A DNA stretch of 64,000 bases from Lachnospiraceae bacterium (GTDB lineage: Bacteria; Bacillota; Clostridia; Lachnospirales; Lachnospiraceae). Within the stretch, counting starts at the first letter, position 1. Each line of letters opens with the position of its first letter. Made by a program: the position numbers and the translations under genes. Shown piece by piece: positions 1-64,000 of this stretch. The notes under the pieces are model-generated. The model did no database searches, was not told the DNA's origin, and saw only the letters and a program-made list of their open reading frames with translations. Location of the stretch: assembly GCA_014804695.1 (NCBI GenBank), contig JAAUZJ010000007.1, positions 53,545 through 117,544 on the forward strand, read 5' to 3'.

Positions 1-671
1 GCGATTCTAAGGACCGCATGATTGCTACAACAAACAAGCCTAAACTTACGTTAGGCGAGGTGGCAAGGCTTAAAGTAGCGCAGAATGTAAGAATCGGCGT
101 GTTTTTAGACTGGGGGTTGGAAAAAGATTTATTGCTGCCGTTTAGGGAGCAGACTAAGAAATTGCGGGAGGGCGAGGAATGCCTTGTCGCGCTTTATATA
201 GACAAAAGCGACAGACTGTGTGCCACAATGAAAGTTTATCCGTATTTGAGGCAGGATCCGGCTTATAATAAGGATGACAGGGTAAGCGGATATGTTTACG
301 AGATCAGTGATAATTTTGGAGCATTTGTTGCGGTTGATGATATTTATTCCGGACTCATCCCAAAGAAAGAATTGTATGGAAATATTAATGTGGGAGACCG
401 TATTAGCGCAAGAGTAACAGAGGTCAAGGAAGACGGTAAGCTGAGCCTTAGCGTTCGTGAGAAGGCTTATTTACAAATTAATCAGGATGCCGAGAAAATT
501 TTGCGGATAATAGATAGTTATGATGGCGTGCTTCCTTTTTCCGATAAGGCGTCTCCGGAGACGATAAAAAGAGAGACACAGATGAGTAAGAATGAGTTTA
601 AGAGGGCGGTAGGTCATCTTTTGAAGGAGAGAAAGATTTCTATCGGGGAAAAATCAATTCGCAGAATATAG
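1..671 (+). CDS. S1 RNA-binding domain protein, CvfB/YitL family (5' end outside window)
   Basis: The frame is open from nt 3 to the listed ATG at 18, with no upstream stop. It has S1/OB-like repeats (GEVARLKV..., GYVYEISDNFGAFVAVDD...GDRISARVTEVKEDGKLSLS) and a C-terminal winged-helix-like tail. Family members are about 280-300 aa, so the N-terminus is probably missing. Confidence 0.7.
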   Translation, partial: DSKDRMIATTNKPKLTLGEVARLKVAQNVRIGVFLDWGLEKDLLLPFREQTKKLREGEECLVALYIDKSDRLCATMKVYPYLRQDPAYNKDDRVSGYVYEISDNFGAFVAVDDIYSGLIPKKELYGNINVGDRISARVTEVKEDGKLSLSVREKAYLQINQDAEKILRIIDSYDGVLPFSDKASPETIKRETQMSKNEFKRAVGHLLKERKISIGEKSIRRI

Positions 672-694
672 AAGAAAGGGAAATACGGTATAGA

Positions 695-1648
695 ATGAAT
701 AGCAAAAAGGTTAATTGGCTTTTTTTAAGCATAATACTTGTTGAATTTGGCATTGTAGGGTTTATCATTGTTTTAAACGGATATTTCAGAGTGGGATTTA
801 CGCTTAGCATTGCGGAGAATTTGATTCTCAGCGAGATGATACTGTTTATGCCTGCGCTTATTTTTGTGCTGGCATCGTTAATAAAAGGAAGGGGAGCGCA
901 GGGCTTAAATGATATGCTCGGCTTTCATAAAATTAAAATCTCCTCTTTTTTTATGGTAATTCTTTTTACCTTGCTTATAATGCCGATGACAACTGCAATT
1001 AATGCAATTTCCATGATTTTTGTAGATAATGCTGTTACTGCGATCAGCGGCGATGTGCTGAGGATGCCATTTCCGATTATGTTATTATTGATGGGAGTTT
1101 ATGGGCCGTTTTGCGAGGAATTTGTTTTCCGCGGCGTTATATACAGAGGATATAAAAATTCAGGAGCGGTGTTCTGGTCTATATTCTGGTCGTCCCTGCT
1201 TTTTGGGCTGATGCATTTGAATTTTAATCAGGCAGCATATGCGATCGCAATCGGAATAATGTTTGCATTACTGGTAGAGGCAACAGGCAGTCTGTGGTCA
1301 TCTGCAATCGCGCATATGTTTTTTAACTCGGAACAGGTCTGTACGATGTATATTGTAAATCATTTTATGCCGGAAACTTATTTTGATAATAATGTGAATA
1401 ATACTTTGACAAACGATGCGCTGCTTGCGGTAATAGGTCCATATCTCATTATAGCGGTAGTGGCGACTTCTCTTGCGGTATGCGTGTTGGTGTGGCTTGC
1501 CAAGAATGAGGGCAGAGAGAATGTATTAAGAAATATATGGATTTTACGCAAAAGAAAAGGCACATACTTAGTAAGCGTGCCTCTTCTCGTTGCTATTGTA
1601 TTGTGTCTTGCTTATATGAGCCTGAACGTGATTCTTGGAATGATATGA
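695..1648 (+). CDS. CPBP family intramembrane glutamic endopeptidase (CAAX protease-like)
   Basis: Polytopic membrane protein carrying the CPBP motifs FCEEFVFRG (EExxxR), FGLMH and HMFFN. Confidence 0.85.
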   Translation: MNSKKVNWLFLSIILVEFGIVGFIIVLNGYFRVGFTLSIAENLILSEMILFMPALIFVLASLIKGRGAQGLNDMLGFHKIKISSFFMVILFTLLIMPMTTAINAISMIFVDNAVTAISGDVLRMPFPIMLLLMGVYGPFCEEFVFRGVIYRGYKNSGAVFWSIFWSSLLFGLMHLNFNQAAYAIAIGIMFALLVEATGSLWSSAIAHMFFNSEQVCTMYIVNHFMPETYFDNNVNNTLTNDALLAVIGPYLIIAVVATSLAVCVLVWLAKNEGRENVLRNIWILRKRKGTYLVSVPLLVAIVLCLAYMSLNVILGMI

Positions 1649-1834
1649 TTAAACGTACATATCAAAGTTAGAACCGACTGCCGGATTGACAGAACGCTCC
1701 ATTGCAGCAGAATCTATCATCTCTACAAGCTGATTTCCGGTGGCTGAAGCTGTGTCCAAAGATTTGCTGAGCATCGCTACGCCATAAGCGGAACTGGTAT
1801 TAATTGATGACATAGATAAATTTGCGATATCCAT
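1649..1834 (-). CDS. YjfB-family putative motility protein
   Basis: Small protein MDIANLSMSSINTSSAYGVAMLSKSLDTASATGNQLVEMI..., which fits the YjfB_motility pattern. I prefer the ATG at 1834 (RBS AAAGGTGG upstream) over the track's GTG at 1843. Confidence 0.7.
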   Translation of the reverse strand: MDIANLSMSSINTSSAYGVAMLSKSLDTASATGNQLVEMIDSAAMERSVNPAVGSNFDMYV

Positions 1835-1968
1835 ATGCCACACCCACCTTTCTGTTTGAATTATAATATATTGTTACCTTTATAATAACATATAGGGTGT
1901 TGATTTACAAGCGGTTAATATTCGGTTATTATTAAAATATATATTACATGAATTATGAGAAATGAGTT

Positions 1969-2634
1969 ATGAAAAATATTAATTTATTAGGAATGAAACT
2001 GCAGGACCGATATGTAAGAGAATCTCTTATGCTGACGGACCGTTTCATAAAAAAAGGCACAGCCCATATAATTTTATATCTGACAACGGCCGTGCTCTTA
2101 GAAGCCGCCAAGAATGAGGATGAAAAAGAGTGGATAGAGGCAGCCGATGTAACCTTGTGGGGAGATACCGAAATACTTGAAGCGGCGGAAATTACCGCAA
2201 AAGGGAGGTATTATGAAGTCAAGGAGAAAGAGTTTCTGAACACTTTTCTCCGTAGAATGGCCAAAATCCATAAATCGATTCTTGTGCTTTCGGATACGGA
2301 AGAACATGCACAGGAGTTAAAGGCAGAGCTTATTGAAATGCAAAACGGTATTACGATAGTAGGAACCATGACTATTCAGGATATCGTAGGAAGTCAGGAG
2401 AAAGTCATAAATGAAATAAATATTATAGCCCCTACGGTCATAATGGTAAGGATGCCGTTTCCAATGCAGCAGAAGTGGCTTATTAATAGCAGGAAGTACA
2501 TGAATGCCGGAATTTGGATCGGAATGCCTGAAGACTTTAGCTGCATCAGTAAGAAAGAAATGCCCGTTGAAAAGGTTGGTAAACGAATTCTGAACGTATT
2601 GTTTAGTAGAAAAGTTAATAAATATAAAAAATGA
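1969..2634 (+). CDS. Divergent WecB/TagA/CpsF-like glycosyltransferase
   Basis: The layout resembles TagA: N-terminal INLLGMKL..., central VLSDTEEHAQELKAEL..ITIVG, and C-terminal APTVIMVRMPFPMQQKWL...AGIWIGMPEDF (compare the family's GLGSPKQE-type segment). Similarity is weak. Confidence 0.45.
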   Translation: MKNINLLGMKLQDRYVRESLMLTDRFIKKGTAHIILYLTTAVLLEAAKNEDEKEWIEAADVTLWGDTEILEAAEITAKGRYYEVKEKEFLNTFLRRMAKIHKSILVLSDTEEHAQELKAELIEMQNGITIVGTMTIQDIVGSQEKVINEINIIAPTVIMVRMPFPMQQKWLINSRKYMNAGIWIGMPEDFSCISKKEMPVEKVGKRILNVLFSRKVNKYKK

Positions 2635-2662
2635 AGAGGCCGCTCCTCTTTATTTAGCATAA

Positions 2663-2700
2663 GGACAGCTCGCAATACGCGCTGTCCGTTGTTTATTTAT
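2663..2700 (+). terminator. Rho-independent terminator
   Basis: GGACAGC-N11-GCTGTCC stem followed by a T-rich tract. A weaker hairpin (AAGAGG/CCTCTT) lies just upstream. Confidence 0.6.
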
Positions 2701-2916
2701 GGAAATTGTCTAAGGCGTTTTTTTATCAAAAAATGTCAAAATAATCAAAAATACACAAAAAAATAATGATTTAAGGTAGATTTTATTGTTAAAATATATT
2801 AAAATATAAGACGAATGTGGTATTTTGCAGAATAAAGCTGTTAGAAATCTTGTACAAATGTTATAACAGTATTTATTGGGGAAAGTATTGAACTAGTGAC
2901 AAGGGGTGAAATTAGT

Positions 2917-4005
2917 ATGATTTCAAATCAGATTTTACAGAACACTATTGATGGATTAAAAGCAATTGCGCGTGTGGAGCTTTGCGTTATGGATATCGAC
3001 GGAAAGCCGGTGGCTATGACTTCAGATGAGATGGAGAAATGCGAGAAGCCCGCGGCAGATTTCGCGAAGTCGCCGGCAGATGCGCAGGAAATACAGGGCT
3101 ATCAGTATTTTAAAATATTTGACGAGCAGCAGCTTGAGTATATACTTATAGCACAGGGAATCGGTGAGGACATTTATATGATCGGAAAGATGTCCGTTTT
3201 CCAGATTCAAAATCTTTTGGTCGCATATAAAGAAAGGTTTGACAAGGATAATTTTATTAAAAATCTTTTATTGGATAATCTGCTGTTGGTAGATATATAC
3301 AGCCGTGCCAAGAAACTGCATATTCAGACGGACGATAGACGTATAGCAATGATCATCGAGACGGATAACGCCAAGGACAGCAATGTTTTAGAGCTTATGA
3401 GGTCTTATGTCGGAAGCAACAGCCATGATTTTGTTACGGCAGTAGATGAGAAAAATGTAATCATTGTTAAAAGTTTGTCAGACGCAGACGGAAGAAAAGA
3501 AATTGAGAAAGCCGCAGTAGGAATGACAACCTATTTGGAAAAAGAGCATTTGAAAAATGTAAGGATAGCATACGGCACCGTTGTAAGTGAAATTAAAGAA
3601 GTGAGCCGTTCTTATAAAGAAGCGAAGATGGCGCTTGACGTCGGCAAGATATTCTTTGCGGAGAGGAATGTAGTCGCTTACAGTGAGCTTGGTATCGGAA
3701 GGCTTATATACCAGCTGCCTATTCCGCTTTGTAAGATGTTTATTAAAGAAATTTTTGACGGCAAAAATCCGGATGAATTTGACGAAGAGACTTTAGTGAC
3801 CATTAACAAGTTCTTTGAAAACAGCCTGAACGTGTCAGAGACTTCCAGACAGCTTTTTATACATAGGAATACATTGGTATATCGTCTGGATAAACTTGAA
3901 AAAAGCACTGGTTTGGATCTTAGGGTTTTTGAAGACGCAATTACGTTTAAAATTGCACTTATGGTAGTTAAATATATGAAGTATATGGAACATTTTGATT
4001 ATTAA
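2917..4005 (+). CDS. PucR/CdaR-family transcriptional regulator
   Basis: C-terminal PucR-type HTH (NVSETSRQLFIHRNTLVYRLDKLEKSTGLDLR). I prefer the ATG at 2917 (AAGGGG RBS); the track's GTG at 2896 is an alternative. Confidence 0.8.
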   Translation: MISNQILQNTIDGLKAIARVELCVMDIDGKPVAMTSDEMEKCEKPAADFAKSPADAQEIQGYQYFKIFDEQQLEYILIAQGIGEDIYMIGKMSVFQIQNLLVAYKERFDKDNFIKNLLLDNLLLVDIYSRAKKLHIQTDDRRIAMIIETDNAKDSNVLELMRSYVGSNSHDFVTAVDEKNVIIVKSLSDADGRKEIEKAAVGMTTYLEKEHLKNVRIAYGTVVSEIKEVSRSYKEAKMALDVGKIFFAERNVVAYSELGIGRLIYQLPIPLCKMFIKEIFDGKNPDEFDEETLVTINKFFENSLNVSETSRQLFIHRNTLVYRLDKLEKSTGLDLRVFEDAITFKIALMVVKYMKYMEHFDY

Positions 4006-4059
4006 AATTATAAATATTAAATTTAAGCAACATAACTGCGAAAGGAGTAGGAATTATAA

Positions 4060-4800
4060 ATGGATGTGTCTGCAAATAGGAGAACTAAAAGGACCGCGTC
4101 AGACAATAAAGAAATTATTTCCTTAAACAATGTCAGTAAGGCATATTCAACGGGCGCACCGGCGCTTAAGGACGTTGATCTTCATATTAACAGAGGGGAA
4201 TTTGTTTTTATAGTAGGCGATAGCGGTTCCGGCAAATCTACCCTTATCAAGCTTTTGCTCAGAGAGTTGACAATAACCAGTGGTGATATCAATGTAATGG
4301 GTTATGACCTTGCCAGAATAAAACACCGGAAGATTCCTAAATTCAGGCGCAATATAGGAATTGTATTTCAGGACTTCAGACTGCTCAAGGATAGAAATGT
4401 GTATGAGAATGTAGCCTTTGCGCAGAGGATTGTACAAAAGTCCAATAAGGAAATCAGAAAGAATGTGCCTAGCATACTTGCGATTGTGGGACTTGCCGGT
4501 AAGTACAAGGCCAGACCCAGGCAGCTTTCCGGTGGTGAGCAGCAGAGAGTGGCGCTGGCAAGGGCGTTAGTTAATAATCCTACAATCCTTCTGGCGGATG
4601 AACCTACGGGTAACCTTGACCCTAAGAATTCATGGGAAATTATGAAACTCCTTGAACAGATTAACGAAAACGGAACTACGGTACTTGTCGTTACGCATAA
4701 CAGGGAAATCGTAAACGCTATGCAGAAGAGGGTAGTTACGCTTAAAAAAGGAGTTATAGTAAGCGATGAGGAAAAAGGAGGATATATAGATGAGGATTAG
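4060..4800 (+). CDS. ftsE: Cell-division ABC transporter ATP-binding protein FtsE
   Basis: Walker [10 protein letters not shown], signature LSGGEQQRV, Walker [13 protein letters not shown]. It overlaps ftsX. Confidence 0.95.
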
Positions 4801-5686
4801 CACGTTATTCTATACAATCCGTCAGGGCTTTCGTAATCTTTTTAGAAATAAATCGTTTACGCTTGCTTCCATTGCAACTATAAGTTCATGTTTATTTTTG
4901 TTTGGATTGTTCTATGCGGTTATTACTAATTTCCAACATATTGTAAGAAATGCCGAGCAGGTGCTTGGGGTAAGCGTGTTCTTTGATGAAGGGCTTGAGG
5001 ATTCCAGGATAGAGGAAATCGGTCAATTGATAGCTAAGAGGCCGGAGGTAGCAAGTATCCACTTTGTTTCGGCAGATGAAGCATGGGAGAGCTTTAAGAC
5101 GGATTATCTTCGTGAATATGCAGACGGTTTTACGGAAAATCCCATTCCGCAGTCCGCAAACTATCAGATTAATTTAAACGATGTTTCCATGCAGTCGGCT
5201 CTTGTAACTTACCTTAAATCCATATCCGGAGTCAGGGAGGTTAACTATTCTGAAATAGCCGCCACTACCTTGACCGGCATAAATGCTTTAATAGCTTATG
5301 TTTCGATTGGAATTATCGCTATTTTGCTTGCAGTTTCAATTTTCCTTATAAGTAATACTGTTACTATTGGTATTTCAGTAAGAAAAGAAGAAATTAATAT
5401 TATGAAATATATAGGCGCAACAGATTTCTTTGTCAGATCGCCGTTTGTAATTGAGGGTATGATCATAGGACTGATTGGTGCGGGTATTCCGCTTGTAATA
5501 ATCTATTTTTTGTATAATACGGTAATGGATTATATAGTAGAGAGATTTCCTGCGCTTATAAATTTCTTGAGTTTTCTGACGGTACAGGAGGTTTTCAATG
5601 TACTTACCCCGGTTTCACTTGGAATCGGAGTGGGAATAGGTTTCCTTGGAAGTATTGTTACGGTAAGAAAGCATCTTAGAGTGTAG
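4790..5686 (+). CDS. ftsX: Cell-division permease FtsX
   Basis: N-terminal TM helix, extracellular domain, three C-terminal TM helices, and the [12 protein letters not shown] motif typical of FtsX. Its start overlaps ftsE. Confidence 0.9.
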
Positions 5687-5723
5687 CATTTTGTAAATGG
5701 CTGGCGAAAGGCAGTGGGCTTAG

Positions 5724-6932
5724 ATGAAATATTTAAAGAAGGCATTATTAATATTAATATGTATCGCTATAGCGTTTGTTTTTCCTTCTAATATCGCTGC
5801 TGCGGATGATAATGACAGCATTAAGGAAAAAGAGGCTGAAATAGCAGCGGCAAGGAAAGAGGTTGAGAAGCTTAAGAGTGGCTTGAGCGATATAGAAGCA
5901 ATTAAGAAAGGCCTTGAGAAGTCCAAAAATGATCTTGTCACATATGTTACCAATCTGGATACGGAACTTAATAACATTCAGGAGAGAATTGTTGAATATA
6001 ATGAATTAATTGATAAAAAAACCCTGGAAATTGAAGTGACGACCGAAGAATTAAATGATGCTATTTTACAGCAGGAGGAACAGTATGCAGCTATGAAGAA
6101 GCGCATCCAGTTCATGTATGAGCAGGGTAATACGCTTTATATGAATCTGTTCTTTTCATCGGAAAGCGTTACCGATATGATGAATAAGGCTGACTACATT
6201 GAGGCGTTAGTTGCCTATGACGCCAATCAGCTGGATGAATATGTAAAGACTGCTGAGCTTATTGCAGTGTGCAAAGAAGAGCTTGAGGCACAGAAAGAAG
6301 TGCTTGAGGAAGCAAGGATTAATGTCAAAGAAGAAGAAAAAAATATAAATACTTTAATTGATGAGAAGGAAGCACAGCTTCTCTCCTTATCATCGGATAT
6401 TTCCACCAAAGAAGCTGCAATTAAGGAGTATGAAGATGAGATTGCTGCCCAGAATGCGGAAATAGCCGCATTGGAAAAGGCAGTTGCGGAAGAAAAGGCA
6501 AGACTTGCTGCGGCAAATGTTGCGGCAAGAACCTATGACGGTGGTATGTTTGCGTGGCCATGTCCTTCATATACAAGGATTTCGGACGAATATGGAAACC
6601 GTATGCATCCGACGCTTGGAGTTGAGAAATTTCACAATGGTCTTGATATGGCGGCGCCGTATGGTTCTTCAATTCTGGCGGCATATGATGGGGATGTTGT
6701 AGCTGCTGCGTACAGTTCTTCTATGGGCAATTACATAATGATAGACCATGGAGACGGATTGTATACAATATACATGCATGCCTCCGCGCTGCATGTATCT
6801 AGTGGTCAGACGGTTACTAAAGGGCAGAAAATTGCATCTGTAGGAAGTACCGGACGTTCAACCGGTAATCATTTGCATTTCGGCGTGCGTCTTAACGGGA
6901 GCTACGTGAGTCCATGGAATTATATAAGTTAA
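5724..6932 (+). CDS. Coiled-coil M23 peptidoglycan metalloendopeptidase (EnvC/PcsB-like FtsEX partner)
   Basis: Signal/anchor sequence, a long E/K-rich coiled coil, and a C-terminal M23 domain with HNGLD and NHLHF motifs. It sits directly after ftsEX. Confidence 0.9.
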   Translation: MKYLKKALLILICIAIAFVFPSNIAAADDNDSIKEKEAEIAAARKEVEKLKSGLSDIEAIKKGLEKSKNDLVTYVTNLDTELNNIQERIVEYNELIDKKTLEIEVTTEELNDAILQQEEQYAAMKKRIQFMYEQGNTLYMNLFFSSESVTDMMNKADYIEALVAYDANQLDEYVKTAELIAVCKEELEAQKEVLEEARINVKEEEKNINTLIDEKEAQLLSLSSDISTKEAAIKEYEDEIAAQNAEIAALEKAVAEEKARLAAANVAARTYDGGMFAWPCPSYTRISDEYGNRMHPTLGVEKFHNGLDMAAPYGSSILAAYDGDVVAAAYSSSMGNYIMIDHGDGLYTIYMHASALHVSSGQTVTKGQKIASVGSTGRSTGNHLHFGVRLNGSYVSPWNYIS

Positions 6933-6968
6933 AGCTTTATAAGTTGAAATAGATGTCAATGGAGATGA

Positions 6969-8303
6969 ATGATTTTGGATAATTATGGATATAGTAGTAA
7001 TAATAGTGAAATGAATCAGGGAGCTGAAAATAATTTGTATCCAGATAGCTCGAAACAGGAACAGCATCGGACTAAAGGAATGTTTCTTGTCGGTATGCTT
7101 ACCGGAATTGTAATCAGTGTACTTGTGGCAGGCAGTGTTTATGCCGGTGTCAAAGTCGCTGATATTTTGCATTTGAGAGGAAGTAAACAGACCAGTGCAG
7201 AGGGAGCATCCGCGCAGAGCGTAGTCAATGATGATTCGATTACTAAGTTAGAATCAATAGAGAAGGTTATTGACGAGTATTATTATAACGAAGAAGATAT
7301 TGATACTGATAGTATGATAGAAGGAATGTACGCCGGTATGGTTGATTCATTAGGCGATCCATATTCCGTATATTATACGCAGGAAGAATGGGAAGAATTG
7401 ATGCGGGATACGGAGGGCGTATATTACGGCATCGGTGCGTATGTGAGTATTGACAGCAAAACCGGCTGCGGTAAAATCAGCGGAGTTATAGAGAATACTC
7501 CTGCACAGGAAGCAGGATTAAGGGAGAATGACCTTATTTATCTGGTAGATGGTGAACCTGCCCAAGGGTTGGAATTATCAGAGATAGTCGCAATGATTAA
7601 GGGAGAAGAAGGAACAACCGTACATCTTACGATTTACAGAGAGGGCGAAGAGGACTATCTGGAAATGGATGTTGTCAGAAAGCAGATAGAATCCCCTACT
7701 GTCAAATATGAAATGAAGGACAATGGAATCGCTTATATTCAGATAACAGAGTTTGATGAGGTGACCTATGACCAGTTTGTGGAAGCACTGTCGGTTATAA
7801 AAGGAAACGAGGCCAAAGGCCTGATACTTGATCTGCGCAGTAATCCGGGTGGAAGCCTTTCCGTAGTAGTAGATATTGCAAGACAGATTCTTCCGGAGGG
7901 ACTTATAGTATATACCGAAGACCGCTCCGGCAAGCGGACAGAATATAGCTGTGACGGCGACAATGAATTAAAGATACCGTTAGTTGTATTGGTAAACGGT
8001 AATTCTGCCAGTGCATCTGAAATTCTCGCCGGCGCCGTTAAGGATTACGGTAAAGGAACGCTGATCGGAACCAAGACTTTTGGAAAAGGCATAGTACAGC
8101 GCGTCTTGCCGCTTACTGACGGAACCGCCCTTAAACTGACAGTCAGCGCATATTATACACCTAAGGGAAATAATATTCATAATATTGGAATTGAACCGGA
8201 TATTGAATGTGAGTTCGATGCAGATGCGTATTATGATGAGGGTGTGGATAATCAGTTGGAGCGTGCAGTGGAAGAAGTGAAGAGGATGATGACAAAGCAG
8301 TAA
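6969..8303 (+). CDS. S41 family C-terminal processing peptidase
   Basis: TM anchor, PDZ-like segment (GVIENTPAQEAGLRENDLI), catalytic Ser context GNSASASEI and Lys context GTKTFGKG. Confidence 0.9.
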   Translation: MILDNYGYSSNNSEMNQGAENNLYPDSSKQEQHRTKGMFLVGMLTGIVISVLVAGSVYAGVKVADILHLRGSKQTSAEGASAQSVVNDDSITKLESIEKVIDEYYYNEEDIDTDSMIEGMYAGMVDSLGDPYSVYYTQEEWEELMRDTEGVYYGIGAYVSIDSKTGCGKISGVIENTPAQEAGLRENDLIYLVDGEPAQGLELSEIVAMIKGEEGTTVHLTIYREGEEDYLEMDVVRKQIESPTVKYEMKDNGIAYIQITEFDEVTYDQFVEALSVIKGNEAKGLILDLRSNPGGSLSVVVDIARQILPEGLIVYTEDRSGKRTEYSCDGDNELKIPLVVLVNGNSASASEILAGAVKDYGKGTLIGTKTFGKGIVQRVLPLTDGTALKLTVSAYYTPKGNNIHNIGIEPDIECEFDADAYYDEGVDNQLERAVEEVKRMMTKQ

Positions 8304-8332
8304 AAATGAAATGTCGGCAATGCCACTCTATG

Positions 8333-8749
8333 CTAGCCTAACGTCAGCGCATCCTTCGCTTCTCTGATAACTGTGGTAAGTGATGCAAACTCGCTTTGGT
8401 ACTCCTTAAGTTCGTCCTCCGTCATCCCGGTAAAATCAATATCGGCAAGTTCGGTGATACGTTCTCCATATTGTTCCGCAACCTCTTTGGCAAGTTTTTT
8501 TCCGGAATCATAGGATTCGTCATCTTGTGCAAGTTCTTGCACTTGCTGGTAGAAATTAACTATATAGTCACGAAAATCAGCAGTTTGATCTGTCAATTCC
8601 TCAAGAGTGTATTCTTTCGGAGCGGGGCGTTGAACTGATTCGAATTGTTCGCTATCTTCTTTGAGTGAGGAATTGGAGACTGTATTAGCACCGCAGGCAC
8701 AGCAGACTGTACCTATCAATAGAAAAAGTAATACATATAAATATTTCAC
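8333..8749 (-). CDS. Hypothetical lipoprotein
   Basis: GTG at 8749 is preceded by AAGGAGG. The product starts VKYLYVLLFLLIGTVCCACG, a lipobox-like signal. The track's longer start at 8818 has no RBS. Confidence 0.6.
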   Translation of the reverse strand: MKYLYVLLFLLIGTVCCACGANTVSNSSLKEDSEQFESVQRPAPKEYTLEELTDQTADFRDYIVNFYQQVQELAQDDESYDSGKKLAKEVAEQYGERITELADIDFTGMTEDELKEYQSEFASLTTVIREAKDALTLG

Positions 8750-8969
8750 AATACCAATCCTCCTTATTTTTACTAAAAAATTTTCTAAAATAATATCAAA
8801 AAGATATCTTAATGTCAATTATATTATAAATAAATTGTAAAATTCTCTTGTAAAAAGTTTAAAAAAGTTTATAATATTTACTTACAATAGGTATTAATAT
8901 ATTGATCAGATTCTATATATTAATATCTGGAAACTGTATATTGTTTTTATTAATTTAGGAGGGAAAACA

Positions 8970-11900
8970 GTGAAGAAAAAAATTGTATCTATGATACTTT
9001 CGCTTTCATTGGTGATTTCAGGATTGCCATTGACAGTTGCAAATGCCGCAGAGCTGGGTGAAAACGAGCTTTTGCAAGAGGAAGAATCAAATCTTGATGA
9101 GGCAGACGAGGCTGCCGAAACAGACGAGGTTGCTGGAACGGATGAGGCTGCCGGGACAGACAACAATACTAATGATGAAACGGAAACTGCCGATGTAAAT
9201 CAGACAGTTACTTTTGACGAGAAGGTTAATGCTGTTGCTTTAGCAGCAGATTACAGTAATTTTAATGTAAATAGCGAAGGAAAAGTAGTCGGAAGTGACG
9301 GCGTTACATATGATGATATAGCATATCTGTCGGCGAATACTGTAGCAGCATTTGATACTGAAGCACAGGAAGAATATATTGATTTTTGTGATACTGCTGC
9401 AGAATGGTTAGCAGATGGAATAGAGAATATAGTTATTGCTGTAGATGAAGACGGACTTTTGAACTTCTCATATCAGATTCCGGGAATTATGCTTGCTGAA
9501 GCACAGGAAGAACTCGTAGAAGAAGCATTGGCATCTGAAACAGAGGAAAGTGCGGAAGCTGAAGATACATCTGAGGATAGTGCTGATGTTGACAGTACAG
9601 AAATTACAAATTCAGAAAATACCGATGCAGAAGAGAATGAAACAAATGAATCAGAAACAATAATTGATGAAACAACATCTGATGAGAGCTCAGAAACAGA
9701 ATCAGGTACAGAAGAAGTAACAGAAAATGAATCTGAAGAAGTTACAGTTGACGATTCAACAGAAGAAATCCCTAATGATGATTTGGAAAATGGCGACTTA
9801 GTAACAGATGACCAAACAGGGGATGACTTAACTGTAGAAGAGGCGGAAACTGATGACTCAGCTGCAGAAGAACCGTCAGAGGATGCACCTGCTGAACTCA
9901 AAGCAGAAAATATGGAATTAATCCCTGTTATAGAGAATGAACAGGTAGAACTTGCTGATGAGCTGAATTTAGATGTAATTGACTTAGGATATGGTATGAA
10001 TTATACCATCAATGCCACATTGCCAACAGAATCATATTTTAGCAAACAGTTAAACGCTAATGCATTAAAAGTATATAATGCAGCAAAGAAAAGTCTCACT
10101 ACAGGAAACACTAAATTTAATTTACCATCAAATGTATTTAATGCAAAAGGTAGTGGTAAGACTGCCATGAATAATGCAATAATGAGTGCTATATCAGCTG
10201 TAGAACTTACTTATCCAGAGAAAGTAGATTGGATGGCAACCGGAGGCACAACTAATGTAGAAAGTAAATATGATTTGTTATCCGGAAAAGTTTTATCAGG
10301 TACTGTTACAATTGAGAAGTCAAACTATTATTCAGTAGCGCTTGATGAACAGGCAAATGCAAAAGTTAACACATTAGTTGCAGCAGCACAGAAGTATGCT
10401 ATAGACAACTACTCTACACTACCGGCATATGGCGTAGTAGAATATTTTGATAAGTGGATCTGTGAGAATAATTATTATAATACACCCGGCGGTGTAAATA
10501 ATACCCAAGGGGTCGATGTATACTATTATTGTCATTCCGCATATGGTGCATTATTAAAAGGATATGCAGTATGTGAGAGCTACGCAAAGGCAATGTCGAG
10601 ACTTCTGGATGCTGTAGGAATTCCCAATATGTATGTCACTGGTGTTGCAACTGATGGTGCAACTTCCGGAGGACATGCATGGAATTATGTGCAGATGCCC
10701 GATTTAAACTGGTACTTATTGGATTCTACATGGAACAATCCGTCTGAAAGTGCATCTGATGCATCTAAGTCTTCAACGAAAAACTATTTGTTATCCGCAG
10801 GAGATCCGTATCATTTGCCGGACGGCAAAAAATATGCAGGACAGGCAAATGGTTTTAAATTCCCTGATCTGAGTACTACAAAATATCAGGCTATAAAAGA
10901 AGCAATAAAACTTAACGAAACAAATGTGGATTTAGCAGTAAAACAGAAGATTAAGCTTTCATGTGATAATAAAGAAATTAATAATACATATTCAACATGG
11001 ACCAGCAGCAATACAAGTGTTGCCAAAGTCGATAAAAAGGGTAATGTTACCGCAGTCGCACCGGGTACGGCAATTATTAGGCTGTCAACATTAGCTACAG
11101 CCGGAATTGAACTGAGTGCACAGTGTACGGTAAAAGTATATCAGGTAAAGAATATCCTTTCAGCCAGAACAGGAAAAGCAACTGATAATTTATCATTGGC
11201 TTTGCCTACCGCTACCGATAATAATTCAAAAACATTATCATTCATTGTTGATGTGGGGACACAATCGCCTTATACAGCACAACAGATGGTGGCAAATGCA
11301 CTTCCGATAAGCAGTGCTAAAAAAGCAGCAGCATTTAGCAATGTTAAAGCTAAATCATCTAAAGAGGATATCGCAGGTGTAACAGCAACATTGACAGGTA
11401 ATACGATTACGGCTGTAATTACTCCTAAGAAAGCCGGTTCGTCAGTTATCACTTTAGAATTTGGCGGTAAAAAAGCTACTGTTAAGGTAAACGTAGGCGA
11501 TATAATAACAGGCGATATGTTTGAAGTTGACTGGGCAAAAGCTGGCGTAGATACGACAAATTATTCCATTGCTTACACAGGAAAAGCAGTTGCACCAAAA
11601 GTTACTAAGAAGTCAACTGCAGATAAAGCTGTAAAGTTTAAAACCACCTATTTGAATAATAAAAATGCCGGTACAGCATCTGTTATCATATCAGGTACAG
11701 GAAAATACGGCGGAGAGGTTCAATATGATTTTACGATTAAGCCGTTGGCAATAGACAGCAGCCATATTGAATTTAAGCTTAATAAGGCATCAAATGTATA
11801 TAGTGCTGTAGGCAATCCCGCAAAAACCACAGTGAAATATGTTAATGACACCAAGAAGAAAACAGGATTAAAGGTAAATACAGATTACCAAATTGTATAT

Positions 11901-12290
11901 AAAACAGGAAGTACAACAACAACTAATCCTGTAAATGCGGGAGAGTATACATTGGCGGTTCGGGGTATAGGTAACTACACTGGCGAATACGCAGTGCCTG
12001 ATACTAAGTATACAATTAGTCAATGCGAGATTAACAAAGCAAAAGTTACGCTGGCACTAAGTAATAAGCCGCTGACACCTAAGGTTAAGGAAACAGTAAA
12101 GCTTGGTAAAAATGATTTGACTAAAGCCGAGTACACAATAACGTATTATTCTGATAAGGACTGCACAAAGGAAGTATCATTTTTGGCGTTAAAGGCAAAG
12201 ACAAAGTATTATGCATTAATTACGGCTAAAGGTAGTAATATGACGAATAATGCTTCCAAGAAATTTATCAAAGCTTTCACTGCAAAATAG
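8970..12290 (+). CDS. Secreted/surface protein with transglutaminase-like cysteine protease core and Ig-like repeats
   Basis: GTG start after GGAGGG. Signal peptide ...LPLTVANA, then an acidic D/E/T-rich segment of about 300 aa. Cys-His-Asp core: YAVCESYAKAM, GGHAWNYVQM, LLDSTWN. It has Big_2-like repeats (WTSSNTSVAKVDKKGNVTAVAPGTA) and C-terminal YTGKAV...NAGT repeats. I saw no LPXTG or SLH anchor. Confidence 0.75.
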   Translation: MKKKIVSMILSLSLVISGLPLTVANAAELGENELLQEEESNLDEADEAAETDEVAGTDEAAGTDNNTNDETETADVNQTVTFDEKVNAVALAADYSNFNVNSEGKVVGSDGVTYDDIAYLSANTVAAFDTEAQEEYIDFCDTAAEWLADGIENIVIAVDEDGLLNFSYQIPGIMLAEAQEELVEEALASETEESAEAEDTSEDSADVDSTEITNSENTDAEENETNESETIIDETTSDESSETESGTEEVTENESEEVTVDDSTEEIPNDDLENGDLVTDDQTGDDLTVEEAETDDSAAEEPSEDAPAELKAENMELIPVIENEQVELADELNLDVIDLGYGMNYTINATLPTESYFSKQLNANALKVYNAAKKSLTTGNTKFNLPSNVFNAKGSGKTAMNNAIMSAISAVELTYPEKVDWMATGGTTNVESKYDLLSGKVLSGTVTIEKSNYYSVALDEQANAKVNTLVAAAQKYAIDNYSTLPAYGVVEYFDKWICENNYYNTPGGVNNTQGVDVYYYCHSAYGALLKGYAVCESYAKAMSRLLDAVGIPNMYVTGVATDGATSGGHAWNYVQMPDLNWYLLDSTWNNPSESASDASKSSTKNYLLSAGDPYHLPDGKKYAGQANGFKFPDLSTTKYQAIKEAIKLNETNVDLAVKQKIKLSCDNKEINNTYSTWTSSNTSVAKVDKKGNVTAVAPGTAIIRLSTLATAGIELSAQCTVKVYQVKNILSARTGKATDNLSLALPTATDNNSKTLSFIVDVGTQSPYTAQQMVANALPISSAKKAAAFSNVKAKSSKEDIAGVTATLTGNTITAVITPKKAGSSVITLEFGGKKATVKVNVGDIITGDMFEVDWAKAGVDTTNYSIAYTGKAVAPKVTKKSTADKAVKFKTTYLNNKNAGTASVIISGTGKYGGEVQYDFTIKPLAIDSSHIEFKLNKASNVYSAVGNPAKTTVKYVNDTKKKTGLKVNTDYQIVYKTGSTTTTNPVNAGEYTLAVRGIGNYTGEYAVPDTKYTISQCEINKAKVTLALSNKPLTPKVKETVKLGKNDLTKAEYTITYYSDKDCTKEVSFLALKAKTKYYALITAKGSNMTNNASKKFIKAFTAK

Positions 12291-12328
12291 AAGTAAAATA
12301 AAAGCTAATTAATATTGAATTATAAAAT

Positions 12329-12369
12329 AGGCGATATATCCCTGGCAGGTGGATATATCGCCTGTTTTT
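12329..12369 (+). terminator. Rho-independent terminator
   Basis: AGGCGATATATCC-loop-GGATATATCGCCT followed by GTTTTT. Confidence 0.75.
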
Positions 12370-12496
12370 CTCATTACCAGCGTTTTTCCAATTTATGTTT
12401 TAAGTGCGAAATCTGTAGCGAAACAAATTTCTTTGTGTTATCATAAAATTATCTCTAACTCAAATTTTCGTTCGGAAAGGAGACATTTATATTAAA

Positions 12497-12820
12497 GTGA
12501 AAAAAAGTATAGTTTTGATCGGCATTCTTGCTGTTGTTGTAGTGGCAGGTCTTGGTGCGGCCTTTTGGATAAAACCTATAAGAAGAGATGCTCAACTTGA
12601 TTCCGTTCCTATACAGCAGGACAAACTGGAATTGATTGGTATGGCTGATTCAAAAGAAGAAGCTGAAAAACTGGCTGAGGATTATGAAATTGATTTAATA
12701 AGCTATAGTGAAAAAATTGCCGTTTTTCAAACTGACAAATCATATGATGAAATCCTTGAAATAGGAAAAAATAAAAAACTGACAGAGCTGTCAATTAATA
12801 ACACACTAAAAGCATTTTAG
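12497..12820 (+). CDS. Hypothetical membrane-anchored protein with similarity to the pro-region of the adjacent S8 peptidase
   Basis: GTG start and an N-terminal TM helix. The segment EEAEKLAEDYEIDLISYSEKIAVFQT resembles AEAEKIAAAYGAELKDFVEGIGVLILP in the N-terminal part of the downstream subtilase. Confidence 0.5.
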   Translation: MKKSIVLIGILAVVVVAGLGAAFWIKPIRRDAQLDSVPIQQDKLELIGMADSKEEAEKLAEDYEIDLISYSEKIAVFQTDKSYDEILEIGKNKKLTELSINNTLKAF

Positions 12821-12828
12821 ATTTATAA

Positions 12829-15800
12829 ATGAAAAGGAAAGATACGATGGGAAAATTAAGTAAAAGAGCGCTTGCCTTGCTTTTAGCAGGTGCAATGGCA
12901 TTTATGCCTACAGCAGACATACTTGCAGCGGATAACGCCGACAATATTGATCTCACTGTTATGGAAACAGAAGATATCACGCAGGAATCAGATGCCACAG
13001 AAACAGATGACAGCACTGTAGAAACCGAAAACAATACAGATTCTTCTTCGGTAGAAGGGGAGGAGAATACAGATTCTGAAACAGGAGATAAAAAAGATGA
13101 TAACAGCACCGGTTTAGAGTCAGGAAATATTGATAATTCAGACATAGAAAATGACAGTGGTTTGGCTTTCCAAGATAATGACAATTCAGATTCTGATACG
13201 GATACAGAAACTGATGATGGTATGGAAGATAATAATGCTGATATTCAGGATTCAGGTATTGAAAGCAATTCAGAAACTGACGACTTGGATTCAGAAGAAG
13301 TTGATTCGGAGCAGGCTTCAGATACCGAGTCCGAAGAAGAATTCCCCGGATTGGTTAACTCTGCTTTGAGCGCGAAACAGCTTGAGGACAGAAATGATCT
13401 GGCGGCTCATCTTGATGAAATTAACAGTGGAATTGAGGGAACAGACTATGTAAACAGAGAATTGTTATTTGCTGCAAATACATTGGCAGAAGCAGAGAAA
13501 ATTGCTGCCGCTTATGGCGCCGAACTCAAAGATTTTGTTGAAGGTATCGGTGTTTTGATACTTCCGGAAGACATAAGTGTATCCCATGCTTTAACTGTAG
13601 CAGCTAAGTCAACGGATGTTGTCCTTCCTCCGGCATGGCCCAATTATATATATAAGATATGCGGTGACATAGATGAAGATATAGATATTGATGATGCTGC
13701 TGATGTTGATGTACCCGATGAAGTTTATGCAAATGATGATGCTTATGAGGAAGCAGTTAAAGCTTACAGCGATCCATATCTCGATCCTACAAGCGCAAAT
13801 TATCAGTACCAGCATGCGATGGTAGGTTCCACTTATGCATGGAATGCCGGTTATAAAGGACAGGGAATCAAAATTGCTATTCTGGACACAGGTGTTAATT
13901 CTTCGCATTCGGATTTAAATGTTGTTTACAATTATAATTTCACATCATCTCAAACGACAGATGCAGGCGACGGTCATGGCCATGGTACGCATGTGGCAGG
14001 TTTGGCTGCTGCTAAAATCGACGGAAAGGGAGGCGCAGGTATTGCACCCGAAGCATCAATATATAATATCAGGGTTCTTGCCTCCAACGGCGCGGGCACG
14101 GCGGCTGCTATAATCAGAGGAATCAATCATGCTGTAGCACAACAAGTAGATATAATCAACATGAGTCTTGGCGGTCCCGGCTATTTAAAAGAATATGACG
14201 AGGCTATCAATAAAGCATACAATGCAGGTATTATCGTAATTTCTGCAGCCGGCAATGACGGAAGTAAAGTAAAATGTTATCCTGCATGTTACAAAAATTC
14301 GCTTTGCGTGGGCGCCGTAGATGAAAATAAGGGAAGAACCTATTTTTCAAATTATGGTTCATGGGTAAACCTAAGCGCGCCCGGTTTGTCTCTTTTTTCA
14401 ACATCTAAATCTGGTGGTTATGAAAAAATGAGCGGTACTTCGCAGGCAACTCCGGTTGTCAGCGGTACGGCAGCAGTAATTTTATCAGCTGATGAGAGTA
14501 TCCGCAACAAAACCGGTAAGGCAAGAGTCAATGCCCTTATTAGCAAAATGAACAAAGGTAAAATTTCAGGAAGCGGCGGAGCCGCAGGCATTGTATCGCT
14601 TGCAAAAGCCCTTAATATTCCTGTGTCCACAGCAGCGCCAAAAGCGCCTGCATTTGTGCAGACTGATAAAACTGTCAACGGCGCCAGCTTAAGTGTATCT
14701 ATTAAACCTGCATCAACGACAGATGTTATTTATTATAGTACTGACGGAAAAAATCCTACATATAAAAACGGCATCTTAAGCGATAACGCCCAAAAATATG
14801 AAAAAGCTTTCTCCATAAGCGGAAGCGCTAAAATAACTGTTAAAGCAATTGCAGTAAATGCATGCGGAATGGTAAGTAAGCCTGCGTCTATCACCTATAC
14901 CTTTAAACCGCATGCAACGGCAATCACTATTACGGGCCAGAATGTATTATTAAAGGGTAAAAGTATGACGCTTAAAGCGGAAGTAGAGCCGTCTTATGCC
15001 GTTAATAAGAAAGTCACATGGACATCTTCAGCGCCAAGTGAAGTTTCAGTAACCACAAGCGGAAAGGTAACCGCAACTAAATCTGCCGTAGTTGGCAGTA
15101 CTTATACTATAACCGCAAAGTCTGCAGATCAAGAAAGCAAAGCAACAGAAGTTGCTTTTAAAATTACAGTCAAAGATACTGCTACGATAAGCTCTGTTGC
15201 TTTTAAAAACGAAGCTGGCAAAGTACAGAAAAGCGCAGTAATAACTAATGCTGTAACAGATTACGATTTAGCTCCTTTGTTGAAAGTTACCGGCACAGAT
15301 AATAAGGAAAATCAAAGCCTTGTTAATGAAGTTGTTTTTTCCAGCAGCAATACGCAGGTAGCGAAAATTGATGGGACTAAGCATGGTAATATAAAAATAG
15401 TAGGAGTCGGTAAAGCCGTTATTACTGCAGCCGCCAACGACGGAAGCGGTAAAAAAGCTACTTTTACATTGACAGTAGGGAAAAAATTAACAAAGTTGAG
15501 CATAGATGGTTTGTCTCTTCTTGCTCAAGGAAAGTCTATCAAATTGACTGTATTAGTCAATAGAGATGCCGCTAATAAGAAGCTCGACTGGTCCGTATCA
15601 CCTGCAGATAAAGGGGTAACTGTAAGTAATGGAACAGTAAAAGCTGCAAAAAATGCGACCTCTGGCGCTTATACAATTACCGCCATGGCCAAAGATGGAA
15701 GCGGGCTTAAAGCAACGAAAAACATAAAGATTTCCGAAGTTAAAATTACCAAAATTCAGTTAGATAATAAATCAGGTACTATATTCAGAGTAGCCGGAAA

Positions 15801-16587
15801 TTATAGCTCCACGACATCAATTAATATTTCAGCAACTATTACAGGAGGGCAGGGCTCAGACGTTGAATTTATCAGCAGCAATACGAGTGTTGCAACCGTA
15901 ACACAAAACGGAGCTGCAGCTACAATTAAAGCGGGTAAGATTACGGGCACTGCTAAAATTACCTGTAAAGCCGCTAACGGAAAGAGCGCCTCATGTACAA
16001 TAAAGGTTGTTAATCCGCCTTCGCGTCTGGCAATAACTTCAAAGGCTGGTTTTAGTAATTCTGTTGCTATAGGTAAAAAAACAAAGTTATCGGCTGTATT
16101 TGAAGAAGGATTCGGTCCTGTATCATCTAAAAAAGTGGCATGGACGTCTTTGAATCCGACTGTTGCAACTGTTGATAAGAGCGGTAATGTAAAAGGAGTC
16201 AAAATCGGAAAAGCAACTATTAAAGCTGTAGCAAATGACGGCAGCGGATTAAGCGCACAATATGTCGTATATGTTTACAATCCGATTAAAACCTTAAAAC
16301 TTTATGGTTTTTGGGAGAGCAGTTTGATTAGTACTAGATTTTATGTAAATCGCAAATATGATGATGTTACTGTACTATACAATGAATCTCCGTATCCATA
16401 TGATAATGCTGAGTCGGTTTGTCCTGAAGTTGCTATTGAAGTTGGAAATCCGGACATTGTGTCTTTAGTATACGTGGCTCCCGGTTACTATGATTTATAC
16501 ACGTTAAAGAGAGGTCAAACTACAATTACCGTTAAAGCTTTAGACGGAAGCGGAGTGAAGAAAACTTATAAGATTATTGTGGTATAA
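12829..16587 (+). CDS. Secreted S8 family subtilisin-like serine peptidase with Ig-like (Big_2) repeats
   Basis: Signal peptide and an acidic low-complexity region. Catalytic triad motifs ILDTGV (Asp), HGHGTHVAG (His) and MSGTSQATPVVSG (Ser). Several Big_2-like repeats (VTWTSSAPSEVSV, FSSSNTQVAKID, FISSNTSVATV, WTSLNPTVATVDKSGNV). Confidence 0.9.
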   Translation: MKRKDTMGKLSKRALALLLAGAMAFMPTADILAADNADNIDLTVMETEDITQESDATETDDSTVETENNTDSSSVEGEENTDSETGDKKDDNSTGLESGNIDNSDIENDSGLAFQDNDNSDSDTDTETDDGMEDNNADIQDSGIESNSETDDLDSEEVDSEQASDTESEEEFPGLVNSALSAKQLEDRNDLAAHLDEINSGIEGTDYVNRELLFAANTLAEAEKIAAAYGAELKDFVEGIGVLILPEDISVSHALTVAAKSTDVVLPPAWPNYIYKICGDIDEDIDIDDAADVDVPDEVYANDDAYEEAVKAYSDPYLDPTSANYQYQHAMVGSTYAWNAGYKGQGIKIAILDTGVNSSHSDLNVVYNYNFTSSQTTDAGDGHGHGTHVAGLAAAKIDGKGGAGIAPEASIYNIRVLASNGAGTAAAIIRGINHAVAQQVDIINMSLGGPGYLKEYDEAINKAYNAGIIVISAAGNDGSKVKCYPACYKNSLCVGAVDENKGRTYFSNYGSWVNLSAPGLSLFSTSKSGGYEKMSGTSQATPVVSGTAAVILSADESIRNKTGKARVNALISKMNKGKISGSGGAAGIVSLAKALNIPVSTAAPKAPAFVQTDKTVNGASLSVSIKPASTTDVIYYSTDGKNPTYKNGILSDNAQKYEKAFSISGSAKITVKAIAVNACGMVSKPASITYTFKPHATAITITGQNVLLKGKSMTLKAEVEPSYAVNKKVTWTSSAPSEVSVTTSGKVTATKSAVVGSTYTITAKSADQESKATEVAFKITVKDTATISSVAFKNEAGKVQKSAVITNAVTDYDLAPLLKVTGTDNKENQSLVNEVVFSSSNTQVAKIDGTKHGNIKIVGVGKAVITAAANDGSGKKATFTLTVGKKLTKLSIDGLSLLAQGKSIKLTVLVNRDAANKKLDWSVSPADKGVTVSNGTVKAAKNATSGAYTITAMAKDGSGLKATKNIKISEVKITKIQLDNKSGTIFRVAGNYSSTTSINISATITGGQGSDVEFISSNTSVATVTQNGAAATIKAGKITGTAKITCKAANGKSASCTIKVVNPPSRLAITSKAGFSNSVAIGKKTKLSAVFEEGFGPVSSKKVAWTSLNPTVATVDKSGNVKGVKIGKATIKAVANDGSGLSAQYVVYVYNPIKTLKLYGFWESSLISTRFYVNRKYDDVTVLYNESPYPYDNAESVCPEVAIEVGNPDIVSLVYVAPGYYDLYTLKRGQTTITVKALDGSGVKKTYKIIVV

Positions 16588-16606
16588 GATAATATGGAGA
16601 TTTGAT

Positions 16607-17407
16607 ATGATGCTGCCGGAGTTTTCATCACAGAGAGAAAAAGCAAAATTTTTCCGTACGTTGAATGGCGAGCAGAAAATAGATGCGTTGAACGAGATTA
16701 TAGAAGAATCGAAACATATCGTTTTTCTTGGCGGAGCAGGTGTCTCTACAGAGAGCGGGATACCGGATTTCCGGAGCAAGAACGGGCTATATAATAAGAA
16801 GGGCGGCAAGTTTCGGAATTATAAACCTGAATATCTACTCAGCTATGATTGCCTTGATAAGAAGCCGGAGATATTTTTCGCCTATTTCCGAAGAAATCTG
16901 GATTGTCGGAATGTAGCGCCCAATGATGCCCATAAGAAATTGGCTGAAATGGAGCTAAAGGGAAAGCTGGATGGAATTATTACCCAGAATATTGATGGAT
17001 TACATCAGAAAGCAGGAAGTAATAAGGTATGGGAGATTCATGGAAGTGCGCTCCGCTGTTATTGTGTAAGCTGCCATGTAGAATATGGGATGGAGTTTAT
17101 TTTTGAGAATACAGAGGATATACCACACTGTCCAAAATGTGGCAGGATGATACGTCCTGATGTGACTTTGTACGGAGAGTTCCTGCCACAAAGAGCATAC
17201 GAAGAAGCTGTCGCACTCATAAGGTATGCGGATTGTCTGATAATTGGCGGCACATCACTGGAGGTAGGAAGCGCAGCGCAGCTTGCGCATATGTATCATG
17301 GGAAGTATCTTGTGATCATCAATAAAGGCAAAACAAAGATGGAAGGTAAGGCAGATCTTGTATTCCATGATGGCATTGGTAAAGTGATGAATCAGATAGA
17401 GGTTTGA
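16607..17407 (+). CDS. cobB: NAD-dependent protein deacylase, Sir2 family (paralog 1)
   Basis: GAGVSTESGIPDFRS, QNIDGLH, and a zinc ribbon CVSC...CPKCG. I prefer the ATG at 16607 (GGAG RBS) over the GTG at 16577 that overlaps the upstream gene. Confidence 0.9.
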   Translation: MMLPEFSSQREKAKFFRTLNGEQKIDALNEIIEESKHIVFLGGAGVSTESGIPDFRSKNGLYNKKGGKFRNYKPEYLLSYDCLDKKPEIFFAYFRRNLDCRNVAPNDAHKKLAEMELKGKLDGIITQNIDGLHQKAGSNKVWEIHGSALRCYCVSCHVEYGMEFIFENTEDIPHCPKCGRMIRPDVTLYGEFLPQRAYEEAVALIRYADCLIIGGTSLEVGSAAQLAHMYHGKYLVIINKGKTKMEGKADLVFHDGIGKVMNQIEV

Positions 17408-17421
17408 AAAGACAGGATATT

Positions 17422-17469
17422 GAAAAGAACAAAAGTTCGATTTTTGTATGTACTTTTGTTCTTTTCTTT
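17422..17469 (+). terminator. Rho-independent terminator after cobB
   Basis: 15-bp stem GAAAAGAACAAAAGT / ACTTTTGTTCTTTTC followed by TTTGG. Confidence 0.7.
17426..17439. promoter_or_regulatory. Candidate LexA (Cheo/SOS) box upstream of uvrBA
   Basis: AGAACAAAAGTTCG matches the Gram-positive core GAAC-N4-GTTC. It lies about 33 bp upstream of an extended -10 (TGGTATAAT, 17469-17477) preceding uvrB. Confidence 0.5.
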
Positions 17470-17506
17470 GGTATAATGGACGAAAACACAGTATGGGAAG
17501 ACTATT

Positions 17507-19498
17507 ATGGATCATTTTAAATTAGTTTCAGAATACGCCCCTACCGGCGACCAGCCGCAGGCAATTGAAGCTTTGGTGGAGGGTTTCAAAAAAGGTAACC
17601 AATTCCAGACTTTGCTGGGCGTCACCGGCTCCGGTAAGACCTTTACCATGGCGAACATCATACAGGCGCTCAACAAGCCTACTTTGGTCATTGCCCATAA
17701 TAAGACGCTGGCGGCACAGCTTTACGGTGAGTTCAAGGAATTTTTCCCTGAAAATGCGGTAGAATACTTCGTTTCCTACTATGATTATTACCAACCGGAA
17801 GCATATGTGCCTTCCACCGATACCTATATTGCCAAGGACTCCTCGGTTAATGACGAAATTGATAAATTGAGGCTTTCTGCTACGGCATCTCTTACAGAAC
17901 GTAAAGATGTAGTCGTAATTGCGAGCGTTTCCTGTATTTACGGACTTGGAAGTCCGGATGACTATGAGGAGATGATAGTGTCGCTGCGTCCGGGAATGAT
18001 TAAGGACAGGGATCAGGTAATCCGAGGGTTGATTGATATACAATATACAAGGAATGATATGGACTTGGATCGCGGATGTTTTCGCGTGAGAGGTGACGTG
18101 CTGGAAATATATCCGGCAGAGGGCGGCGACTATCTGATAAGAGTTGAATTTTTCGGAGATGAGATTGATCGCATTGCGCAGACCGATCCTTTAACCGGAC
18201 AAGTTCATGCTACACTGGAGCATATTGCGATTTTTCCTGCATCTCACTATGTTGTGCCACAGGAGAAGATTAATCTTGCTTGTAAAAATATTGAAAAAGA
18301 AATGGAAGAACGTGTAAAATATTTTAAGGGTGAGGATAAGCTGCTAGAGGCACAGAGGATAGCGGAGCGGACGAATTTTGATATTGAGATGCTGCGTGAA
18401 ACCGGTTTTTGTTCGGGAATTGAGAATTATTCAAGGCATCTTAACAATATGCCTCAGGGGGCAACGCCTTTTACCTTAATGGATTACTTTAAGGGTGAGT
18501 ATCTGATAATAATAGATGAATCTCATATGACGATTCCGCAGGTACGTGGTATGTATGCAGGAGATCGTTCAAGAAAGACAACGCTTGTAGATTATGGTTT
18601 CCGCCTGCCTTCGGCGTTGGATAACAGACCGCTTAATTTTGAAGAGTTTGAACAGCATATAGACCAGATGCTATTCGTATCGGCAACTCCCTCCGATTAT
18701 GAGGCTGAACATGAATTGTTCCGTACCGAGCAGATCATCCGTCCGACGGGACTGTTGGATCCGAAAGTGGATGTGCGTCCGGTAGAGGGGCAGATTGACG
18801 ATCTGATATCGGAAATTAATAAAGAAGTAGAGAATAAGAATAAAGTTCTGGTTACAACGCTTACAAAGCGTATGGCAGAGGATTTGACACAGTACATGAA
18901 TGATGTAGGAATTCGTGTGAAGTATCTCCATTCGGATATTGATACGTTGGAGCGTGCGGAAATCATCAGGGATATGCGTCTGGATGTTTTTGATGTGCTC
19001 GTGGGAATTAATCTTCTGAGAGAGGGTCTGGATATTCCGGAGATTTCACTGGTGGCTATTCTGGATGCTGATAAAGAGGGCTTCCTTCGTTCGGAAACGT
19101 CGCTTATACAGACAATAGGACGTGCCGCGAGAAATTCTGACGGTCATGTCATAATGTACGCAGACCAGATGACGGATTCGATGAAAAACGCTATATCCGA
19201 GACCAACAGACGACGTGAATTGCAACAGAAATATAATGAAGAACATGGAATAACGCCACAGACAATTAAGAAAGCTGTCAGGGATCTGATCAGTATTTCC
19301 AAGGTGATTGCCAAGGAAGAGCTGCGCTTTGAGAAAGATCCTGAATCTATGGACAGGAAAGAATTAGAGAAACTTATTAAGGATGTGGAAAAGAAGATGA
19401 AGAAAGCCGCCGCAGACTTAAACTTCGAAGCTGCTGCTGAACTTCGTGATAAGATGGTGGACTTGAAGAAACTGTTACGCGATATTGATGGTCAATGA
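17507..19498 (+). CDS. uvrB: Excinuclease ABC subunit B
   Basis: Full-length UvrB: [10 protein letters not shown] Walker A, helicase motifs, and a C-terminal UVR domain ([15 protein letters not shown]). Confidence 0.98.
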
Positions 19499-19543
19499 TC
19501 AGCGTGGGTTTGTGAATTTTGACAATAATTTAACAAACATATA

Positions 19544-22456
19544 TTGATGGCAAAGATAAATGAAAGGCATGGTAATTACAAAATGGCAGAGTCGATAAAA
19601 ATGCGCCCCAAAGAATACATTAAAATCAGGGGCGCAAATGAACATAATCTTAAGAACATTAATGTGGATATACCGAGAAATGAATTTGTGGTCTTGACGG
19701 GACTTTCGGGTTCGGGAAAATCTTCACTTGCATTTGATACTATTTACGCGGAAGGCCAGAGAAGGTACATGGAGTCGCTGTCATCATACGCAAGGCAGTT
19801 CCTTGGGCAGATGGAGAAGCCTAATGTTGAAAAGATTGAAGGACTTTCTCCGGCGATATCCATAGACCAGAAATCCACTAATCGTAACCCGCGTTCTACG
19901 GTAGGTACGGTTACGGAAATTTATGATTATTTTCGTCTGCTTTATGCCAGAATAGGTATTCCGCATTGTCCTAACTGCGGTAAGGAAATTAAGAGGCAGA
20001 CAGTAGATCAGATGGTGGATCAGATTCTTGCCCTGCCTCAGGGAACGAAGATTCAGCTTCTTGCACCGGTAGTCAGGGGACGCAAAGGCGAGCATGCCAA
20101 GGTATTTGACAGAGCTAAGAAAAGCGGTTATGTAAGAGTTCGGGTAGATGGTAATTTATATGAATTATCGGAAGAGATCAAGTTAGAAAAAAACATTAAG
20201 CATAATATAGAAATAGTTGTGGACAGGCTTGTTGTAAAGGAGGGCATAGAGAGACGTTTAACTGATTCCATAGAAAATGTACTCAGTCTTGCAAATGGAT
20301 TGATGATCCTGGATGTAATAGACGGGGAACCGATTACTTTCAGTGAGAGCTTTTCCTGTCCGGACTGCGGAGTCAGTGTGGGTGAGATAGAACCGAGGAG
20401 TTTCTCTTTTAATAATCCTTTTGGCGCCTGTCCGGAATGTTTCGGTCTGGGATACAAGATGGAATTCGATGTGGATTTGATGATTCCGGATAAGAGTGTG
20501 AGTATAAAGGATGGTGCGATTATTGTTCTGGGATGGCAGTCGAGCGGAAGCGAAGGAAGTTTTACCAATGCCATTTTGCAGGCGCTGGCCAAGGAATACA
20601 AATTCTCTCTTGAGACACCGTTTGGCGAGCTTTCTGAGGACATACAGAAGATGCTCATTTACGGAACTGACGGAAAGAAGGTAAATGTACATTATAAGGG
20701 ACAGCGCGGAGAAGGCGTATATCCGATTGCATTTGAAGGCTTGATTAAGAATGTAGAGAGAAGATATAGGGAAACTGCGTCCGAAATCACTAAGCAGGAG
20801 TATGAGTCTTTTATGAGGATAACACCCTGCAGGGAGTGTAAGGGGATGCGTCTTAAGAAAGAGTCGTTAGCTGTAACTGTCTGTGATAAGAATATTTATG
20901 AAGTGACATCCATGTCGATTAAGGTTTTACATGAATTTATAGGAAACATGAATCTGACTAAACAGCAGGAATTGATTGGTAAACAGATTTTAAAAGAAAT
21001 AAGAGCGAGAGTGGGATTTTTAATAGAGGTGGGGCTTGATTACCTTGCGCTGTCAAGAGCTACGGCTTCATTATCCGGAGGTGAGGCGCAGCGAATACGC
21101 CTTGCAACCCAGATCGGCTCAGGGCTTGTCGGAGTCTGTTATATTCTGGACGAGCCTAGTATAGGTTTGCACCAGAGGGATAACAGCAAACTGATAGCGG
21201 CGCTTAAGAATTTAAAGGATATGGGGAATACACTTGTTGTGGTAGAGCATGACGAGGATACTATGTTTGCGGCGGATCATATTGTGGATATAGGTCCGGG
21301 AGCGGGTTCGCATGGCGGAGAAGTAGTTGCGCAAGGAACAGCAGAGGAAATCATGCAGACAGATGCATCCATAACAGGTCAGTATCTAAGCGGTAAGCTG
21401 CAGATACCGGTGCCTGACTCAAGAAGAAAACCCAATGGATTTTTGACAATTAAAGGCGCAGAAGAGAATAATCTGAAAAAAGTTAATGTCAAGATTCCTT
21501 TGAGCGTATTTACCTGCATCACGGGCGTATCAGGTTCGGGTAAGAGTTCATTAATAAACGAAATACTGTACAAACGCCTGGCGAGGGATTTGAACAGGGC
21601 AAGAACCATACCGGGGAAGCATCAGAATATTTTAGGGATAGAGCAGCTTGATAAAGTAATCAATATAGACCAGTCGCCTATAGGCAGGACGCCGCGCTCC
21701 AATCCGGCCACTTATACGGGAGTATTTGACCAGATAAGGGATTTGTTTGCATCTACGGCCGATGCCAAAGCAAGGGGCTATGGAAAAGGAAGATTCAGTT
21801 TTAATGTAAAGGGCGGAAGATGCGAGGCGTGCAGTGGCGACGGTATAATTAAGATTGAAATGCACTTTTTGCCGGATGTGTATGTACCATGCGAAGTTTG
21901 CGGCGGCAAGCGCTACAATAGGGAGACGTTGGAAGTTAAATATAAGGGAAAGAATATATATGACGTGTTGGATATGACTGTTGAAGAGGCGGTGCCTTTC
22001 TTTGAAAATCTTCCTTCTATACGCAGAAAGATTGAAACGCTGTATGATGTGGGACTTTCTTATGTGAAGCTGGGGCAGCCGTCTACCACCTTGTCAGGCG
22101 GTGAAGCGCAGCGTATTAAGCTGGCAACCGAGCTTAGCAGACGCAGCACCGGTAAAACGATTTATATTCTGGATGAGCCGACAACGGGGCTTCATTTTGC
22201 AGATGTCCATAAATTGGTTAATATTCTCCATAAACTTTCCGACGGCGGTAATACGGTAGTGGTAATCGAGCATAACCTGGATGTGATCAAGACAGCGGAC
22301 TATATTATTGATCTGGGGCCTGAGGGCGGCGATGGCGGCGGAACCGTTATTGCGGAGGGTACGCCTGAACAGATAGCGGAAAATCCGAACTCTTATACGG
22401 GAATATATGTTAAAAAGATGTTGGAGAAAGCAAGAAAATCAGTTTTTTATAAATAG
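19544..22456 (+). CDS. uvrA: Excinuclease ABC subunit A
   Basis: [14 protein letters not shown], two ABC modules ([18 protein letters not shown], two LSGGEAQRI), and zinc-finger cysteines. The start is ambiguous: TTG 19544, ATG 19547 or ATG 19583. Confidence 0.97.
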
Positions 22457-22509
22457 GGGTTAAGAAAATCATAAGACATGCCGATAAATATTACAGGCAT
22501 GGAAGCCGG

Positions 22510-22540
22510 AACCAGAACGGAAGGAACCGTTCTGGTTTTT
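22510..22540 (+). terminator. Rho-independent terminator after uvrA
   Basis: AACCAGAACGG-aagg-AACCGTTCTGGTT followed by TTTT. Confidence 0.75.
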
Positions 22541-22572
22541 GCACCTTTTTATAAAAAAATTATTAAATCTAT

Positions 22573-22600
22573 TTGAAAAACTCTTTCTTTAGGTTATAAT
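22573..22600 (+). promoter_or_regulatory. Sigma-A-type promoter for the mbl/rod gene operon
   Basis: TTGAAA, a 16-nt spacer, then TATAAT. Confidence 0.5.
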
Positions 22601-22709
22601 GTATGCAGCGAACTTCGCATTTTTATCTAATTAGTAAGTTTAAATGTTTAGTTTGATAGCAATTGGAAATTCTTTAATATAGATACCGGGAGAAAGGGGA
22701 TCACAGAAA

Positions 22710-23702
22710 ATGCAGTATACGGATATCGGAATTGATTTGGGAACAGCCAGTATTTTGGTTTATATCAGAGGTAAAGGCGTTGTGCTTAAAGAACCCTCTG
22801 TCGTAGCTTTTGACAGGGATACTAATAAAATTAAAGCGATTGGTGAAGATGCAAGACTTATGCTGGGTAGGACGCCCGGCAATATCGTAGCAGTCAGACC
22901 GCTGCGTCAGGGTGTTATTTCTGATTATCAGGTAACAGAGAAAATGATGAAATATTTCATCCAGAAAGCCCTTGGTAAGAAGTCTTTCAGAAAACCGCGT
23001 ATTGCGGTGTGCGTACCAAGCGGAGTTACCGAGGTAGAGAAGAAGGCTGTAGAGGATGCTACTTATCAGGCAGGAGCCAGAGAAGTATCTATTATAGAAG
23101 AGCCGATTGCGGCAGCAATTGGGGCAGGTATAGATATTTCCAAACCATGTGGAAATATGATAGTCGACATCGGAGGAGGTACATCCGATATTGCCGTCAT
23201 TTCTTTGGGAGGCACTGTTGTCAGCGCTTCAATAAAAATTGCCGGTGATGATTTTGATGAGGCAATTGTACGATACATGCGTAAGAAACATAATCTGCTG
23301 ATTGGTGAAAGAACGGCAGAGGATTTGAAAATAAGGATTGGTTCGGCATATAAGAGGGCGGAAGTTGATTATATGGACGTCAGAGGACGTAATCTTGTAA
23401 CGGGGCTTCCGAGAACCGTAAAAGTATCTTCTGAAGAAACCGAGGAAGCGCTTCATGAAACAACGGTGCAGATCGTTGAGACAATCCACAGCGTTTTGGA
23501 GAAGACGCCTCCGGAGCTTGCAGCAGATATTGCTGACAGGGGAATTGTCCTGACAGGAGGAGGAAGCCTACTGCGTGGTTTAGAAGATTTGATTGCCGCT
23601 AAGACCGGAATTAATACTATGACCGCAGAGGACCCTATGACAGCCGTTGCGATCGGAACCGGTAAATACGTTGAGTTCCTTGCGGGATATCGCGAAGACT
23701 AA
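22710..23702 (+). CDS. mbl: Rod shape-determining actin homolog MreB/Mbl
   Basis: IGIDLGTASILVY and DIGGGTSDIAV actin-fold motifs. It is followed by two rod-protein genes, as in B. subtilis mbl-flhO-flhP. Confidence 0.95.
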   Translation: MQYTDIGIDLGTASILVYIRGKGVVLKEPSVVAFDRDTNKIKAIGEDARLMLGRTPGNIVAVRPLRQGVISDYQVTEKMMKYFIQKALGKKSFRKPRIAVCVPSGVTEVEKKAVEDATYQAGAREVSIIEEPIAAAIGAGIDISKPCGNMIVDIGGGTSDIAVISLGGTVVSASIKIAGDDFDEAIVRYMRKKHNLLIGERTAEDLKIRIGSAYKRAEVDYMDVRGRNLVTGLPRTVKVSSEETEEALHETTVQIVETIHSVLEKTPPELAADIADRGIVLTGGGSLLRGLEDLIAAKTGINTMTAEDPMTAVAIGTGKYVEFLAGYRED

Positions 23703-23722
23703 TATAAGGAGAGAACGATAAG

Positions 23723-24499
23723 ATGCTTAAAGGATTATACACTGCCTATACAGGCATGATTAATGAGCAGCACAGAATGGATACCATGACTAACAATTTG
23801 GCTAATGCTACTACTAACGGTTTTAAGAAGGAAGGTGCAACAAGCCAGTCATTTGACAGGGTACTTGCATACAAGATAAAAGATACTTCGGAAGCGGGTA
23901 ATCTGTCAAAGAGATTAGGAAGCATGAGCATGGGTGTTAAGATCGGAGAGAATTATGTGGATTATTCGGTCGGTTCCTTTAAAGAAACGGGGAATACATT
24001 GGATCTGGCACTGTCCGGAAGCGGATTTTTCACAATATCGTTTACAAATAAAGCCGGAGAGACATCAGTTAAGTATACCAGAGATGGTAACTTTACAATG
24101 AATACTCAGGGGTATCTGATGACTCAGGAAGGTGACTATGTGCTTAATGACAGTGGAAGAACAATTCGTCTTGACCCTAACGAAACGATTACAATAGATC
24201 GTTTTGGAGATATATATCAGGACGGTGCCTATGTTGATACCATAGGGATAACAGATTTTGAGAACTATGATTATTTAGAGCGTTACGGAGAAAATTATTT
24301 CCAACCTGTGCAGGGTGCAAGGACAACTGAAGCAGATACTAATGTGTATTCGGGATATCTGGAAATGTCAAATATATCGGTTGTAACGGAAATGGTTAAC
24401 ATGATTACTATTCAGAGGCAGTATGAAGCCAATCAGAAGGTAATTACTACATATGATTCTACATTGGACAATGCAGTAAATCAGACGGGTAGGTTATAA
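23723..24499 (+). CDS. Flagellar basal-body rod protein (FlgF/FlhO-like)
   Basis: N-terminal rod motif (MTNNLANATTNGFK) and C-terminal GYLEMSNISVVTEMVNMITIQRQYEANQK. Confidence 0.85.
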   Translation: MLKGLYTAYTGMINEQHRMDTMTNNLANATTNGFKKEGATSQSFDRVLAYKIKDTSEAGNLSKRLGSMSMGVKIGENYVDYSVGSFKETGNTLDLALSGSGFFTISFTNKAGETSVKYTRDGNFTMNTQGYLMTQEGDYVLNDSGRTIRLDPNETITIDRFGDIYQDGAYVDTIGITDFENYDYLERYGENYFQPVQGARTTEADTNVYSGYLEMSNISVVTEMVNMITIQRQYEANQKVITTYDSTLDNAVNQTGRL

Positions 24500-24537
24500 G
24501 ACGGAAAGAAGTAATGTATAACAGGGAGGAATAACAA

Positions 24538-25353
24538 ATGGTTAGAAGTTTATGGACTGCAGCAACCGGAATGAACGCACAGCAGACAAACGTAGATACG
24601 ATTGCAAATAATCTTGCAAATGTTAACTCGGCAGGATATAAAGCACAGAATGCGCAGTTTAAATCTTTGCTTTATCAAACCTTACAGACAAAGACAACGA
24701 CGGCTAACGGAGATACCAAGCCTACAACTTCACAGGTTGGACTTGGCGTACGTACATCTTCTATTAATAGTATTTTTACTCAGGGCAGTCTGCTTGCATC
24801 TGAAAGCGATACCGCATTTGCAATTTCAGGAGACGGTTTCTTTGCAGTAAGAGGAGAAGACGGACTGACATATTATACCAGAAACGGTGATTTTACATGG
24901 GCAATTGGCACAAACGGCGGAATGATGCTGACTAATCAGGACGGGCTTCCGGTGATCAATACCGAAGGAAGAGCAATAACATTAGATCGTTCATATGTTG
25001 CCAGTAGATTATCGGTTTCACAGGATGGCGAGATTTGCTATCCGGATGAAAATAATGTTGCGCAGCCCATAGGAATTACAATTGGTCTTTTCCAGTTCAA
25101 TAATCCGGGCGGTCTTGAGAGAGTTGGTGACACATTATTTGCCAGAACTGATGCGAGTGGTGCGGCACTCAATGAAGCAACTGCGGATGTTCAGCCAAGT
25201 AAGGTTATTCAGGGCTATTTGGAAGGTTCCAATGTCTCCGTTGCGGATGAGATGGTAAATCTGATTGTGGCGCAGCGTGCTTATGAGATGAACTCCAAAG
25301 CGATTACAACGTCGGATTCCATGATGGATACCGCAAACAATCTTAAACGATAA
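24538..25353 (+). CDS. flgG: Flagellar basal-body rod protein FlgG (FlhP-like)
   Basis: MVRSLWTAATGMNAQQTNVDTIANNLANVNSAGYK and C-terminal GYLEGSNVSVADEMVNLIVAQRAYEMNSK. Confidence 0.9.
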   Translation: MVRSLWTAATGMNAQQTNVDTIANNLANVNSAGYKAQNAQFKSLLYQTLQTKTTTANGDTKPTTSQVGLGVRTSSINSIFTQGSLLASESDTAFAISGDGFFAVRGEDGLTYYTRNGDFTWAIGTNGGMMLTNQDGLPVINTEGRAITLDRSYVASRLSVSQDGEICYPDENNVAQPIGITIGLFQFNNPGGLERVGDTLFARTDASGAALNEATADVQPSKVIQGYLEGSNVSVADEMVNLIVAQRAYEMNSKAITTSDSMMDTANNLKR

Positions 25354-25378
25354 TTGATTGGGAACAGGGAGAATTATT

Positions 25379-25762
25379 ATGGATATTTCAGGACTTTCAG
25401 GTTATACAGATTATTTGGTACAGGCTAACAATGCCTCTGCTGAAGCTTTAAAAAATAAATTGAATCAGACAGCCAATTCGGATGATACAGATGATGAAGA
25501 ACTTTTAGAAGTCTGTAAGCAGTTTGAGGCATATCTCTGGGAGCAGGTTCTAAACAGCATGGAGAAAACTGCTAAGATATTCAGCGATGATGACGATGAA
25601 GACAGTTATGCAAGCAACATGGTAGATGTTTTTAAAGATACGGCAATTCAGGAGATTGCATCGCAGATGACCTCGGAAACACAGGGAGCTAATTCCCTTG
25701 CGCAGATGCTGTATGAACAGCTGAAAAGGAATATTAACCCGGTTACATTGGAGGAGATATAA
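25379..25762 (+). CDS. Rod-binding protein (FlgJ N-terminal domain-like, no muramidase domain)
   Basis: CKQFEAYLWEQVLNSMEKT is the rod-binding motif. I prefer the ATG at 25379 over the TTG at 25358. Confidence 0.7.
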   Translation: MDISGLSGYTDYLVQANNASAEALKNKLNQTANSDDTDDEELLEVCKQFEAYLWEQVLNSMEKTAKIFSDDDDEDSYASNMVDVFKDTAIQEIASQMTSETQGANSLAQMLYEQLKRNINPVTLEEI

Positions 25763-25814
25763 TTAAACGCCTTTGTAATTGTGAAAATGGATTACTTATT
25801 AGGATACTATTAAT

Positions 25815-25840
25815 AGGCTGCTGATTCTGGCAGCCTATTT
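25815..25840 (+). terminator. Rho-independent terminator
   Basis: AGGCTGC-loop-GCAGCCT followed by ATTT. Confidence 0.6.
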
Positions 25841-25858
25841 GCGTTAAGTAGGATTGAT

Positions 25859-28105
25859 ATGGATAAAATAAAAGGTTATATTGAGCATATTATATATCGT
25901 AATAGCGACAATGGGTATACGGTTTGCAATTTAATTTCCGATGGCGAAGAAATAACCTGCGTTGGGAATTTCAGAGCTATAGATCAGGGAGAAACAATAG
26001 AGGCATCAGGAAATTATGTGGCACATCCGGTCTATGGCGAACAATTTAAAATAGCAGAGTATGAGATTGTGGCGCCTGATGATGTGGTAAGTATGGAGCG
26101 TTATCTTGGTTCGGGAGCTGTCAAAGGCGTAGGAGAGGCGCTCGCAGCAAGGATAGTCAAGCGCTTTGGCAGCGATACATTCCGTATTATTGAAGAAGAA
26201 CCGGAGCGCCTTGCAGAAATAAAAGGAATAAGCGAGCGTAAGGCGAAAGAAATTGCAATACAGGTATATGAAAAAAGAGATGCAAGGGAAGCGATGACTT
26301 TTCTTCAGAAATATGGCATTTCTAATACACTTGCAATACGTATTTATGAAACATACGGCATGAATCTGTATGGTATTATGAAAGAAAATCCGTATCAGCT
26401 TGCGGAGGATATCGACGGAATCGGTTTTAAAATTGCAGATGGGATAGCGGCCAGAATAGGAATTCATACGGACTGCGATTATCGTATCAGAAGCGGCTTG
26501 CTCTATACGTTGATGCAGGCCGGAGCTGAGGGACACTGTTATCTGCCTAAGAATATCCTTTTAAACAAAGCGGGAGAGTTACTTGAGCTTGATCCGGCGC
26601 TTATGGAACCGCAGCTTCAAAATCTTGCAATGGACAAGAAGATAGTAATGAAAATGCCCACAGAGGGAGAAACAGACCAGAAGGTCTATGGAATGACATA
26701 TTATTACGCCGAGTTAAACTGTGCCAAAATGCTTCATGATCTGAATGTTTCGGTTAAGGAAGATGAGGGGCAATATGCAGGCCAGGAGAGGGCACTGAAA
26801 AAGATTGAGTCTTTAGAAAAAGAGCTTAAAATAGAATTGGACGAGCTTCAGAAAAAGGCAGTTTTAGAGTGCATAAGAAATGGTATCATGATACTCACCG
26901 GGGGCCCCGGAACCGGTAAGACAACTACAATAAATATGATCATCCGTTATTTCTTGTCAGAAGAAATGGATATTTTTCTGGCGGCGCCTACAGGCCGTGC
27001 GGCCAAGAGAATGACGGAAACAACCGGGTATGAAGCAAGGACGATCCATAGACTTTTAGAGCTTAACGGAGTAGTTTCCGAAGGCTCCAGATCGGCACGT
27101 TTTGAAAAAAATGAGGAGAATCCTTTAGAGGCCGATGTAGTTATAATAGATGAAATGTCGATGGTGGATATTTTTCTTTTTCAGTCTCTTTTAAAAGCGG
27201 TTTCGGTGGGAACGAGGTTGGTAATGGTTGGCGATGTCAATCAACTCCCGTCGGTCGGGGCCGGTCAGATTTTACATGATTTGTTAAAAAGCGAGCGTTT
27301 TCAGGTTGTCAATCTGGAGAAAATTTTCAGACAGGCCAAGGAAAGCGATATAGTACTCAATGCCCATAGGATAAAAAACGGGGAAGAAATTGTGCTGGAT
27401 AACAAAAGCAGGGATTTTTTCTTTTTGGAGAGAAATGACACTAATGTCATGTACAAGCATATGATTCAGCTGATCTTAGAGAAGCTTCCGCCGTATGTAG
27501 GGGCGCAGCCCTATGATATTCAGGTACTTACACCGATGCGCAAAGGAAAACTTGGTGTAGAGACGCTCAACTCCATTTTACAAAGATACCTAAATCCGCC
27601 TTCCGAAAATAAACATGAGTACATAAACGGCGATACTTTATTTCGTGAAAAAGACAAAGTAATGCAGATTAAAAATAATTACCAGCTGGAGTGGGAAGTT
27701 GTAAGTAAATATGGAATCCCTATAGATAAGGGCTTAGGTATTTTTAACGGAGATATTGGAATTATTATAGAGATAAATGAATATACTCGCAGTGTGGTAG
27801 TGGAGTATGATGAACACCGCAGGGTGACATATCCGTTTGCACAGCTTGACGAAATAGAGCTTGCCTATGCGATTACCATACACAAATCCCAGGGAAGCGA
27901 ATATCCGGCGGTTATTATGCCGCTGTTATCAGGACCGCGGATGCTTTTTAACAGAAATCTGCTTTATACGGGGGTGACAAGAGCCAGAAGCTGTGTTACC
28001 ATTTTAGGGAGCAGTGCAACCATTGACGAAATGATAAATAATAACTATCAGAACAGGCGCTACACCGGCCTGTCTGAACGAATCAGGGAATTAATTGAAG
28101 CATGA
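25859..28105 (+). CDS. recD2: ATP-dependent RecD-like DNA helicase (RecD2)
   Basis: SF1 helicase with GGPGTGKTT Walker A, VIIDEMSMV, GDVNQLPSVGAGQ, and the C-terminal YAITIHKSQGSE...LLYTGVTRA. Confidence 0.9.
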   Translation: MDKIKGYIEHIIYRNSDNGYTVCNLISDGEEITCVGNFRAIDQGETIEASGNYVAHPVYGEQFKIAEYEIVAPDDVVSMERYLGSGAVKGVGEALAARIVKRFGSDTFRIIEEEPERLAEIKGISERKAKEIAIQVYEKRDAREAMTFLQKYGISNTLAIRIYETYGMNLYGIMKENPYQLAEDIDGIGFKIADGIAARIGIHTDCDYRIRSGLLYTLMQAGAEGHCYLPKNILLNKAGELLELDPALMEPQLQNLAMDKKIVMKMPTEGETDQKVYGMTYYYAELNCAKMLHDLNVSVKEDEGQYAGQERALKKIESLEKELKIELDELQKKAVLECIRNGIMILTGGPGTGKTTTINMIIRYFLSEEMDIFLAAPTGRAAKRMTETTGYEARTIHRLLELNGVVSEGSRSARFEKNEENPLEADVVIIDEMSMVDIFLFQSLLKAVSVGTRLVMVGDVNQLPSVGAGQILHDLLKSERFQVVNLEKIFRQAKESDIVLNAHRIKNGEEIVLDNKSRDFFFLERNDTNVMYKHMIQLILEKLPPYVGAQPYDIQVLTPMRKGKLGVETLNSILQRYLNPPSENKHEYINGDTLFREKDKVMQIKNNYQLEWEVVSKYGIPIDKGLGIFNGDIGIIIEINEYTRSVVVEYDEHRRVTYPFAQLDEIELAYAITIHKSQGSEYPAVIMPLLSGPRMLFNRNLLYTGVTRARSCVTILGSSATIDEMINNNYQNRRYTGLSERIRELIEA

Positions 28106-28830
28106 GAGAAAATCTATTTAAAGTATTCTTTGGGATGCTTCTGGATCTTGTATATCCAAGAAGGTGTCCTGTCTGTGACAAGGCTGTCAAGCCTTTCGGA
28201 AACCTCATCTGTGAGGAATGTAAAAAGAAAATAAAGTATATAAAGGCTCCGTATTGTCAAAAATGCGGGAAAGAGCTTAAGGACAAAAGAGCTGTCTTTT
28301 GCCATGACTGCGGATGTAAGGAACATAGCTATGACAGCGGTATGGCGCTTTTTGCGTATACAAGTGTGTCAGATTCTATATACCGTTTTAAATATTGTGG
28401 CAGGCAGGAATATGCTGCATATTATGGTGATAGGATTGCCGCGGTGCTGGGGGAGAGGATTCTTGCGCTTAAACCGGATGCTTTGGTGCCGGTTCCGATC
28501 CATGCATCCAAGAAAAGGGTTCGTGGATACAATCAGGCTAAGCTGATTGCCGATGAAGTTGGAAAGCGTCTTGGCATACCTGTAGAGAGTAATTTGGTCG
28601 AAAGAATAAAAAAGACCGTACCAATGAAAGATTTATCTGCACAGGAAAGACAAAATAATTTGAAAAGGGCTTTTAAAATCCGCTATAATGATGTAAAATT
28701 AAATACAGTTATAATAGTTGATGATATTTATACAACAGGAAGTACTATTGATGCTATTGCGGGGGAGCTGCATCATATAGGAGTAAAGCATATTTATTTT
28801 ATTGCGCTTGCAATAGGAAATGGAATGTGA
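28102..28830 (+). CDS. comFC: ComF family protein (ComFC-like phosphoribosyltransferase)
   Basis: N-terminal zinc-finger cysteines (CPVC...CEEC...CQKCG...CHDC) and the PRTase motif VIIVDDIYTTGST. The start overlaps the recD2 stop (ATGA). Confidence 0.85.
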   Translation: MRENLFKVFFGMLLDLVYPRRCPVCDKAVKPFGNLICEECKKKIKYIKAPYCQKCGKELKDKRAVFCHDCGCKEHSYDSGMALFAYTSVSDSIYRFKYCGRQEYAAYYGDRIAAVLGERILALKPDALVPVPIHASKKRVRGYNQAKLIADEVGKRLGIPVESNLVERIKKTVPMKDLSAQERQNNLKRAFKIRYNDVKLNTVIIVDDIYTTGSTIDAIAGELHHIGVKHIYFIALAIGNGM

Positions 28831-28844
28831 TTGGAGGAAATAAT

Positions 28845-29252
28845 ATGAATGTACGTAATTGTAGAAAGTGCGGAAGAATTTTTAACTATGTATCGGGACC
28901 GCCGATATGTATGCAGTGCAAGGAAGCATTGGAAGAAAAATTCCAGGAAGTAAAGAAATATATTTATGAAAACAGGCATGCATCGATTCCACAGGTATCG
29001 GAGGCTTGCGATGTATCCCCGAACCAGATTCAGCAGTGGCTTCGTGAGGAGCGTCTGGAGTTGGCGGAAGGTTCCGGCATTACTCTGTTTTGTGAGAATT
29101 GTGAAGCGCCGATCATGTCCGGACGTTTCTGCGATAAGTGCAAAAATTCGATGGCTGATCAGTTAAATAGCAGTATTAGGAAACCGGAAGCGCCGAAACC
29201 CAAACCGAAGAAGGATACCAAAGAAAATCCCAAGATGCGTTTCCTGAACTAA
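28845..29252 (+). CDS. YvyF-like flagellar operon zinc-ribbon protein
   Basis: MNVRNCRKCGRIFNYVSGPPICMQCKEALEEKF...QIQQWLREERL resembles B. subtilis YvyF, which also follows comFC. ATG at 28845 with a GGAGG RBS. Confidence 0.7.
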   Translation: MNVRNCRKCGRIFNYVSGPPICMQCKEALEEKFQEVKKYIYENRHASIPQVSEACDVSPNQIQQWLREERLELAEGSGITLFCENCEAPIMSGRFCDKCKNSMADQLNSSIRKPEAPKPKPKKDTKENPKMRFLN

Positions 29253-29271
29253 TTTAAGATGGGAGATTTTC

Positions 29272-29661
29272 ATGCTGAATGAAGAACGCGTGATTCTGAT
29301 GACCAAACTTGCATCTTATGAGGCAGGCGAGGGAAAGAAAAATGTTGCGATTGGCAGTTACTTTCGCAGCGATTATATAGGATGGCAGGTGTTAAAATCC
29401 ATTATAAGTGCAAGTATAGCATTTGTAGTGGTTTTTGCCATGTACATTTTTTATGATTTTGAAGTCTTTATGATGGATATTTATAAGATGGATTTACTGG
29501 AATTTTGCAAAAATGTCCTGCTTTGGTACGCTGCTGTGGTAGGAACGTATGCGGTGGTATCTTATATTGTATATACTTACCGCTATAGCAAGGCGCGTAA
29601 AAGCCTGCGGCTGTATTACAAGAATTTGAGAAAACTGGCTAATATGTACGAAAATAGATGA
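29272..29661 (+). CDS. Hypothetical membrane protein (2 predicted TM helices)
   Basis: Good coding potential and tight spacing with its neighbours. I recognise no motif. Confidence 0.5.
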   Translation: MLNEERVILMTKLASYEAGEGKKNVAIGSYFRSDYIGWQVLKSIISASIAFVVVFAMYIFYDFEVFMMDIYKMDLLEFCKNVLLWYAAVVGTYAVVSYIVYTYRYSKARKSLRLYYKNLRKLANMYENR

Positions 29662-29677
29662 ACATTTGAAAGGATGA

Positions 29678-30625
29678 ATGATGACAACCTTACTTGTTGC
29701 AAAACAGTATTTAAAGCTGTTTTACAGTAAATATGAGATTTATATTACTCCTTTGATGAAATTTATGTTGGCGTTAATATCATTGCTGCTTATTAATGCA
29801 AATCTGGGTTATATGAATAGCATTAATAAATTAGCAATTGTCTTGATCGCAGCGCTGATGTGTTCTTTTATGCCGACAAATTTCATCGTAATTATGGCTG
29901 CGCTTTTTGCTCTTTTGCATATGTATGCATTCAGTCTGGAGTGTGCGGTTGTAGTTGGCGGAGTTTTCTTACTCATGTTTTTGCTGTATTTTAGATTTTC
30001 CCCAAAGGATACGGCAGTGGTAGTATTGACTCCCCTCTGCTTTCTCCTTAAAATACCATATGTTATCCCGATTTCTATGGGGCTTATCGGAACACCGGCA
30101 TCGGCAGTTTCCGTTGCCTGCGGTGTAATATCGTATTACATGATTAGTTATGTAAACAAAAATGCAACTGTGATCAGCAGTGCGGCAGCTGAAGAAACGG
30201 CGGCGAAATTCAAACTGATCATAGACGGTATTCTGGGAAATAAGGAAATGATTGTGACGATAGTGGCGTTCGCGGTTACTATTGTACTGGTTTATATGAT
30301 TCGGAGAATGAGTGTTGATTATGCTTGGACTATTGCAATGGTAGTGGGTGCAATTGTCAATATTATGGTTCTTCTGATCGGTGATTTAATGTTTGATATA
30401 AATGTATCACTGTTATCTGCAATTGTGGGAACCATATTTTCATTCTTATTAACGCTTATATTACAATTTTTTGTATTCCATGTGGACTATATGAGGGCTG
30501 AAAAAGTACAATTTGAGGATGATGAGTATTATTATTATGTCAAAGCAGTACCCAAGGTAACTGTTACCAGACCTGAGAAGAAGGTAACGCATATTGCCGG
30601 GCAGAATAAAATAAGGAAAAGTTAA
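29678..30625 (+). CDS. Hypothetical polytopic membrane protein
   Basis: About 8 hydrophobic segments with a hydrophilic C-terminal tail (FEDDEYYYYVKAVPK...). I recognise no motif. Confidence 0.5.
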   Translation: MMTTLLVAKQYLKLFYSKYEIYITPLMKFMLALISLLLINANLGYMNSINKLAIVLIAALMCSFMPTNFIVIMAALFALLHMYAFSLECAVVVGGVFLLMFLLYFRFSPKDTAVVVLTPLCFLLKIPYVIPISMGLIGTPASAVSVACGVISYYMISYVNKNATVISSAAAEETAAKFKLIIDGILGNKEMIVTIVAFAVTIVLVYMIRRMSVDYAWTIAMVVGAIVNIMVLLIGDLMFDINVSLLSAIVGTIFSFLLTLILQFFVFHVDYMRAEKVQFEDDEYYYYVKAVPKVTVTRPEKKVTHIAGQNKIRKS

Positions 30626-30636
30626 ATGGAAGTGTT

Positions 30637-31512
30637 ATGCAGCAGATCAATATCTTAATTGAAAACTACTTATCTAAACTTTATATACCGTCAATGCGTT
30701 GGTCAGATGTTGCGGAAATTTTGATTATCGCCTTTTTGATGTATTATATCCTGCTTTGGGTTAAAAATACCAGGGCGTGGGCATTACTAAAAGGTGTTTT
30801 AGTTATAGCGGTATTTGTTTTGGTTGCAGTTATATTTAATATGAACACAATTCTGTGGATCGTTTCTAATCTTTTCAGTATAGCGGCGATAGCGATTGTT
30901 GTCGTATTACAGCCGGAACTCAGGAAAGCGATAGAGGAGCTTGGACGAAAAAATTTCTTTTCGTCTATTATTACATTTGACTCTTCCAAGTCGGATAACG
31001 ATAGTTTTTCGGATAGGACAATAAATGAAATCGTCAAGGCTTCCGTTGAAATGGGAAAAGTAAAAACAGGCGCGCTGATCGTGATACAGAATGAGCAGCC
31101 GCTTAATGAATATGAGCGGACGGGAATCGATGTGGATGGTATTGTTTCCAGCCAACTCCTTATAAATATTTTTGAACACAATACACCTCTGCATGACGGG
31201 GCAGTTATAGTAAAGAATAATCGCATTACGGCGGCGACATGTTATCTGCCGCTTTCGGATAATATGGAACTTAGTAAGGAACTTGGAACGAGACACCGTG
31301 CAGGGGTTGGTATTTCTGAGGTGACGGATTCCATGACTGTCATTGTTTCAGAAGAGACCGGTAAGATAAGCGTAGCTTATGGCGGAAAGTTAGAGAGCAG
31401 TCTGGATGCGGAACATCTGCGTGGAACCTTAAAGAGTATCCAGAATAAACCGGCAGAGGAGAAAAAACGGAAATTGTGGAAGGGGAAAGGCAGGTTAAAA
31501 AATGAGGAATAA
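30637..31512 (+). CDS. cdaA: Diadenylate cyclase CdaA
   Basis: Three N-terminal TM helices and a DAC domain with GALIVI, TPLHDGAVIV and GTRHRAGVGISE. Confidence 0.95.
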   Translation: MQQINILIENYLSKLYIPSMRWSDVAEILIIAFLMYYILLWVKNTRAWALLKGVLVIAVFVLVAVIFNMNTILWIVSNLFSIAAIAIVVVLQPELRKAIEELGRKNFFSSIITFDSSKSDNDSFSDRTINEIVKASVEMGKVKTGALIVIQNEQPLNEYERTGIDVDGIVSSQLLINIFEHNTPLHDGAVIVKNNRITAATCYLPLSDNMELSKELGTRHRAGVGISEVTDSMTVIVSEETGKISVAYGGKLESSLDAEHLRGTLKSIQNKPAEEKKRKLWKGKGRLKNEE

Positions 31513-32779
31513 ATTAACCCGCAATTGGGTGCTTAAACTGAGTTCTTTCCTATTTGCGTTGATAATATGGCTGGTTGTTACGAATATTAACGATCCAATC
31601 GGAACATATACTGCCAGTAACGTAAAAGTCAGTATTCAAAACGATGATCTGATAACTGATAGTGGTCAGGTCTATGAGATATTGGATAATAGCGATTCAA
31701 TCGCTACGGTTGTAATAACAGCCAAACGTTCCGTACTTGATTCTATCGATGAAAAAAACGTGGTTGCTGTTGCGGATGTGAACGATTTGACGAGCATCAA
31801 TACAATTCCGATTCGTCTTTCAACGGATAAATATAATGATAGACTGGAAAGTATTAGAGGAAGTATCGATAAAGTCAAATTAAATATTGAAGAAAAAACA
31901 TCTAAGACTTTACAGATAAGAACCTCTACTACAGGTACGGTAAGAGAGGGCTATGTACTTGGGGAAAGCTCATTAGCTCAGAACCTTATAGAGGTATCCG
32001 GACCGGAATCAATTATTTCACAGGTTAAACGTGCGGCAGTAACGGTGAATGTTTCAGGTTTTACCAACAGCATCGACACTGACTCGGAGATAAGATTGTA
32101 TGATGAAGAAGACAGGGTGCTTTCGTCTTCAAGTATTAATAAGAGTATTAGCAAAGTACATGTAACGGTTGAAATCTTAGAGACCAAAACAGTGCCTATT
32201 AACTGGAATGTGAGCGGAACTCCGGCAAGAGGCTATCAGGCAACAGGAGAAATTACTGCGACCAGGGATAATGTCCTTATTGCAGGAAAAAGTAAAACTA
32301 TTGCAAACATAGAGTCTATAGATATTCCGGAAACAAAGCTGGATATTACCGGAGCGACAGAGAGCGTAGAGCAGTTTATTAATTTACGGGATCATCTTCC
32401 TGACGGTGTGATTATTGCCGAAGAAGATTTTCAGGGTGTTGTCCGGGTGGAAGTTGCGGTGGAACAGAATACAGAACGTGTAGTTACGTTGCACACGAAC
32501 CGGATTCAGATTATTAATATGCCTGAAGGTTTTGAGGGTGAGATAATAGAAGATGAAAACACTTATCAGATTACCCTTGTAGGATTGACAAGCGTTTTGG
32601 AAGCAGTGGATGTCAATTCGATTCAGGCAACCGTTGATGTGGCGGAATATATGGATAATAACGATATGGAGGAGATGCATATCGGATATTATATGGCGGA
32701 GCTGAATTATAATCTTGATAATAATATAAATGTAAAAGAAAAAATAAGAGTAGGACTTAATATAACGGAGGCAGAGTAA
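31502..32779 (+). CDS. cdaR: CdaA regulatory protein CdaR (YbbR-domain protein)
   Basis: N-terminal TM anchor plus repeated YbbR-like beta-rich modules. It overlaps the end of cdaA, giving the canonical cdaA-cdaR-glmM order. Confidence 0.85.
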   Translation: MRNKLTRNWVLKLSSFLFALIIWLVVTNINDPIGTYTASNVKVSIQNDDLITDSGQVYEILDNSDSIATVVITAKRSVLDSIDEKNVVAVADVNDLTSINTIPIRLSTDKYNDRLESIRGSIDKVKLNIEEKTSKTLQIRTSTTGTVREGYVLGESSLAQNLIEVSGPESIISQVKRAAVTVNVSGFTNSIDTDSEIRLYDEEDRVLSSSSINKSISKVHVTVEILETKTVPINWNVSGTPARGYQATGEITATRDNVLIAGKSKTIANIESIDIPETKLDITGATESVEQFINLRDHLPDGVIIAEEDFQGVVRVEVAVEQNTERVVTLHTNRIQIINMPEGFEGEIIEDENTYQITLVGLTSVLEAVDVNSIQATVDVAEYMDNNDMEEMHIGYYMAELNYNLDNNINVKEKIRVGLNITEAE

Positions 32780-32780
32780 A

Positions 32781-34130
32781 ATGGGTAGATTGTTTGGTAC
32801 TGATGGCGTCAGGGGCGTTGCAAACGAAGAGCTGACTCCGCAGCTTGCAATGCAGCTTGGTCAGGCGGGTGCGTATGTGCTTTCAAGGGAGAATAAGCAT
32901 AAGCCGACAATAATGGTGGGCTGCGATACCAGAATTTCAGGCGATATGCTGGCAAATGCACTTATGGCCGGAGCTTGCTCTGTGGGTGCAAATGCAGTTT
33001 ATGTGGGAATTGTTCCAACGCCGGCAGTTGCATATCTTACAAGAAAGTATAAGGTGGATGCAGGAGTTGTAATTTCTGCTTCCCACAATACGGTGGAATT
33101 TAACGGAATAAAGTTTTTTGACGGAAGCGGTTATAAACTTCCGGACTCTTTGGAAGATGAGATAGAAGCGCTTATTCGTAACGGTCTTCCGGGAATTAAA
33201 TTTCCTATTGGCGCGGGAGTTGGAAAGATTAAATACCGTACCGATGCAAGAGAGGAATATATCAATCACGCAATTCAGGCCGTCAGAGTCGATTTGAGCG
33301 GTATGAAAATAGTAGTTGACTGTGCGGAAGGAGCTGCTTTTTATACATCTGTAGAAGCGCTTAAAGAACTGGGTGCAGAGGTGGTGGCAATCCATAATAA
33401 TCCGGATGGAACCAATATCAATGCCAACTGCGGTTCTACCCACATGGGTGAATTACAGGCAAGGGTTGTTTATGAAAAGGCTAATTTAGGTCTTGCTTTT
33501 GACGGAGATGCAGACCGTCTGCTTGCGGTGGACGAGAACGGCCAGATGGTGGATGGCGACCAGATAATGGCGATCGTAGGTCTTCATATGAAGAATAAGG
33601 GCATACTCAACCATGACACGATCGTTGCTACAGTTATGAGTAATCTGGGATTTTTCATTATGGGAGAAAAACAGGGAATTAATATAGAACAGACCAAGGT
33701 CGGAGACAGATATGTGCTTGAGAGAATGCGTGAGATTGGCGCAAGCCTTGGCGGCGAACAGTCAGGTCATGTTATTTTCTTAGATGAAAATACGACGGGC
33801 GATGGACTTTTGAGTGCCCTGCATCTGCTGCAGGTTGTTGTAGAGACTAACAAGCCTCTCTCCGAGCTTGCAAAAATTATGGAGGTTATGCCGCAGGCTC
33901 TTGTAAATGCGAAGGTTCCAAATCATAAGAAAGAAAATTATATGGATTATCCGGAGATTGCGGATGCAATTAATACGCTCAATAACAAGTTTGCCGGAGA
34001 AGGACGTGTCCTGATCAGGCCGTCCGGAACAGAGCCATTAGTCCGCGTTATGATTGAAGGAAAAGATCAGAAGATGATTGAGACAGAGGCTGGGAAGCTG
34101 GCGGAACTTATACAAAACATTATGTTATAG
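32781..34130 (+). CDS. glmM: Phosphoglucosamine mutase
   Basis: MGRLFGTDGVRG, the phosphoserine loop SASHNTVEFNGIKF, FDGDADR and GGEQSGH. Confidence 0.97.
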   Translation: MGRLFGTDGVRGVANEELTPQLAMQLGQAGAYVLSRENKHKPTIMVGCDTRISGDMLANALMAGACSVGANAVYVGIVPTPAVAYLTRKYKVDAGVVISASHNTVEFNGIKFFDGSGYKLPDSLEDEIEALIRNGLPGIKFPIGAGVGKIKYRTDAREEYINHAIQAVRVDLSGMKIVVDCAEGAAFYTSVEALKELGAEVVAIHNNPDGTNINANCGSTHMGELQARVVYEKANLGLAFDGDADRLLAVDENGQMVDGDQIMAIVGLHMKNKGILNHDTIVATVMSNLGFFIMGEKQGINIEQTKVGDRYVLERMREIGASLGGEQSGHVIFLDENTTGDGLLSALHLLQVVVETNKPLSELAKIMEVMPQALVNAKVPNHKKENYMDYPEIADAINTLNNKFAGEGRVLIRPSGTEPLVRVMIEGKDQKMIETEAGKLAELIQNIML

Positions 34131-34144
34131 CTTAGCAAATACTG

Positions 34145-34173
34145 TTGAAAGTTTAGGGCGAGAATGATATAAT
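34145..34173 (+). promoter_or_regulatory. Sigma-A consensus promoter upstream of ptsH
   Basis: TTGAAA (34145-34150), a 17-nt spacer, then TATAAT (34168-34173). Confidence 0.55.
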
Positions 34174-34192
34174 TAAAAAGTGAGTTATAATA

Positions 34193-34252
34193 GGGTGAAA
34201 ATAAATTTTCACCCGCGAGTTTGCGCTTACGCCCAAACATCGCAGATTTTTT
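34193..34252 (+). repeat. Two-hairpin intergenic element, copy A
   Basis: Hairpin 1 is GGGTGAAAAT/ATTTTCACCC. Hairpin 2 is GCGAGTTTGCGC-ttac-GCCCAAAC(A)TCGC, followed by AGATTTTTT. It shares TGAAAAT..ATTTTCA..GCGAGTTTG..CAAACRTCGCRGATTT with copy B at 38481-38555. Confidence 0.55.
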
Positions 34253-34308
34253 AGGGGTTAATTTAGAAGTACATTAAAGTTAAGAAGGTAAATTGGAGGA
34301 ATGAGGGT

Positions 34309-34572
34309 ATGGTAAGCCAAAAGGTAGTTATTAAAAACCCAACAGGGCTGCATCTAAGACCAGCAGGCATCCTATGTAAGGAAGCGATGAAATTTAAATC
34401 ATTGATAACATTTTCGTTTAAGGAAAATACAGCGAATGCAAAAAGCGTGTTAAGTGTGCTGGGAGCATGTGTTAAGTGCGGCGATGAGATTGAATTTGTA
34501 TGTGATGGTGAAGACGAACAGGAAGCGCTCACGGCGCTTGTCGGAGCCGTTGAAAGTGGTCTTGGTGAATAA
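34309..34572 (+). CDS. ptsH: Phosphocarrier protein HPr
   Basis: NPTGLHLRPAG (active-site His) and ANAKSVLSVL (regulatory Ser context). 87 aa. Confidence 0.92.
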   Translation: MVSQKVVIKNPTGLHLRPAGILCKEAMKFKSLITFSFKENTANAKSVLSVLGACVKCGDEIEFVCDGEDEQEALTALVGAVESGLGE

Positions 34573-34583
34573 CGCTATTTGAT

Positions 34584-34611
34584 AAGTCCGTTGTATCAAC
34601 GGACTTTTTTT
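34584..34611 (+). terminator. Rho-independent terminator after ptsH
   Basis: AAGTCCGTTG-tat-CAACGGACTT followed by TTTTTT. Confidence 0.85.
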
Positions 34612-34668
34612 ATAAGAAATATTTTTATTAAGAAATAATTAATGCATAGCAAAATGGAGGATGGAAGT

Positions 34669-36342
34669 ATGTTGAACTATCAAAGATATCGCAAAAATCC
34701 TGTGGTACATTATCCCGAAAGAGAATGGCCTAATAAGGAAATTGTAAAAGCGCCCATATGGTGCAGCGTAGATTTGCGTGACGGTAATCAAGCGCTGATC
34801 GATCCAATGGTGGTACATGAAAAAATAGAATTTTTTAATTATCTGCTTAAATTAGGTTTTAAAGAAATTGAAATCGGATTTCCGGCTGCGAGCCAGATAG
34901 AATTTGATTTTCTGCGCCAGCTTATAGACCGCAAGATGATACCGGATGATGTTGTTGTACAGGTGCTTACGCAATGCCGTGAAGAATTGGTCGATAGAAC
35001 GTTTGAGTCGATTAAAGGTTGTAAGCAGGCTATTGTTCATATTTATAATTCTACATCGACTCTTCAAAGAGACGTTGTATTCCATATGAATAAAGATGAG
35101 ATTACCAATATTGCAGTAGAAGGAACTAAAATGGTAAAAGAGCGGGCTAAAAACTTCCCTGGGAAGATTATTCTGGAATATTCACCTGAGAGCTTTACAG
35201 GAACAGAGCTTGATTATGCGTTGGAAATCTGTACGGCAGTTCAGGAAACGTGGGGAGCAACCAAGGAAGATCCGATCATCATAAATCTTCCGTCTACCGT
35301 GGAGATGAATACGCCGAATGTTTATGCAGACCAGATTGAGTGGATGAATAAGCATTTTAAGAATAGAGAGAGTATTATTTTGAGCGTTCATCCGCATAAT
35401 GACAGGGGAACCGGTGTTGCAAGTTCAGAGCTCGCACTGCTGGCAGGCGCGGACCGTATAGAGGGCACACTGTTTGGAAACGGTGAAAGAACAGGAAATG
35501 TGGATATTATGAATATTGCATACAATATGTTTTCACAGGGAATCGATCCGGGGCTTCATATTGAGCATATTAACGAAAGCATAGAAATATATGAGAGATG
35601 CTGTAAGATTCCGATTCACCCAAGACACCCTTATGCAGGAAAACTTGTATTTACTGCATTTTCCGGTTCACATCAGGATGCTATCAATAAGGGCGTTAAG
35701 GCAATGAAGGAGCGCGGCAGCGAAATCTGGCAGGTACCGTATCTGCCTATTGATCCATCGGATATAGGAAGGGAATATGAACCTATAGTAAGAATAAATT
35801 CGCAGTCAGGTAAGGGCGGAGTTGCCTTTATTATGGATACTTATTTTGGATTTAAACTTCCTAAGGGCATGCATAGGGAATTTGCCAATGTAATACAGAA
35901 AGTCTCCGAAGCGCAAGGCGAGGTTTCCCCGGATGAGATTATGGAAAACTTCCGTAATGAATATTTGAATCAGAAGGAGCCTATTCATTTCAGAAAGCTC
36001 CGCGTAGATGATCTGAGCGGTGAAACTAAGTCTGAATTTGACACCAAGGTATTTGTAACCTATACAAACAACGGCGTTGAGAAACAGTTTGAAGCAGTTG
36101 GCAACGGACCTATTGATGCGGTAAAACGAGGCTTACAGGAAGAATTGTCAGTTGATATGAAGATTTTGGATTATGAAGAACATGCACTGCAGAGCGGTTC
36201 CAATTCCCAAGCGGCAGCATATATTCATTTGTTGGATGTGGATACGGGAGATGTTACTTACGGCGTCGGAGTAAGCTCGAATATCACAAGGGCTTCCGTC
36301 AGGGCAATTTTCTCGGCTGTTAACAGACTTAAGCTGGGGTAA
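34669..36342 (+). CDS. leuA: 2-isopropylmalate synthase (long LeuA type)
   Basis: WCSVDLRDGNQAL, HPHNDRGTGVA, and a C-terminal LeuA dimerisation/regulatory domain. I prefer the ATG at 34669 (GGAGG RBS) over 34642. Confidence 0.9.
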   Translation: MLNYQRYRKNPVVHYPEREWPNKEIVKAPIWCSVDLRDGNQALIDPMVVHEKIEFFNYLLKLGFKEIEIGFPAASQIEFDFLRQLIDRKMIPDDVVVQVLTQCREELVDRTFESIKGCKQAIVHIYNSTSTLQRDVVFHMNKDEITNIAVEGTKMVKERAKNFPGKIILEYSPESFTGTELDYALEICTAVQETWGATKEDPIIINLPSTVEMNTPNVYADQIEWMNKHFKNRESIILSVHPHNDRGTGVASSELALLAGADRIEGTLFGNGERTGNVDIMNIAYNMFSQGIDPGLHIEHINESIEIYERCCKIPIHPRHPYAGKLVFTAFSGSHQDAINKGVKAMKERGSEIWQVPYLPIDPSDIGREYEPIVRINSQSGKGGVAFIMDTYFGFKLPKGMHREFANVIQKVSEAQGEVSPDEIMENFRNEYLNQKEPIHFRKLRVDDLSGETKSEFDTKVFVTYTNNGVEKQFEAVGNGPIDAVKRGLQEELSVDMKILDYEEHALQSGSNSQAAAYIHLLDVDTGDVTYGVGVSSNITRASVRAIFSAVNRLKLG

Positions 36343-36364
36343 AAGTTAGTGAGGAGGTATTATT

Positions 36365-37084
36365 ATGGAAAATGCAATTGAAAAACTGTCAGAGATAATA
36401 CGAAATAGCGACAATATTGTATTCTTTGGCGGAGCGGGGGTTTCTACGGAGAGCGGGATACCGGATTTCCGCAGCGTGGATGGTCTGTATAATCAGAAAT
36501 ATGATTATCCTCCCGAGACTATTCTTAGCCATACTTTTTATAGAAATAATACGGAAGAGTTTTATAAGTTTTATCGTGACAAGATGCTTTGTCTGGATGC
36601 CAAGCCTAATGCTGCGCATATTAAGCTTGCCCAGTGGGAAAAAGAGGGTAAACTTAAGGCAGTGATCACGCAGAATATTGATGGACTGCATCAGGCGGCA
36701 GGCAGTAAGGAAGTAATGGAACTGCATGGTTCGGTAATGCGAAATTATTGTGAAAAATGCGGAAAACTGTACGATGCCGAATATATGCTTAATTCAAAAG
36801 GCGTGCCGGAGTGTTCGTGCGGAGGCGGTATTAAGCCCGATGTAGTTCTTTATGAGGAAGGTCTGGATCAGGAAATTTTGCAGAAATCCGTTCGCTATAT
36901 AAGTGAAGCTGATGTGCTTATTATAGGGGGAACTTCCCTTGCGGTATATCCTGCGGCAGGACTTATTGATTATTATAGAGGCAATAAACTGGTGCTTATT
37001 AATAAAACTCCGACTCCGAGAGACGGCGTGGCGGATCTGGTGGTTCAGGGAAGTATAGGCGAGATTTTCTCCAAGCTGCCTTAA
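36365..37084 (+). CDS. cobB: NAD-dependent protein deacylase, Sir2 family (paralog 2)
   Basis: GAGVSTESGIPDFRS, QNIDGLH, zinc-binding CEKCG...CSCGG, and an AGGAGG RBS. Confidence 0.9.
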   Translation: MENAIEKLSEIIRNSDNIVFFGGAGVSTESGIPDFRSVDGLYNQKYDYPPETILSHTFYRNNTEEFYKFYRDKMLCLDAKPNAAHIKLAQWEKEGKLKAVITQNIDGLHQAAGSKEVMELHGSVMRNYCEKCGKLYDAEYMLNSKGVPECSCGGGIKPDVVLYEEGLDQEILQKSVRYISEADVLIIGGTSLAVYPAAGLIDYYRGNKLVLINKTPTPRDGVADLVVQGSIGEIFSKLP

Positions 37085-37149
37085 GTGCGTAATTGCAGGA
37101 TTTATAGCCATGGTATACTTGCTTGGCAGGAGAAAGACAGGAGATTAGC

Positions 37150-37332
37150 ATGGATATTCAGGTAGGGGATGTACTTAAATTAAAGAAGCAGCATCCTTGC
37201 GGATCAAAGGAGTGGGAAGTGCTTCGGATTGGTGCAGATTTTCGTTTAAAGTGTGCAGGCTGTGGGCATCAGATAATGATTGCCCGCAGACAGCTTGAAA
37301 AAAATGTAAAAGAAATTTTGCCAAAGACTTGA
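37150..37332 (+). CDS. DUF951 family protein (YyzM-like)
   Basis: MDIQVGDVLKLKKQHPCGSKEWEVLRIGADFRLKCAGCGHQIMI is the typical DUF951 pattern. The gene lies upstream of rpsF, as in B. subtilis. Confidence 0.8.
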   Translation: MDIQVGDVLKLKKQHPCGSKEWEVLRIGADFRLKCAGCGHQIMIARRQLEKNVKEILPKT

Positions 37333-37395
37333 AATTCACATATATTTATGATATTATATTAGTCCGTAGTGTTATTTTATAACAAACAGTCAAAA

Positions 37396-37444
37396 TTCCT
37401 TGCTCCCGTAAAAGGGGGCCAGAGACCAAAAGGAGGTAACAGGC
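37396..37444 (+). promoter_or_regulatory. Possible rpsF leader (S6:S18-binding-type hairpin overlapping the SD)
   Basis: In CCTTgCTCCCgtaaaaGGGGGccagagaccaaAAGGAGG, the CCTT can pair with the AAGG of the SD, and the inner hairpin contains CCCG. This fits the published S6:S18 autoregulatory leader concept, but I judged it by eye only. Confidence 0.3.
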
Positions 37445-37735
37445 ATGAACAAATATGAATTAGCCGTTGTTGTTAGTGCGAAAATCGAAGACGAAGACAG
37501 AGCCGCAACATTAGAAAAATGCAAAGGGCTTATCGAGAGATTCGGTGGACAAGTTACGAACGTTGATGACTGGGGTAAAAAGAGATTAGCTTATGAAGTA
37601 CAGAAAATGAAAGAAGCTTTCTATTACTTTATCCAGTTCGACGCTGAGAGCACTGTTCCGGCTGAAATTGAGAGCCGTATTCGTATTATGGACAATGTGA
37701 TCAGATACTTGTGCATAAGACAAGACGAGAAATAG
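37445..37735 (+). CDS. rpsF: 30S ribosomal protein bS6
   Basis: MNKYELAVVV...RLAYEVQK, and the rpsF-ssb-rpsR order. Confidence 0.97.
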   Translation: MNKYELAVVVSAKIEDEDRAATLEKCKGLIERFGGQVTNVDDWGKKRLAYEVQKMKEAFYYFIQFDAESTVPAEIESRIRIMDNVIRYLCIRQDEK

Positions 37736-37751
37736 TAGAAAGAGGTACTTA

Positions 37752-38195
37752 ATGAATAAAGTTATTCTTATGGGACGTTTGACCCGTGATCCTGAAGTAA
37801 GATACTCTCAGGGTGAAAATGCAATGGCGATTGCCAGATATACATTAGCTGTTGACCGTAGATTTAATCGTAATGGAGATGAGAATACCGCAGATTTTAT
37901 TAACTGTGTAGCATTTGGAAGAGCAGGAGAGTTTGCGGAGAAGTATTTCCATAAGGGAATTAAGATTGCAGTGACAGGACGCATCCAGACAGGCAGTTAT
38001 ACCAATAAGGACGGCGTCAGAGTATATACTACAGATGTAGTCGTAGAGGATCAAGAATTTGCAGAGAGCAAGAACAGCGCTCCTGCAGGAGACGGGGGAT
38101 ACGCCTCAGCAGGCAGCCGGCCTGAGCCGATGGCAGCCGGTGATGGTTTCATGAATATTCCGGATGGAATAGACGAGGAACTGCCATTCAATTAA
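37752..38195 (+). CDS. ssb: Single-stranded DNA-binding protein
   Basis: MNKVILMGRLTRDPEVRY OB fold and an acidic C-terminal tip DEELPF. Confidence 0.97.
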   Translation: MNKVILMGRLTRDPEVRYSQGENAMAIARYTLAVDRRFNRNGDENTADFINCVAFGRAGEFAEKYFHKGIKIAVTGRIQTGSYTNKDGVRVYTTDVVVEDQEFAESKNSAPAGDGGYASAGSRPEPMAAGDGFMNIPDGIDEELPFN

Positions 38196-38216
38196 TTATA
38201 ATAGGAGGTAATTAAG

Positions 38217-38480
38217 ATGGCTTATAATAAGACAGAGAAGCCTGATTTCCCTGCAAAGAGAAAAGGCGGAATCCGTAGAAGAAAAAAAGTTTGTGTATTC
38301 TGCGGTAAAGATAACGTAATTGATTACAAAGACGTAAATAAATTAAAAAGATATATCTCTGAAAGAGGTAAGATTCTTCCCAGAAGAATCACAGGAAACT
38401 GTGCTAAGCATCAGAGAGCTCTTACCGTAGCGATCAAACGTGCAAGACACATCGCAATTATGCCTTACGTACAAGACTAA
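38217..38480 (+). CDS. rpsR: 30S ribosomal protein bS18
   Basis: [10 protein letters not shown]...[26 protein letters not shown]. Confidence 0.97.
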
Positions 38481-38555
38481 ATTGAAAAATCAGAGATTTT
38501 TCAATTGCGAGTTTGAGCTGACGCAGGTGGCGTCAGGCTCAAACGTCGCGGATTT
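38481..38555 (+). repeat. Two-hairpin intergenic element, copy B
   Basis: Hairpin 1 is ATTGAAAAAT-cagag-ATTTTTCAAT. Hairpin 2 is GCGAGTTTGAGCTGACGC-aggtg-GCGTCAgGCTCAAAC(G)TCGC, followed by GGATTT. It starts immediately after the rpsR stop codon and precedes the true terminator. Confidence 0.55.
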
Positions 38556-38568
38556 AATATAATAATTT

Positions 38569-38600
38569 AAAGACGGAGTGTATATGCTCCGTCTTTATTT
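38569..38600 (+). terminator. Rho-independent terminator of the rpsF-ssb-rpsR operon
   Basis: AAAGACGGAG-loop-CTCCGTCTTT followed by ATTT. Confidence 0.8.
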
Positions 38601-38748
38601 ATTGATTGTACAATATGTGTCATATAATATCAAAAAAGCACAATATATTGATGTGGCACTTATTGCCAAAAAATGATATACTTAATGTTGTTATGTAATC
38701 ATAAAACTGGGATAGTGTGTATAGTGTTAAGACATACAACAAGAGGTT

Positions 38749-40806
38749 ATGATGAAAAATAGTGTAAAATTGAAAGGAAGATTGAAGTCATATTTACAGT
38801 CTTCTCTATACCTGGGGTTTTTATTAATAGCGTTAGATTTACTTATTTATTTGATTGATTATCATGCAGGAATGATACTGACCTGCTTTCTTGTATTTTA
38901 TTTTGCAATTATTATTTCTTTAATGTTTTATAATAAGCCTATTATTATTAATGAGCTGATCAGTTTTGCAACGCAGTATGGTCAGATACAGAGGCGGCTT
39001 CTGCGTGATCTGGACCTGCCTCATGCACTGTTGGATGATGCGGGTAAGATTATCTGGACTAATATTGCATTCGAGAAAGCAGTTGATAAAGAAAAAGGTT
39101 ATAGGAAATCTATCACCTCTCTTTTTCCATCCATTACGAAAGAAAGGCTTCCGGGAGTGAATGGAGAAGATGAAGTTGAGTTTAGCGTGGAGTATGGACC
39201 ATGTAATTACACTGCTAAGCTTAAGAAAATTTCCTTAAAGGAAATGGCTCAGAACAGTGATATTATAGAAGCCAAAGACTATGAAGGCTATTTGATCGCG
39301 CTGTATTTGTTTGATGAAACCGCGCTTAAGATAGCCCTTCAGGAAGTGGACGACCAGAGTCTTGCAGTTGCACTGATTTACTTAGATAACTATGAAGAAG
39401 CGTTAGAAAGCGTAGAAGAAGTCAGAAGGTCTTTGCTGATTGCTTTAATAGACAGAAAAGTAAATAAGTATATTGCGGCACTGGATGGCATCTGTAAGAA
39501 GCTGGAGAAAGATAAATATCTGGTTGTTATGAGGAAAAAAGCGGTTTCGCTTCTTCAGGAAAGCCGTTTTGATATATTAGAAGATGTTAAGACCGTTAAT
39601 ATAGGTAATGAGATGGCGGTTACAATCAGCGTAGGCGTTGGTCTGAGCGGTCTTACTTATGCACAGAATTATGAATTTGCAAGAAATGCAATAGATTTAG
39701 CACTAGGACGCGGCGGTGATCAGGCGGTTGTCAAAATGCCTGAAAATATTATTTATTATGGCGGAAAGAGCCAGCAGGTTGAGAAGAGCACTCGTGTTAA
39801 AGCCAGAGTAAAGGCGCATGCCCTTAGGGAAATTATTTCTGTTAAGGATGAGATTTATGTTATGGGGCATCATTTGGGAGATACCGACAGCTTTGGAGCA
39901 TCGGTCGGAATTTACCGAATTGCTGTTGCACTTGGCAAACGGGCGCATATTGTACTGAATGATGTTACTGCTTCCATGCAGCCTATGGTGGATATGTTCA
40001 GGAACAATGATAATTATGAGGACGATATGATCATAAGCGGCGTTCAGGCGATGGATATGATTGGAAATAATGCTGTTTTGGTTGTTGTGGACGTTAATAA
40101 ACCCAGCATTACTGAATGTCCGGATTTACTTAAGCGCTGCAACTCGATTGTGGTGTTAGATCACCATAGACAGGGTACCGAAGTTATTGAAAATGCAACA
40201 TTGTCTTATGTGGAGGCGTATGCATCTTCTACCTGTGAAATGGTTTCCGAAATCTTACAGTATATAAATGACGGAACAAAACTTAAATCAGAAGAGGCGG
40301 CCTGTCTATATGCAGGTATTATGATCGATACCAATAACTTTATGACTAAGACGGGTGTACGAACGTTTGAGGCAGCGGCATATCTTAGAAGAAACGGTGC
40401 TGACGTGACTTGGATACGTAAGCTTTTTAGGGATGATGCGGCGGAATATAAGGCTAAAGCTGATGCTGTCAGCCAGGCTGAGATTTACAGGCAATCATAT
40501 GCTATTTCCGTCTGTCATGGAGAGCATGTACAGAGTCCTACCGTTGTGGGGGCGCAGGCAGCAAATGAGCTGTTGAATATCAAAGGCGTCAAGGCAAGTT
40601 TTGTGCTTACCGAATATGACGGAATGATATACATTTCTGCACGGTCTATCGACGAGGTTAACGTACAGGTGATCATGGAGCGTATGGGTGGCGGCGGTCA
40701 TATGACTATGGCTGGATGTCAGCTAAGGGATAGCAGTGTGGAAGGTGGAATCATAGTGATCAAAAATACGCTGGATACCATGATTGAAGATGGAGAATTA
40801 GGTTAG
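38749..40806 (+). CDS. gdpP: Cyclic-di-AMP phosphodiesterase GdpP (DHH/DHHA1, YybT-like)
   Basis: Two N-terminal TM helices, PAS-like and degenerate GGDEF-like regions, a DHH motif (VMGHHLGDTDSFGA, VLDHHR) and DHHA1 GGGGH. The gdpP-rplI-dnaB order matches B. subtilis. Confidence 0.9.
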   Translation: MMKNSVKLKGRLKSYLQSSLYLGFLLIALDLLIYLIDYHAGMILTCFLVFYFAIIISLMFYNKPIIINELISFATQYGQIQRRLLRDLDLPHALLDDAGKIIWTNIAFEKAVDKEKGYRKSITSLFPSITKERLPGVNGEDEVEFSVEYGPCNYTAKLKKISLKEMAQNSDIIEAKDYEGYLIALYLFDETALKIALQEVDDQSLAVALIYLDNYEEALESVEEVRRSLLIALIDRKVNKYIAALDGICKKLEKDKYLVVMRKKAVSLLQESRFDILEDVKTVNIGNEMAVTISVGVGLSGLTYAQNYEFARNAIDLALGRGGDQAVVKMPENIIYYGGKSQQVEKSTRVKARVKAHALREIISVKDEIYVMGHHLGDTDSFGASVGIYRIAVALGKRAHIVLNDVTASMQPMVDMFRNNDNYEDDMIISGVQAMDMIGNNAVLVVVDVNKPSITECPDLLKRCNSIVVLDHHRQGTEVIENATLSYVEAYASSTCEMVSEILQYINDGTKLKSEEAACLYAGIMIDTNNFMTKTGVRTFEAAAYLRRNGADVTWIRKLFRDDAAEYKAKADAVSQAEIYRQSYAISVCHGEHVQSPTVVGAQAANELLNIKGVKASFVLTEYDGMIYISARSIDEVNVQVIMERMGGGGHMTMAGCQLRDSSVEGGIIVIKNTLDTMIEDGELG

Positions 40807-40858
40807 TATTATACGTAAATGTATGAATGATATCCTATGAGAAAGGTGTGACGATACA

Positions 40859-41305
40859 ATGAAGATTATTTTATTACAGGATGTTAAATCATTGGGCAAG
40901 CAGGGTGAAATCGTAGATGTAAGCGATGGTTATGCAAGAAATTTTATTCTGCCTAAGAAAGTTGGCTTAGAAGCAAATTCTAAGAATCTGAATGATTTAA
41001 AACTGCAAAAGGCTAATGAAGAGAAAAGAGCCCAGGAACTGCTGGAGGAAGCAAAAGAGCTTGCTAAGGTTTTAGAAACCAAAGAAGTAGTGGTTAAAAT
41101 GAAATCAGGTGAAGGTGGTAAAACTTTTGGTTCTATTTCTTCTAAGGAAATTGCAGTTGAAGCAAAGAAACAATGCGATTTAGAGTTGGATAAAAAGAAA
41201 ATTCAATTACCGGAACCAATCAAGGCATTAGGGGCATATGAAGTTACCGTTAAACTTCATCCTAAGGTAAGCGCTAAACTTAAGGTAAAGGTTATTGAAG
41301 AATAG
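40859..41305 (+). CDS. rplI: 50S ribosomal protein bL9
   Basis: [32 protein letters not shown]-type N-terminus. Confidence 0.97.
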   Translation: [148 protein letters not shown]

Positions 41306-41323
41306 TAGAAGGTGGGATTAGAT

Positions 41324-42664
41324 ATGCCGCAGCCAATGGAAGAGGCATTATTGAAAAGAATACTGCCACACAGCATTGAGGCGGAGCAGTCAGTCATAGG
41401 TTCTATGATCATGGACAGGGAAGCGATCATAGTAGCTTCCGAGATTATTGTGGGCGATGACTTTTACAGTAAACAGTATGGCATCCTTTTTGAGACTATG
41501 GTAGAGTTAAATGATGAGGGTAAGCCGGTGGATCTTGTAACTTTGCAGGACAGGCTTAAGGAAAAGGATGTGCCGCCGGAGGTAAGCAGTCTGGAATTTG
41601 TAAGAGACCTGATTACCGCAGTACCCACATCTGCCAATATTAAATATTATGCTAATATAGTGGCGGAGAAGTCCACTCTGCGTAAACTTATTAAACTGAA
41701 TGAAGAGATTGCGAATACCTGTTATGTAGGACGTGAGAGCCTTGAAAATATTCTTGAAAATACGGAAAAAAGGGTATTTGATTTAGTACAGCGCAGAAAT
41801 ACCGATGAATTTGTCCCAATCAGGCAAATTGTTATGAACGCTATGGACCGAATCGAACGGGCCTCCCATAATAAGGGTAATGTAACAGGCGTTGCAACAG
41901 GTTTTATAGATTTGGATTACAGAACGGCCGGAATGCAGCCCTCAGATTTGATTCTGGTAGCGGCAAGACCTTCTATGGGTAAAACGGCGTTTGTACTTAA
42001 TATTGCCGAATATGTGGCATTTAAACAAAATCAGACAGTAGCAATATTTAGCCTGGAGATGTCTAAAGAGCAGCTGGTGAACCGACTTTTTTCTATGGAA
42101 TCCAAAGTTGATTCGCAGCATATCAGGACGGGGAACCTTTCAGATGAAGAGTGGGAGAAACTTATTGAGAGCGCCGGTTTGATCGGTAAATCTAACCTGA
42201 TAATTGACGATACGCCGGGTATAAGTATTTCGGAACTGCGTTCTAAATGCCGTAAGTATAAGCTGGAACATGGGTTGGAAATGATCATAATCGATTATCT
42301 TCAGTTGATGACCGGCAGCGGCCGTACAGATTCAAGACAGCAGGAAATTTCCGATATATCGCGTTCACTGAAAGCGCTGGCAAGGGAGCTGAATGTGCCT
42401 GTGATCGCGTTATCCCAGCTCAGCCGTGCAGTAGAACAGAGACCGGATCACAGACCTATGCTTTCGGATCTGCGTGAATCCGGAGCGATAGAGCAGGATG
42501 CCGATGTGGTAATGTTTATTTACAGAGACGATTATTATAATAAGGATACGGAGAAAAAAAATATTGCCGAAATTATTATTGCCAAGCAGAGAAACGGCCC
42601 AATCGGAACCATAGAATTAGTCTGGCTGCCTGACTTTACGAAGTTCGGAAATCTACAAAAATAG
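41324..42664 (+). CDS. dnaB: Replicative DNA helicase
   Basis: PHSIEAEQSVIGSMI, Walker A ARPSMGKTAF, IIIDYLQLM and AKQRNGP. I prefer the ATG at 41324 (GAAGGTGGG RBS) over the GTG at 41312. Confidence 0.97.
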   Translation: MPQPMEEALLKRILPHSIEAEQSVIGSMIMDREAIIVASEIIVGDDFYSKQYGILFETMVELNDEGKPVDLVTLQDRLKEKDVPPEVSSLEFVRDLITAVPTSANIKYYANIVAEKSTLRKLIKLNEEIANTCYVGRESLENILENTEKRVFDLVQRRNTDEFVPIRQIVMNAMDRIERASHNKGNVTGVATGFIDLDYRTAGMQPSDLILVAARPSMGKTAFVLNIAEYVAFKQNQTVAIFSLEMSKEQLVNRLFSMESKVDSQHIRTGNLSDEEWEKLIESAGLIGKSNLIIDDTPGISISELRSKCRKYKLEHGLEMIIIDYLQLMTGSGRTDSRQQEISDISRSLKALARELNVPVIALSQLSRAVEQRPDHRPMLSDLRESGAIEQDADVVMFIYRDDYYNKDTEKKNIAEIIIAKQRNGPIGTIELVWLPDFTKFGNLQK

Positions 42665-42694
42665 AAGTGTATTAAGAAAAGTTATTATAAGTAC

Positions 42695-42728
42695 AAAAGA
42701 GACAAGCCATAGCCGGTTTGTCTCTTTT
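42695..42728 (+). terminator. Rho-independent terminator after dnaB
   Basis: AAAAGAGACAA-loop-TTTGTCTCTTTT. Confidence 0.75.
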
Positions 42729-42754
42729 GCGTTTTGCAGAAAGGGGAATGAAAA

Positions 42755-43387
42755 ATGAATCAAGAAACCTTATTAATTTCAGAAGCAGCGAAGCAGGTAC
42801 AGGTAGAGACGCATGTTCTTAGATACTGGGAAGAGGAATTGCAGCTCCCGATCAAAAGAAATGAAATGGGACATAGGTATTATACAATGGAGGATGTGAA
42901 GCAGTTTAGGGAAATTAAGCTGTTAAAGGAACAAGGGCTGCAATTGAAAGCGATTAGGAGTATTCTGCAAAAAGACGATTTGATTACCAAAACTGAAGAT
43001 AAAGATTCAGAGACAGTCCAAGCGGAGGAGAAAGCAGCAGATTATATGCTTGGTAAGCGGCAGAAATTTATTGTTTCTCTATCGGATGATAATGTTAAAG
43101 AAGAAAAAGCTAAACGCTTACAGTATCTGCTTCAGCATATGATAACGGAAAGTGTAAAAAGCGCAAATAGGGATATGTGTGCCGAGATAAAAGAAAGTGT
43201 CCTAAAAGAGTTAGACTATCAGTTCCGCGCCAGGGATGAGCGTGAGGAAGAGCATTGGAAGAATGAAGAGGAACATTACCGTAAAATTGATGAAATGCTT
43301 AGGCAGCACTATAAAATTAAGGAAAAACCGCCTAAAAAGGAACGCAAAAGAAGAAATAAGAAAGGCTTTATTGGTAATCAGAGTTAA
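42755..43387 (+). CDS. MerR family transcriptional regulator with K/E-rich C-terminal region
   Basis: N-terminal MerR HTH (LISEAAKQVQVETHVLRYWEEELQLPIKRNEMGHRYY). Confidence 0.8.
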   Translation: MNQETLLISEAAKQVQVETHVLRYWEEELQLPIKRNEMGHRYYTMEDVKQFREIKLLKEQGLQLKAIRSILQKDDLITKTEDKDSETVQAEEKAADYMLGKRQKFIVSLSDDNVKEEKAKRLQYLLQHMITESVKSANRDMCAEIKESVLKELDYQFRARDEREEEHWKNEEEHYRKIDEMLRQHYKIKEKPPKKERKRRNKKGFIGNQS

Positions 43388-43407
43388 CAGATTTATACTG
43401 CTATACT

Positions 43408-43448
43408 AAAAAGGCCTTCATCCATTGTTTGTTGGATGAAGACCTTTT
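43408..43448. terminator. Bidirectional terminator (MerR gene on +, ferredoxin gene on -)
   Basis: AAAAAGGCCTTCATCCA-loop-TGGATGAAGACCTTTT, with A/T runs on both sides. Confidence 0.7.
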
Positions 43449-43466
43449 GTAATTATCTGTGGTTAA

Positions 43467-43637
43467 TTATGCCTGAGAAATAGCACCTGTTGGGCATGTT
43501 CCTGCGCAAGAACCACAATCGATACACTTATCAGCATCGATTTCAAATTTGCCATCTCCCATGCTGATAGCTCCTACCGGGCACTGAGCTTCACAAGCAC
43601 CGCATGCTACACAAGCATCGCCAATTACGTATGCCAT
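43467..43637 (-). CDS. fdx: Clostridial-type 2x[4Fe-4S] ferredoxin (56 aa; absent from the ORF track because it is under 60 aa)
   Basis: My manual translation is MAYVIGDACVACGACEAQCPVGAISMGDGKFEIDADKCIDCGSCAGTCPTGAISQA. It has two CxxCxxCxxxCP motifs and an AAGGAGG RBS 8 nt upstream of the ATG. Confidence 0.9.
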   Translation of the reverse strand: MAYVIGDACVACGACEAQCPVGAISMGDGKFEIDADKCIDCGSCAGTCPTGAISQA

Positions 43638-43668
43638 AATCATATCCTCCTTATAGTTGTATAAGCAT

Positions 43669-43688
43669 AGTGATAAAAATTTATCACT
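43669..43688. promoter_or_regulatory. Palindromic operator candidate in the ferredoxin promoter
   Basis: AGTGATAAA-AA-TTTATCACT, with perfect 9-bp arms. It lies just downstream of the predicted -10, so it would overlap the transcription start. Confidence 0.35.
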
Positions 43689-43691
43689 TAT

Positions 43692-43720
43692 ATTCTAATA
43701 TAAAAATGAAGAATATACAA
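43692..43720 (-). promoter_or_regulatory. Sigma-A-type promoter for the ferredoxin gene
   Basis: On the minus strand: TTGTAT, a 17-nt spacer, then TAGAAT. Confidence 0.45.
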
Positions 43721-43722
43721 GC

Positions 43723-43821
43723 TTAATTCTCGTCATCTTTTTTCTTTTTCATCTTAATAAGGTTGCCGATAATAGCGATTCCTGCAACTACTACAAAAGC
43801 GATGGTTACAATTGTTTCCAT
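43723..43821 (-). CDS. Possible 32-aa small membrane protein
   Basis: My manual translation is METIVTIAFVVVAGIAIIGNLIKMKKKKDDEN: one TM helix and a basic/acidic tail. A GGGGAGG RBS lies 9 nt upstream. It sits 63 nt downstream of pflA with no terminator between them. Confidence 0.3.
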   Translation of the reverse strand: METIVTIAFVVVAGIAIIGNLIKMKKKKDDEN

Positions 43822-43884
43822 AATGTATTCTACCTCCCCTGAAATATATTTTTATCTTAACAGAATCCTTGCAGAGCGTGGATT

Positions 43885-44640
43885 CTATTGTTGTTCAGCG
43901 CGGCGTTTACGTATGCCTTCAAGAATTACTTCTTTTTTCTCAAGTAACAGTTTCTTCTCCATTGCGGGAACGCCCTTTAGTTTATATTCAATGCCTAACT
44001 TCTGATACTTATTTTCGCCCATTGTATGATATGGAAGTGCATCTAAGGCTTTCAGGTTTTTAAACTGGCCGATAAAATATCCAAGTTTATACAGATACTC
44101 ATCGTCATCGGTAAGTCCCGGAACAATGACATGGCGGATCCACATATCGACATTTTTTTCATTCAGATATGCGGCAAAAGCAAGGATGCCTTCGTTGGGC
44201 TGGCTGGTAAGTTCCTTATGCTTTTCAGGATCAATGTGCTTGATATCGAGCATAACAAGGTCTGTCAGCGTCATTAATTTATCCAGTTTAGCAAGCCATT
44301 CGGGATTGCCGTTTGGTTTATAAGCGATTCCGGAAGAGTCGATGCAGGTGTGAATTCCTTTTTTCTTGGCAAGTGTAAAAAGGTCAATGAGAAAGTCAAC
44401 CTGCATAAGCGGTTCACCGCCCGTTACAGTGATTCCGCCACCTTTATAGAAACTTACATTCCGCTCATACTGCTCGATTATATATTCCGGCTCCATTAAA
44501 GTACCGCCGTTCATCTCCCATGTATCAGGATTGTGGCAGTAGGCGCATCGCATGGGACAGCCCTGAACGAATACAACAAAGCGGACTCCCGGACCGTCCA
44601 CCGTACCAAAACTTTCTAACGAGTGAATTCTTCCTTGCAT
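43885..44640 (-). CDS. pflA: Pyruvate formate-lyase activating enzyme (radical SAM)
   Basis: GTVDGPGVRFVVFVQGCPMRCAYCHNPDTW (CxxxCxxC cluster) and GGGITVTGGEP. Confidence 0.95.
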   Translation of the reverse strand: MQGRIHSLESFGTVDGPGVRFVVFVQGCPMRCAYCHNPDTWEMNGGTLMEPEYIIEQYERNVSFYKGGGITVTGGEPLMQVDFLIDLFTLAKKKGIHTCIDSSGIAYKPNGNPEWLAKLDKLMTLTDLVMLDIKHIDPEKHKELTSQPNEGILAFAAYLNEKNVDMWIRHVIVPGLTDDDEYLYKLGYFIGQFKNLKALDALPYHTMGENKYQKLGIEYKLKGVPAMEKKLLLEKKEVILEGIRKRRAEQQ

Positions 44641-44803
44641 AGTTTATAGCCTTCTTTCTGTTTATTTTGATTATATTTATGATATTATTTTGTATTAATA
44701 TTTACATTCTATGTAATAAGTATTGTCAAGCTAGATATAGTATACCCTGTCATGGATAAAAAAACCAGTCTTTTATATTATAAATGCAGTTATAAATCAC
44801 ATA

Positions 44804-44845
44804 TAAAAAGCTGCACACCGTTAAACATAACGGATGTGCAGCTCT
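44804..44845 (-). terminator. Rho-independent terminator after the glycyl-radical-domain ORF
   Basis: On the minus strand: AGAGCTGCACAtCCGTTA-loop-TAACGGtGTGCAGCT followed by TTTTTAT. Confidence 0.75.
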
Positions 44846-44883
44846 TAGAATTTCAGTAATTCAATCAGCCATCTTGCGACTAA

Positions 44884-45129
44884 TTAGATACTCTCATGGA
44901 ATGTACGAGAGATAACGTCAGCCTGCTGTTCAGGTGTTAATTTAATGAAATTAACAGCATATCCGGAAACGCGGATTGTAAGCTGAGGATAGTTCTCGGG
45001 ATGTTTCTGAGCGTCTAATAAAGTATCTCTGTTGAGAACGTTTACATTAAGATGATGACCGCCTTTTGTTGCATAACCATCTAATAATGATACCAGGTTA
45101 TCTACCTGAGCTGTGTTTGTTTCTGCCAT
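44884..45129 (-). CDS. Stand-alone glycyl-radical domain protein (GrcA/YfiD-like; equals the missing PFL C-terminus)
   Basis: [81 protein letters not shown]. It contains the RVSGYAV radical-glycine motif and has its own AGGAGG RBS. Confidence 0.88.
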
Positions 45130-45192
45130 TTTAATTTCCTCCTCTAATATTCATATAGTCATAATTCGATAGCATGCGCTAACTTAAGGGTT

Positions 45193-45396
45193 TTAACGAA
45201 AATCATCAAGACCTTGTTCCAGAGTTGGAACACTGCATGCTAATGGTGTTCTGGAACAGTCAGTACATCCCATAGTCTGTACTTCTTTAGAATTATTGGA
45301 TTCGGCATCTACATCGACATTAACATGACCGACACCCTGTGCCATTCCTGAATCCATCATTTTGATAAAATCATCAATCATCTGTTTATCGTCCAT
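45193..45396 (-). CDS. Small Cys-containing ORF inside the PFL split (67 aa from ATG; 70 aa from GTG 45405)
   Basis: MDDKQMIDDFIKMMDSGMAQGVGHVNVDVDAESNNSKEVQTMGCTDCSRTPLACSVPTLEQGLDDFR. An AAAGGTGG RBS lies 5 nt upstream of the ATG. It has weak similarity to the glycyl-radical domain but no RVSGY motif. Confidence 0.55.
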   Translation of the reverse strand: MDDKQMIDDFIKMMDSGMAQGVGHVNVDVDAESNNSKEVQTMGCTDCSRTPLACSVPTLEQGLDDFR

Positions 45397-45420
45397 AACA
45401 ACCACCTTTATCTGTTTTTA

Positions 45421-47460
45421 CTATTTATTTAAGTCTAATTCAATATCACCAGCAAATACCTGATCTTCTTTACCAAGTGCACCAGGGATAATGGTAAATG
45501 TATTAGAAATACCATCCTGAGCATCCTTGAACGGAAGTTTGGATACTGAAGATAAGGAAGCTACTGCACCATGAGTATCACGTCCGTGCATCGGGTTAGC
45601 ACCGGGAGCAAACGGCTGGCCTTTCTTACGTCCGTCAGGTGTATTACCTGTAGCCTTACCATATGTTACATTAGAAGTAATAGTAAGGATAGAAGTTGTA
45701 GGAACACCGTTTCTGTAGGTGTGGTGTCTTCTGATCGCGGTCATGAATTTATGAACGATCTCCTGTGCAATAAGGTCAACACGGTCATCGTCATTACCAT
45801 ATTTCGGGAAGTCGCCTGTTGTCTTGAAGTCAACGATAACGCCGTCTTCATCTCTAATAGGCTCAACCTTTGCATATTTGATTGCTGATAAAGAGTCAGC
45901 TACGATAGACAGACCGGCAACACCTGTTGCGAAGTAACGTTTTACGTCTCTGTCATGAAGAGCCATCTCTGCTCTCTCATAGCAGTATTTATCATGCATA
46001 TAGTGAATGATATTCAAAGTATTTACATATACGTCGGCCTGCCATTCCATCATATCCATGAATTTAGCATATACATCATCATAATCAAGAACATCACCCT
46101 CTACAGGACGATATTTAGGTCCAACCTGTTTCTTGGTAACTTCGTCAACACCGCCGTTTAATGCGTAAAGCAGACATTTAGCGAGGTTTGCACGAGCGCC
46201 GAAGAACTGCATTTCTTTACCGATAACCATAGAAGATACGCAGCATGCGATACCGTAGTCATCGCCATGGGTAACTCTCATAAGGTCGTCGTTCTCATAC
46301 TGGATTGAAGAAGTCTGGATAGACATCTTAGCACAGTATTTCTTCCAGTTCTCAGGAAGTCTGGTAGACCAGAGAACTGTTAAGTTCGGCTCCGGAGAAG
46401 GTCCTAAGTTTGTTAAAGTATGCAGATAACGGAAGCTCATCTTAGATACTAACGGACGTCCGTCAACACCAACACCACCAAGAGATTCGGTTACCCATAC
46501 CGGATCGCCTGCGAAAATCTGGTTGTATTCAGGTGTACGAGCAAATTTGATCAAACGTAATTTCATAATGAAGTGGTCAACGAATTCCTGAATCTGCTCT
46601 TCAGTGAATGTTCCGTTAGCCAAATCTCTTTCTGCATAGCAGTCAAGGAATGTAGAAGTACGTCCAAGAGACATAGCAGCACCGTTCTGCTCTTTAACTG
46701 CGCAAAGATAACCAAAGTAAGTAGCCTGGATAGCTTCCTGTACGTTAGTAGCAGGTTTAGAAATATCGCAGCCATAGGAAGCAGCCATTTCTTTCATGAG
46801 CTTAAGAGCTACCATCTGCTCTGAAAGCTCTTCACGAAGACGGATTACATCGTCTGTCATAACACGTCCTGTAGAATCTTTCTGAGCCTGTTTGTCTTCA
46901 ATAAGATAATCGATACCATACAGAGCAACACGTCTGTAGTCGCCGATGATACGTCCACGTCCATAAGCATCCGGAAGACCTGTGATGATATGTGATGAAC
47001 GGCAAGCTCTCATTTCCTGATTGTAAGCATCGAAGCAGCCTGCATTGTGTGTTTTTCTGTGTGTGGAGAAGAACTCGCTGATCTCAGGGTCAACTTCATA
47101 ACCGTTGTCGGAGCAAGCCTTTTCTGCCATTCTGATACCGCCGTAAGGCTGAAGAGAACGCTTGAAGGGCTTATCTGTCTGGAAACCAACGATTGTTTCT
47201 TTGCTCTTGTCCAGATATCCGGGACCGTGGGATGTAATTGTGGAAATTACCTTAGTATCCATGTCAAGTACACCGCCGGCTTCACGTTCCTGTTTCTGTA
47301 AATCAAGAACCTGTGCCCATAAGTCTTTTGTGTTCTGTGTAGGAGCAGCTAAGAAAGAGTCATCGCCTTCATAAAGGTGATAGTTCCTCTGAATGAAGTC
47401 ACGTACGTTTACTTCATTCTCCCACTTGCCGCCTACAAAATCTTTCCATTCTGGTCTCAT
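45421..47460 (-). CDS. pflB: Pyruvate formate-lyase catalytic body, lacking the C-terminal glycyl-radical domain
   Basis: PFL-like throughout: active-site GIACCVSS (Cys-Cys) and [22 protein letters not shown]. It ends ...[22 protein letters not shown] with no RVSGY motif. An AGGAGG RBS precedes it. Confidence 0.9.
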
Positions 47461-47724
47461 TTTGAATAGCCTCCTGTTTTAATATATTTTTGATATGTTT
47501 AGCATGTCATATAAATTAAGAAAACATGCTTAAAATCCTGTATATTTATTATATTTAAATAATAAGGTTACGTCAAGTCGGGCAATTGTACTTTTTCTCA
47601 TACAAAGCATGAATTTTAATGTAATTTTTTGTGAAAAATGTATGATGTGGCTTGCAGTAATTGTGATTTGCGACTATACTGTATAGCAGAAAACTTACTC
47701 AAACAAAATCGGAGGTATAAAAAT

Positions 47725-47916
47725 ATGGCAGAAATAACGAAAGAGATGACAATTGGAGAGATTTTAAGGACAAACCCTGATGTGGCGCCTATACTTATGA
47801 ATGCGGGTATGCATTGTCTGGGCTGTCCTTCGGCACAGGGCGAATCATTAGAAGAAGCCGCTATGGTGCATGGTATGAATATTGATGATTTAATGGCACA
47901 GATTGAGGCACTGTAG
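47725..47916 (+). CDS. DUF1858 domain protein (hybrid-cluster-protein-associated redox disulfide type)
   Basis: [51 protein letters not shown] prefer the ATG at 47725 with a GGAGG RBS over the track's start at 47638. Confidence 0.8.
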
Positions 47917-47955
47917 AAACAACGTTTGGTATATTTTGCAAACTGTCTTTATGTT

Positions 47956-47990
47956 AAAAAAGGAATCTGAAATTGCTCAGATTCCTTTTT
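47956..47990. terminator. Bidirectional terminator (DUF1858 gene on +, mecA on -)
   Basis: AAAAAAGGAATCTGA-loop-TCAGATTCCTTTTT. Confidence 0.75.
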
Positions 47991-48005
47991 ACGTTCTTAT
48001 GATAT

Positions 48006-48758
48006 TTAAATATTTGCCAAAGACGGTATGGCCTTATCTTTGATGACCGGTTCAAAGTGCTCTTCCAGATAGGATTCTGCTGCGGATGAAAAAGGTTCCG
48101 GTTTGCCGTATTCGCTCAGAATGTTACAAATTCGGTTAAAGTCCGCGGTCTTAAGTCCCAGAGGACTTATGAGCAGAAGATATGAACCATCATTGTCGTT
48201 TTTGTATAATGAACTTGCGCCTTTGTATATTGGCGCGGCAATATGCGCAAGCTTTATTACGTCAGAAAGAGATACAAAGGAAAACATACGCTCAGTATGC
48301 GGAACGGAAAGCGCATCCTTATTCTGTGTGGAAGGTGTATTAACGGTATCGGAAGACGGCGTTGTCCGGCTCTGCTGATCCATCTTGCGCAGCATATCTA
48401 TCACCTCATCGGCATTGTCCGAAAATGCTTCAATAAGGTCATCGTCATCATCATAAACCTCGTCATGAACCGAAGGCGCAAATTTGGAAAAACGTGTATC
48501 GAGTTCTTCGGGGTCTTCCACTTTAGTTATAATAAGAACTATACATTCCGCGTTAAGGGGAATTGCTTCTATCATAAGCGGAATATCTTCTGCTTCAAAT
48601 CCGCATTCATAAGCGGCTAACTGCATCATATCACGAAACAGGGTTTTAGCCTTGTCGGTACCGTATGCCAGTTCGCTTATTTTTAATTCCCTGTCCGCTA
48701 AATCTTCTCTTGTGAGCGTGCAGCGAATCTGATGTTCGTTTACTTTTTCGATTTTCAT
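48006..48758 (-). CDS. mecA: Adaptor protein MecA
   Basis: MKIEKVNEHQIRCTLTREDLADRELKISELAYGTDKAKTLFRDMM is a MecA-type N-terminal domain. An acidic linker and a C-terminal domain follow. Confidence 0.85.
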   Translation of the reverse strand: MKIEKVNEHQIRCTLTREDLADRELKISELAYGTDKAKTLFRDMMQLAAYECGFEAEDIPLMIEAIPLNAECIVLIITKVEDPEELDTRFSKFAPSVHDEVYDDDDDLIEAFSDNADEVIDMLRKMDQQSRTTPSSDTVNTPSTQNKDALSVPHTERMFSFVSLSDVIKLAHIAAPIYKGASSLYKNDNDGSYLLLISPLGLKTADFNRICNILSEYGKPEPFSSAAESYLEEHFEPVIKDKAIPSLANI

Positions 48759-48936
48759 AATATCACATCCCTTACTATTAAGATACTGATACTGTTAATT
48801 TATGTGAATTATTTAAATAAAATAATGATAAGTCATCAAAATTTTATTTATGATAAAAGTATCTTATACTTTGTGTTGGTTTAAGTCAATAGTATGACAA
48901 AACTCTTTAAAAAAATTTAATATTTTTAGAAATAAC

Positions 48937-48965
48937 TTGCTTTTTTGTCACATTATGGTTATAAT
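48937..48965 (+). promoter_or_regulatory. Near-consensus sigma-A promoter in the AT-rich intergenic region
   Basis: TTGCTT (48937-48942), a 17-nt spacer, then TATAAT (48960-48965). Confidence 0.4.
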
Positions 48966-49007
48966 AACAACAAGATGTCTCCTGATAATCTGCACAGGAA
49001 GGAGGCA

Positions 49008-49085
49008 ATGCGTAAATATAAATATAATATGAAAATTCTATTCCTTATACTGCATATAGTTATATATATTATTATTATTTTATAA
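49008..49085 (+). CDS. Speculative 25-aa hydrophobic small ORF
   Basis: MRKYKYNMKILFLILHIVIYIIIIL, preceded by AGGAAGGAGG with a short spacer. It lies about 45 nt downstream of the predicted promoter. The AT-rich context makes a chance ORF plausible. Confidence 0.2.
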   Translation: MRKYKYNMKILFLILHIVIYIIIIL

Positions 49086-49514
49086 TTATATTCATATAAT
49101 TATCACAAATATGGTATAGGGAAGTCTTACAGGCTACAGTGCCTGATCGTAGAATAATTATTTTCTTTCGTTATTTTCACAATTATAATTCACAAGGATT
49201 GAAAAGGTTATACAACTATTTTTATTTTTTAGGCATGTCGGGAACATCTTACGGATTATTGCGATTTACAATTTGCTTATCGTCATTTATTGTTTTTACT
49301 AATTTTTTTATAGTTTTATTACACTGCGGAAATCCTTTTGGAAAGTTTTGGCTATAAAATGCTTAAACGCTGATTTCGCGGATATAATAGGTTTTAGGAA
49401 TCCCCATTTTTAAGCGTCGTATTTTGCGAAATCAGTCAAAAAAAGTAAAAAATGATAATGACGGTAAGGCAATAGTCTGTTATAATTAAGAACGGTTAGA
49501 AAGGAGCTGGATAA

Positions 49515-51212
49515 ATGAAAAAGATAATTCCGGTGCTTATTGCAATCGTTCTGATTATAATTATTGCGGCAGTAGGATTTGGTGCAAAAATAATTGAAAA
49601 GTATTCCTATTCCAAAGAATATGCAGATTTAGATGAATATTTTGGAATTGAGGGAGAGGATGACGTGGCGATCATTCTTCAGGATGAACAGATTGAAGAA
49701 TATGCCAAAATATGGGATAACACATGTTATTTCAGCCTTGCTGTTGTACATCAGTATCTGAATGACAGATTTTATGAAGATAAGATAGAAAGTCTTCTTT
49801 TATATACACTTCCGGATTCGGTCATACGTACCGAAATCGGAACTTCGGATTATTGGACAAGTAATGACGAGATAAATAACGCGGGATATGTTATTGCCAG
49901 ATATGAAGGAGATGTTCTTTATATAGCGGCAGATTTTGTTAAAATGTATACAAATTTTTCTTATGAACTTTTTACGGAGCCTTATCATATGCAGGTTTAT
50001 ACCGAATGGAATGAGAGGCAGGCGGCCACGATCGGTAAAGATACCCAGGTGCGGTATCAGGGCGGCATAAAGAGCGATATACTTACCGATGTATCTGAAG
50101 GAGATAGTGTGATCGTTCTGGATGAGATGGAAACCTGGAGTAAAGTCAAAACTAAAGACTCTTATATAGGATATGTGGAAAACAAGAAACTTACAGATGT
50201 GCATAGTGAAGAACCGATTCCTGTAACAGATTATGAAGAACCGGAATACACAAGCATATCTAAGAATTATAAGATTAATCTTGCATGGCATGCCGTTTAC
50301 AGCGTTGGAGGAAATGATACGCTTACGGAGGTGCTTGCCGGTACGAAGAATATAAATGTAATTTCTCCGACATGGTTTGTGCTGACCGGCGATGCGGGAG
50401 AGTTTACCAGCTTTGCATCCAAAGATTACGTAAGCAGGGCTCATGATATGGGCATGGAGGTATGGGCATTAATAAGCAATATTACGGATACCGAGACGCT
50501 TGATATGTATGAGTTGCTTTCTAAGACAACTACAAGAACCAATATTATAAACAACCTGATCAATACGGCGATAGAATATGATCTGGACGGAATTAATATT
50601 GACTTTGAAGATATCGGAGTGGATACCGGAGAGGGCTTTATAGAATTTATCAGGGAACTTTCAATTCCGTGCAGGGCAAACGGCATAGTGCTTTCGGTGG
50701 ATAATTATGTGCCCATGGGATATAACGATTATTACCGCAGGGACGAACAGGGGGTAGTGGCCGACTATGTAATAATAATGGGCTATGATGAACATCACGG
50801 GAACAGCAAGGAAGCCGGCTCGGTGGCGTCAATTGATTTTGTGGAAGATGGAATTGCCAAGACAATTGAGGAAGTTCCTGCCGGAAAAGTTATAAATGCA
50901 GTTCCTTTTTATACAAGAATATGGGAAACTAACGGCGATTCGGTGAGCAGTCAGGTAGTCGGAATGGATATGGCGGATGAATATGTTGCTAATCATTCCA
51001 TAGATATAAGATGGGATGAAGAAACCTGTCAAAATTACGGAGAATATCAGTCGGGCAACAGTTTATATCAGGTCTGGTTAGAAGACGATGAATCCATCAG
51101 AGTAAAGCTGAATGTTATGGATAATTATAAAATAGCGGGTGTTGCGGAATGGAGGCTGGGATTGGAGAAGCCTTCCGTATGGACTGCGATTGAAGAGTAT
51201 ATTAATAGATAA
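49515..51212 (+). CDS. Membrane-anchored GH18-family glycoside hydrolase-like protein with SH3b domain (YaaH/YdhD-like)
   Basis: N-terminal TM helix, an SH3b-like segment (DSVIVLDEMETWSKVKTKDSYIGYVENKKL), and the GH18 catalytic motif DGINIDFED. Confidence 0.8.
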   Translation: MKKIIPVLIAIVLIIIIAAVGFGAKIIEKYSYSKEYADLDEYFGIEGEDDVAIILQDEQIEEYAKIWDNTCYFSLAVVHQYLNDRFYEDKIESLLLYTLPDSVIRTEIGTSDYWTSNDEINNAGYVIARYEGDVLYIAADFVKMYTNFSYELFTEPYHMQVYTEWNERQAATIGKDTQVRYQGGIKSDILTDVSEGDSVIVLDEMETWSKVKTKDSYIGYVENKKLTDVHSEEPIPVTDYEEPEYTSISKNYKINLAWHAVYSVGGNDTLTEVLAGTKNINVISPTWFVLTGDAGEFTSFASKDYVSRAHDMGMEVWALISNITDTETLDMYELLSKTTTRTNIINNLINTAIEYDLDGINIDFEDIGVDTGEGFIEFIRELSIPCRANGIVLSVDNYVPMGYNDYYRRDEQGVVADYVIIMGYDEHHGNSKEAGSVASIDFVEDGIAKTIEEVPAGKVINAVPFYTRIWETNGDSVSSQVVGMDMADEYVANHSIDIRWDEETCQNYGEYQSGNSLYQVWLEDDESIRVKLNVMDNYKIAGVAEWRLGLEKPSVWTAIEEYINR

Positions 51213-51223
51213 CAAGCGATATT

Positions 51224-51251
51224 GAGCCGGGGATAAACACTCCGGCTTTTT
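51224..51251 (+). terminator. Rho-independent terminator
   Basis: GAGCCGGgG-loop-CtCCGGCT followed by TTTTTAT. Confidence 0.7.
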
Positions 51252-51361
51252 ATATTTTGGAGTAATTTCGGAAAATAAGAGGTTTATTTATTATAAAATT
51301 GGTATTATAATGGTATTCATACAGAAATACTATGCTTTAGAGAAAGGTATGGAGGATTTAT

Positions 51362-51796
51362 ATGAAAATATCTACAAAGGGAAGGTATGCATTAAGATTG
51401 ATGCTGGATTTGGCTACGTATAGTGCAGGAGGGCCGGTGAGCCTTAAGGATGTGTCAAAAAGGCAGGAAATATCGGATAAATATTTAGAGCAGATCATTG
51501 CGGTCTTAAACCGGGCAGGTTATGTCAGAAGCATCAGAGGGGCGCAGGGTGGATATGTCTTGAAAAAAGCGCCGTCGGAATATACGGTTGGCATGATCCT
51601 GCGGCTGACTGAAGGAGATCTTGCGCCGGTAAGCTGTGTCGGAAATGAAAAAGAAGAATGTGAGCGTGAAGCGCAGTGTGTTACCGTAAGAATCTGGCAG
51701 CAGATCAATGATGCCGTTAATAATATAGTGGACAATATTACATTGGAAGATATGCTGGAATGGCAGGCAGAATTATCAGACCAGTATACAATATAG
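51362..51796 (+). CDS. Rrf2 family transcriptional regulator
   Basis: MKISTKGRYALRLMLDLA... and an HTH (ISDKYLEQIIAVLNRAGYVRSIRGAQGGY). Its Cys residues (CVGNEKEECEREAQC) could ligate a cluster. Confidence 0.9.
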   Translation: MKISTKGRYALRLMLDLATYSAGGPVSLKDVSKRQEISDKYLEQIIAVLNRAGYVRSIRGAQGGYVLKKAPSEYTVGMILRLTEGDLAPVSCVGNEKEECEREAQCVTVRIWQQINDAVNNIVDNITLEDMLEWQAELSDQYTI

Positions 51797-51841
51797 GATA
51801 GGAAACGGGCAGATTCCGATTACTGTTTTGCTTATGATATT

Positions 51842-51893
51842 TTACTCATTTGATGCATAAAGTATAACAATACATTGTATTGGGAATGAGTAA
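51842..51893 (+). promoter_or_regulatory. Nested hairpin abutting the amidase start codon
   Basis: The outer stem TTACTCATT (51842-51850) / AATGAGTAA (51885-51893) ends at the base before the ATG at 51894. The inner hairpin is CAATAC-att-GTATTG (51868-51882). Confidence 0.3.
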
Positions 51894-52607
51894 ATGAAAC
51901 GAGCAGAAAATTTTAAAGCATTAATAAGGGTAACGGCGGCTCTTCTTATTATGACGTCTGTTTATTTTCTGATGTATCAGAAAACAGAGCAGACTAATTC
52001 AGGAGGAGTTGTCAGCAATAATAAAAAAACATGCGTTATTGTTGATGCCGGTCATGGAGGCGCCGATCCTGGGAAAGTAGGAATTAACGGAGCGTTAGAG
52101 AAGGATATCAACCTGGAAATAGCCATGAAGTTAAAGAGTTTTCTTGAAATGGAGGATGTGGAAGTAATATTGACAAGGGACTCCGATGCGGGACTGTATG
52201 ATGAAGATGCTTCTAATAAGAAAGTACAGGATATGAAGAGGCGTGTAGAGATCATTGAGGCTGCCAAGCCCGATGTTACTGTCAGCATTCATCAGAACAG
52301 TTATCATGAAGAATATGTACATGGCGCACAGACTTTTTATTATGAAGGAAGTGAGAGAAGCAAGGCTCTTGCGGAGAAAATACAACAGGTGTTATTGAAT
52401 GAAGTGGATAAAGATAATAAACGTGTCGCAAAGTCTAACGATAGTTATTATCTTCTTAAAAAAACGTCTGTACCTATTGTTATTGTGGAATGTGGATTCC
52501 TGTCTAACAGTGAGGAGGCGCAGAAACTTAATTCCGAATATTATCAGGAGAAACTGGCATGGGCGGTGCATCTTGGAATACTTCAGTACATAAATGATTT
52601 GAAATAA
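51894..52607 (+). CDS. N-acetylmuramoyl-L-alanine amidase (Amidase_3, CwlD-like)
   Basis: TM anchor, VIVDAGHGGADPGKVG, SIHQNS and ECGFLSN motifs. Confidence 0.9.
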   Translation: MKRAENFKALIRVTAALLIMTSVYFLMYQKTEQTNSGGVVSNNKKTCVIVDAGHGGADPGKVGINGALEKDINLEIAMKLKSFLEMEDVEVILTRDSDAGLYDEDASNKKVQDMKRRVEIIEAAKPDVTVSIHQNSYHEEYVHGAQTFYYEGSERSKALAEKIQQVLLNEVDKDNKRVAKSNDSYYLLKKTSVPIVIVECGFLSNSEEAQKLNSEYYQEKLAWAVHLGILQYINDLK

Positions 52608-52798
52608 AAGAGTATCAGGAATTCTAAATTAATAATTAAGAAAATTGTTAAAATTTTATCAAATTGAGGAATATAGTAGACATTGTGATAGAAAACATAT
52701 TATAATAATCACATCATGGAGCAGTCTGCCGATATGGGAAAAGCGCAGATTGGTAAGGCACAAATATCGCAGATTGAGAAAGGAGCATTGTTATTGAT

Positions 52799-53167
52799 AT
52801 GGCTAAAACAATTTTAGTAGTTGATGATGACCCAATGAATCTGAAAATGGCAGACTTTATTCTGAAAAAAGCATCTTATGAGGTTATATTGGCAGCTTCC
52901 GGTTCGGAGTGTCTGGATAAACTTAAAGAAAATAGTGTAGATTTAGTTCTCTTGGATATTGAAATGCCGCAGATGAGCGGAATCCAGACTTTGGAACAGA
53001 TTCGTGCAGAAGGCAGTTTTGCGGATCTTCGGGTTGTATTTTTGTCGGCGTCCGGAGAAGCAAGCGATATGCAAAAAGCTGATTCCTTAGGAGCAATGGA
53101 TTATGTGAAAAAGCCGTTTCTTCCGCCGGCTTTACTGGAATGTGTAGAGAAGGCGCTGAATAAATAG
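52799..53167 (+). CDS. Stand-alone response-regulator receiver protein (CheY-like)
   Basis: ILVVDDDPMNL, LVLLDIEMPQMSG (phospho-acceptor Asp context), and KKPF. 122 aa with no output domain. Confidence 0.9.
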   Translation: MAKTILVVDDDPMNLKMADFILKKASYEVILAASGSECLDKLKENSVDLVLLDIEMPQMSGIQTLEQIRAEGSFADLRVVFLSASGEASDMQKADSLGAMDYVKKPFLPPALLECVEKALNK

Positions 53168-53195
53168 CGCATACATAAGAAGGGGAGCTACTTAT

Positions 53196-56100
53196 ATGCA
53201 GATGAAATATAACATATACATAGAACTTACCACTATTGTATTTGCTGCGATTCTGTGTATTTATCAGGAGGTTCAGTACGCTGATACTGACAAGACCGAT
53301 GTAAATACATCATTTAGACGAATGGCATGGACAGTATTTCTTGCGGTTACTATGGATGTACTTACGGCCATTACAATAAGTTATTCGCCTTTAGTACCTA
53401 AATGGCTCAATTACCTTTTAAATACAATTTATTTTGAACTGGATGCTTTAATTGCATTTTTCTTTGTCCAGTATGTTGCAAGCTATATTTATACAAAAGA
53501 AGAACGCCGTAAATTAATGTGGGCCAATAAAGCGGCTAGTGCTGTCTATACCGCTATACTTCTGATCAATCTGATAAACGGATGGGTATTCTATTTTGAT
53601 AATATGGGTGTATACACGCATGGCACAATCTATATTATTACCTACATCATGCCGCTTTACCATTTTATTTTCTCATCAACGGTGCTTATTAGGCATTGGG
53701 ACAGATTTAAAAAGAAACAGCAGTTATCTATTATAGGTTTCTTGATCTGTGTAGCGCTCGGACCGGTGCTTCAGTTTCTTTTTTGTCCCGATGTACTTCT
53801 TGGAATATTTACTGTTACAATAGGGCTGGTAATTATTCATTACTCATTGGAAACCCCGGATTATGTGCTTCTTATGAAGACGATGGATGAACTGAATATC
53901 GCCAAGGAAGAGGCACTTGAAGCAAACCGTGTCAAGGGGGAATTTCTGGCAAATATGTCTCATGAGCTGAGAACGCCTATGAATGCTATGCTGGGTTTTA
54001 ACGAGGTGCTGATGAATGAAACCCAGGAAAGCCATACAGCTGAGTATGCAATGAAGGTGCAGTCGGCCGGGCGTGTCCTGGTTTCGATGGTCAATGACGT
54101 AATTGATTTTACAAGTATTGACAGAGGAGATTTGAATCTGGATATAAAACCATACGATACAACGTCGTTATTGCAGGATGTGGCTTCATATGCGGAGTAT
54201 TTTTCACAGGTAAAAAATCTGGAATGCCGGCTTTCTATTGACGAGAGAATTCCGCAGCAGCTTTCGGGTGATGTTATAAGGCTGACGCAGATCATTAACA
54301 ATCTGCTTTCTAATGCAATTAAATTCACCAAGGAAGGATACATAGAATTTAAGGCTGTATGGTCAAAAGTGGATGATGCGCATGGCAGGCTTTGTATCAG
54401 CGTAAAAGATACAGGTATAGGTATGCGGTCGGAGGATGTTGAAAAGCTGAAAAAGCTGGGAGCGGCAGAGAGAGGTTTTCAACGTTTTGATAACCGTAAC
54501 ACAAGGAATATCCAGGGAATCGGTCTTGGACTTACAATAGTAAACAGGCTGATCGTCCTTATGAATGGTTTTTTAAATATCACAAGTGAATATGGGGAAG
54601 GAAGCGAGTTCTATTTTGAGGTACAACAGGCTGTTGTAAAAGCAGAACCTATTGGCAAATTGGAGCGCGGGATCAAAAACAGGGAAAACTCTGCGGATCC
54701 GCTAAAACTGTTAGCGCCGGATGCAAGGATATTAGTTGCAGACGATAATGCAATGAATCTGGATATGTTTAAAGGACTGCTGAAACAGACCAGGATGCAT
54801 ATTGATACTGCCGTAAACGGAGAGGAAGCTCTGAAGCTGCTTGAAAAGAATAAATATCACTTGATATTTTTAGACCATATGATGCCGGTGTTAGACGGCA
54901 TGGAAACGCTTCGCGAGATGAAAAAAAGAAATCTTTGTCCGGATACGCCGGTAATCATACTCACCGCAAATGCCGTAGCGGGCGCACGTGAATCCTATCT
55001 CGAAGAGGGTTTTGAAGATTATTTGTCCAAGCCCGTACAAAGGAATCAACTTGTAAAAATGGTGCATAAATACCTGCCCGAAGATTTGTGCGTCGAAAAT
55101 GCAGGCACGGATAAGCAGGATGCAGAAGATGTAGAAAGCAAGACGGAAAATATAACCCAGCCGGTGCAGCAGGATGATGCTGCAGGGCAGGGGCTGCTAT
55201 CTAAACTCACTTTCTTAGACACGGAAGTGGGTATGACATATTGTTGCGAAAGTGAGGAGTTTTATCAGGAAATGCTTGCGTCTTATCTGGATAATAAAAG
55301 GGATGCAGAGCTTGAAGATTATTATAAACAAGAGGATTGGGAGAATTACAGGATTGCGGTGCATGCCCTAAAGAGCACTTCGCTTTCGATCGGAGCCGTA
55401 AATGTATCAGAGAAAGCAAAAGCTATGGAAACAGCGGCGAAGGAAAATGATACGTCCTATCTTACTGCCAATCACGAAGATTTAATGAAGGATTATTCAG
55501 GACTTTTGTCACAGATAGACGGTGTGCTTAACGGTGAGAAAGATTTGCCACAGCAGGTTAAGGCAGGTCCGAATGGCGATATGCCGAGCATTTTCGCAGT
55601 AGATGATGACTTGATGAATCTGCGTATTATAGAGAGAATGTTGGAAGGACAGTTTTCAGTCACCAGCTTTGATGAGGGTAAGAAACTGTTGGAGGCGCTT
55701 GAGACGGAGCTGCCCGATATTATCCTTTTGGATGTCCGTATGCCGGAAATGGATGGTTTCGAGGTGTTGAGACGGCTTAAGGGCAATGAAAGATACAAGG
55801 AAGTTCCCGTTATTTTCCTGACCGCAGATGAGGAACGCGATACAGAGGTAGAAGGATTTAAGGCCGGAGTGCTTGATTTTATTCGTAAACCGTTTGTGTT
55901 GGAAATTATGATACAGCGTGTTAAACGTATTATACAGATGGACAGACTGCAAAAGAATTTACAGTCGGAGGTAGAAAAGCAGACCCGCGAGATTGTGGAA
56001 CAGAGGAATCAGGTCGAGCGTATTAATGAGGAAATCATACTTACGCTGGCCGGCGTGATTGATGCAAAGGACAAGTATACAAACGGCCATTCTAACAGGG

Positions 56101-56600
56101 TGGCAGAGTATGCAAGAGCTATAGCAGAGCGCCTTGGGAAGCCTGCTGAAGAGATTAATAATATTTATGTGGCAGGTCTTTTGCATGACGTTGGTAAGAT
56201 CGGTATTTCTGACAACATCATCAATAAGCCTGGTAAACTTACCGATGAGGAATATGCGACAATTAAAACCCATCCTACCATTGGTGCTAATATATTAAGC
56301 AATATTTCCGCTATACAGGATATTGCAACCGGAGCGCACTGGCATCATGAACGATACGATGGCAGGGGATATCCGGACGGTCTGGCGGGAGAAGCGATTC
56401 CTGAGATGGCAAGGATCATCGGCGTGGCGGATACATATGACGCGATGACTTCAAAGCGCAGCTATCGTGATGTACTGCCTCAGAATGTGGTGCGTGAAGA
56501 ACTTATAAAGGGGCGTGGTACCCAGTTTGACCCTATATTTACAGATGTTATGCTCTCAATGATGGATGAAGATACGCAGTATCATATGAGAGAACATTAA
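53196..56600 (+). CDS. Hybrid sensor kinase with HK-REC-HPt-REC-HD-GYP architecture
   Basis: A polytopic N-terminal region of about 225 aa. H-box FLANMSHELRTP (His256) and HATPase (NLLSNAIKFT, DTGIGM, GIGLGL). REC1 IFLDHMMP (Asp560), HPt HALKSTSLSIGA (His723), REC2 ILLDVRMP (Asp846), and HD-GYP LLHDVGKIG / HHERYDGRGYPDG (His997, GYP 1058-1060). Confidence 0.9.
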   Translation: MQMKYNIYIELTTIVFAAILCIYQEVQYADTDKTDVNTSFRRMAWTVFLAVTMDVLTAITISYSPLVPKWLNYLLNTIYFELDALIAFFFVQYVASYIYTKEERRKLMWANKAASAVYTAILLINLINGWVFYFDNMGVYTHGTIYIITYIMPLYHFIFSSTVLIRHWDRFKKKQQLSIIGFLICVALGPVLQFLFCPDVLLGIFTVTIGLVIIHYSLETPDYVLLMKTMDELNIAKEEALEANRVKGEFLANMSHELRTPMNAMLGFNEVLMNETQESHTAEYAMKVQSAGRVLVSMVNDVIDFTSIDRGDLNLDIKPYDTTSLLQDVASYAEYFSQVKNLECRLSIDERIPQQLSGDVIRLTQIINNLLSNAIKFTKEGYIEFKAVWSKVDDAHGRLCISVKDTGIGMRSEDVEKLKKLGAAERGFQRFDNRNTRNIQGIGLGLTIVNRLIVLMNGFLNITSEYGEGSEFYFEVQQAVVKAEPIGKLERGIKNRENSADPLKLLAPDARILVADDNAMNLDMFKGLLKQTRMHIDTAVNGEEALKLLEKNKYHLIFLDHMMPVLDGMETLREMKKRNLCPDTPVIILTANAVAGARESYLEEGFEDYLSKPVQRNQLVKMVHKYLPEDLCVENAGTDKQDAEDVESKTENITQPVQQDDAAGQGLLSKLTFLDTEVGMTYCCESEEFYQEMLASYLDNKRDAELEDYYKQEDWENYRIAVHALKSTSLSIGAVNVSEKAKAMETAAKENDTSYLTANHEDLMKDYSGLLSQIDGVLNGEKDLPQQVKAGPNGDMPSIFAVDDDLMNLRIIERMLEGQFSVTSFDEGKKLLEALETELPDIILLDVRMPEMDGFEVLRRLKGNERYKEVPVIFLTADEERDTEVEGFKAGVLDFIRKPFVLEIMIQRVKRIIQMDRLQKNLQSEVEKQTREIVEQRNQVERINEEIILTLAGVIDAKDKYTNGHSNRVAEYARAIAERLGKPAEEINNIYVAGLLHDVGKIGISDNIINKPGKLTDEEYATIKTHPTIGANILSNISAIQDIATGAHWHHERYDGRGYPDGLAGEAIPEMARIIGVADTYDAMTSKRSYRDVLPQNVVREELIKGRGTQFDPIFTDVMLSMMDEDTQYHMREH

Positions 56601-56624
56601 TAGACGAGAGGAAATCCTTATAAA

Positions 56625-59186
56625 ATGGAAGAAAAAAGAAACAAAGGCGCGATATTGCCGGAATTTGATGAATCAAAGACGGACATACATTTGATTATGG
56701 TGCTTGTCGTTACCGTGTTCAATATACTGCTTATGGCTATAATATGCATAATGTCATGGGAGATGTGGATGCTTCCGCTTATTGCAATAGCCCTTATTGC
56801 GGCATGGGTAATGCATATTGTGAAGTTTTTTTCTGGCGAAGCATTTGAATACCTGTGTATTGGATTAATGGTTGTGGAGTTCTTTTTCTATGGCGCTCAT
56901 GAAAGCAGTCTTTATGACATGCCTGTTGTTATAGGTGTGCTTCTTTTTGCGCTTTTTATGCTGGATAAAAAGTATGCCATGCATCTGGCGGCGGCTACAT
57001 ATGCGCTGGCGCTTATGTATCACTGTGTGTTTCTTCATACGATCAGCATAAATATGCCGAGACTTGAAATGGCACGTCTTGCGCTTGATATAATCGGAGT
57101 TACCATTGAAATGCTTATTGCCAGACATATGGCAAACCGGCGCAGGTCGGAAACTGTATATATGCGTAATATGAGAGTCAAACTTAATGAGGCAAAAGAC
57201 CGGAATGCTAATTTTTTGGCAAATATATCGCATGAGCTGCGTACACCTATTAATATGGTAACGGGAATCAGTGAAGTTGCACTGGGAAGAAAACTTTCTC
57301 CGGAATTAAAAAATGAAATGAATTCAATACAGATGGCTGGACTTCGTCTGTCGGGTCAGATTAAGGATATTCTGGATTATACGGAAATTGTGGGTAAGAC
57401 GCTTGTTCCGGTAGAGGATCATTATATGGTGTCATCCGTTATTGGAGATGTGATTGCCATGACTTCGGTGCAGAATAGAAACCTTGACATAGAGCTGGTG
57501 TTTGATATGGATGTATCAATTCCTGCAGTTTTGGTCGGAGACGGTGAGAAACTTTGCAGGGTTATTAAACTCATGCTGGATAATGCCATTAAATTCACCA
57601 GAGAAGGCGGAGTCTGTGTGCGCGTAAGCTATAGAGAGGAAAGCTATGGAATAAATCTGGATATTGATATATGTGATACCGGAATAGGTATTAAACCCTC
57701 CGAACTTTCCCAGATATATGATGAGTTTTATCAGATCGATTCAGGAAGAAGCCGGGGAGCAGGAGGACTTGGATTGGGAATCCCGATTGCGCATGGGCTT
57801 TTGCAGGCAATGGGCGGCTTTATGTATATTGAAAGTAAAGAAGAACAGGGAACACAGATACACATATCCGTTCCGCAGAAAGTTGTGGATAATAGTCCCA
57901 GTATGACGGTTAATGATCCGGAGAAATTATGTATCGCATGTTATTTTAAAGCAGATAAATACGACCGCAAGGAAGTAAGAGAATATTATGATGCCATGAT
58001 CTACAGAATGGCAACGCGCCTTGGGGTTGAGGGGCATCGCATATATCATTTTGAAGAATTTGAGAAGCTGAATAATTCGCATAGAATTACCCATCTTTTT
58101 ATTGCAAGGGAAGAGTACGAAGAAAGAGCATCTTACTTTGAAGATTTAGGAAAAACCATGTGTCTGGTAGTTATTGCCGATGACAGGTTTACGCTTCCTG
58201 CTGACAGCAGCCTTATATTTTTCCGTAAGCCATTTAATCCGATTCCGATTGTGAATCTGCTTAACGGAGAGACGCATGGAAAAGATGCTATGGGCGGAAT
58301 GATAGTAGACCAGCCGTTTACATGCGAAAACGTAAAGGCGCTTGTGGTAGATGATGAAGAAATGAATCTGGTTGTTGCAAGAGGAATTTTGGGCAACTAC
58401 GGAATGAATGTTGATACTGCTTCTGGAGGAGAAGAAGCGGTAGAAAAGTGTGTAAATACTGAGTATGATATTGTATTCCTCGATCATATGATGCCGAAGT
58501 TTGACGGTGTGGAGACTCTCAAACGTATTCGAGTGCTAAAGGGTGGAGCTTATCAGAATACTCCGATCATTGCGCTTACGGCCAATGCTGTCAGCGGCGC
58601 AAGGGAAATGTTCAAAAACGAAGGGTTTACGGAGTTTGTACCTAAGCCTATAGAACGGATGGTGCTTGAGCGTGCGCTGCGCAGGGTATTGCCGGAACAG
58701 TGTATACATTATATAGAGTGTGATGAAACTGAGACCGCAGTGCCATATACAGAGGCTGATGCGGAATCTGATGCGGAACCTGTCGCAGAACCCGACACAC
58801 CTATGAATAAGCTTAAAAAGGCCGGAATAAACACAGAGCTTGGTCTTCAATACTGCAGCGAATCCGAAGAATTTTATATAGAAATGCTTAAAATGTTTTA
58901 TGAGCAGGGCAAAGATAAAAAAGATGCGATATCCGCGTTATATGACGAAGAAAACTGGGACGAGTATGCGGTTAAAGTCCATGCGCTAAAAAGTACTTCT
59001 TTAACGATTGGTGCAGAGCAGCTTTCTGATAAAGCCAAAGTTATGGAACAGGCAGGAAAGAATGGTGACGCTTCGTATATACGGGAAAATCATTCGGATT
59101 TAATGGAGTCATATGATGCCTTCTGTGAGCTTATCGCTTCAAGCTTTGGAATGGAAGATGGGCAGGAAGGAGGAGAGAAACTATGA
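56625..59186 (+). CDS. Hybrid sensor kinase: HK, degenerate receiver-like segment, REC, HPt
   Basis: TM region, H-box FLANISHELRTP (His203) and HATPase (MLDNAIKFT, DTGIGI, GLGLGI). A segment of about 150 aa has a receiver-like beta/alpha pattern but no acceptor Asp (THLFIAREEY ... FFRKPF). REC VFLDHMMP (Asp620) and HPt HALKSTSLTIGA (His786). Confidence 0.88.
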   Translation: MEEKRNKGAILPEFDESKTDIHLIMVLVVTVFNILLMAIICIMSWEMWMLPLIAIALIAAWVMHIVKFFSGEAFEYLCIGLMVVEFFFYGAHESSLYDMPVVIGVLLFALFMLDKKYAMHLAAATYALALMYHCVFLHTISINMPRLEMARLALDIIGVTIEMLIARHMANRRRSETVYMRNMRVKLNEAKDRNANFLANISHELRTPINMVTGISEVALGRKLSPELKNEMNSIQMAGLRLSGQIKDILDYTEIVGKTLVPVEDHYMVSSVIGDVIAMTSVQNRNLDIELVFDMDVSIPAVLVGDGEKLCRVIKLMLDNAIKFTREGGVCVRVSYREESYGINLDIDICDTGIGIKPSELSQIYDEFYQIDSGRSRGAGGLGLGIPIAHGLLQAMGGFMYIESKEEQGTQIHISVPQKVVDNSPSMTVNDPEKLCIACYFKADKYDRKEVREYYDAMIYRMATRLGVEGHRIYHFEEFEKLNNSHRITHLFIAREEYEERASYFEDLGKTMCLVVIADDRFTLPADSSLIFFRKPFNPIPIVNLLNGETHGKDAMGGMIVDQPFTCENVKALVVDDEEMNLVVARGILGNYGMNVDTASGGEEAVEKCVNTEYDIVFLDHMMPKFDGVETLKRIRVLKGGAYQNTPIIALTANAVSGAREMFKNEGFTEFVPKPIERMVLERALRRVLPEQCIHYIECDETETAVPYTEADAESDAEPVAEPDTPMNKLKKAGINTELGLQYCSESEEFYIEMLKMFYEQGKDKKDAISALYDEENWDEYAVKVHALKSTSLTIGAEQLSDKAKVMEQAGKNGDASYIRENHSDLMESYDAFCELIASSFGMEDGQEGGEKL

Positions 59187-61864
59187 TTAAGAGATGGTTG
59201 AGACCATTATTGGACCAAGATGCCAACATTAGAGAGCGTACGTTTCGTCTCCTTACGGGAATCGGTATGGCAGCGATCCTTCTTATGCTGATATGCGGGG
59301 CGGTTTTTGGAGACAGCAAACTGGATCAGGCGATGATGGCGGGCGCAATTGTATATATGGGCGTGATATTAAAACTTAGTATGAAAACACATCGCATTAA
59401 TGCAGGAGCTACCTGGATTGCTTTGTTATTAATTGTTGTTTTTCCTATCAACTTTTTTATGTCGGACGGAGTGTATGGCGGTGCGCCGATATGGTTTATC
59501 TTCAGTTTTGTATATATAAGCGTTACTATTTGGGGAAAGAGAAAGGTAATATTTCTTGCTTTGAATACGGCTGTGACGATTTTAAGCTATTATCTGGCTT
59601 ATCATTATCCTAAATATGTAAGACCGTATACGATTCGCAACGCTTATATCAATTCGGTAACAACTGTTATTATGATTGGCGCTTTGATCAGTTCCATGAT
59701 TGTGTTTCAGAATCTTATATATGAAGAGGAAAATAAGATTTCGGAGCAGCAGAAAAAAGAGATTGAGAAACTGAATCAGTCGGAAAAGCGCTTTTTTGCA
59801 AGCATGAGCCATGAAATCAGGACGCCGATCAACACGATCATCGGACTAAACGAAATGATACTACGCAGTGATGTTTCCGATGAGGTTGCTGAAAATGCGA
59901 GAAATATCCAGGGCGCAAGTAAAATGCTGCTTACCCTGATCAATGATATACTGGATGTGTCCAAAATGGAATCCGGTAAAATGGATATTGTGAATGTCTC
60001 TTATGAGACAGGAGTGTTTTTCTCGGATATTATTAATATAATATGGGTTAAGGCTAAAGAAAAAGGGCTTGAATTTCATTTAAATATTGACTCCTCAATT
60101 CCAAGTATGCTATGTGGGGATGAAGTACGCATTAAGCAGGTTTTGATCAATATATTGAATAATTCAATTAAGTATACAAGCAAAGGTTCGGTTACCCTTT
60201 CGGTTAAATGCGAGCGCATTTCAGTTAACAGAGTGCGGGTGTACTATAATATTACAGATACCGGAATGGGAATTAAGAAGGAAAGCATACCGCATCTTTT
60301 TGATGCATTCCAGCGTGTTGACGAGGAAAAGAACCGCTACATAGAAGGAACGGGGCTTGGACTTAGCATTGTTAAGCAGTTAGTTGATCTGATGGAGGGC
60401 GAGATTACCGTTAACAGTGTATATACGCAGGGAACTACCTTCCTTGTTACTATAGAGCAGGATATTATTGATGAGAAAATGCTTGGTCAGTTTTCATTGG
60501 AATCCCACGTAAATACTGGAGACAGACCTCGTTACAAGCAGAGTTTTGAAGCTCCGGAAGCGCATATTCTGATTGTCGATGACAATGAAATGAACCTAAT
60601 GGTTGCAACCAAACTTTTATCTGATACCAAAATACAGATTGATACTGCAATGAGCGGCGAAGAATGTCTCAGACTGACTCAGACGAAGCGCTATGATGGG
60701 ATATTGATGGATCATCTAATGCCCGGAATGGACGGGATTGAGTGTCTTCACGCCCTGCGCGAACAAACAAGCGGAAAGAGTAATGATGTGCCGGTAATAG
60801 CGCTTACAGCCAATGCGGGAAGCGAGAGCCAGCTTCTTTATAAGAAAGAGGGCTTTAGCGGGTATCTTGCTAAACCGGTTAACGGTATGCTGCTTGAGGC
60901 GGCGGTTATGAATATGCTGCCCAAGGAACTTGTAGTTACGAGTGAAGACAAGCCGATGACCGAAATAGGTAAAGATGTTCTTATATTCGACCAGCAACAG
61001 CGTATGCCCATCGCCATTACAACAGACAGTATGAGTGACATTCCGAAAGAACTTCTTGAAAAATACGGAATTTCCATACAGCCTTATTATATATGCACGG
61101 AAGAAGGCAGATTTTTAGACGGAAAAGAGTTAGAGGCTGATGATTTGATCTCATATATAATGAGTGGAAAAAAAGGTTATTCAAGTTGGCCGGAGGCCAC
61201 GGATTATGAAAAATTCTTTGCAGAGAAGCTGACAAAAGCCCAGAACGTCATTCATATCACTATGGCGAAAAAAGTCAGCGAAGCATACCGTACCGCAAGC
61301 GAAGCGGCTAAATCTTTTGAAAATGTTACAATAATTGATTCCGGACAGATTTCCAGCGGTATCGGTCTGCTGGTACTTACTGCTGCATATATGGCAAAGA
61401 ATAATGCAGGCAAAGCAGAAATTATCCAGAAGATAGAAGATATGCGAAAACGTGTAACTTCAGATTTTATAGTAAGGGATACTGCGATGCTTACCTATGC
61501 GGGTAAATTTCCAAAGGGCATGCACACATTGTGCGATGCACTTATGATTCATCCCATTATAGGTATGCGCGGGGAAAAAATGACTGCCGGTGGTGTCCAG
61601 ATCGGTGACTTCGAACATATTACCCGTAAATATATCAGCAAGATATTAAAAAACACACAAAGTATAGATAAGAGGCTGCTTATTATTGTATATGCGGGCA
61701 TGGACATCGAGACGCTGGAGAACATTAAGGAATATGCGGCTAAGTGTTGTCCTTTTGAGAAAATATATTTGCAAAAGGCATCTTGTGGTATTACAATAAA
61801 TGCCGGCCCCGGAGCATTCGGACTTATGTTTATAAAAAAAGAGAGTAAAGACGAGACGACGTAA
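59183..61864 (+). CDS. Hybrid sensor kinase fused to a C-terminal DegV-like domain (HK-REC-DegV)
   Basis: The start overlaps the upstream stop (ATGA). TM region, H-box FFASMSHEIRTP (His210), HATPase (ILNNSIKYT, DTGMGI, GTGLGL) and REC ILMDHLMP (Asp510). From about aa 608 there is a DegV-like pattern: IAITTDSMSDIPKELLEKYGI...FLDGKEL...VIHITMAKKVSEAYRTA...VTIIDSGQISSGIGLLV...INAGPGAFGL. Confidence 0.85.
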   Translation: MIKRWLRPLLDQDANIRERTFRLLTGIGMAAILLMLICGAVFGDSKLDQAMMAGAIVYMGVILKLSMKTHRINAGATWIALLLIVVFPINFFMSDGVYGGAPIWFIFSFVYISVTIWGKRKVIFLALNTAVTILSYYLAYHYPKYVRPYTIRNAYINSVTTVIMIGALISSMIVFQNLIYEEENKISEQQKKEIEKLNQSEKRFFASMSHEIRTPINTIIGLNEMILRSDVSDEVAENARNIQGASKMLLTLINDILDVSKMESGKMDIVNVSYETGVFFSDIINIIWVKAKEKGLEFHLNIDSSIPSMLCGDEVRIKQVLINILNNSIKYTSKGSVTLSVKCERISVNRVRVYYNITDTGMGIKKESIPHLFDAFQRVDEEKNRYIEGTGLGLSIVKQLVDLMEGEITVNSVYTQGTTFLVTIEQDIIDEKMLGQFSLESHVNTGDRPRYKQSFEAPEAHILIVDDNEMNLMVATKLLSDTKIQIDTAMSGEECLRLTQTKRYDGILMDHLMPGMDGIECLHALREQTSGKSNDVPVIALTANAGSESQLLYKKEGFSGYLAKPVNGMLLEAAVMNMLPKELVVTSEDKPMTEIGKDVLIFDQQQRMPIAITTDSMSDIPKELLEKYGISIQPYYICTEEGRFLDGKELEADDLISYIMSGKKGYSSWPEATDYEKFFAEKLTKAQNVIHITMAKKVSEAYRTASEAAKSFENVTIIDSGQISSGIGLLVLTAAYMAKNNAGKAEIIQKIEDMRKRVTSDFIVRDTAMLTYAGKFPKGMHTLCDALMIHPIIGMRGEKMTAGGVQIGDFEHITRKYISKILKNTQSIDKRLLIIVYAGMDIETLENIKEYAAKCCPFEKIYLQKASCGITINAGPGAFGLMFIKKESKDETT

Positions 61865-61925
61865 GATTAAGAAATAAAAAATAAATATAGTAATAAAAAA
61901 AGAGAATCAGAAAGGAAGGATCAAT

Positions 61926-62687
61926 ATGTCTTTAAACATGTTTTCATTAAAAGGAAAAACCGCACTTGTAACCGGTGCGAATACAGGACTTGGACAAGGT
62001 ATCTGTGTAGCTTATGCGCAGGCGGGTGCAAATGTTATCGGTGTGGCGCGAAGAAGTTGTCAGGAAACCGCAGATAAAATTGCAGCTGTTTCGGGAAGCT
62101 TTACTGAAATTATTGCGGATTTATCAGACGTGTCCGTAATTCCGTACATAGTAGAGGAAGCCCATAAGGCTCATGAAAGAGTAGATATTGTTGTGAATAA
62201 TGCAGGCATTATTAAAAGGTGCGATGCTATTGATGTTACAATGGAAGATTGGGACAGCGTAATAAATATTAATGAGAAAGTGGTATTTTTCCTCTCACAG
62301 GCGTTTGCAAAGCGTTGGCATGAGGACGGCAAGGGCGGCAAGATCATAAATATAGCTTCAATGCTTAGTTATCAGGGCGGTATCAGAGTGCCTGCATATG
62401 CCGCAAGTAAAAGCGCCGTGATGGGGATCACCAAAGCTCTTGCTAATGAGTGGGCAAGCCACAACATCAATATAAATGCGATCGCTCCCGGATATATGGC
62501 AACCAATAATACGGCGAATCTTAGAAGCGACGATCAGAGAAGCGATGAAATTTTGTCACGTATTCCCGCAGGACGCTGGGGTACGCCGGATGATATTATG
62601 GGCGCGGCTATTTTCCTGGCTTCGGATGCTTCCGCATATGTAAACGGTTTTACGATCGCTGTTGACGGCGGATGGCTTGCAAGGTAA
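61926..62687 (+). CDS. kduD: 2-dehydro-3-deoxy-D-gluconate 5-dehydrogenase (SDR family)
   Basis: Close to E. coli KduD along its whole length as I recall that sequence (LKGKTALVTGANTGLGQGI, GGKIINIASMLSYQGGIRVPAYAASKS, NININAIAPGYMATNNT, RIPAGRWG, TIAVDGGWLAR). Confidence 0.88.
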   Translation: MSLNMFSLKGKTALVTGANTGLGQGICVAYAQAGANVIGVARRSCQETADKIAAVSGSFTEIIADLSDVSVIPYIVEEAHKAHERVDIVVNNAGIIKRCDAIDVTMEDWDSVININEKVVFFLSQAFAKRWHEDGKGGKIINIASMLSYQGGIRVPAYAASKSAVMGITKALANEWASHNININAIAPGYMATNNTANLRSDDQRSDEILSRIPAGRWGTPDDIMGAAIFLASDASAYVNGFTIAVDGGWLAR

Positions 62688-62696
62688 TTAAATGCT

Positions 62697-63749
62697 GTGA
62701 GAACACAAATTATACAGATTAATGAACAAAATATAAATCAGGAATTAATTAACCAGGCCGGCGATATAATTAAATCAGGCGGTCTGGTTGCTTTTCCGAC
62801 AGAAACGGTATATGGGTTGGGGGGAGACGCACTCTCACCCGAATCTTCAAAGAAGATATATGCGGCCAAAGGAAGACCTTCTGATAATCCGCTCATAGTG
62901 CATATTTGCCGTATGGAGGATTTGGCTCACATTGTCAGAGAGATACCGGAAGCTGCCTATAAACTTGCCAAAGCTTTCTGGCCGGGACCGCTTACCATGA
63001 TCTTTAACAAATCAGAGCTTGTGCCTTATGAGACTACCGGAGGTCTGGATACGGTGGCGGTAAGATTTCCGTCACATCCTGTAGCAAGGGCTTTTATTGA
63101 AGCATCCGGCGGTTATGTGGCAGCGCCAAGCGCTAATATCTCAGGCAGACCGAGTCCGACTCTTGCCAAATATGTGACGGAGGATATGAATGGCAGGATC
63201 GATATGATTCTGGACGGCGGAGATGTGGAGATTGGTCTTGAATCCACTATAATTGATATGACGGCCGAAGAACCTATGATACTGCGCCCGGGATATATTA
63301 CAAGGGAAATGCTGGAAGATATTCTATCATCGGTGGATGAAGACAGCACTATAATGAATGATGACAGTAAACAGGCGCCTAAGGCTCCCGGTATGAAGTA
63401 CCGCCACTATGCACCGAAGGCTGAACTGACGATTGTTGACGGGAAAGCGGATAGTGTGGTAGATTATATTAATGGAGAGTTATGCCGTTTAAAACAAGAA
63501 GGGCATAAAACCGGGGTTATTGCGGCAAATGATACAATTGCAAGGTATAAGGCCGATATTTGTAAAAATATCGGGAACCGCAATGATGAAAAAGCTATTG
63601 CCAGGGAGTTATACCGGATTCTCAGGGAATTTGATGATGAAAAAACGACCGTTATTTATTCGGAAGCATTTGATGCGTCAGGCGTTGGGCAGGCGGTAAT
63701 GAACAGACTGCTTAAGGCTGCGGGACATAAGATCATATATTTAAAATAG
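62697..63749 (+). CDS. tsaC: L-threonylcarbamoyladenylate synthase (Sua5/YwlC long form of TsaC)
   Basis: GGLVAFPTETVYGLGGDA, KGRPSDNPLIVH, FWPGPLT, APSANISGRPSPT, and a C-terminal Sua5 domain. GTG start. Confidence 0.9.
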   Translation: MRTQIIQINEQNINQELINQAGDIIKSGGLVAFPTETVYGLGGDALSPESSKKIYAAKGRPSDNPLIVHICRMEDLAHIVREIPEAAYKLAKAFWPGPLTMIFNKSELVPYETTGGLDTVAVRFPSHPVARAFIEASGGYVAAPSANISGRPSPTLAKYVTEDMNGRIDMILDGGDVEIGLESTIIDMTAEEPMILRPGYITREMLEDILSSVDEDSTIMNDDSKQAPKAPGMKYRHYAPKAELTIVDGKADSVVDYINGELCRLKQEGHKTGVIAANDTIARYKADICKNIGNRNDEKAIARELYRILREFDDEKTTVIYSEAFDASGVGQAVMNRLLKAAGHKIIYLK

Positions 63750-63760
63750 GGGGATTTATT

Positions 63761-64000
63761 ATGATAGGAATCGGAAGTGACCACGGTGGATTTGATCTTA
63801 AACAATCAGTCATCGGATATTTGAAGGAACAGGGAATTGAATATAAAGATTTCGGATGTATGGATAAATCTTCATGCGATTATCCGGTCTATGGCAGGGC
63901 GGTAGCCGAGGCAGTAGCCAAGGGCGAGTGCGAGAAGGGAATTGTGGTCTGCACTACGGGAATAGGCATTTCCATGACTGCAAATAAGGTACCCGGTGTA
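63761..64000 (+). CDS. rpiB: Ribose-5-phosphate isomerase B (3' end outside window)
   Basis: My manual translation is MIGIGSDHGGFDLKQSVIGYLKEQGIEYKDFG...GIVVCTTGIGISMTANKVPGV, which has the RpiB/LacAB hallmarks. The frame is open to the window edge, so it is not in the ORF track. Confidence 0.9.
   Translation, partial: MIGIGSDHGGFDLKQSVIGYLKEQGIEYKDFGCMDKSSCDYPVYGRAVAEAVAKGECEKGIVVCTTGIGISMTANKVPGV

Follow-up and report, generated by a model that had tools for sequence, protein, structure and literature searches.

On the minus strand of the 64,000-nucleotide window (the whole stretch of DNA analysed), five elements follow one another from 5' to 3': a 679-aa pyruvate formate-lyase (PFL) body that lacks the glycyl-radical domain (GRD); a 67-aa ORF with two Cys; an 81-aa GRD; a strong terminator; and pflA, which encodes the PFL-activating enzyme (Table 1). 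Each lies where a sequence-only reading of this DNA had placed it. No second PFL or GRD sequence was found in the 64-kb window beyond this locus.

Table 1. Features of the split PFL locus, in order of transcription (positions in the window)
Feature	Position	Strand	Evidence
Promoter-like TTGACG-17-TATAAT (11/12), upstream of pflB'	47548..47576	-	Consensus scan only, not evidence of function
pflB' (ORF1), PFL catalytic body, 679 aa	45421..47460	-	Pfam PFL-like, 2.8e-218; TIGR01255
Acidic tail of body past junction ([11 protein letters not shown])	45424..45456	-	VFAGD[IL][ED].DL[NS]K kept in related loci
Shine-Dalgarno GGTGG of ORF2	45402..45406	-	Read in sequence, 5 nt upstream of ATG
ORF2, conserved small protein (putative pseudo-GRD), 67 aa	45193..45396	-	Family conservation, hhalign
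Shine-Dalgarno AGGAGG of grcA3	45138..45143	-	Read in sequence, 8 nt upstream of start
grcA3 (ORF3), lone GRD, 81 aa, Gly56 in RVSGYAV	44884..45129	-	NF038360, Gly_radical profile
Intrinsic terminator, 3' of grcA3	44800..44846	-	RNA fold dG -36.2 kcal/mol, z = -7.3; U-run
Promoter-like site before pflA	44670..44698	-	Consensus scan
pflA, PFL-activating radical-SAM enzyme, 251 aa	43885..44640	-	TIGR02493, 2.8e-89

ORF1 carries both the Cys-Cys active site, in GIACCVSS, and GANPMHGRD. It aligns with E. coli PFL residues 10 to 681 and scores 1089.6 bits on TIGR01255 (cut-off 994.2), covering positions 2 to 665 of the 744 in that profile. Positions 661 to 744 are matched by ORF3, not ORF1; similarly, ORF1 matches only positions 1 to 51 of the 106-position Gly_radical profile. 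RVSGY is absent from the ORF1 chain, whose C-terminal end reads ...[22 protein letters not shown]. The 679-aa ORF is thus a PFL body without RVSGY, as had been proposed. The body is 678 or 679 aa long in every locus that holds the full gene, and its end point is identical across related loci (longer ORF lengths at some of these reflect in-frame ATGs upstream). It is 93 to 98% identical between species in which PflA has diverged by up to 25%. An AF2 model of the body, built from a shallow alignment, has a mean pLDDT of 43. Past the junction the body ends in a short acidic tail, possibly a degenerate beta10-like strand; its likeness to [12 protein letters not shown] is our own reading of the sequences and not a scored alignment. 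In sister lineages, the equivalent tail runs on into a Cys-pair motif.

ORF3 supplies what ORF1 lacks. It matches Gly_radical positions 49 to 106 at 1.6e-23, and aligns with E. coli PFL residues 681 to 758, so that the ORF1 and ORF3 alignments meet at residue 681. On the NCBIfam model NF038360 (GrcA3) it scores 161.2 bits against a cut-off of 158, over positions 2 to 78 of 78. With Gly56, this match and its own AGGAGG, ORF3 is the missing C-terminal radical domain. The further likeness seen to GrcA/YfiD holds in part: the GRD portion is homologous to GrcA residues 66 to 127 (6owr, 1.8e-25), but the GrcA N-terminus is absent, and the TIGR04365 (GrcA/YfiD) score of 100.6 bits, over model positions 65 to 126 only, falls below the cut-off of 170.

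Downstream of grcA3, the proposed strong terminator is an 18-bp bulged hairpin followed by a U-run (44846..44800); the bulge hid it from a simple terminator scan. The next gene is pflA as claimed, with 298.5 bits on TIGR02493 (cut-off 231.75), so that an activase is encoded close to the PFL body. In related loci, too, pflA lies 3' of the GRD gene.

The ORF1 stop codon and the ORF3 ATG are 291 nt apart. Here all three ORFs share one reading frame, with five stop codons between ORF1 and ORF3, and joining ORF1 V668 to ORF3 D10 takes out exactly 354 nt. A 7-nt repeat, TCAGGTA, which encodes Gln-Val, is present at both junctions. A permissive Rfam scan of 44500-48000 (E<=1) for introns and ribozymes gave only a weak sRNA- or terminator-like match, outside the genes.

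In 87 of 87 related loci, the genes stand in the order body, ORF2, GRD, pflA. Spacers over these loci span -11 to 164 nt and 10 to 690 nt, and relative frames are random (16/30/41 and 31/28/27). Because frames are random elsewhere, the shared frame and the in-frame insert in this window are judged to be chance. A Shine-Dalgarno-like motif precedes ORF2 in 85 of 87 loci, and AGGAGG precedes grcA3 in 84 of 86. Strong purifying selection acts on each of the three ORFs: dN/dS is 0.03 to 0.04 for the body, about 0.06 for ORF2 and 0.03 to 0.06 for grcA3, with dS about 1 or saturated. The same gene order recurs with ORF2 homologues at just 29 to 37% identity, and in one more lineage; among cultured organisms, Acetatifactor muris has the operon with the same gene order. 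Named carriers are A. muris GCA_900248245.1 and isolate 1xD42-87. A genome scan whose query alignment comprised close ORF2 family members found ORF2 relatives in the genomes of at least 542 species, the majority of them Lachnospiraceae. Clusters at 90% identity hold 4368 members with ORF1 and 4179 with ORF3, a ratio of about 1:1; sizes such as these far exceed a chance explanation of the three-part layout. Two neighbours recur as well: a divergently encoded DUF1858 "redox disulfide" CxxC protein (49 loci) and, after pflA, a 2x[4Fe-4S] ferredoxin (52 loci).

These comparisons bear on several claims at once. The tripartite layout is conserved in all 87 loci and in distant lineages. Decay to a pseudogene is contradicted by the low dN/dS, the retained Shine-Dalgarno sites and the conserved order, and an assembly artefact by that order and by thousands of independent assemblies that give the same sequence.

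The middle ORF is the most informative and least understood part of the locus. The 67-aa ORF between body and GRD does have its own ribosome-binding site, as described; it runs from an ATG at 45396 to a stop at 45193, and an alternative GTG start at 45405 would give 70 aa. The predicted mass of the 67-aa product is about 7.4 kDa. Its family comprises 1665 clusters at 90% identity and 129 at 50%. ORF2 has no match in Pfam, NCBIfam or PDB, and none to a metal-binding, thioredoxin-like or nuclease family. Its layout is nevertheless distinct: an N-terminal helix; a GH.NV.V strand; and then the Cys-pair motif DC(x6)AC.VPTL..GLD. Among 56 representatives, P57 is kept in 56, C54 in 54, H24 in 53 and C47 in 50. 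AlphaFold, applied to ORF2 alone, predicts a confident N-terminal helix and leaves the rest unstructured, as would be expected of a segment that folds on a partner.

Profile alignments (hhalign) relate the two halves of ORF2 to different relatives. The ORF2 family matches GRDs over their first helix and strand (95.3%, E 2.3e-8), and ORF2 residues 46 to 67 match the body-fused tails of the sister lineages (96.4%, E 1.2e-9). Read from these alignments, ORF2 is a chimera: GRD helix and strand at its N-terminus, body-tail Cys-pair motif at its C-terminus. It looks like a radical-dead copy of a GRD. A radical-bearing GRD (PF01228) it is not: there is no Pfam match, Gly occupies position 43 in just 18 of 56 representatives, and position 54 is Cys. 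The distance from His to Cys54 is 30 residues in 121 of 182 sequences, which equals that from His26 to Gly56 in the GRD. However, alignment of the C-terminal half with the Gly finger has near-zero column confidence and admits two registers, Cys54-Gly56 or Gly43-Gly56. Because of this ambiguity Cys54 is not claimed to stand in place of the radical Gly; only the spacing matches. Other assignments likewise fail. A three-Cys metal site is contradicted by Cys44, kept in only 19 of 56 representatives, and an Fe-S accessory subunit with at least four Cys by the conservation of C47 and C54 only.

The Cys-pair motif also occurs outside ORF2. Forty metagenome loci match the motif pattern, and in 39 of these the motif lies in a protein context (the other has no motif in any frame). 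It is found at the C-terminus of the PFL body in 34, in ORF2-like small proteins in four, and by chance in one. A lone GRD of about 80 aa comes next wherever the contig reaches far enough, mostly 1 to 102 nt beyond the fused-type body, with one gap of 662 nt. The fused tails retain the Cys pair as C-x4-C; one of these fused-tail bodies is 702 aa long. By contrast, the body tails listed for the 87 ORF2-type loci contain no Cys. The motif is thus either fused to the body or separately encoded, a complementarity of fused and free forms. Further lineages have body tails richer in Cys: PDCAEC; CGCCE; and DCACE..GCED, the type present in PDB entry 38lb. The 38lb tail itself was rejected as an ORF2 homologue, since the ORF2 profile has no match in PDB.

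We consider it probable, at roughly 70%, that this locus encodes a naturally split, heteromeric PFL, in which the GRD acts in trans and is accompanied by a pseudo-GRD module whose role is suggested by its sequence. Its core, a functional PFL with the radical domain as a separate chain, was already suggested by the sequence-only reading, and gene order, selection, Shine-Dalgarno sites and the absence of an intron all uphold it. The 679-aa body would provide the barrel and the Cys-Cys active site without a radical glycine. GrcA3, which corresponds to the last 79 or so residues of the canonical enzyme (E. coli 681 to 759: helix, beta10, Gly finger and C-terminal helix), would insert into the body in trans, and the neighbouring PflA would place the radical on its Gly56. 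Assembly in trans, and the activity of the split enzyme, are what we infer from these correspondences. Because the body lacks a GRD, it would need one in trans; the "obligatory" separateness of the radical subunit, as first worded, is likewise deduced from the genes. The gain would be economy: after cleavage by O2, a radical subunit of about 9 kDa could be replaced, and the 76-kDa body would not have to be resynthesised.

ORF2 appears to have kept the first helix and the beta10-like strand (GH.NV.V) of a GRD, with the Cys-pair motif where a GRD has its Gly finger and last helix. It may have originated by a tandem duplication of [Cys-motif - stop - SD - GRD helix+strand]. Fused or free, this pseudo-GRD module would occupy or flank the GRD docking site. 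It may act there as a placeholder or recognition element, which would keep the GRD-less body competent and govern loading or exchange of the radical subunit; a redox element is a further candidate for its role.

Several other explanations merit weighing. That the three ORFs are rejoined or misread, through an intron, protein splicing, bypass or readthrough, an insertion in the style of homing endonucleases or an assembly error, might seem to follow from the single frame, the insert of exactly 354 nt and the TCAGGTA repeats in this window. It is hardly credible once the other loci are considered, because the random frames and variable spacers (-11 to 690 nt over 87 loci) leave no fixed frame relation. 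Moreover, five stop codons separate ORF1 from ORF3, each ORF keeps its own Shine-Dalgarno site, ORF2 is under purifying selection and contains no nuclease domain, and the flanking extensions (11 and 7 residues) are far below split-intein size; neither the permissive Rfam scan nor the identical sequences from thousands of independent assemblies point to an interruption. Improbable, too, is the proposal that ORF1 survives only as a dead or moonlighting remnant, with GrcA3 serving as a spare part for an intact PFL elsewhere in the genome. The homology of ORF3 to GrcA, the GrcA and GrcA3 names in GenBank, and the presence in databases of unsplit PFL C-termini up to 82% identical (as C-terminal fragments) agree with a spare part. 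They do not explain why the body is so strongly constrained between species, with its Cys-Cys site intact and a TIGR01255 score above cut-off; why its end residue is invariant and a GRD always follows; why ORF1 and ORF3 clusters are of about equal size; or why GrcA3 starts exactly at the body end, without the 60-residue N-terminal region of GrcA.

The remaining alternative leaves the split enzyme unchanged and concerns the module: ORF2 or the fused Cys tail could be a redox- or metal-dependent regulatory subunit that binds alongside the live GRD. Activation by PflA might be gated, or the active-site Cys shielded, by a C47-C54 disulfide switch, for instance, or by a metal site that spans the PFL dimer. 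Exactly two Cys are conserved in ORF2 and the same pair recurs in the fused tails, other lineages have tails richer still, and the DUF1858 CxxC protein and the ferredoxin are frequent neighbours; the Cys pair and the CxxC neighbour suit a redox function no less well than a passive plug. There are precedents for metal in such enzymes: the radical domain of class III RNR contains a Zn(Cys)4 site, and Fe-S clusters are present in the BSS and HPAD small subunits. However, a cluster would need more Cys than the two that one chain supplies on its own, and no metal-binding or thioredoxin-like family matches ORF2. Furthermore, the N-terminal half of ORF2 duplicates exactly those GRD elements that dock on the body (the helix and the His strand), which points to competition for the GRD site. 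A regulatory subunit of this kind is conceivable but doubtful.

Returning to the split enzyme with its pseudo-GRD module, a more speculative version, to be held only tentatively, assigns the Cys pair a task within it. Here the module would be a "dummy cartridge" in the radical-domain socket of the body, which is swapped for activated GrcA3 under redox control, and the conserved Cys pair would lie beside the catalytic Cys-Cys pair. The DUF1858 CxxC protein and the ferredoxin could be the redox partners; in another variant, the module would permanently fill the silent half of a half-of-sites PFL dimer. If true, the glycyl radical would no longer be a fixed cofactor but a subunit that is regulated and can be exchanged. 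We know of no description of such control of a radical enzyme.

In many gut anaerobes, pyruvate is converted to acetyl-CoA and formate chiefly by PFL, and Lachnospiraceae are dominant producers of butyrate and acetate. The E. coli model has PFL as one polypeptide, with a spare part that comes into use only once damage has occurred. If at least 542 species instead use a body and a replaceable 9-kDa subunit, that model does not capture the way in which much of the gut microbiota makes and protects PFL. A PFL that comes naturally in two or three pieces would also offer a handle on several questions: how the radical domain moves out of the barrel for activation and back into it; which features of a trans GRD the body recognises; and how cells cope with O2 cleavage. 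The ORF2 or Cys-tail module, widespread and strongly conserved, is a wholly unannotated partner of a textbook enzyme, and Acetatifactor muris provides a cultured carrier of the operon for experiments.

The claim that the arrangement had not been described needs qualification. GrcA3 is a curated family (NF038360), GenBank records already call ORF3-type proteins GrcA or GrcA3, and PDB entries 38la and 38lb ("formate acetyltransferase") are two GRD-less PFL bodies. On the other hand, no paper was found: in the portions of text available, a literature search that included a 2026 review of glycyl radical enzymes (GREs) and two further GRE papers yielded no natural split PFL, GrcA3, 38la or 38lb. 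These precedents are database records, and neither NF038360 nor the PDB entries cover the ORF2 family. What is new here is the middle ORF, as it reads from sequence: a chimera of GRD and body-tail Cys motif.

Among known systems, the beta and gamma subunits of BSS and the small subunit of HPAD are likewise small Cys-containing accessories, encoded beside a catalytic GRE and influencing its radical domain. They bind [4Fe-4S] through at least four Cys and have no homology to GRDs, and the catalytic subunits that they accompany retain a GRD; ORF2, by contrast, has two conserved Cys and appears to be GRD-derived. In phage Aeh1, the RNR gene nrdA is split by the homing endonuclease mobE. There, as presumably here, the pieces of a radical enzyme are translated separately and then reassemble, and an ORF occupies the break. 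However, the intervening Aeh1 ORF is a mobile endonuclease, whereas ORF2 seems to derive from the enzyme's own domain, has no nuclease signature and is vertically conserved across a bacterial family. The PFL body in 38lb has a Cys-rich tail that is not a GRD, and in its relatives an 80-aa GRD and pflA follow. The layout in that lineage is bipartite: the tail is long and ORF2 is absent. This window is tripartite.

A further known system is E. coli PflB with GrcA/YfiD (and phage T4 Y06I), in which a small, PflA-activated GRD likewise gives its radical glycine to a body without a working one. In E. coli, grcA is unlinked to pflB, and the body is made as a full-length 760-aa enzyme that has no need of GrcA until O2 has cleaved it. 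Here the gene for the body encodes no GRD, the GRD gene lies inside the operon, and the trans arrangement, as judged from the genes, would be constitutive; E. coli has no counterpart of ORF2. GrcA3 proteins (78 to 81 aa) begin with the PFL helix equivalent to residues 681 to 693, and lack the unrelated, disordered 60-residue N-terminus of GrcA.

Engineered E. coli enzymes also pair a truncated body, tPFL(1-695) or cPFL(1-733), with YfiD in trans, as described in the available portion of Andorfer et al. 2021 (PMC8683613). Once activated, tPFL(1-695) with YfiD was as active as wild type, which speaks for the split-enzyme reading. It bound YfiD poorly, and residues 696 to 733 (beta10, helix and half of the loop) were required for that binding according to the same portion of the paper; efficient use of a GRD in trans is thus not automatic, a point that counts against the split-enzyme reading. 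The pseudo-GRD module would parallel residues 696 to 733 of oxygen-cleaved PFL: the natural system sets a putative beta10-like element (the body tail, the ORF2 strand) beside the live GRD, as cPFL does with its leftover 696-733. Two differences stand out. The natural break, at E. coli residue 681, lies about 15 residues upstream of that in tPFL; and the natural "remnant" would be a diverged, selected module with a Cys pair, whereas that of E. coli, engineered or cleaved, is a cleavage product. Presumably, unlike the poorly binding tPFL and YfiD, the natural body and GrcA3 are co-adapted.

On the minus strand, positions 47460 to 43885 encode, in order, the catalytic body of pyruvate formate-lyase (PFL) without its glycyl-radical domain (ORF1); a small two-cysteine protein (ORF2); a stand-alone glycyl-radical domain, or GRD, with radical glycine Gly56 (ORF3, grcA3); a hairpin; and the activase gene pflA (see table). 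ORF1 contains the Cys-Cys site GIACCVSS and scores 1089.6 bits against TIGR01255 (cut-off 994), matching profile positions 2-665 of 744 only. Residues 10-681 of E. coli PFL align with ORF1 and residues 681-758 with ORF3, and therefore the two pieces abut exactly; fusing them would remove 354 nt. The ORF2 start is preceded by GGTGG at 5 nt, and ORF3 by AGGAGG at 8 nt. No further PFL or GRD sequence is present in the 64-kb window. The sequence-only reading described three ORFs with ribosome-binding sites, the Cys-Cys site, RVSGY, a terminator, and pflA, and was right in every detail.

Features of the split PFL locus and its neighbours
Feature	Position	Strand	Remarks
250-aa ORF	48006..48758	-	beyond the DUF1858 gene; neighbour conserved in 35 loci
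Small DUF1858-type protein with CLGC motif ('redox disulfide' family)	47725..47916 (ORF as listed 47638..47916)	+	divergent, just upstream of the PFL body
ORF1, PFL catalytic body, 679 aa	47460..45421	-	Pfam PFL-like 2.8e-218; NCBIfam TIGR01255
Gln-Val codons on both sides of the break	45457..45462 and 45103..45108	-	inside 7-nt repeat TCAGGTA
ORF2, 67 aa	ATG at 45396	-	70 aa if started from GTG at 45405
ORF3, 81 aa, with RVSGYAV	45129..44884	-	Gly_radical profile positions 49-106 of 106, 1.6e-23
18-bp bulged hairpin with U-run	3' of ORF3	-	dG -36.2 kcal/mol, z = -7.3
pflA	44640..43885	-	TIGR02493, 2.8e-89
58-aa 2x[4Fe-4S] ferredoxin	43467..43643	-	directly downstream of pflA

Gln-Val occurs where the conserved body sequence stops and again where GRD homology starts, and is kept at the protein level in relatives. 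It may be left over from the duplication by which the split arose.

Relatives, where the sequence-only reading proposed to look for the tripartite layout, share it: the order body, ORF2, GRD of about 80 aa, pflA was found in 87/87 loci fetched. The body measures 678-679 aa wherever a locus holds the full gene, and its end point is identical in all 87. This order is kept even with ORF2 homologues at only 29-37% identity; it recurs in another lineage, whose body tail differs, and in the cultured type strain Acetatifactor muris. At 90% identity the protein collection contains 1665 ORF2 clusters, every one labelled 'hypothetical' and most from Lachnospiraceae; at 50% it contains 129, nearly all stand-alone proteins of 60-75 aa. 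With one genome scanned per species, at least 542 genomes encode a close relative of ORF2. Nei-Gojobori comparisons among three lineages gave dN/dS values of 0.03-0.04 (body), about 0.06 (ORF2), and 0.03-0.06 (GRD), dS being near 1 or saturated.

Spacer length differs from locus to locus, between -11 and 164 nt for ORF1-ORF2 and between 10 and 690 nt for ORF2-ORF3, and the frames of the ORFs relative to one another are random (16/30/41 and 31/28/27). It is thus a coincidence that all three ORFs in the window share one frame, the stretch from ORF1 to ORF3 containing five stop codons. An SD-like site precedes ORF2 in 85/87 loci, and AGGAGG precedes the GRD gene in 84/86; a permissive Rfam scan found no intron. 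The conservation, dN/dS values, frames and spacers, SD sites, and Rfam result together exclude, for practical purposes, an assembly error, an intron, an intein, recoding, and a decaying pseudogene, the last already doubted in the sequence-only reading. From the sequence evidence, the locus is real, conserved, and evidently translated as three cistrons.

That reading also knew of no description of this arrangement. Literature searches indeed found no paper on a natural split PFL, GrcA3, or the structures 38la and 38lb, and text look-ups in a 2026 glycyl radical enzyme review and in further papers on these enzymes turned up none of the three. Databases do contain GrcA3 and the GRD-less bodies 38la and 38lb. 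With 161.2 bits against NCBIfam NF038360, 'autonomous glycyl radical cofactor GrcA3', ORF3 exceeds the curated threshold of 158; against the classical GrcA model it scores 100.6, below the threshold of 170. GenBank names ORF3-type proteins GrcA or GrcA3 and the body 'formate C-acetyltransferase'. The PDB contains two GRD-less 'formate acetyltransferase' entries: 38la (38la_A, 687 aa), whose C-terminus ...SLGKED is exactly the junction; and 38lb (38lb_A, 739 aa), with a 44-residue Cys-rich non-GRD tail (…DCACEADASAKEGCED). Neither includes a chain matching ORF2 or ORF3. As far as can be seen, the split is recognised in annotation and structure deposits and absent from the open literature. What is new in the finding is ORF2.

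The ORF2 consensus from 56 diverse members is M....IDDIV.MLD.....G.GH.NV.V......V.T....DC......AC.VPTL..G.D., the most conserved residues being D15, G21, G23, H24, C47 (50/56), C54 (54/56), and P57 (56/56). Profile-profile comparison with GRDs aligns ORF2 residues 1-31 with ORF3 residues 1-33 (95.3% probability, E 2.3e-8), a region made up of the first GRD helix and the beta10 strand with its His (GGHHLNVNV). The single NCBIfam match to ORF2 is weak (E 0.09) and falls on N-terminal positions of the GrcA3 model. The C-terminal half of ORF2 gave no confident alignment with the Gly finger; the conserved His and Cys54 are 30 residues apart in 121/182 ORF2 sequences, equal to the His26-Gly56 spacing in the GRD. 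For ORF2 alone, AlphaFold predicts little with confidence beyond an N-terminal helix, which fits a segment that would fold on a partner; the AF2 body model, from a shallow alignment, is unreliable (pLDDT 43).

Using the C-terminal part of 38lb as query recovered numerous GRD-less PFL bodies, as C-terminal fragments. All carry an acidic strand-like segment, F.GD[IL][DE].[DE]L, after ALGK.D.V, followed in many by DC..GAC..PTLFEGLD. These fused tails match ORF2 residues 46-67 (hhalign, 96.4% probability, E 1.2e-9). Fused-tail loci lack ORF2; their GRD gene of about 80 aa lies 28-46 nt downstream and is followed by pflA. The 38lb-type lineage has an identical layout (L091 and L092, relatives of 38lb: 80-aa GRD, then pflA, no ORF2). 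An unbiased scan of metagenome contigs for DNA matching the pattern AC..PTLFEGLD gave 40 loci, 39 with the motif in protein context and one without it in any frame. It forms the C-terminus of a 699-738-aa PFL body in 34, lies within an ORF2-like small protein in four, and is a chance match in one; a stand-alone GRD follows every real match where the contig extends far enough. The listed body tails of the 87 ORF2-type loci are Cys-free, and in global alignment the window's ORF1 ends exactly where the fused motif starts.

The profile matches and this fused/free complementarity indicate that ORF2 is a chimera that joins a GRD N-terminus to the motif of the body tails. This Cys-pair motif is supplied in cis or as a separate protein, always alongside a split PFL. 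A simple origin would be a fused-tail ancestor in which tandem duplication of [Cys motif - stop - SD - GRD helix+strand] would have produced ORF2, the motif copy later being lost from the body.

The body lacks a radical glycine, the co-conserved GRD begins precisely at the break, the activase gene adjoins, and all parts are under strong selection. The central claim of the sequence-only reading, a PFL with its radical domain probably on a separate subunit, is supported. By established PFL biochemistry, the beta10 strand and Gly finger of GrcA3 would insert into the body, PflA would generate the Gly56 radical, and the assembled complex would then operate as canonical PFL does. After O2 cleavage, only the 9-kDa subunit would need replacing.

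For ORF2 or the fused tail, the best-supported idea is a pseudo-GRD that would occupy or flank the GRD socket, either holding the place or serving in recognition. Alternatively or in addition, the conserved Cys pair may have a redox or metal role, a possibility to be taken seriously: the DUF1858 CxxC protein is a conserved divergent neighbour in 49 loci, and the ferredoxin follows pflA in 52 related loci. The DUF1858 loci include fused-tail loci and A. muris, and this protein may be linked to the Cys pair; the ferredoxin may serve the activase as its dedicated electron donor. Counterparts of the 250-aa ORF in two related loci, L001 and L141, match Pfam MecA (adaptor protein). Nothing but the terminator and a promoter-like site separates the GRD gene from pflA in the window, but in some lineages a further small ORF (61 or 94 aa; L001 4694..4879, L088 1203..1487), to which no family was assigned, lies between these genes.

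Other PFL pieces were encountered. Three Collinsella-like metagenome contigs (L093, L094, L100) encode only a C-terminal body piece of about 100-118 aa (start MNDTYRNS…, tail …PDCAEC or …DLDQLGE) ahead of an 83-99-aa GRD. An opposite-strand gene lies immediately upstream of the piece in L093 and L100, and the L094 piece begins at the contig end. The arrangement might reflect a remnant, disruption of the gene by an insertion, or a different mode of PFL splitting. Three database proteins (P0297, P0380, P0389) are 142-202-aa C-terminal PFL fragments with a contiguous junction that were annotated as complete genes although their contigs are very long (up to 699 kb); the one from Absconditicoccaceae may be a gene call shortened by an alternative genetic code. 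In the metagenome assemblies L091, L092, L097, and L099, sampled through a protein search favouring short products, a frameshift or N-run divides the body gene call into two overlapping parts (about 570-600 aa and 109-130 aa); these look like assembly errors.

The finding is genuine: the spare-part principle of PFL and GrcA would here be constitutive, with a widely conserved, uncharacterised third component. The nearest experimental precedent is engineered. E. coli tPFL(1-695) with YfiD is fully active after the radical is installed; binding and activation are poor, because YfiD recognition requires residues 696-733 of the cleaved enzyme (PMC8683613). We propose that ORF2, or the fused tail, may be the hard-wired equivalent of that 696-733 remnant.

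Follow-up and report, generated by a model that had tools for sequence, protein, structure and literature searches.

The coding sequence for pyruvate formate-lyase (PFL) is interrupted in the window (the whole 64,000-nucleotide stretch of Lachnospiraceae DNA analysed here), raising the question of whether positions 45103-45462 hold an insert in a once intact gene, the remains of a decaying one, or the join between the parts of an enzyme that is normally made in pieces. Many gut anaerobes convert pyruvate to acetyl-CoA and formate mainly through PFL, and Lachnospiraceae make up a major part of the gut microbiota. The last of the three readings is the probable one, with 45103-45462 being the junction region of an old conserved operon that encodes a PFL body, a small protein, GrcA3 and PflA. 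Judged from sequence, PFL is likely produced here naturally as a catalytic body, a free radical subunit of 81 residues and an uncharacterised protein of 67 residues. The features of the operon are as follows.

45421..47460, minus strand: PFL catalytic body, 679 aa (TIGR01255, Pfam PFL-like, alignment with PflB and PDB 38lb/38la)
45421..45456, minus strand: acidic C-terminal tail of the body plus its stop codon, the tail being conserved in 72 related loci and the window
45193..45396, minus strand: small ORF, 67 aa, with Shine-Dalgarno AAAGGTGG at 45409-45402
45130..45192, minus strand: intergenic spacer with the grcA3 Shine-Dalgarno GAGGAGG (45144-45138), of widely varying length among relatives
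44884..45129, minus strand: GrcA3, 81-aa free-standing glycyl-radical domain (NCBIfam NF038360, Pfam Gly_radical)
44806..44846, minus strand: hairpin followed by a T-run after grcA3 (inverted repeat I4, 12-nt arms, 92% complementary)
44698-44670, minus strand: promoter-like site before pflA (promoter scan)
43885..44640, minus strand: PflA, radical-SAM activating enzyme, 251 aa (TIGR02493, 298.5 bits, cut-off 231.75)

Catalytic body, free radical subunit and operon layout

The body spans E. coli PflB residues 10-681 and is without the glycyl-radical loop. It scores 1089.6 bits against TIGR01255 (formate C-acetyltransferase; cut-off 994.2) over profile positions 2-665 of 744, and the C-terminal glycyl-radical part of this profile (positions ~666-744) is missing from the polypeptide; among Pfam models it matches PFL-like and only the first 51 of 106 Gly_radical positions. 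The catalytic pair Cys406-Cys407 lies within an IACCVSS motif (residues 404-410) and is coded at 46245-46240. A minority of the long ORFs in the window were scanned, and no window ORF of at least 200 aa was seen to resemble another full-length PFL. A 748-aa ORF, also in the window, is a RecD2-type helicase.

The acidic tail of the body recurs in distant split lineages as KIFVGDLDIDL..., KVFMGDLDLDL... and MVFAGDLDIDL..., and PDB 38lb carries a similar tail, the start of which (GKSGNVMFGECD) is common to the body. An interpretation of this tail as a helix remnant was rejected; the MAFFT DNA alignment behind it, placing the TAG stop opposite a Tyr codon (TAT), is statistically unsupported.

The 81-aa ORF downstream belongs to the NCBIfam family GrcA3 (NF038360), with a score of 161.2 bits (cut-off 158) and residues 5-81 matching model positions 2-78 of 78; it is above the curated cut-off over the full 78-position model and shares the name given in NCBI annotation, where its homologues are labelled 'autonomous glycyl radical cofactor GrcA3'. 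It covers Pfam Gly_radical positions 49-106 and corresponds to PflB residues 681-758, and its residues 20-81 align with residues 66-127 of YfiD. The radical motif reads RVSGYAV, in which Gly56 is coded at 44964-44962. The name GrcA3 implies a spare part for repair, whereas here, as in every related locus examined, the neighbouring PFL is without a radical domain, so that GrcA3 must be the sole radical-bearing subunit for this body. No paper on GrcA3 or on a naturally split PFL was found in the literature.

Body, small ORF and GrcA3 follow one another in this order in 72 related loci and the window, and the same order followed by pflA is also found in two distant lineages of the small protein and in two loci picked via GrcA3 only. 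The small gene is present in at least 466 species genomes, the best 80 of which are nearly all labelled Lachnospiraceae. The arrangement of body, small gene and GrcA3 is a fixed operon architecture. The hairpin and T-run after grcA3 look like a terminator or attenuator; an Rfam search returned no RNA family in the window.

The CAGGTA pair and the readings of a broken gene

The initial annotation had preferred to read the region as a discrete 354-bp cassette, inserted into a formerly whole pflB with duplication of a 6-bp target (CAGGTA) and perhaps able to restore the gene by precise excision. The two hexamers are as follows.

45457..45462, minus strand: copy 1, CAG GTA, coding for Q667-V668 of the PFL body
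45103..45108, minus strand: copy 2, CAG GTA, coding for Q8-V9 of GrcA3 (the 81-aa ORF)

The arithmetic of this description is correct. On the minus strand the copies at 45462-45457 and 45108-45103 are exact, in frame and 354 nt (118 codons) apart, and fusing body residues 1-668 to residues 10-81 of the 81-aa ORF yields an in-frame, PFL-like ORF of 740 aa. The stretch between the hexamers contains the stop codons of the body, the 67-aa ORF with its Shine-Dalgarno, a second Shine-Dalgarno and the ATG of the radical-domain ORF. The further claim that deletion recreates a canonical PFL holds only approximately, the healed ORF being collinear with PflB and its linker 2 aa short: the gap from GK to NL is 7 residues in E. 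coli and in unsplit relatives (6 in one fragment) and 5 in the proposed join.

In favour of a cassette, the pair in the window is exact and in frame, the healed ORF is collinear with PflB, and the pair is seen beyond the window, in 51 of 73 related loci (72 found via the small protein, plus the window). Across these same 73 loci, however, the distance from the Gln/Lys-Val of the body to the Gln-Val of GrcA3 ranges from 287 to 1042 nt and falls into all three reading frames (29, 18 and 26 loci). The initial annotation had named absence of the repeat where the insert is present as evidence against its own reading, and this is what 22 of the 73 loci show, having lost the pair through Q-to-K or synonymous changes while retaining the 'insert'. 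The distant lineages L081, L084, L090 and L092 likewise keep the 'insert' without the pair, and KI, KV, LV or MV replaces the QV of the body in distant lineages.

Features of a mobile element were also sought. An inverted-repeat search found no terminal inverted repeats at the boundaries of the 'insert', only weak inverted repeats, and there is no mobility gene within it, its sole ORF being without a Pfam match and having one weak NCBIfam match, to GrcA3. Further copies of the 354-bp unit, which the initial annotation had proposed looking for, were found neither elsewhere in the window nor in plasmids, phages or viral contigs. The exact healed junction was queried against 5.8 billion protein clusters and no healed allele was recovered; the full-coverage matches are fragments of unsplit PFLs with at most 82% identity. 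Moreover, grcA3 is the source of a portion of the 'insert'. With variable spacing and frame, no feature of a mobile element, no extra copy and no healed allele, a discrete and possibly excisable cassette is already largely refuted and is considered very improbable.

The hexamers themselves have a simpler origin. The Q-V of copy 1 aligns with the E-V of DDEV in E. coli PflB (TIGR01255 positions 664-665), and that of copy 2 with R-K (chain residues 681-682; TIGR01255 positions 666-667), placing the two Gln-Val dipeptides 2 residues out of register against E. coli PflB, TIGR01255 and unsplit relatives alike. On these alignments, the dipeptides are two individually conserved but mutually non-homologous positions of the linker, which speaks against a duplicated target site. 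CAG accounts for 85-91% of Gln codons and GTA for 34-43% of Val codons in local codon use. CAGGTA occurs 40 times in the window, and in 75% of shuffles two segments of ~70 nt with matching composition have one or more 6-mers in common. The repeat lies within what chance or constraint can produce: it represents the favoured codons of two conserved, non-homologous Gln-Val dipeptides, and its in-frame spacing in the window genome is a one-in-three coincidence. This is a caution for genome scans, in which conserved residues and codon bias can mimic a short, in-frame 'target-site duplication'.

The body reading frame contains five stop codons between V668 and the ATG of GrcA3. An intein or read-through is ruled out by these stop codons together with the different frames at different loci. 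The stops, and the end of the body where a radical domain should start, would also fit a decaying PFL pseudogene, broken by nonsense mutation into non-functional pieces. Against such decay, each of the three pieces is conserved across hundreds of species and keeps its start and Shine-Dalgarno sequence intact, the small ORF has a dN/dS of ~0.07, GrcA3 is 80-97% identical across lineages with RVSGYAV invariant, and pflA is kept alongside. Genuinely frameshifted PFLs also look different, being in many fragments and without the small gene. Proteins of ~100 aa with a Gly_radical domain from the healed-junction search were considered as another split point and proved to come from broken unsplit PFL genes, either frameshifted (L086, L088 and L094) or interrupted at a scaffold gap (L089). 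None of these four unsplit relatives has the small gene. At ~74% identity, the unsplit PFL closest to the body is as distant from it as the remote split lineages are. A pseudogene is considered very improbable, and a working enzyme made in pieces remains the favoured explanation.

A conserved small protein related to GrcA3

The 67-aa protein consists of an N-terminal helix and a β10-like strand (GHVNVDV), a variable linker and a C-terminal Cys motif, C47-x6-C54-x-V-P57-T-L-x-x-G-L-D. Its homologues form 1669 clusters at 90% identity, all of them 'hypothetical', and 189 clusters at 50% identity. The dN/dS of the small ORF is ~0.066, indicating strong purifying selection on this conserved and unnamed family. 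Of the cysteines and histidines in the protein, only two cysteines (Cys54 invariant, Cys47 conserved) and one histidine are broadly conserved, fewer than a standard Zn or Fe-S site requires. AF2 modelling gives a confident helix only at residues 3-19 (pLDDT ~83), the remainder scoring 50-70.

The N-terminal half (residues 3-34) matches GrcA3 residues 5-36 in hhalign with a probability of 95.5% (E=1.5e-8), and in the L081 lineage the small gene retains 46% identity to grcA3 over 35 aa by BLASTP (E=1e-10). From these comparisons, the small protein is evidently, in its N-terminal half, a paralogue of the helix-β10 segment of GrcA3. Local duplication, the fallback reading of the initial annotation, gains support here because this half is paralogous to that segment, with the first half of the small ORF corresponding to the first half of GrcA3 and the duplication being ancient.

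The homology is limited to the helix-β10 part; the small protein has no Pfam match, and the radical glycine loop RVxG[FWY] was not found in it. When the C-terminal Cys motif was compared with the Gly loop by hhalign, no signal was obtained (E=0.12). The motif was rejected both as a degenerate Gly loop and as a mimic of the ACCVS Cys-loop, hhalign being without signal against the Gly loop and the body. A search of the PDB with a profile of the small protein returned chance matches only.

A proposed mechanism and its relation to known systems

In the proposed mechanism, GrcA3 would supply the missing radical domain of the body in trans, contributing the helix, strand β10, the RVSGYAV loop and the C-terminal helix. 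PflA would activate GrcA3, as the presence of pflA in the operon and the E. coli precedent suggest. The β10 strand of GrcA3 would pair with the body at its open barrel and the Gly56 loop of GrcA3 would adjoin Cys406/407 of the body, such that O2 damage would cost the 81-residue subunit only. The 67-aa gene probably arose long ago by tandem duplication of the 5′ half of grcA3, retaining the helix-β10 docking module while the glycine loop disappeared and a conserved Cys-x6-Cys-x-V-P-T-L motif was acquired. Its β10-like module could occupy or prepare the docking site of GrcA3 on the body, with the protein acting as a placeholder or a recognition/assembly factor that is possibly redox-sensitive through its cysteines.

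Free-standing glycyl-radical domains are known from YfiD/GrcA (127 aa) and phage T4 Y06I, which are activated by PFL-AE and rescue PFL without a functional Gly loop (PMC13450708). YfiD restores a full-length enzyme that O2 has cleaved, whereas GrcA3 shares an operon with a body that is genetically truncated. YfiD is encoded elsewhere and has a disordered N-terminus of 60 residues; GrcA3, in contrast, has no long N-terminal region and begins one helix earlier (PflB 681). A truncated E. coli PFL (tPFL, residues 1-695) paired with YfiD is, once activated, as active as wild type (PMC8683613, Andorfer et al. 2021), although binding and activation of the pair are poor without PFL residues 696-733, termed the 'recognition element' (PMC8683613). 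These results show that PFL can function with its radical domain provided in trans, and that a segment containing β10 is important for loading.

The engineered tPFL:YfiD pair and the system in the window are both two-piece PFLs. The engineered tPFL ends at residue 695, whereas the natural body is cut at ~680 and accompanied by an extra gene that copies the helix-β10 segment; by analogy, this gene may supply what the engineered pair is missing. The small protein is put forward, tentatively, as an unrecognised third component of split PFL, a glycine-less, Cys-bearing paralogue of the radical domain that would plug or prime the barrel and control the loading, exchange or O2-dependent release of GrcA3, a role that is possible rather than likely. 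If true, it would correspond, as a separately encoded protein, to the '696-733 recognition element' inferred for E. coli PFL/YfiD. The small protein also offers a handle on the open question of Andorfer et al. (2021) of how a trans radical domain recognises and loads onto its partner.

Within the same architecture, the small protein could instead act on GrcA3 or PflA rather than in docking or assembly on the body, for example as a radical 'safety' chaperone or quencher working through its cysteines, or as a regulator of PflA. YfiD β1 has been proposed as a safety lever that blocks activation until docked (PMC8683613), and a free β10-like strand could pair with a GrcA3 strand rather than with the body. 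The invariant Cys54 and conserved Cys47 would fit radical quenching or redox sensing, and the variable linker and acidic tails suggest a tether of two modules. The C-terminal motif resembles nothing known, and this alternative is judged unlikely.

If PFL does operate here as a body with an exchangeable 81-residue radical subunit, a 'spare part' of the YfiD type would be normal operation and not emergency repair, with a bearing on the O2 tolerance of Lachnospiraceae and on PFL activity inferred from metagenomes. The annotation of PFL would also be affected, since the body scores as if it were a complete enzyme.

Among solved structures, those most closely related to the body are PDB 38la and 38lb (1092 and 1123 bits), both named 'formate acetyltransferase', with 687 and 739 residues. 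They appear to be without a radical domain, since neither was matched by the GrcA3 query. No chain resembling GrcA3 or the small protein was detected in any PDB entry, 38la and 38lb included, and no paper on these two entries was found in the literature.

Small accessory subunits that modulate radical formation are known from other glycyl-radical enzymes, namely benzylsuccinate synthase (β/γ) and 4-hydroxyphenylacetate decarboxylase (γ) (PMC12590467). Like the 67-aa protein, they are small, contain Cys residues and are encoded beside a glycyl-radical enzyme. The accessory subunits of those enzymes use four cysteines to bind [4Fe-4S] clusters and have no relation to the radical domain. The small protein, in contrast, has two broadly conserved cysteines and is derived from the radical domain.

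Gene Content of the Split PFL Locus

The minus strand of the window carries four consecutive ORFs encoding the PFL catalytic body, a 67-aa small protein, an 81-aa glycyl-radical protein and PflA.

Features of the split PFL locus
45421..47460, minus strand: ORF, PFL body, 679 aa
45462-45457, minus strand: CAG GTA copy 1, body Q667-V668
45193..45396, minus strand: small ORF, 67 aa, ATG start
45108-45103, minus strand: CAG GTA copy 2, Q8-V9 of the 81-aa ORF
44884..45129, minus strand: ORF, GrcA3, 81 aa, with the RVSGYAV glycyl-radical motif
43885..44640, minus strand: ORF, PflA, activating enzyme

Against TIGR01255, the body reaches the score of a full formate C-acetyltransferase, yet the match ends at position 665 of the 744 in the profile; the catalytic IACCVSS loop is present and the radical glycine is absent. 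The 81-aa ORF matches NCBIfam NF038360, "autonomous glycyl radical cofactor GrcA3", with 161.2 bits (curated cut-off 158 bits), and its relatives bear this name in NCBI records. GrcA3 spans residues 681-758 of E. coli PflB, and its residues 20-81 align with residues 66-127 of the spare-part radical protein YfiD. Several public "Gly_radical" proteins of about 100 aa are pieces of frameshifted unsplit PFL genes (L086, L088 and L094) and might pass for autonomous GrcA proteins.

Among solved structures, the body is most closely related to PDB chains 38la_A (687 residues) and 38lb_A (739 residues), both named "formate acetyltransferase", which align to 45424-47460 (minus strand) of the window. The C-terminal end of 38la is ...SLGKED, while 38lb runs on with GKSGNVMFGECD... 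Neither was matched by the GrcA3 query, so both look like PFL bodies that lack the radical domain, and such enzymes may therefore already be under study by others; a literature search found no publication on either structure.

After V668, the body continues for an 11-residue tail before its stop codon (45421-45456, minus strand), and this tail is kept in all split lineages. Possibly the tail is what is left of the original helix, though statistics do not support this reading. In a MAFFT DNA alignment, the tail lies opposite 10 residues of the unsplit relative L089, with the TAG stop against a Tyr codon, TAT.

Conservation of the Layout and the Origin of the Hexamer Pair

The two CAGGTA copies are spaced by 354 nt, and deletion of one copy with the intervening DNA yields an in-frame 740-aa ORF, as the initial annotation had correctly worked out in proposing an inserted cassette with a target-site duplication. 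The repeat by itself carries little weight, since CAGGTA occurs 40 times across the window, two segments of about 70 nt of local composition have at least one 6-mer in common in 75% of shuffles, and codon usage here prefers CAG (85-91% of Gln codons) and GTA (34-43% of Val codons).

Relatives were sought by scanning the small-protein alignment against one genome per GTDB species, which identified a small-protein relative in at least 466 genomes; the best 80 of these are nearly all labelled Lachnospiraceae. Of the loci, 72 were sufficiently complete, or 73 with the window. All 73 have the order body (~685 aa), small ORF and 80-aa radical ORF. The layout is also kept in four remoter lineages, L081 and L084, reached via very divergent small proteins, and L090 and L092, reached via GrcA3 only. 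The locus is a conserved split-PFL operon. From one homologous dipeptide position to the other, the spacing within a locus ranges from 287 to 1042 nt, with a remainder modulo 3 of 0, 1 or 2 in 29, 18 and 26 loci, respectively. CAGGTA is found at both sites in only 51 of the 73 loci; elsewhere the body Gln is replaced by Lys, or synonymous changes have occurred, and the body dipeptide in the four remoter lineages is KI, KV, LV or MV. These comparisons indicate that the in-frame spacing in the window is a one-in-three coincidence and that the hexamer pair represents two conserved dipeptides in preferred codons. The body, small ORF and GrcA3 also share one reading frame in this genome (44884-47460, minus strand), which looks accidental given that all three frame combinations occur in related loci.

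Profile alignment places the two dipeptides at different positions. Body residues 5-668 correspond to TIGR01255 positions 2-665 and GrcA3 residues 3-81 to positions 661-744, the sole length difference being a 5-residue gap after DGY, which puts the body QV at 664-665 and the GrcA3 QV at 666-667. Against PflB (...DDEV RK TNLAGLMDGY), the body QV lies opposite E-V and GrcA3 Q8-V9 opposite R-K. Judged by this 2-residue offset, the two Gln-Val pairs are not copies of a single site. The suggestion that excision recreates a PFL holds for the reading frame and only roughly for the junction: the proposed join leaves 5 residues between GK and NL, whereas this stretch is 7 residues long in E. coli and the unsplit sequences (6 in one fragment), the number obtained when both QV are kept. 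The exact healed junction (body 1-668 joined to GrcA3 from residue 10) recovered no healed allele from 5.8 billion protein clusters, and returned the unsplit junctions of relatives such as L089. Of the unsplit PFLs recovered, L089 is the nearest: it shares ~74% identity with the body, and its C-terminal domain shares 86% with GrcA3. The most remote split lineages are as distant from the body as L089. The split is accordingly old, and insertion boundaries are not to be expected at the DNA level.

The presumed insert has no meaningful inverted repeats at its boundaries, no mobility gene in domain and family searches, no further copy within the window and no match to plasmids, phages or viral contigs. 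Genes such as DnaB, GdpP, RecD2 and MecA mark the window as ordinary chromosome. A cassette with a target-site duplication was rejected on the variable spacing and frames, the non-homologous QV sites, and the lack of a mobility signature or healed allele. An intein-like element is ruled out by five stop codons in the body's frame across the junction region.

The Small Protein and Its Paralogy with GrcA3

The 67-aa ORF is a genuine gene, whose protein falls into 1669 clusters at 90% identity, every one "hypothetical", and 189 at 50% identity. Variation is mostly at third positions, with a median dN/dS of 0.066, which shows purifying selection, and no Pfam family was found. Four results agree that its N-terminal half is homologous to that of GrcA3: a weak NCBIfam match (E=0.086), hhalign on narrow alignments (E=6e-4), hhalign on diverse alignments (small-protein residues 3-34 against GrcA3 5-36, probability 95.5%, E=1.5e-8), and BLASTP between the two proteins of L081 (46% identity over 35 aa, E=1e-10, with a common M-A-S start). 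The homologous segment corresponds to a helix (PflB NLAGLMDGY) and strand β10 (HLNVNV) of the radical domain, following the published topology (PMC8683613). No small gene lies between the PFL end and pflA in unsplit relatives. The "insert" is therefore largely an old tandem duplicate of grcA3; local duplication, the fallback of the initial annotation, is thereby supported as an ancient event. A 669-nt metagenome contig (P0121) encodes a 103-aa GrcA3 homologue with an internal tandem duplication of 22 residues, which reflects an assembly artefact or else local duplication still occurring in the gene.

The C-terminal half consists of a variable-length linker followed by C47-x6-C54-x-V-P57-T-L-x-x-G-L-D, with invariant C54 and P57, and has no similarity to the Gly loop, the body or any PDB chain. 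The Cys motif was matched by P0280 (1035 aa), with 14 repeat units containing QCTGCSKDALIICSLPML (E=1e-12 summed over repeats), probably by chance amplified by repetition.

Possible Function and Genomic Context

E. coli PFL cut at residue 695 shows normal catalysis with YfiD after activation. Lacking PFL residues 696-733, which the authors term a recognition element, this pair binds and is activated poorly; YfiD's own β-strand has been proposed as a safety lever (PMC8683613). GrcA3 would be the obligate, exchangeable radical subunit of the split PFL, and the small protein, apparently retaining the helix-β10 module only, probably fills or readies the GrcA3 docking site, or pairs with GrcA3's strand. 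Its cysteines may render docking redox-sensitive. In the AF2 model of the small protein, the N-terminal helix alone is confident; this fits, but does not prove, a strand that becomes ordered once bound. The GrcA3 family is already among NCBI annotation models; a literature search found no papers on GrcA3, a naturally split PFL or the small protein, and a glycyl-radical enzyme review from June 2026 names YfiD-type spare parts only (PMC13450708). GrcA3 is known yet unpublished, and the operon's third protein is uncharacterised and strongly conserved; the finding would gain interest if this protein proved to control radical-subunit loading.

Transcription signals at the locus
47576-47548, minus strand: good promoter-like site (TTGACG, 17 nt, TATAAT) upstream of the body
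44806-44846, minus strand: strong hairpin with 12-nt arms, then a T-run, 3' of grcA3
44670-44698, minus strand: promoter-like site (TTAATA, 17 nt, TATAAT) upstream of pflA

The hairpin and T-run after grcA3 and the promoter-like site before pflA suggest that pflA is transcribed at least partly by itself. The neighbourhood (43467-48758) comprises MecA, a DUF1858 protein, the PFL operon, a 2x[4Fe-4S] ferredoxin, DnaB and GdpP, with a MerR-family gene in the window. The remote split-PFL locus L090 (1-7246) has this neighbourhood in common; there, ribosomal protein L9 separates DnaB from GdpP. The ferredoxin adjoining pflA could be the electron donor of the activase.

What the first reader, a model, noticed from the sequence alone, without database searches (positions are those of the whole stretch)
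45193..45396. The intervening 67-aa ORF looks like a shortened, glycine-less paralog of the glycyl-radical domain with three cysteines
By-eye alignment with the downstream radical-domain ORF gives two matching blocks. DDFIKMMDSGMAQGVGHVNVDVDAES aligns with [26 protein letters not shown], sharing D, D, G, H, N-V and V plus conserved hydrophobic positions. Near the C-terminus, VPTLEQGLDDFR aligns with [13 protein letters not shown], sharing T-x-E-Q...D.

The distance between the two blocks is 28 versus 33 residues. The RVSGYAV loop is replaced by MGCTDCSRTPLACSV (C-x2-C-x6-C). One reading is a degenerate duplicate of the radical domain. Candidate roles are a decoy, a regulator or chaperone of activation by PflA, a metal-binding or redox-sensing module, or nothing at all. 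The similarity is weak and I assessed it without statistics.
Basis: inference. Interest (0 to 1): 0.65.

Follow-up and report, generated by a model that had tools for sequence, protein, structure and literature searches.

The report
Third small subunit of split PFL
The 67-residue ORF is a real, strongly conserved gut-Lachnospiraceae protein encoded between the two pieces of a naturally split pyruvate formate-lyase; its front half copies the docking helix and strand of the radical-carrying piece, its back half is an unrelated two-cysteine peptide, and it is probably an undescribed accessory subunit of this central fermentation enzyme.

Summary
The ORF (45193-45396, minus strand, 67 aa) exists, has a good RBS and lies between a 679-aa PFL body and an 81-aa GrcA3-type glycyl-radical protein.

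It is a real gene:
- dN/dS is 0.05.
- It is intact in 33 of 36 other genomes of the genus.
- At least 592 species-level genomes carry it, and 129 clusters at 50% identity match it.

Profile-profile comparison gives E 2e-9 (96% probability) for residues 1-32 against GrcA3 residues 2-34, the helix and beta-10 strand that precede the glycine loop. 57 of 67 diverse members individually hit the GrcA3 model.

The second block and the "loop replacement" are not supported. No similarity is detectable after residue 32. The E-Q match and the first cysteine are clade-specific; only D-C-x5-6-A-C-x-V-P-T-L is family-wide.

In three genomes without the ORF, a similar cysteine motif sits on the C-terminus of the PFL body. 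This suggests the cysteine module works on the body and the GrcA3-like half is its docking handle.

The biochemical role is untested; a placeholder or adaptor for exchange of the radical subunit is my best guess. Two AlphaFold runs were inconclusive. I found no published description.

The parts
45421..47460 (-). PFL catalytic body, 679 aa. It ends 11 residues after the canonical ...ALGKEDQV junction and lacks the helix, beta-10 strand and glycine loop.
   Evidence: Pfam PFL-like E 2.8e-218, plus Gly_radical profile positions 1-51 only. TIGR01255 matches model positions 2-665 of 744. It is the only PFL-like gene in the genome.
45424..45459 (-). Body tail [12 protein letters not shown]. It is specific to split bodies and has an alternating acidic/hydrophobic pattern (G-D-h-x-h-D-L).
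   Evidence: Conserved in all split bodies examined and absent from full-length PFLs. In the fused variants a similar cysteine motif follows this tail directly.
45397..45420 (-). 24-nt spacer with the ribosome-binding site AAAGGTGG, 5 nt before the ATG of the small ORF.
   Evidence: Read from the sequence. The spacer length varies from 3 to 163 nt in 54 related loci.
45193..45396 (-). The 67-aa small ORF (the finding), including its stop codon.
   Evidence: dN/dS 0.05. Conserved synteny.
45301..45396 (-). Residues 1-32, the GrcA3-like docking module (helix plus beta-10-type strand GHVNVDV).
   Evidence: hhalign E 2e-9 to GrcA3 residues 2-34. dN/dS 0.037. D15, H24, N26 and V29 match invariant D17, H26, N28 and V31 of GrcA3/PFL.
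45274..45300 (-). Residues 33-41, a variable acidic linker.
   Evidence: dN/dS 0.21. Length-variable, with in-frame insertions in relatives.
45196..45273 (-). Residues 42-67, the cysteine module. Family-wide core: D-C-x5-6-A-C-x-[VI]-P-[TN]-L-x-x-G-[LI]-D.
   Evidence: C54 and P57 are invariant and C47 occurs in 62 of 67 members. dN/dS 0.037. No similarity to the glycine loop. A similar motif is fused to the PFL body in G049, G115 and G233.
44884..45129 (-). GrcA3-type autonomous glycyl-radical protein, 81 aa, with the RVSGYAV motif and its own strong RBS (AGAGGAGG).
   Evidence: NCBIfam NF038360 scores 161.2 bits against a cut-off of 158. Pfam Gly_radical profile positions 49-106, E 1.6e-23.
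44806..44846 (-). Intrinsic-terminator hairpin with a U-run after grcA3, closing the body-small ORF-grcA3 transcription unit.
   Evidence: RNA fold -34.4 kcal/mol, z -6.2.
43885..44640 (-). PFL-activating enzyme PflA, 251 aa, a radical SAM enzyme without a SPASM domain.
   Evidence: Pfam Radical_SAM and Fer4_12. Promoter-like site at 44698-44670.
47548..47576 (-). Near-consensus promoter (TTGACG-17-TATAAT) upstream of the PFL body gene.
   Evidence: Consensus scan, 11 of 12 matches. This is a pattern match only.

Best explanation
The ORF encodes a third, small component of a naturally split pyruvate formate-lyase.

**Shown.**
- It is a translated-type gene under strong purifying selection.
- It is almost always encoded between the truncated PFL body and the separate GrcA3 radical protein.
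- Its residues 1-32 are a paralog of the helix and beta-10 strand with which GrcA3, or the C-terminal domain of an unsplit PFL, begins.
- Its residues 42-67 are an unrelated, equally conserved peptide with two cysteines.
- A variable linker joins the two halves.

**Inferred.**
- The N-terminal module docks on the PFL body at or beside the socket that receives the GrcA3 strand. The positions invariant in PFL/GrcA3 (Asp, His, Asn, Val) are the ones conserved here.
- This docking places the cysteine peptide near the opening for the glycyl-radical loop.
- In lineages where a similar cysteine peptide is fused to the C-terminus of the body, the docking module has become dispensable.

**Guess at function.**
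- It may be a placeholder or adaptor that occupies or organises the radical-domain socket of the body. It would then assist loading, activation or replacement of the oxygen-labile GrcA3 'cartridge'.
- This would resemble residues 696-733 of oxygen-cleaved E. coli PFL, which promote YfiD binding.
- The cysteine pair may act as a redox-sensitive or thiol-donating element.
For: **Real gene.**
- 1665 database relatives, nearly all about 67 aa.
- Intact in 33 of 36 other genomes of the genus.
- dN/dS 0.05, with 0.037 in both modules and 0.21 in the linker.
- 129 clusters at 50% identity match it, and at least 592 species-level genomes carry it.
- Metatranscriptome contigs of relatives cover the ORF and join its stop to the grcA3 start.

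**Partner of split PFL.**
- 23 of 26 genomes with GrcA3 have the ORF directly upstream of grcA3.
- The order body, small ORF, grcA3 holds in all 54 loci that contain the three genes and in a distant member.
- The split body is the only PFL-like gene in this genome.

**Homology of the front half.**
- hhalign E 2e-9, with controls.
- 57 of 67 members hit GrcA3.
- The family HMM finds GrcA3 N-termini genome-wide.
- 7 of 67 members hit Pfam Gly_radical.

**Rosetta-stone fusions.**
- G049, G115 and G233 lack the ORF, and their PFL bodies end in ...GDLDIDL...C-x5-6-C-x-L-P-N-[VI] or DCLCCEPNI. P0323 is similar.
- In a tree, split bodies form one clade (support 0.993), with the fused form nested inside it (0.994).

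**Literature.** In E. coli, truncated PFL(1-695) plus YfiD is active once the radical is installed, but it binds YfiD and is activated less well than cleaved PFL, which retains residues 696-733 (PMC8683613).
Against: - No experiment exists, and there is no direct evidence of binding.
- With the alignment bias removed, AlphaFold2 modelled only the N-terminal helix with moderate confidence (pLDDT 56-78). The strand and the cysteine module were left disordered (pLDDT below 30).
- In the first run the confident placement of the helix and strand (pLDDT about 75) arose because MAFFT aligned full-length PFL helix/beta-10 onto the small ORF. That run is not independent support.
- The homology covers only 33 columns.
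- Two conserved cysteines are too few for an Fe-S cluster, and the cysteine module has no recognisable relative.
- A paralogous small-protein family with a similar N-terminus lies elsewhere in the genome with no glycyl-radical enzyme beside it. The module is therefore not strictly tied to PFL.
- The RNA evidence comes from assembled contigs of mixed relatives.
Confidence: 0.55

Rival explanations
1. Competitive decoy or negative regulator. The GrcA3-like module occupies the same socket as GrcA3 and keeps the body inactive. This might protect the active-site cysteines when oxygen or redox conditions are unfavourable, with the cysteine pair acting as the switch.
For: The front half is homologous to the docking segment of GrcA3. 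It has no radical glycine. Two cysteines are conserved.
Against: It is co-transcribed in one unit with the two genes it would inhibit, and no terminator lies between them. In the fused variants the cysteine peptide is permanently attached to the body, which fits a constitutive part better than an inhibitor. The split PFL is the only PFL in the genome.
Confidence: 0.15
2. Activation adaptor directed at PflA. The protein presents or releases GrcA3 to the activating enzyme, or stabilises free GrcA3 by pairing with its helix and strand. It would not bind the body.
For: In E. coli the disordered N-terminus of YfiD improves radical installation by PFL-AE (PMC13450708; PMC8683613). GrcA3 has no such long N-terminus (81 aa). 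pflA lies next to the operon.
Against: The fusions of the cysteine motif are to the body, not to PflA or GrcA3. pflA is not adjacent in at least one distant relative.
Confidence: 0.15
3. An independent small redox, metal-binding or peptide-precursor protein (a RiPP-like substrate of a radical SAM enzyme). It would merely share an operon with PFL.
For: It has an acidic N-terminal 'leader-like' half and a cysteine-containing C-terminal half. One member gives a chance-level hit to a radical-SAM-modified peptide family (E 0.036). A paralogous family occurs away from any glycyl-radical enzyme.
Against: The locus has no dedicated maturase, protease or exporter; PflA is a plain 251-aa activase. The cysteine half is as conserved as the front half, unlike RiPP cores. 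A similar motif occurs as the C-terminal tail of a protein of about 700 aa. Only two cysteines are conserved.
Confidence: 0.08
4. A decaying duplicate of the radical domain with no function, that is, an insertion remnant.
For: In this window all three ORFs happen to lie in one reading frame. Part of the ORF resembles the downstream gene.
Against: dN/dS is 0.05 with saturated synonymous change. Hundreds of species keep the frame intact. The shared frame is found in only 3 of 54 related loci, no more than chance.
Confidence: 0.02

Closest known systems
Autonomous glycyl radical cofactors: E. coli YfiD/GrcA, phage T4 Y06I, NCBIfam GrcA2 and GrcA3 (NF038360)
   Same: A small protein encoded with PFL. 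Residues 1-32 are homologous to the helix and beta-10-type strand with which GrcA3 begins (hhalign E 2e-9).
   Different: It has no RVSGYAV glycine loop and no C-terminal helix. It scores 12.9 bits against a cut-off of 158. It carries a two-cysteine peptide instead, so it cannot carry the radical in the known way.
Residues about 696-733 of oxygen-cleaved E. coli PFL (the retained beta-10 and helix, 'recognition element' for YfiD; Andorfer et al. 2021, PMC8683613)
   Same: A glycine-less copy of the beta-10 region present alongside an incoming radical-bearing spare part. This suggests a comparable role in receiving GrcA3.
   Different: Here it is a separate, genetically encoded polypeptide with an added cysteine module, not a damage product. 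Its role is untested.
Small accessory subunits of other glycyl radical enzymes (benzylsuccinate synthase beta and gamma, 4-hydroxyphenylacetate decarboxylase small subunit). This comparison rests on my own knowledge of these families.
   Same: Short cysteine-containing proteins encoded next to the catalytic subunit. They bind it and influence the glycyl-radical domain.
   Different: Those subunits bind [4Fe-4S] clusters through four ligands. This family conserves only two cysteines, shows no sequence similarity to them, and belongs to the formate-lyase class, for which no accessory subunit is described.
Engineered E. coli tPFL(1-695) plus YfiD
   Same: A PFL body lacking beta-10 and the glycine loop, complemented in trans by a small radical protein. 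The natural operon here has the same two-piece logic.
   Different: The natural system has a conserved body tail (GD-h-x-h-DL) and a third protein. The engineered pair binds YfiD and is activated poorly.

Membership tests
Gly_radical domain (PF01228) / autonomous glycyl radical cofactor GrcA-GrcA3 (NF038360) | Radical glycine within the R-V-S-G-Y-A-V loop | tested here: not met
   The sequence and the 67-member family have no such motif. Profile alignment does not reach that region.
Gly_radical domain (PF01228) / autonomous glycyl radical cofactor GrcA-GrcA3 (NF038360) | Score above the curated family cut-off | tested here: not met
   NF038360 scores 12.9 bits against 158, E 0.086. The window protein gives no Pfam hit. 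7 of 67 members give weak Gly_radical hits.
Gly_radical domain (PF01228) / autonomous glycyl radical cofactor GrcA-GrcA3 (NF038360) | Helix plus beta-10-type strand (L-D-G-Y...G-H-H-L-N-V-N-V) preceding the glycine loop | tested here: met
   hhalign E 2e-9, probability 96%, residues 1-32 against 2-34. Controls. 57 of 67 members hit GrcA3.
Gly_radical domain (PF01228) / autonomous glycyl radical cofactor GrcA-GrcA3 (NF038360) | Substrate of the PFL-activating enzyme | not testable with these tools
   Needs EPR or an activity assay.
Fe-S-binding small subunits of glycyl radical enzymes (BSS beta/gamma, HPAD small subunit) | Four conserved Cys/His ligands for a [4Fe-4S] cluster | tested here: not met
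   Only C47 and C54 are conserved family-wide. 34 of 67 members have exactly two cysteines.
Fe-S-binding small subunits of glycyl radical enzymes (BSS beta/gamma, HPAD small subunit) | Encoded next to, and physically associated with, the catalytic subunit | tested here: inconclusive
   Adjacency is met, and fusion of a similar cysteine motif to the body points to association. Binding itself is untested, and AlphaFold was inconclusive.
Radical-SAM-modified peptide precursors (RiPPs) | Dedicated maturase (for example a SPASM-domain radical SAM enzyme), protease or exporter in the locus, and a core more variable than the leader | tested here: not met
   The only radical SAM gene is a 251-aa PflA. 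The cysteine module has dN/dS 0.037, equal to the front half.

The most novel reading that the evidence does not exclude
Gut Lachnospiraceae may run PFL as a three-part 'cartridge' enzyme. A long-lived catalytic body is served by a disposable radical subunit, GrcA3, for which this genome keeps a second, unlinked copy. The 67-aa protein would be the dedicated gatekeeper. It would sit in the radical-domain socket through its GrcA3-like handle. Its cysteine pair would protect or reset the active site and control ejection of oxygen-cleaved GrcA3 and entry of fresh, activated GrcA3. That would be a built-in repair cycle for a glycyl radical enzyme, with a new class of accessory subunit.
Probability: 0.25. 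Interest if true: 0.8.

Novelty: new variant of a known kind. Interest (0 to 1): 0.62.

Why it matters
**Biological weight.**
- PFL is the central pyruvate-cleaving enzyme of many gut fermenters, and its glycyl radical is destroyed by oxygen.
- The field knows one repair device, the spare-part protein YfiD/GrcA. A 2026 review of glycyl radical enzymes describes only that device and no accessory subunit for formate lyases (PMC13450708).

**What is new here.**
- Hundreds of gut Lachnospiraceae species encode PFL permanently in pieces, with an extra conserved protein that no database names. Sources call it 'hypothetical protein', and Pfam and NCBIfam have no family for it.
- No paper in the searched library mentions 'GrcA3'. 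None combines 'autonomous glycyl radical cofactor' with Lachnospiraceae.

**What it would make testable.**
- If the protein organises loading or exchange of the radical subunit, it would explain how a split glycyl radical enzyme assembles.
- It would offer a natural system for an open question from the E. coli work: why the retained beta-10 region is needed for spare-part binding.
- It would give a handle on oxygen tolerance of abundant gut anaerobes.
- Cultured carriers appear to exist among the hits, for example 'Bacterium 1xD42-87' and Lachnospiraceae isolate B79_4_CH_BP.

Tried and rejected
- **Pairwise and single-sequence searches.** BLASTP of the ORF against GrcA3 found no alignment at E up to 100. 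Pfam on the single protein found nothing. The homology only appears with profiles.
- **Solved structures.** A profile search of PDB sequences gave only chance hits and no PFL.
- **RNA elements.** Rfam on 43500-48000 gave no intron, riboswitch or recoding element.
- **Read-through, recoding or an 'exactly in-frame insert'.** The three ORFs share a frame in this window. In relatives only 3 of 54 loci do, and the spacers vary from 3 to 163 nt and from 14 to 690 nt. Each ORF has its own RBS. Rejected as coincidence.
- **AlphaFold2, run 1.** Input was the stop-read-through chain body + small ORF + GrcA3. The small ORF helix and strand had pLDDT about 75 and the GrcA3 helix and strand below 30. MAFFT had aligned full-length PFL helix/beta-10 onto the small ORF, so the result is biased.
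- **AlphaFold2, run 2.** Input was body + small ORF, with the PFL rows cut at ALGK. Only the helix was modelled, and the strand and cysteine module had pLDDT below 30. Inconclusive. No coordinates were available to inspect contacts.
- **Alignment failures.** A first mixed MAFFT alignment that included free small-ORF rows misplaced them and was discarded. The search for related loci with the diverse alignment A1 failed for lack of a conserved stretch, so I repeated it with the closer set A3.
- **Sequencing runs.** No run holds this exact organism well (share of words at most 0.28). The RNA evidence therefore comes from relatives only.
- **Considered and rejected.**
  - Fe-S small subunit: too few cysteines.
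  - RiPP precursor: no maturase, a conserved core, and the motif fused to a protein of about 700 aa.
  - Pseudogene: dN/dS 0.05.

Full report
**1. What is at the locus.**
- On the minus strand the window encodes, in order:
  - a 679-aa PFL body (45421-47460);
  - the 67-aa ORF (45193-45396);
  - an 81-aa protein with the RVSGYAV glycyl-radical motif (44884-45129);
  - after a strong terminator hairpin (44806-44846; -34.4 kcal/mol, z -6.2), the activating enzyme PflA (43885-44640).
- Pfam places Gly_radical profile positions 1-51 in the body and 49-106 in the 81-aa protein.
- NCBIfam identifies the 81-aa protein as GrcA3 (NF038360, 161 bits against a cut-off of 158).
- PFL is therefore naturally split just before the helix and beta-10 strand that precede the glycine loop.
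- Each ORF has its own Shine-Dalgarno sequence.
- A near-consensus promoter precedes the body gene.
- This body is the only PFL-like gene in the 93%-complete genome, so the split enzyme should be the working PFL.

**2. The ORF is a real gene.**
- It has 1665 database relatives, almost all about 67 aa, named 'hypothetical protein' in Lachnospiraceae-type gut MAGs.
- It is intact in 33 of 36 other genomes of the genus.
- 129 clusters at 50% identity match it in a library of 1.8 billion representatives.
- A narrow peptide pattern alone finds at least 592 species-level genomes.
- Among eight genus members dN/dS is 0.050: 0.037 for residues 1-29, 0.21 for the linker and 0.037 for residues 42-67. 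Synonymous change is saturated (dS about 1.2-1.4). GrcA3 has 0.016 and the body C-terminus 0.022.
- Metatranscriptome contigs of relatives cover the ORF and join its stop to the grcA3 start. This is indirect, because the contigs are assembled from mixed organisms.

**3.
- Pairwise BLASTP sees nothing.
- I aligned 67 diverse homologs (A1).
  - 57 of the 67 individually hit the GrcA3 model (best E 1.5e-6). No other NCBIfam family is hit by more than two members.
  - 7 of the 67 hit Pfam Gly_radical.
- hhalign of A1 against 19 GrcA3 and PFL C-termini (A2) gives probability 96.3% and E 2e-9. The alignment covers ORF residues 1-32 and GrcA3 residues 2-34.
- The result holds against GrcA3 alone (1.5e-9) and against unsplit PFLs alone (3.7e-8). 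It vanishes with a reversed profile (0.47).
- A whole-genome six-frame search with the A1 model finds three kinds of target: the ORF itself, the N-terminus of the neighbouring GrcA3 (E 1e-6 to 2e-3 per genome) and one weak paralog.
- Positions invariant in PFL/GrcA3 (Asp17, His26, Asn28, Val31) coincide with the conserved Asp15, His24, Asn26 and Val29 of the small protein.
- Block 1 is therefore genuine homology to the helix and beta-10 strand. In E. coli this region lies within PFL residues 693-759, which have the same fold as YfiD residues 61-127 (PMC8683613).

**4. What is not homologous.**
- Beyond residue 32 nothing aligns. Alternative alignments have probability 0.1%, and a forced global alignment lowers the score from 49.8 to 37.7.
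- The T-x-E-Q match of block 2 is confined to this clade. Family positions 60 and 61 are mostly H/F and E/Q/K.
- The linker varies in length, with in-frame insertions in relatives.
- The first cysteine of 'C-x2-C-x6-C' is present in only 24 of 67 members.
- The family-wide core is D-C-x5-6-A-C-x-[VI]-P-[TN]-L-x-x-G-[LI]-D, with Cys54 and Pro57 invariant.
- The protein is thus a chimera and not a shortened whole radical domain.

**5. Context and evolution.**
- Split PFL with GrcA3 occurs in 24 of 201 sampled genomes of the order, across several families. The other genomes with a hit mostly carry unsplit PFLs of about 745-790 aa.
- 23 of 26 genomes with GrcA3 have the small ORF immediately upstream of grcA3.
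- The order body, small ORF, grcA3 holds in all 54 fetched loci that contain the three genes and in a distant member.
- The three exceptions (G049, G115, G233) have no small ORF. Their PFL bodies end in ...GDLDIDLDLFNGDPNCDLSKPCALPNVTIED...GDLDIDLFSDGTSSCDNNMPCSLPNIDLD or ...SDIVIDLNDDCLCCEPNIEIPE. A similar cysteine motif is thus fused to the body tail (a similar tail is in P0323).
- In a tree of body sequences the split bodies form one clade (SH-like support 0.993), separate from unsplit PFLs of the same taxonomic family. The fused form is nested inside that clade (0.994). This points to a single origin of the split and a secondary fusion.
- All split bodies carry a conserved tail (here [12 protein letters not shown]) that unsplit PFLs lack.
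- The shared reading frame of the three ORFs in this window is coincidence. Only 3 of 54 related loci share it, and the spacers vary widely.

**6. Mechanism.**
- *Shown:* a conserved small protein with a GrcA3-type N-terminal module and a two-cysteine C-terminal module, genetically tied to split PFL. In some lineages a similar cysteine motif is covalently joined to the body.
- *Inferred:* the N-terminal module docks on the body where, or next to where, the GrcA3 helix and strand bind. It thereby tethers the cysteine peptide near the radical-domain socket. When the peptide is fused to the body, the handle is no longer needed.
- *Guess:* the protein is a placeholder or adaptor that keeps the truncated body competent and assists loading, activation or replacement of the oxygen-labile GrcA3.
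- Two observations make this attractive.
  - In E. coli, truncated PFL(1-695) is active with YfiD once the radical is installed. However, it binds YfiD and is activated less well than oxygen-cleaved PFL, which retains residues 696-733 (PMC8683613).
  - This genome keeps a second, unlinked grcA3 copy (L012 5543-5788), as expected if GrcA3 is a consumable.
- Decoy or regulator, PflA-directed adaptor and independent redox-peptide readings remain possible.

**7. Structure prediction was inconclusive.**
- Run 1 used a read-through chain of all three proteins. It gave the small ORF helix and strand pLDDT about 75 and the GrcA3 helix and strand below 30. MAFFT had aligned unsplit PFL helix/beta-10 onto the small ORF, so this mainly reflects the alignment.
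- Run 2 used body plus small ORF with the PFL rows truncated. Only the helix was modelled (pLDDT 56-78), and the strand and cysteine module stayed below 30.
- The cysteine module was disordered in both runs.

**8. Comparison with what is known, and novelty.**
- The closest known proteins are the autonomous glycyl radical cofactors (YfiD/GrcA, T4 Y06I, GrcA3).
- The ORF fails their defining features, because it has no radical glycine and scores far below the cut-off. It is a partial paralog and not a member.
- In function it resembles the retained beta-10 region of cleaved PFL. More loosely, it resembles the small cysteine-bearing subunits of benzylsuccinate synthase and 4-hydroxyphenylacetate decarboxylase. 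It shares neither their sequence nor their four cluster ligands.
- No paper in the searched library mentions GrcA3, a split PFL in Lachnospiraceae or this protein. A 2026 review of glycyl radical enzymes lists only YfiD-type spare parts for formate lyases.
- Earlier notes of this scan on other genomes reached the same reading. They are not independent evidence.
- I rate it a new variant of a known kind: an undescribed accessory component of a glycyl radical enzyme.

Noticed in passing
L012:5543-5788 (G000 contig C5, outside the window): There is a second grcA3 gene, 81 aa, nearly identical to the operon copy ([12 protein letters not shown]...HEQI). It stands alone, with no PFL body or small ORF nearby, between a RelA/SpoT-like gene and a lipase-like gene. 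This would fit GrcA3 being a consumable spare part.
   Followed up: partly
L009:4397-4618 (G000 contig C51, outside the window): A distant paralog of the small ORF, about 73 aa (MI-EEIM-HLD-ES-QGVYRMSV...CCNMYGRPASETVGLLDMYTDMNAG). It is highly conserved in 21 genus genomes. hhalign against the small-ORF family gives E 1.8e-6; against GrcA3 it gives only 0.037. In this genome it follows a class II aldolase and an MtnA-like isomerase, with no glycyl radical enzyme beside it. Function unknown.
   Followed up: partly
45424-45459: All split PFL bodies carry a conserved tail ([12 protein letters not shown]; pattern G-D-h-x-h-D-L) that unsplit PFLs lack. Its alternating pattern resembles the beta-10 strands GHVNVDV and HHLNVNV, so the locus may hold three beta-10-like segments. 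This similarity was not tested statistically.
   Followed up: partly
44884-47460: In this window the three ORFs lie in one reading frame, interrupted by five stop codons. Relatives show this is coincidence: 3 of 54 loci share the frame and the spacer lengths vary.
   Followed up: yes
L011:3604-3903 (G002): One genus member has an insertion of about 18 residues in the linker of the small ORF (99-aa open frame). Other relatives carry linker insertions of up to about 55 residues. The two modules tolerate variable spacing.
   Followed up: no
42755-43643 and L140:1096-2014: A MerR-family regulator gene and a 2x[4Fe-4S] ferredoxin gene of about 57 aa lie just beyond pflA in the window. In a distant relative the same pair follows grcA3 directly, without pflA between them. 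This may be a conserved neighbourhood.
   Followed up: no
47638-47916: A 92-aa ORF with a C-x2-C motif ([18 protein letters not shown]) is divergently placed upstream of the PFL body promoter. It looks like a DUF1858-type redox-disulfide domain, judged by eye only.
   Followed up: no
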